From Planctomycetota bacterium (GTDB taxonomy: Bacteria; Planctomycetota; B15-G4; SIAN01), in contig JANNXA010000008.1 of NCBI GenBank assembly GCA_031409275.1, positions 1 through 11,341 of the forward strand: a stretch of 11,341 nt of DNA, written 5' to 3'. Positions within the stretch are counted from its first letter, which is position 1. Each line of letters opens with the position of its first letter. The notes under the pieces were generated by a model. That model did no database searches, was not told where the DNA came from, and saw only the letters and a program-made list of their open reading frames with translations. This document shows positions 1-11,341 of this stretch, one piece after another. A program made the position numbers and the translations under genes.

Positions 1-139
1 GCGAGTTGATCAAGGCGATCAACAACTTCATCACGATCAGCAACGAGAGCCCACGTCGCTTCATCTGGACGAAGAGCGCGGACGAGATCCTCGACAGCGT
101 TGCGGCATTTTGCCAACGAACTTCTACCTCAGGACACTA
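1..139 (+). mobile_element. IS630-family insertion sequence, right end (partial); inserted at a TA within CTAG inside the RT gene
   Basis: The transposase C-terminus runs into the terminal sequence ...ACTTCTACCTCAGGACAC-TAG. The stop codon overlaps the element end and the TA target (138-139, CTAG at 137-140), which is typical of IS630 elements. The left end lies outside the window. Confidence 0.85.
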
Positions 140-140
140 G
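3..140 (+). CDS. IS630-family transposase, C-terminal 45 aa (5'-partial)
   Basis: Not in the ORF track; translated by hand from position 3: ELIKAINNFITISNESPRRFIWTKSADEILDSVAAFCQRTSTSGH*. The N..P..F.WTK.ADEIL..(V/I)..FC.RT..SGH* tail is characteristic of IS630 DDE transposases. Confidence 0.88.
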   Translation, partial: ELIKAINNFITISNESPRRFIWTKSADEILDSVAAFCQRTSTSGH

Positions 141-2423
141 CCTTGCCCAGTGATCGACGGCCTCGCGCTCGCTCCGCCGCTCCGACTGCAAGCCGACGCA
201 CTCTGGGTCAAGCTCGGCAAGATCGCGGAGTGAGAGTGGGCGCGTCGGAAAGACGTATGGCAGCAACGACTCCTGCGATTCCTCGACGCCAGCTTCCTTC
301 CCCGCGGCCAACCGAGCCGTTCGAGTCCTCTTGAGGAAGCCTCGCATCGTCTCGATCTCGCCGTCTAGCTCGAAAGCACGTTCGAGTTCCTCGGTACTGG
401 CCTGAGACGAGCGCTGATCGGAAACACGACCATACTGCCGCTGAATCTCCTTCAGCGAAAACCGCGCAAGATCACCGAAGCCGAGCCGGCCAGCCATCGT
501 GGAAAGGCTCGTCGCATTGAGCTTGATCTCCTTCAGAAGGTCGTGAGCGTGCGCTGGAACATCAATCGGTTCCGCTCGGTGGTCTTTCGCACTCCAAGGC
601 CACGCTCGCAGGATGGCATCCTGAGCGAGAGAACGAAGTGCGACCATCGCGAGCCTCCAGGCTTTGTCAGCATCGCCCGCGAGTCGATAACCGTTGAGCT
701 TCACACCGCTCACCGCGCTTACTTGAGGCCCTTTTCTTGAGCGCGCTTGTGATGGCTTCCGCGTCACTGCACGTCGGAGTTTCTCCATCGCCGACTTCGC
801 ATGGCGGTAGAGCGCCGTGGCCTCGCTCCAATCACAAGACGCGACCGCAAGTCCCAGAAGACGTGGCAGCGAATCGAAGTAATCGAGCATTCGCTCCGGT
901 CGAAGCACATGGTCCTTGGCGAAGCGATAGAAAGCCCGGCGTCGCTTCGCCCACGTCGCAGGATCAAGATCCCGTTCGAGCGTTTCGACGTTGCGCAGTT
1001 GAATCGACCATCCGAGTCGACGAATCGAGGCACCGTCGGCGCGGCGCAGCGCGTCGGGCGTTTCGCGTGCGTCGCCGGTCGCCGTGAGTACGCCTGCAGC
1101 AGCGGAACGAATGAGATGCTCCGGATCGGGCATCAGGCGCCGCTCACTCGAAATCTCGGCGATCTGTCGTTCGATTTCCTCGACGAGGTCCGTCCCGCCG
1201 TCGCCGCCAAGAAAGAACACCCGGTGCTTCGATTCCTGTAGTCGGAGGTGCGTAGCGCCCTGATACGCGCCGAGATGAATGGTTCGTTCCCCATCGGATG
1301 CGCCGCTTAGGGTGCCGTCGGGCAATTGCCTGCGGATACGCTCCAGAAGTTCGCTGGACTCGCCGATGTCTCCCGCGTCGCGCAAGACCAGGAACACGTC
1401 GTCGACGTAGCGGCCGTAGTAGATCGGTGTGAGTGCAGTTGAGATCCGCTGATCCCATTCACGCAAGAGGACGTTCGCCATGACGCGGCAGGCTGTCACC
1501 CCAATCGGGATGCCGCCGATACGGCCGTCGCTCCCGTTAGGGACTCTTGTGAACTGCCCGCCGAGTCCGCTGATCTTGTCGACGCATCGACTCGACCACG
1601 CTTGAAGAAGTGCCAACACGATTGATGTGAACTCGGACTCAACTGCGGTGAGGCCAGTCCTGTCTTGCGGCGGTAGATCGTCGTCCCGCTCACCCAGCCC
1701 GATTGCGAGATGGAAGCGCGTGTCGGCGATGAAGCTGGGATCGATGCGGTGAAAGTAATCCTTGATGTCGAGTGTCAGTCCTATCACCTTCTCTTTCGCG
1801 GCGAGCGCTCGCCGCATCGCGTCGAGGCCGTCCTTTCTCCAGCGGCGGTACGCCAGGAAGTACGGAGCCATGCTGCCCGTCGCGCGCAAATGGTAGGGAC
1901 GGGTGTTGGGTGTGCCGTCATCGCCAAATCTGCGCAGTCGGCAACCGTAGGCGTGCTCGTCAAGGCAAGCATCGAAGCGATGACCGATTCGATTCACCCA
2001 AAGCGCCGAGAGGATATGGAAGTCGACCGGAAAGCGGCTGGCGACCCGGAATTCCGCTGTCAACCGTTGATGGCGCGATAGGTGTTCAAGTGCTCTCATC
2101 GGATCAGAGAAGTAGGCGTGCCCAGACGACGACTTACCTCGCTTTGCGTTCGCCTCCTCGAGCGAGATCTTTTTCGCGACGAGGACGGTTTTTCCCAGGA
2201 GCTTCACGTCCCCCCGAATCGACGTGCGATCGCTCTTCGATCGGAGCCGCTCAAGCAGGGCCCGGAGGTTCGATTCGAGCCGCACCTCGTACGCGGCAAA
2301 CCTGCGCGCCATGGGAATCGAGCGCTCAAAAAAGCAGTCGGCCTTGGCCTTCCGATACGCAAAGACCAAGTCGGACAACTGGAGTTCGCTCCAGGCGTTC
2401 AGCCTGCGCGTCTCGCTCATCAT
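129..2423 (-). CDS. Defence-associated reverse transcriptase (Abi/UG class, DRT1/UG1-like RT-nitrilase family), C-terminally truncated by IS630
   Basis: 764-aa ORF with RT motifs LTLDIKDYFHRI (~1752-1772), GIPIGVTACRVMANVLL and YYGRYVDDVFLV (YVDD at 1398-1409). The N-terminal AYRKAKADCFFE and the downstream ISSERRLMP, DALRRAD, LPRLLGLA and FPTRP segments match my recollection of RT-nitrilase proteins. The final codons and TGA derive from the IS end. RT identity is strong; the subfamily call is moderate. Confidence 0.88.
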   Translation of the reverse strand: MMSETRRLNAWSELQLSDLVFAYRKAKADCFFERSIPMARRFAAYEVRLESNLRALLERLRSKSDRTSIRGDVKLLGKTVLVAKKISLEEANAKRGKSSSGHAYFSDPMRALEHLSRHQRLTAEFRVASRFPVDFHILSALWVNRIGHRFDACLDEHAYGCRLRRFGDDGTPNTRPYHLRATGSMAPYFLAYRRWRKDGLDAMRRALAAKEKVIGLTLDIKDYFHRIDPSFIADTRFHLAIGLGERDDDLPPQDRTGLTAVESEFTSIVLALLQAWSSRCVDKISGLGGQFTRVPNGSDGRIGGIPIGVTACRVMANVLLREWDQRISTALTPIYYGRYVDDVFLVLRDAGDIGESSELLERIRRQLPDGTLSGASDGERTIHLGAYQGATHLRLQESKHRVFFLGGDGGTDLVEEIERQIAEISSERRLMPDPEHLIRSAAAGVLTATGDARETPDALRRADGASIRRLGWSIQLRNVETLERDLDPATWAKRRRAFYRFAKDHVLRPERMLDYFDSLPRLLGLAVASCDWSEATALYRHAKSAMEKLRRAVTRKPSQARSRKGPQVSAVSGVKLNGYRLAGDADKAWRLAMVALRSLAQDAILRAWPWSAKDHRAEPIDVPAHAHDLLKEIKLNATSLSTMAGRLGFGDLARFSLKEIQRQYGRVSDQRSSQASTEELERAFELDGEIETMRGFLKRTRTARLAAGKEAGVEESQESLLPYVFPTRPLSLRDLAELDPECVGLQSERRSEREAVDHWARLVS

Positions 2424-2450
2424 GCATGTCTCTCGAAAGCGCTGCGCTGA

Positions 2451-5400
2451 TCAACCAAAGAGGTTTCTCTGCGGCTTGGAGGTCGCTGCGTCTGTCGGAG
2501 TCACCTCCGTGACGCGGTGCGACAACTCCTCAGGTCTCTCGGACTTCATCGCAACCAGAAGTTCGTCGTAGCCCGACGCGCCCAGCAGGTTGCGAGCGTG
2601 AAGACGACAATCCCGGCTGGAATCATCAGCGGCTAGGGCGGTTTGAGCTTCGTTGAAGCCCGTACCGAAACGGGAGCGAACAGGTTGAGGATGCTTGGCG
2701 CGGTCGTCGTGGCCGAGGCCGTAGTCGGCGAGGCGGAGCGTCTCGGGAAGGAGCCAGCCTTCGCAGTCGTTCTGGGCGAAAAAGGCGGCGATGCCTTGCT
2801 CGCGTTCTCCGCCGCAGGCGGCGACCTTCTGTTCGAGGTCGTGGAAGGCGACGAGGGTCAAGACGGTATGGCGGAGTTCTGGGTCCTTGTTCTTGTCGAC
2901 GCGCCAGAATGATGTTGGCGTCAGCTTCTCAGTGATCGCCCGATCGGTGATTCGATCGATGGGGAGATCGCACTCGCGCATTAGGTCGCGCGCTTCAACC
3001 CACTTCAGTCGGTATGTGCTCATCACCAGCGCATCGATTGCGATTCGTTTCGCGGTGCGTGCGGCGGACTCCGGAACTTGCGCGAGTAGCGCGAGCATCT
3101 GGCGCGCGAGTAGTTCGATCTCAAACGAGTCTCGCTTTGGCACTGGGAGCACTTCGAGAAGAGAGATCGGGATCGACTCATCTACTTGAGTCCGCGCGAC
3201 GAAGTCGAGAACGAAGCTCTGAAGCAGCGTGAACGCGGCGACCGAACCAAGGACGTCCTCGGATCGACAGACTTCGATCGTGTAGGTCGTCGGAACTCCA
3301 GGGGGAACGATGCACGCCATGAGCGTCCGCGCGTCTGTGTTCCGTCCGATGCGGCGCACTCCGTGCGGAAATCGGCCGTGGGTTTTGCCAACTGCATCGT
3401 TGGTCTTGACGAAGAGTTCCGGCTGCTTGATCCAAGCGTCGAAGGCGCAGGTCTTCCCCTCCCAAACCGGAAGAAACCCGTGCTTGAGTAACCGTGCTCG
3501 AACAGCGAGTGAGCGAACATCGTCAGCCGCGGACAGTGCGCCCTGCGACTCGACTCGTGATCGCGACAGGAGTTTGTTGGAGTCGTTGGTCATGTCGAAT
3601 TCGCGGGCGTACTTGATGCCCCAGCCATCGGGGCCGTCGTCGCCGAGGAGGACCGAGTTCGAGTAGATCTTCTCGAGGATTTCGAGATCGCGCTTCGACT
3701 GGATCTCGAGGATGGCCTTCGAGCGCGGGCTGAAGCGGTCGACCTGCGCGCGCGTGTAGGGCGTCGCGAACTCCTCGGCCCGCTCCCAGTCCTCGAGTCG
3801 CCGCCGCATGAACGCGGTGCGGATCGCTTCGGTGCGGCCGCCCTTCTGCACCACGATCGGGTTGAACTTGAAGGAGCGGTGGATCTCGAAGATCGCGTCG
3901 CGGTTCTCGAAGCCGAAGAGCCACTCCCAGCGGCAACGATCGAGGAAGAGCGCGCGCAGGCCGCCGGTGCCGTGGTCGGAGTAGAGGCCGGAGGGGACGA
4001 TGAAGCCAAGACGGCCGTCGGCGCACAGCAGCGCGTGGGCCTGCTCGAGGAATAGCTTGTAGAGGTTGAGGTCGGCGGAGCCCTGATGGCGAAAGGAGTG
4101 CGCGGCGTCGGCGAAGCCGGCGGTATTCGCCCGCGCGCTGCGCCACCGCTCGTGGAGTCCGTCGTTCTGCTTGCCGCGTGCGATGCTGAACCGGTCGCCG
4201 TCCTCGATCGGCCCCTTCGGATCGCCGAACGGACTCGCGACCTGGCCCATGAAGTTCGACTGGGCGCGTAGGTCAGCGTTGTAGTCGAGCCAGGAGCGCT
4301 CGATGGCCGCGTCCGCGAAGAGTTCCGACTGGCGAGCAAGCGCTTCCTGCTTGCCGTACGAGCGGTAGAGCGGGTCGATGTTGGAGAAGAACTCCTTCGA
4401 GTTGGGCTTCGCGATGTCCCACGGCGGGTTGCCGAGGATTGCGTCGAATCCCGCTCCGCTCGTGCGAAAGACATCGGGGAACTCGAGTTCCCAATGGAAG
4501 AAGCGCTTTGCGGCGGCGACCCTCGCGGCAACCTCGCGCGTCTTCGCGTCAGGCGCGCCGAACTTGGAAGGCAGCGGGGCGCTCGCAAGCTCGTCGGCGG
4601 GCCAGTACCAACCGGCGCACCAGAGGTCCATCGCCTCCTTGAGCTTGCGGTAGCCCTCGCCGCCGAGGAACTCCTGGCGATAGAGGCGGCCACGCTCGGC
4701 GCTCTCGTTGACGGGCAGGTCGTGCAAGCGGGAAAGGGTCGTCCTTGCCGCAGCGAGGACGTTTTCCGGCGACGGACCGAGCGGACGAAAGACCCGCTGC
4801 TGCTTGATCAGCACGTCCGCGAGATCAGACCCAAGCTGCTTCGCGAACTCCTTGATCGCCTTGCCGCGGGCATCCTTCTGGAAGTGGACGCCGTTACCGT
4901 GGCCCTTGTCGCCTCCTTCGCGGTTCTTCCACGCCATCACGGGATAGTGCTGGAACTGGTCGAACCACGCGCCGACGAGCGAGTTGCCGCACTTGATCTT
5001 GTGATCGAGGAACGAGAACGGCAGCGACCGATCCATCGTCTCGATCCAGAGTGCGAGGCGGCAGAGCTCGACGGCAAGCGGATCGAGATCGACGCCATAG
5101 AGGCAACGCTCGACGACGTGGCGGCGCAGCAGCGCCTTCAAACGCGGCTCGAAGAGCGGGTCGTCGGGACGACAGGGCAGGAGTTCGCTCGCGAGCGACT
5201 CCGCGCCCGGATCGGCGGAACGCGGTCCCGCCGAGGGCGCAGCGAGCAGGCCGAGGAGTGCACGATCGCCGTCGCCCAGGATCCGCTGGTGGTGATGCAG
5301 TGAGACGTAGAGCGCGTCGGTCAGGAAGCGCAGCGCGGCTACCGGGAAGGTGCCCGAGCCGCAGCCGGGATCGCAGACCTTGAGTGCGAGGATCTCTTCG

Positions 5401-7348
5401 GGACGCCGTGGCACCCACGCCGCCGCAGGCGCGTCGAGGATCGGCTGGCCGTCGGCCCCCGCCGGCGGGGTGAAGGCGAGCGGACGCAACGTCCGTTGCA
5501 CCGTCGGGACGGCGAGTCCGGGGCGCGTATAGAACGTGCCAGATCCCTTTCGCGTGCCACCCCAGCGGACGAGGTAGCGCTCGCCGGGCAGCACGACGCG
5601 CGTCACCAGTTGGCGCGCCTTCCGGCCGATCCGCTCCTCTTGGACGAGTTCCTTCTCGGGCGTGGACTTGCCGCGCAGCTTCGGAACGAGACCCGCCGCG
5701 AGTACGGCAAGGCGCGCCCACTTCTCCGCGCGAGTTCGAGTTGTGCGGCGGTGATCGCCGTCGTCCACCACCTCGGGTTCGGTCGGCTCGGTTGGCTCGT
5801 CGGATTCGTCGCCAGCGGCCTCGTCGCCCGCTTCCGCGGTGGCGGTTGCTTCGGTCGCGACCTCTTGGTCGCCGCTCTCGGTGTCCTCGTCCTTGCTCGT
5901 GTCCTTCATCTTCTCGAGCAGGTTCTTGATCGCGTTGTCGTCCATCGCTTCGAGGCGCGACAGCGGCAACGCCGGCTGGTTGCCGACGGCGAGGAAGACG
6001 ACCGGCTCGTTCGGCGGCGCGGTCTTCAACTCGAAGTCGAGCAGTCCTTCGTAGAGGATTCCGATGTACTCGCTCGAAAGGTCGGTGAAATCGACCGGCG
6101 ACGGGACCGAGATGGCGCCGCGCCCCTGCCGGACCTTCACGCGCGTTCGCGTGAGCCGCTCGAGCATCCGATGGACGTCGGCGTCGGAGATTGGTGCGCG
6201 GGAGGCGTCGAAGCAGTCGTCCTCGAAGACTTGGAGCGCGCGCGTCGGGCCATCGCGCGAGCTGTCGCTGGCATCCGGAGGCGCAGGCGCGAAGAGATCA
6301 CCGCCGTAGGCCGGAACCGGCAGGGTTGGATGGTGCGAGCCGGTGTAGACGAGCCGGAAGAGGCCCAGCACGCGCGGCCACGCCGACGACGATTGCGCGA
6401 GCCGTCCTCCGCCCCGCGCCGCGATGCGCTCGAGTCCTTCGAGCAGGCCGGAGAGGCCGTAGCTCCCGTGGTAGAGGGCGTTCGTGCGCGGCAGGAGTTC
6501 GCGCGATTCTCCGAAGAGGATCACGACCATTCGCATCACGACGCGCACGGCGGCGCGGTAGACCTCGGACGGCGCCACGTCGGCGCAGCGCTCCGCGAGC
6601 GACGCGGCGTGCGATTGGATCAGGATCTCGACCGCCTCGCGCACACGCTCGCCGAGGATCGCGGAGAGTTCCGCCTGTCCCTTGCGGCTGTCCTGAATCG
6701 CCTGCAGCAGCGGCGAGGGCGCGTCCTTCGACTCCGGCACCCAGAGGCGCGGCGAGAGCAGCGTGCGCAGTGCCGCGACCTGCGGGGAGAGCGTCCCCTC
6801 CTCGAACCAGAGATCGAGGTCCCACTCGCACCAGGCGTCGAAGTCGAGACCGGCGTAGAGCAGCCGCCACTGCCGACCGTTGGTGAGGAGCGCGAGCTTC
6901 TCGTTTCCGGCGCGCAGCCACTGCAGGACCTGGCTCGTCTTCTTTCGGCCACGACCGATGCCGATGCGGCTGCCGGCACGATCGTCCGTGTCGAGGAAGA
7001 CCGGCAGGACGCCACCTTGCAGGCCGCGCCAGAGGAGGCGCGGCTTGACCGACTCGCCGACGAGGTCGCTGCGGCTCCAGTCGGTGCCGACCTGCGGGCC
7101 GCGCTGCCAGTTCCCTAGCTCGGAGGAGAAGCCGCAGATCGACTGCAGCACGAAGGCGACGAAGTCAGAGACGTCGTTGCGGTCGGCTCGATCGGCAAGC
7201 AACGCGCTGGCGCGGCGGCGCAGGGCATCCTCGTACCAAGGAGCAGCGGATCGGGGACGTGTTCACCAATGCGGCGCAGACGCGCGGGATCGAGGAGGAG
7301 GCCGCCGTGGCGGAGGCGGTCCCACCCGAAGAGTTCGGGGGCGCTCAC
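2451..7348 (-). CDS. drmMI: Large N6-adenine DNA methyltransferase, DISARM DrmMI / type IIG (Eco57I-like) architecture; frameshifted near 7244 (about 1632 aa if repaired; main open frame 2451..7262)
   Basis: RKGSGTFYTRP, SAM-binding motif I VCDPGCGSGTF (5352-5372), LYGVDLDP, catalytic motif IV GFDAILGNPPW (NPPW at 4419-4430), DLNLYKLFLE, and N-terminal LLTNGRQWRLLY. A GTG at 7348 overlaps the helicase TGA (GTGA). Frame A (MSAPELFGWDRLRHGGLLLD...EHVPDPL) joins frame B (PWYEDALRRRASALLAD...) if one base is added. The gene symbol is inferred from its position after a drmD-like gene. Confidence 0.85.
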
Positions 7349-10300
7349 GACGCGCCCCCCGGGAGGCGGATCTCGACGGTGACCGGGAAGACGTGGGCTT
7401 CGCCGGCGAGCGCGTAGCGGCGTGGCAGGACCTGCTCGAGGATGCGGCGGCGCTCCTGGTCGAGTTGCGCGCGGACTTCCTCGTAGTGGCGATGCCGGCG
7501 CGCGACCTCCTCCCCCTTCTCCTCGATCGAGCGATCGATCTCGTCGAGCTTTTCGACGCCCGAGAAGAGCAGCCCCTGCTGGCGCTCGGCCTTCAGTCGG
7601 GCGATCTCGCGCTCAAGCTTCTGGAGCGTCGTCTCGGCGATGAGGCTCGACACTTCGGCTTGCCGGCTCTGGTAGCGCTCCTGCTCCTGCTTGCGCGCGG
7701 CGGTCTGCTGAACCTCGAGCGTCGTGCGCAGCGTCGTGGTGAGTTCACGCGCGTAGGACTTGAGGTGCGTGCGCACGGCCGGCTCGACCTCGTCGAAGAG
7801 GAGACTTGCACGCTTCGTGTCGTCCGGGTCGCGGCGTGGCAGGCCGCCTCGCCAGGTGATCGCCGGCACGTGAGCCAGCGGTGCCTGCAAGTCGCAGCCA
7901 CGGATCGGGAGCGCGAGCGTCCGCACCCAGTGGTGGAACGACTCGCGCAGATCGTTGACCGCCAACTCCTCGACCGTCAGCAGCAGGAGCGCGTCGGCTC
8001 CGGCCGGCACGCCGCCACGGCGCACGGTCCAGCGCGAGACGGAGTCGCCCGTGCCCGGAAAGCGGCGGCGGGTCAACGCTGAGAGCGCCTTTTGCATCAT
8101 CGGATGCGAGAGGTGCATCAACAGGACGTCAGGACGCGGGCAGAAGACGGTCCGCTCGCCAACCTTCTGCAGGAAGGGATCCGGAGTGAAGGCGACGCGC
8201 GCGACGGGGCCGCGTTCGCCTCGACGAATCGGGCGGCGCAGGGATTCGTCGATGACGTCGATCCAGCCCGGCAGGTCGGGGTGAACGACCTTGCAAGTCT
8301 TCGCCTCGGCCGAGCAATCGAGTTGCGGCCGGCCCGCTCGGATCGCCATCGCCGTCTCGAGGGTGTCGCGCACGGCGACCGGGTCGAGGTCGGTCTCGGC
8401 AGCAAGTTGCTTCAGGTCGTCCTCGGCCTTCGATCCCTCCGTGAGCGTCCCGATCGTCGCGTCGGCCTCGATCGAAGAGCGGCCACGGACAGCGACGATG
8501 CGGAGATCGAGTTCCTTCTGCACCTCGGGGAGCGCCACGCCTTCGACGAGCCGGCGATGGGCCGCTTCGTCGAAGAGTTCGTTCACGGAGCCGAGGTCCT
8601 CGCGGATCTCGTCGGTCTTGCGCAAGACGTGGGCGAGGAACTTCAGATCCTGGTCATCGTCGCTCGCGAAGTGATGGATGGTCACGTCGCGCGGCTGGCC
8701 AAGGCGGTCGACGCGGCCATTGCGCTGCTCGAGCTTCGAGGGGTTCCACGGGCAGTCGAAGTGGAGCAGGTAGCGGGCAGTGCGCTGGAGGTTCAATCCT
8801 TCGGACGCAGCGTCGGTGGCGACCAGGACGCGAACGCGGGCCGACGAATCGTTGAAGGCGTTCTTGATCAGGTCGCGCTCGACCTCGTCCATGCCACCGA
8901 AGAGATTGAGGAAGCGTTCGGGCTCGGGGTGCTTCTCGCGAAGTCGGCGCGTGAGGTAGTCGAGCGTCGTCTTGTACTCGGTGAAGACGACGAGGCGCTC
9001 CTGGCGATCGTCGCCGAGCCACTTGCCTGGCTCACGGAGCCGTTCTTCGATGAGGCGGAGCAGCGCCTCGAAGCGCGCGTCGGATCTCGGATCCAGGGCG
9101 ACCACGTCGTTGCGCTTGGGATCGAAGCCAAGGCGCACGAGCGCGCCATCGAGGGCGGCGATCTCGGTGGTGAGTTCGCCGACCATGGTCTTGAGCCATG
9201 CGCCAACGACGGAGGAGGCAGTCGCCTCGCGCTGCTGCGCTTCGCGATCGTCGCCGGTCTCCTGCGCGACGGTTCGCGCCGCAGCCGCGACATCGCCGTC
9301 ACTTGCGAGCTCACCTTCGGCCAGGCCCTGCTTGGCGCGTCGCCACGACTCCGCGAAGGCGGTCGGGCAACTGAGCAGCCGCTTGCCGAGGATTTCGACC
9401 GTGAAGCTGCCGGAGCGGCGGCGGCCGTGATCGCCGCTCGCCACAATGGAGCGGACCTTGGCACGGAAGAGGTCGAAGGCGGTGGAGAGCGCCGCCTCAT
9501 CGGAAGAGCGCTGGAGCAGCAGCGCGCGCGGCGGCAGGCGAGTGCAGAACGGCGGCGGATTCGTGCGAGCGTTGATCTCGCGCTTGAGCCGGCGCAGGAC
9601 GATCTGCTGGACGCGCTCGCGCTCCTTCGGCTTGAGCTCGTCGGTCTGGCAGAAGCGGACCGGATCGAGGATCTCAAGGAGGCCGCTGAAGCAGCGCGTA
9701 TGGCCGTTGTGCGGCGTCGCGCTCAGGAAGAGGCGGTGCTCGAACTGCGGCGCGATCTGGCGGAGCATCTGGCAGAGATCGCTGTCGTCGCCGAACGCCG
9801 ACGGCATGAGGTTGTGGCACTCATCGACGATCAGCAGGTCCCACGGCAGGTTTGGCGAGGCGTCCGCTGAACCGTCCGGCGGTCGGCACGCCGAACGGAA
9901 CTGCTCGAGGACGTCGCTCTGCTTCAGGTAATGGTAGGAGGCGATGATCCGGCTGGACGCGCGCCACGGGTTGGCGTCCATCCCGAGGCGCTTGCGTAGC
10001 GCGTAAGTCTCGTCGCGATCGACGAGGTCGAACGGCAACGAGAACTTGTCCCGCATCTCGTCGCGCCACTGCAGGCGCAGTGACGCCGGCGTCAGGATCA
10101 GCACCCGCTGGATCCGGCGGCGAAGCAGCAGCTCGCTCAGGATCAGCCCGGCTTCGATCGTCTTGCCGAGGCCGACGTCATCCGCGAGCAGCAGGTTCAC
10201 CCGTGGCATCCGCAGCGCCTTCAGCAGCGGCACCAACTGGAAGTCGGCGACTTGGACCGCCCCATGAAAGGGGCTCGAGATCGGCGGTCGCGTCCAGGTC

Positions 10301-10614
10301 CCGGTTCCGCGCGGATCGAGCCACGGCGAGGTCGCCGTCCACCGCGCCGAGCGGGTGAGCGCGTCGAAGTCCTCCGTGGGCATCGGGTCGCTCGAGCGGA
10401 CCTGCGGTAGCTCGGTCGGCTCCTGAAGACCCGGCCGGACCTCAAGCTCCCAGAGGAGACGCTCCTCCTGCGGAAGATGGTCGTCCTTGTACTCGACGTG
10501 GACGAGGTGCATCCGACCCCCGTCGCCGTCGAACGGCTCGACGGCGGCGATCACGCCGCGCCGGTTGCGGACGGTGGCGAACATGCCGACGCGGGGCTGG
10601 GTCAACTGGCTCAT
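7345..10614 (-). CDS. drmD: SNF2-family (SF2) helicase/ATPase, DISARM DrmD-like, 1089 aa
   Basis: FQLVPLLKALRMPRVNLLLADDVGLGKTIEAG (Q motif and Walker A), LLIVDECH (9814-9825), LSATPHNG, VFTEYKTT, ATDAASEGLNLQ, PWNPSKLEQRNGRVDRLGQ, and a C-terminal coiled-coil-like region. The start is placed at ATG 10614 (MSQLTQPRVGMFATVRNRRG) because the 50 extra upstream codons look non-coding. It sits directly upstream of a large adenine MTase, as in class 1 DISARM. Confidence 0.9.
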   Translation of the reverse strand: MSQLTQPRVGMFATVRNRRGVIAAVEPFDGDGGRMHLVHVEYKDDHLPQEERLLWELEVRPGLQEPTELPQVRSSDPMPTEDFDALTRSARWTATSPWLDPRGTGTWTRPPISSPFHGAVQVADFQLVPLLKALRMPRVNLLLADDVGLGKTIEAGLILSELLLRRRIQRVLILTPASLRLQWRDEMRDKFSLPFDLVDRDETYALRKRLGMDANPWRASSRIIASYHYLKQSDVLEQFRSACRPPDGSADASPNLPWDLLIVDECHNLMPSAFGDDSDLCQMLRQIAPQFEHRLFLSATPHNGHTRCFSGLLEILDPVRFCQTDELKPKERERVQQIVLRRLKREINARTNPPPFCTRLPPRALLLQRSSDEAALSTAFDLFRAKVRSIVASGDHGRRRSGSFTVEILGKRLLSCPTAFAESWRRAKQGLAEGELASDGDVAAAARTVAQETGDDREAQQREATASSVVGAWLKTMVGELTTEIAALDGALVRLGFDPKRNDVVALDPRSDARFEALLRLIEERLREPGKWLGDDRQERLVVFTEYKTTLDYLTRRLREKHPEPERFLNLFGGMDEVERDLIKNAFNDSSARVRVLVATDAASEGLNLQRTARYLLHFDCPWNPSKLEQRNGRVDRLGQPRDVTIHHFASDDDQDLKFLAHVLRKTDEIREDLGSVNELFDEAAHRRLVEGVALPEVQKELDLRIVAVRGRSSIEADATIGTLTEGSKAEDDLKQLAAETDLDPVAVRDTLETAMAIRAGRPQLDCSAEAKTCKVVHPDLPGWIDVIDESLRRPIRRGERGPVARVAFTPDPFLQKVGERTVFCPRPDVLLMHLSHPMMQKALSALTRRRFPGTGDSVSRWTVRRGGVPAGADALLLLTVEELAVNDLRESFHHWVRTLALPIRGCDLQAPLAHVPAITWRGGLPRRDPDDTKRASLLFDEVEPAVRTHLKSYARELTTTLRTTLEVQQTAARKQEQERYQSRQAEVSSLIAETTLQKLEREIARLKAERQQGLLFSGVEKLDEIDRSIEEKGEEVARRHRHYEEVRAQLDQERRRILEQVLPRRYALAGEAHVFPVTVEIRLPGGAS

Positions 10615-10696
10615 GGTTACTGGTCGTGCCCGAGCGAGAGATCGATCTCCGATCTCGAGCAGTAAACCAGAGCCGGCTCCCCCCCGGAACGGACGA

Positions 10697-10725
10697 GCCG
10701 CCGTCCTGCACCCAGGACCGGCGGC
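10697..10725. repeat. GC-rich inverted repeat / stem-loop upstream of the helicase
   Basis: GCCGCC-GTCCTG [CACC] CAGGAC-C-GGCGGC forms a 12-bp stem with one bulge and a 4-nt loop. There is no adjacent poly-T tract; function unknown. Confidence 0.5.
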
Positions 10726-11062
10726 GATCCCCAGTGTCCCCGCACGTCGTTCAGACCCCGACAAGCCTGACGGACAGCGACGAACAGTCGCCGCGGATCG
10801 CGCCTCCTTGGAGGACCTCGAGTCGCGGGCGGCGCGGTCATTGCGGAGTCCTGGTGCACGGGCATTGCACGCTCCGGACTGTCTTGAGCCGGTCCAGGCT
10901 CGACCGACCTTCCCCCCGGCGGATCGCCGACGCTCACCTCGGGACGCGGCAGGGCAAGCGTACCCAATTCAAGAACAGCTTCCGCTAGAGCAGGCGGCAG
11001 CGTGGTCGCAGTCGAAACGCGGCGGCCCGTGCTCGTTCTCAACGCTCCCCGCCCCTTGTCGT

Positions 11063-11341
11063 CTGACCACCGTCCACAAGTCCCCCCGCTGGGCACGGCG
11101 CCCGGCGATCGGTAGATCCTGAGGGATGGAGATCGCTGGAGCAGCGTTGTGGCCGGCCGACGTGGCGTGGATCGAGGCCGCCGGGGCTTCTCCGGGGATG
11201 ACGCGCTCGGAGCTGGCGCGCCGACTCTGCGAGCGTCTGTCGTTGCGTGACGAGCGCGGTCGGTTGCGTGAGGTCGCGGTGCGGATCGACCTTGGGCGCC
11301 AGGCGGGAGCGGGTCGGCTGCGGCTGCCCGCGGTGGCGGCC
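11063..11341 (+). mobile_element. IS4-family (IS50/Tn5-like) insertion sequence, left end (partial)
   Basis: CTGACCACCGTCCACAAGT (11063-11081) matches the IS50 outside end CTGACTCTTATACACAAGT at 13/19 positions, including the terminal CTGAC and CACAAGT. A DUF4338-like ORF starts 45 nt further in. Confidence 0.65.
11126..11341 (+). CDS. DUF4338/DruA-like domain protein N-terminus, probably a DUF4338-fused IS4-family transposase (3'-partial)
   Basis: Not in the ORF track; translated by hand: MEIAGAALWPADVAWIEAAGASPGMTRSELARRLCERLSLRDERGRLREVAVRIDLGRQAGAGRLRLPAVAA..., open to the window edge. The (S/T)R..L.R.LCE.L..R...GRL.....R..L......G...LP pattern resembles the leader of DUF4338 proteins. 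Confidence 0.65.
   Translation, partial: MEIAGAALWPADVAWIEAAGASPGMTRSELARRLCERLSLRDERGRLREVAVRIDLGRQAGAGRLRLPAVAA

Follow-up and report, generated by a model that had tools for sequence, protein, structure and literature searches.

A UG5-large reverse transcriptase-nitrilase gene between armB and armC of an ARMADA operon

A reverse transcriptase (RT)-nitrilase gene was found within an ARMADA operon of the order armA-armB-RT-armC, which joins the window (the whole stretch of 11,341 nt analyzed, corresponding to the entire contig C8 and truncated by an IS630-like insertion) with contig C4. The gene order, the families, the recurrence of the pairing, its co-divergence and the optional presence of the RT were all observed directly in this study. 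We favor, with moderate confidence, an explanation in which this slot gene, likely co-transcribed with the operon, would be a self-contained abortive-infection back-up that has long been resident in ARMADA and can be lost or replaced.

Gene order and identity of the operon

The three co-oriented, nearly abutting genes noted in an earlier sequence-only reading all lie on the minus strand (Table 1). The 4-nt overlap between helicase and methyltransferase (MTase) was confirmed (MTase GTG start at 7348, helicase ending at 7345), as were the 27-nt gap between the MTase stop, which extends to 2451, and the RT ATG at 2423, and the position of the RT right behind the MTase of a methylation-based operon. 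That reading had seen no evident promoter or terminator, and consensus scans, which are weak at 66% GC, likewise gave no promoter-like site in the window (0.6 expected) and no terminator on the minus strand near the MTase/RT gap. Six relatives have armB immediately before the RT, and there the two genes overlap or are separated by a few nt; because of this tight spacing the RT is likely co-transcribed with the ARMADA genes. An Rfam scan of the window gave no match to any RNA family.

Table 1. Annotated features of the operon and its flanking elements (positions in the window unless C4 is given)
Feature	Position	Strand	Basis
Right end of IS630-like element present in several copies, ~1,160 bp, with its TA target within the RT gene	1..139	+	same as C15 start
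Terminal inverted repeat of IS630-like element	115-139		
5' part of UG5-large RT-nitrilase (DRT11 kind), 762 of about 1,095 codons	129..2423	-	PADLOC, homologues
RT catalytic YVDD, residues 339-342	1398..1409	-	invariant in 20/20 rows
armB-RT spacer, 27 nt	2424..2450	-	armB stop to RT start
armB, PglX/type IIG-like adenine MTase, ~1,630 codons, frameshifted near 7244	2451..7348	-	PADLOC, Pfam Eco57I
Variable 3' region of armB, likely target-recognition region	2451..3539	-	identity drop, GC3
NPPW of armB	4430-4419		
Motif I of armB	5372-5352		
armA, SNF2/RapA-like helicase (DrmD/BrxHII family), 1,089 aa	10614-7345	-	profile matches, motifs
DECH motif of armA, intact	9825-9814		
Walker A of armA, intact	10173-10159		
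End of a second repeated insertion element of ~2.35 kb, upstream of armA by ~450 nt	11063..11341	+	matches contig ends
Nitrilase half of RT	C4 46529-45453		tblastn of four homologues continues there; RT_UG5-nitrilase profile
armC, YprA/DUF1998 helicase, 1,976 aa, one chain, beginning 3 nt after the nitrilase half	C4 45449-39519		DEAD + Helicase_C + MZB

Reading past the IS630-like element, as had been proposed, located the remaining RT at the end of C4, followed by armC. All three families expected of ARMADA (Bell et al., 10.1101/2025.09.15.676423) were found. ArmA is a BrxHII/RapA-like SNF2 helicase; it scores 657.7 bits against NCBIfam DrmD (cut-off 610) compared with 1,265-1,413 bits for true DrmD proteins, and its identity is 58-71% to the ArmA proteins from five further ARMADA loci and 38-39% to true DrmD. 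Adjoining it is a PglX-like adenine MTase (ArmB, frameshifted in this copy), which matches Pfam Eco57I and scores 1232 bits against the PADLOC REase_MTase_IIG profile versus 412 bits for DrmMI. ArmC is a YprA helicase fused to DUF1998 and is nearer to Druantia DruE (344 bits) than to DrmA (49 bits). Its C-terminal end is a peptidase S24-like domain; for the C-terminal Vsr-type nuclease that, with BrxA-like and zinc-binding insertions, is expected of an ARMADA ArmC, Pfam gave no match. No DrmA or DrmB family matched the protein at E 1e-10, and E. coli genomes contained no blastn match to armC.

The RelE-GajB helicase ArmD that follows armC in ARMADA type II is absent here. In this genome only, armC is followed by a PD-(D/E)XK gene and then a UvrD-nuclease gene (an AddB/AddA-like pair), which the other mapped loci lack at that place. 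One RT homologue (P0047; KF724_11675, MBX3356343.1) is three accessions away from KF724_11660 (MBX3356340.1), which is an ARMADA type I helicase in Table S1 of the same study (10.1101/2025.09.15.676423), and from this adjacency the helicase here may belong to the type I clade.

Judged by its genes, the system is ARMADA and not DISARM. It shares with ARMADA the SNF2 helicase, the PglX-like MTase with NPPW, the fused YprA/DUF1998 helicase and the armA-armB-armC order, and differs in having an RT-nitrilase between armB and armC and no RelE-GajB ArmD. With DISARM class 1 it shares a DrmD-like helicase and a DrmMI-like MTase, but no separate drmA, drmB and drmC follow. The DISARM label of the sequence-only reading is wrong for this locus, as a fused YprA helicase follows the RT. 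The true DISARM of this genome, without RT, lies on C55, which holds the sole DrmB match in the genome; HsdR was not found in this genome.

The sequence-only reading had referred to DRT1/UG1 RT-nitrilases; the RT is instead UG5-large. The RT part in the window matches the PADLOC RT_UG5-nitrilase profile at E 4.6e-151 (503 bits, versus 26 bits for Drt1a), and the nitrilase half on C4 matches it at E 1.4e-105 (353 bits). The best match is therefore not to UG1 profiles, and the homologues, at 1,040-1,130 aa, fall outside the 1,200-1,300 aa of DRT1. Both a UG5 RT domain with YVDD and a C-terminal nitrilase with catalytic Glu, Lys and Cys are present, fused in homologues and IS-separated here. Residues E97, K158, C208 and E210 of the nitrilase are invariant in 15 rows. 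In the close clade, the catalytic residues are invariant, and no domain additional to those of stand-alone UG5 was found. The RT is 35% identical to DRT11 of S. meliloti RMO17 over residues 14-532. Like DRT11/UG5-large, it consists of a YVDD RT with a C-terminal nitrilase (~1,095 aa) and has no transmembrane partner gene or Rfam RNA. The published picture of DRT11 is of a stand-alone gene found among toxin-antitoxin modules (PMC13436386; PMC9226505), whereas the RT here belongs to a separate clade seated in ARMADA operons and is IS-split in this genome. DRT1 (UG1; PDB 9yfd) is also a class 3 RT-nitrilase and gives a weak nitrilase match (P0001 to 9yfd, E 1.6e-5), but the RT here is shorter and favors UG5 by profile; the remaining class 3 DRTs do not conserve the priming serine of DRT1 (PMC13275509).

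Insertion elements and decay of this copy

The IS630-like element cuts the RT after residue 762 and adds two codons and a stop to its frame. Its end in the window is identical to the start of C15, and the opposite end occurs at the ends of C4, C18 and C26; the element itself forms a 1,160-nt contig at about 10-12x the flank depth. The family name IS630, taken over from the earlier reading, is tentative and fits the TA target. The second element matches the ends of C33, C2, C31 and C51 and forms a 2,351-nt contig at ~8x flank depth, with no match to a Pfam family. The ORF at 10617-11096 has no Pfam match and lies in a region with no homologue in the genome or the mapped loci. Depth agrees across the two operon halves on C8 and C4 (15.5/18.4 versus 14.9/18.2). 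None of the contigs listed is IS-free at either RT junction; contigs drop rare variants, and therefore an intact RT allele may be present as a rare variant.

The three-gene reading holds for the MTase as a gene but not as a single open frame, as residues 1-35 lie in a different frame from the remainder. Alignment with three homologues places the shift at about 7244/7241, and assembled contigs covering the site from runs X1, X2 (possible sources) and X4 show no difference there. Programmed frameshifting was considered and rejected, no slippery run being visible by eye at the shift site. armB is intact in L008, G199 and G883. With the IS interrupting the RT and a frameshift in armB, this RT-armB copy is probably dead and both defence layers inactive. 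Identity to relatives of 53-73% gives way to gaps and 37-54% in the 3' region of armB, where GC3 is 0.70 compared with 0.87 in the core.

Recurrence and co-divergence of the RT with ARMADA

The pairing is not a one-off juxtaposition, a possibility that the earlier reading had raised against itself. Seven of the nine loci of the closest RT relatives have armB and/or armC beside the RT, with armB directly upstream in six. Among more distant RT loci having at least 1 kb upstream, armB was found in 0/129 (two matches there are DISARM drmMI), and the majority of UG5 relatives lie away from any ARMADA gene. A single branch (SH-aLRT 94, 38 rows) sets the ARMADA-adjacent RTs apart from the others. Trees were built with FastTree or quick IQ-TREE; the RT tree excluded loci with <400 of 560 residues covered, including L088, which was put in the close set by identity. 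The most compact arrangement, in L008, consists of armA-armB-RT-armC only, with gaps of 0, 3 and 58 nt. No ARMADA gene is visible beside the close RTs of L078 (SIR2-like gene upstream) and L088 (OLD-TOPRIM ATPase and UvrD upstream), on contigs of 3.3-3.5 kb, and the L004 genome gave no ArmC match.

Starting from ArmC, the RT was present in none of nine ARMADA loci, and other cargo occupied the slot in eight of them. The RT-less loci include G199 and G883, whose ArmC proteins are 73-75% identical to the one here, and together with G408 these are interspersed with RT-bearing ARMADAs on the ArmC tree. An RT profile detected no close RT in ten genomes of this kind, and viral contigs yielded neither a close RT (best 31%) nor an ArmC. 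In the same phylum sample, the UG5 RTs belonging to other clades (G1712, G1646) are not in ARMADA. The RT is optional in ARMADA and not obligate, since 0/9 ArmC-found loci have it, and the proposal of a distinct SNF2 helicase-MTase-RT system is not supported, the related operons being RT-free in 9/9 assessable cases.

Where present, the RT diverges with its operon. RT and ArmC distances are correlated (Spearman 0.92, 2/5040 permutations, seven loci; 0.71-0.88 with rows dropped). The RT also tracks the ArmB core (0.89, 2/24, four loci) and, more weakly, ArmC 600-1000 (0.73, 11/120). The ArmB C-terminus shows no correlation with the RT (0.31, 1122/5040). RTs of only 40-57% identity hold the same position. 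RT presence requires four changes on the ArmC tree, which is indistinguishable from shuffles (84/500). The GC3 of the RT is lower than that of ArmC in all six loci measured, which resembles recently arrived cargo and would count against long residence; low GC3 is common to the RT, the armB 3' region and other slot cargo.

UG5 RTs were also observed in other systems. An RT after drmMI, one of the options proposed for this locus, does exist in the Methylococcaceae-type L047, L053 and L140, which carry true DISARM class 1 with a UG5 RT. Of 90 non-clade UG5 RT loci, 40 have hsdM/hsdS upstream on the RT strand and none has them there on the opposite strand; downstream they occur in 2/62. The Shedu control gave 1/11, although this control is small and the R-M seeds were taken from the RT loci themselves. 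In three unrelated systems the RT is the gene right behind the MTase or specificity gene, following armB (6 loci), drmMI (the three DISARM loci) and hsdS (L007, L041, L061, L065, L066 and L074).

Embedded defence genes are known from Hma, BREX, DISARM and type I R-M (Payne et al., 10.1101/2024.01.29.577857), and 96.7% of them lie on the host-operon strand, so that RT orientation is not specific evidence. The main text of that study names one embedded DRT only (type III, a single instance) and does not cover ARMADA, while that of the ARMADA paper (10.1101/2025.09.15.676423) makes no mention of reverse transcriptase, DRT or nitrilase. What the present case has in common with those systems, with PrrC in EcoprrI and with BrxU in BREX is that a DNA-modification operon harbors a defence gene of the same orientation in a variable slot; it differs in that a single RT lineage keeps recurring in that slot and follows the divergence of the host operon. 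The embedding of defence genes is already known, but no published description of an ARMADA-resident RT lineage was found.

Possible roles of the RT in the slot

ARMADA, tested for type II, blocks phage without cell killing and needs ArmA, ArmB and ArmC catalysis (10.1101/2025.09.15.676423). UG5-large depends on no more than its RT and nitrilase sites and acts as abortive infection, and DRT11 protects alone (PMC13436386). The DNA made by class 3 DRTs, DRT5L among them, is protein-primed and template-free; in DRT1 this DNA keeps the nitrilase in a dormant filament, and activation of DRT1 requires the phage helicase Dda (PMC13275509). In the back-up explanation that we favor, a phage that evades the methylation/helicase layer and begins replicating would trip the RT-nitrilase independently of ARMADA, and shared expression and co-transfer would keep the RT in the slot. 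An autonomous RT would represent one further case of embedded defence.

Long co-divergence and a fixed first position would, however, exceed the needs of shared expression, and functional coupling would predict both too. The RT-nitrilase could be wired to ARMADA, either quieted by or reading the MTase-helicase complex and firing on phage block, or triggered by helicase-made single-stranded DNA. We regard such wiring as possible but rather unlikely. The gene context is compatible with a PrrC-like guard without demonstrating it. In favor of the wiring, the RT co-diverges with ArmC, comes first after the MTase/specificity gene in three unrelated systems, follows hsdM/hsdS in 40/90 loci (Shedu control 1/11, with the caveats given above) and has in DRT1 a relative that needs Dda (PMC13275509). 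On the other hand, DRT11 is protective alone (PMC13436386), one RT family with four unrelated partners makes a specific binding partner less likely, the clade has no domain of its own, and a shared strand is general among embedded genes (10.1101/2024.01.29.577857). Equally tentative is the broader proposal that UG5-large RT-nitrilases form a PrrC-like back-up class for methylation-based immunity, of which the clade here would be an ARMADA-dedicated, co-evolved branch whose dormant nitrilase is released on ARMADA block or by helicase-exposed phage single-stranded DNA, turning non-abortive into abortive defence. If the place behind MTase/specificity genes reflects function, anti-restriction proteins or helicase products are direct test candidates.

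A mere recombination hot spot beside the variable armB 3' end, with RT alleles hopping via conserved flanks, mostly between close relatives, could mimic co-divergence without selection. The diverse slot cargo, the shuffle-like RT presence on the ArmC tree, the shared low GC3 and the ArmB C-terminus uncorrelated with the RT agree with it, but the RT tracks the ArmB core and ArmC 600-1000, both away from the slot, RTs of 40-57% identity hold one position, and other-clade UG5 RTs in the same phylum sample lie outside ARMADA, which makes this explanation improbable. A DISARM class 1 operon with the RT after drmMI finds some encouragement in the score of armA above the DrmD cut-off and in the real examples of that layout; with the fused YprA helicase behind the RT, the only DrmB match on C55 and an armA score far below true DrmD, it can be regarded as refuted here, short of an error in the C8-C4 join, and is hardly conceivable. 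Largely refuted too, and very improbable, is an obligate four-gene system with the RT as a required subunit: the RT is missing from all nine ArmC-found loci, including the close relatives G199 and G883, and the RT profile recovered no close RT in ten such genomes, although the compact L008, with nothing besides the four genes, would suit it. ARMADA, itself recently described, gains a cargo slot and, in L008, an intact four-gene model locus.

An ARMADA operon interrupted by a mobile element

The three genes of the window (contig C8 of the Planctomycetota genome G000; Table) are spaced as the sequence-only reading had stated, with a 4 nt overlap between the helicase and the methyltransferase (armA and armB) and a 27 nt gap between armB and the reverse transcriptase (RT). 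The window spans the whole of C8, which is bounded at both ends by multi-copy elements. The RT belongs with UG5-large and not with DRT1/UG1: the UG5-nitrilase profile scores 503 bits against 26 bits for Drt1a, and its identity to DRT11 is 35%. Four full-length RT homologues match C8 to approximately residue 756 and then resume at the end of a second contig of the genome, C4. Both junctions carry the inverted repeat of the element and a TA, the RT frame is unbroken across the site and the depths of the two flanks agree, and we infer that C8 and C4 join across the element.

On C4, a helicase of 1,976 aa begins 3 nt past the nitrilase half of the RT; it carries DEAD, Helicase_C and MZB domains, and its top profiles are those of DruE. 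ARMADA is defined by a helicase, a PglX-like methyltransferase and a fused YprA helicase (10.1101/2025.09.15.676423). The operon was initially labelled DISARM class 1-like, but the gene after the RT is such a fused YprA helicase (ArmC), with no match in a DrmA/DrmB profile search, and the layout is that of ARMADA.

The frameshift in armB is assigned from three homologues, whose alignments start in one frame (7333-7244) and continue in a second. Contigs from three sequencing runs of one study (X1, X2 and X4) show no change at the site; the assembly itself may derive from X1 and X2. This RT/ARMADA copy is probably inactive. One end of the insertion sequence supplies an in-frame ATG that opens a 360-aa nitrilase ORF and the other end terminates the RT half, and the two split ORFs resemble the two-gene layout of UG5-small.

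The C-terminus of ArmC is a peptidase S24-like (LexA-type) domain, of which the available text of 10.1101/2025.09.15.676423 makes no mention. An AddB-like PD-(D/E)XK gene and an AddA-like UvrD-nuclease gene follow armC in G000 only. Further along C4, on the opposite strand, lies a cluster that by eye is like a phospholipase D and helicase defence module, and a similar cluster is located upstream of armA in genome G775. A separate second system, drmD-drmMI-drmA-drmB without an RT, occurs on contig C55; its ORF map, which was filtered by GC3, holds no drmC-sized ORF.

Table. Positions of the annotated features
Feature	Location	Strand	Remark
SNF2 helicase (armA)	C8 10614-7345	minus	1,089 aa
Methyltransferase (armB)	C8 7348-2451	minus	frameshifted near 7244
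RT	C8 2423-129	minus	
Nitrilase ORF	L002:15454-16536 (G000 C4 45453-46535)		
S24-like domain of ArmC	L002:9520-9940		residues 1845-1968
AddB-like and AddA-like genes	L002:3573-9340		
Phospholipase D-like cluster	G000 C4 28001-33508		
Second drm system (L003)	G000 C55 59495-72168		
184-aa protein	L075:4712-5266; L076:6658-7212		
UG5 RT halves of G1646	C1 44265-46043; 3942136-3942564		

Recurrence and age of the pairing

A search with the RT alignment yielded 71 genome loci and the best 80 of 360 metagenome loci, nine of which carry close relatives of the RT. The pairing is no isolated juxtaposition, the outcome that the sequence-only reading had named as refuting: armB and/or armC adjoin the RT in seven of the nine. 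The gene order is armA-armB-RT-armC in L008, armB-RT-cargo-armC in L005, L075, L076 and L077, armB-RT followed by the contig end in L004, and other gene-RT-darTG-armC in L079; L078 and L088 have other defence genes upstream of the RT, on short contigs. The close RTs form one group (FastTree 93 without L008; SH-aLRT 94 with L008; below the tool's 95 mark). Among the 142 other loci, armB was found upstream of the RT in none of the 129 with at least 1 kb upstream, and armC downstream in none of the 91 with at least 1 kb downstream. An armC-like gene precedes the RT of L111, which is outside the close set. Protein P0047 has 61% identity to the L008 RT and is three accessions away from an entry in the published list of ARMADA type I helicases, which is indirect evidence for one further pairing. 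No ARMADA genes were found near two UG5 RTs of other clades in a 400-genome sample of the phylum.

The 184-aa protein conserved between RT and armC in L075 and L076 has no Pfam match and is a candidate embedded defence gene. In G1646, the two halves of a UG5 RT lie 0.5 Mb apart round the circle, amid repeated mobile elements.

Searches with ArmC gave 13 mapped loci found independently of the RT, with 11 weaker plasmid matches left out. The armB-armC interval was readable in nine of the 13, where it held an RT in none, other cargo in eight and nothing in one. This cargo includes AAA/DUF3696, RNA ligase, macrodomain, OLD, AbiEii, DUF932 and HTH-IrrE genes by Pfam, that of three genomes (G408, G092 and G883) being judged by eye. 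An RT profile search of ten ArmC-locus genomes found no close RT, and loci without the RT are interspersed among RT-bearing loci in the ArmC tree. On a Synechocystis plasmid (CP101713.1, L166), armA-armB-armC is fragmented and a PIN toxin-antitoxin pair occupies the interval.

Distances between RTs (40-81% identical among these loci) follow those of ArmC(1-300) across seven loci (Spearman 0.92, 2/5,040 permutations), also without L008 (0.82, 4/720) and without L008 and L005 (0.71, 5/120). The ArmB core behaves likewise (0.89, 2/24), ArmC 600-1000 correlates more weakly (0.73, 11/120) and the ArmB C-terminus shows no tracking (0.31). Host relatedness, or recombination between close loci, may account for part of this signal. 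ArmC was not found in four of four same-genus genomes searched (completeness within a 70-94% range in the family), and therefore the ARMADA block is patchy. GC3 is lower in the RT than in ArmC in all six loci measured, which is consistent with cargo, and no clade-specific extra domain was seen in the RT.

A possible two-layer defence

Protection by type II ARMADA involves no cell death and depends on all its enzymes (10.1101/2025.09.15.676423). UG5-large is sufficient alone, relies on its RT site as well as its nitrilase site, and acts by abortive infection (PMC13436386). Class 3 DRTs including DRT5L synthesise protein-primed DNA, which in DRT1 stabilises a dormant filament, and the phage Dda helicase is necessary but not sufficient for DRT1 (PMC13275509). 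Because of these properties we lean towards an operon in which ARMADA would be a non-abortive first layer and the co-expressed RT-nitrilase an autonomous, abortive second one. Direct coupling of the RT to ARMADA is the main rival, which we consider rather unlikely.

The RT-in-ARMADA pairing is real, its parts are known and the coupling is a testable question. Defence genes nested within DISARM, BREX, Hma and type I R-M systems have already been described (10.1101/2024.01.29.577857), and the supplements of that work may list UG5 among them. The main text of the ARMADA paper does not mention an RT, and the passages searched in a UG/Abi survey (PMC9226505) do not mention DISARM, BREX or "embedded". 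No report of an RT inside ARMADA was found in titles and listings of mostly openly accessible literature.

RTs behind other modification systems

The DISARM-RT hybrid proposed in the sequence-only reading does exist elsewhere, in Methylomonas, Methylotuvimicrobium and one metagenome contig (L047, L053 and L140), where complete DISARM class 1 operons include a UG5 RT-nitrilase gene directly behind drmMI, at a distance of 15 nt. These three RTs form one clade, distinct from the ARMADA-resident one. In L064 and L035, other UG5 RTs are found behind brxL or ahead of a pglW-like kinase.

Within 8 kb upstream and on the same strand, hsdM or hsdS occurs in 40 of 90 RT loci outside the ARMADA-resident clade (24/62 clusters at 90% identity and 7/26 at 70%), compared with none on the other strand and 2/62 downstream. 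Matches to HsdS or HsdR are also present in 38 of the 40, and the RT is directly behind hsdS in six loci (L007, L041, L061, L065, L066 and L074). A small Shedu control, searched with R-M seeds drawn from the RT loci, gave 1/11 (0/7 with 8 kb upstream). These co-oriented type I R-M neighbourhoods merit a proper family-wide test. Finally, drmMI of L053 is broken by an IS66 transposase.
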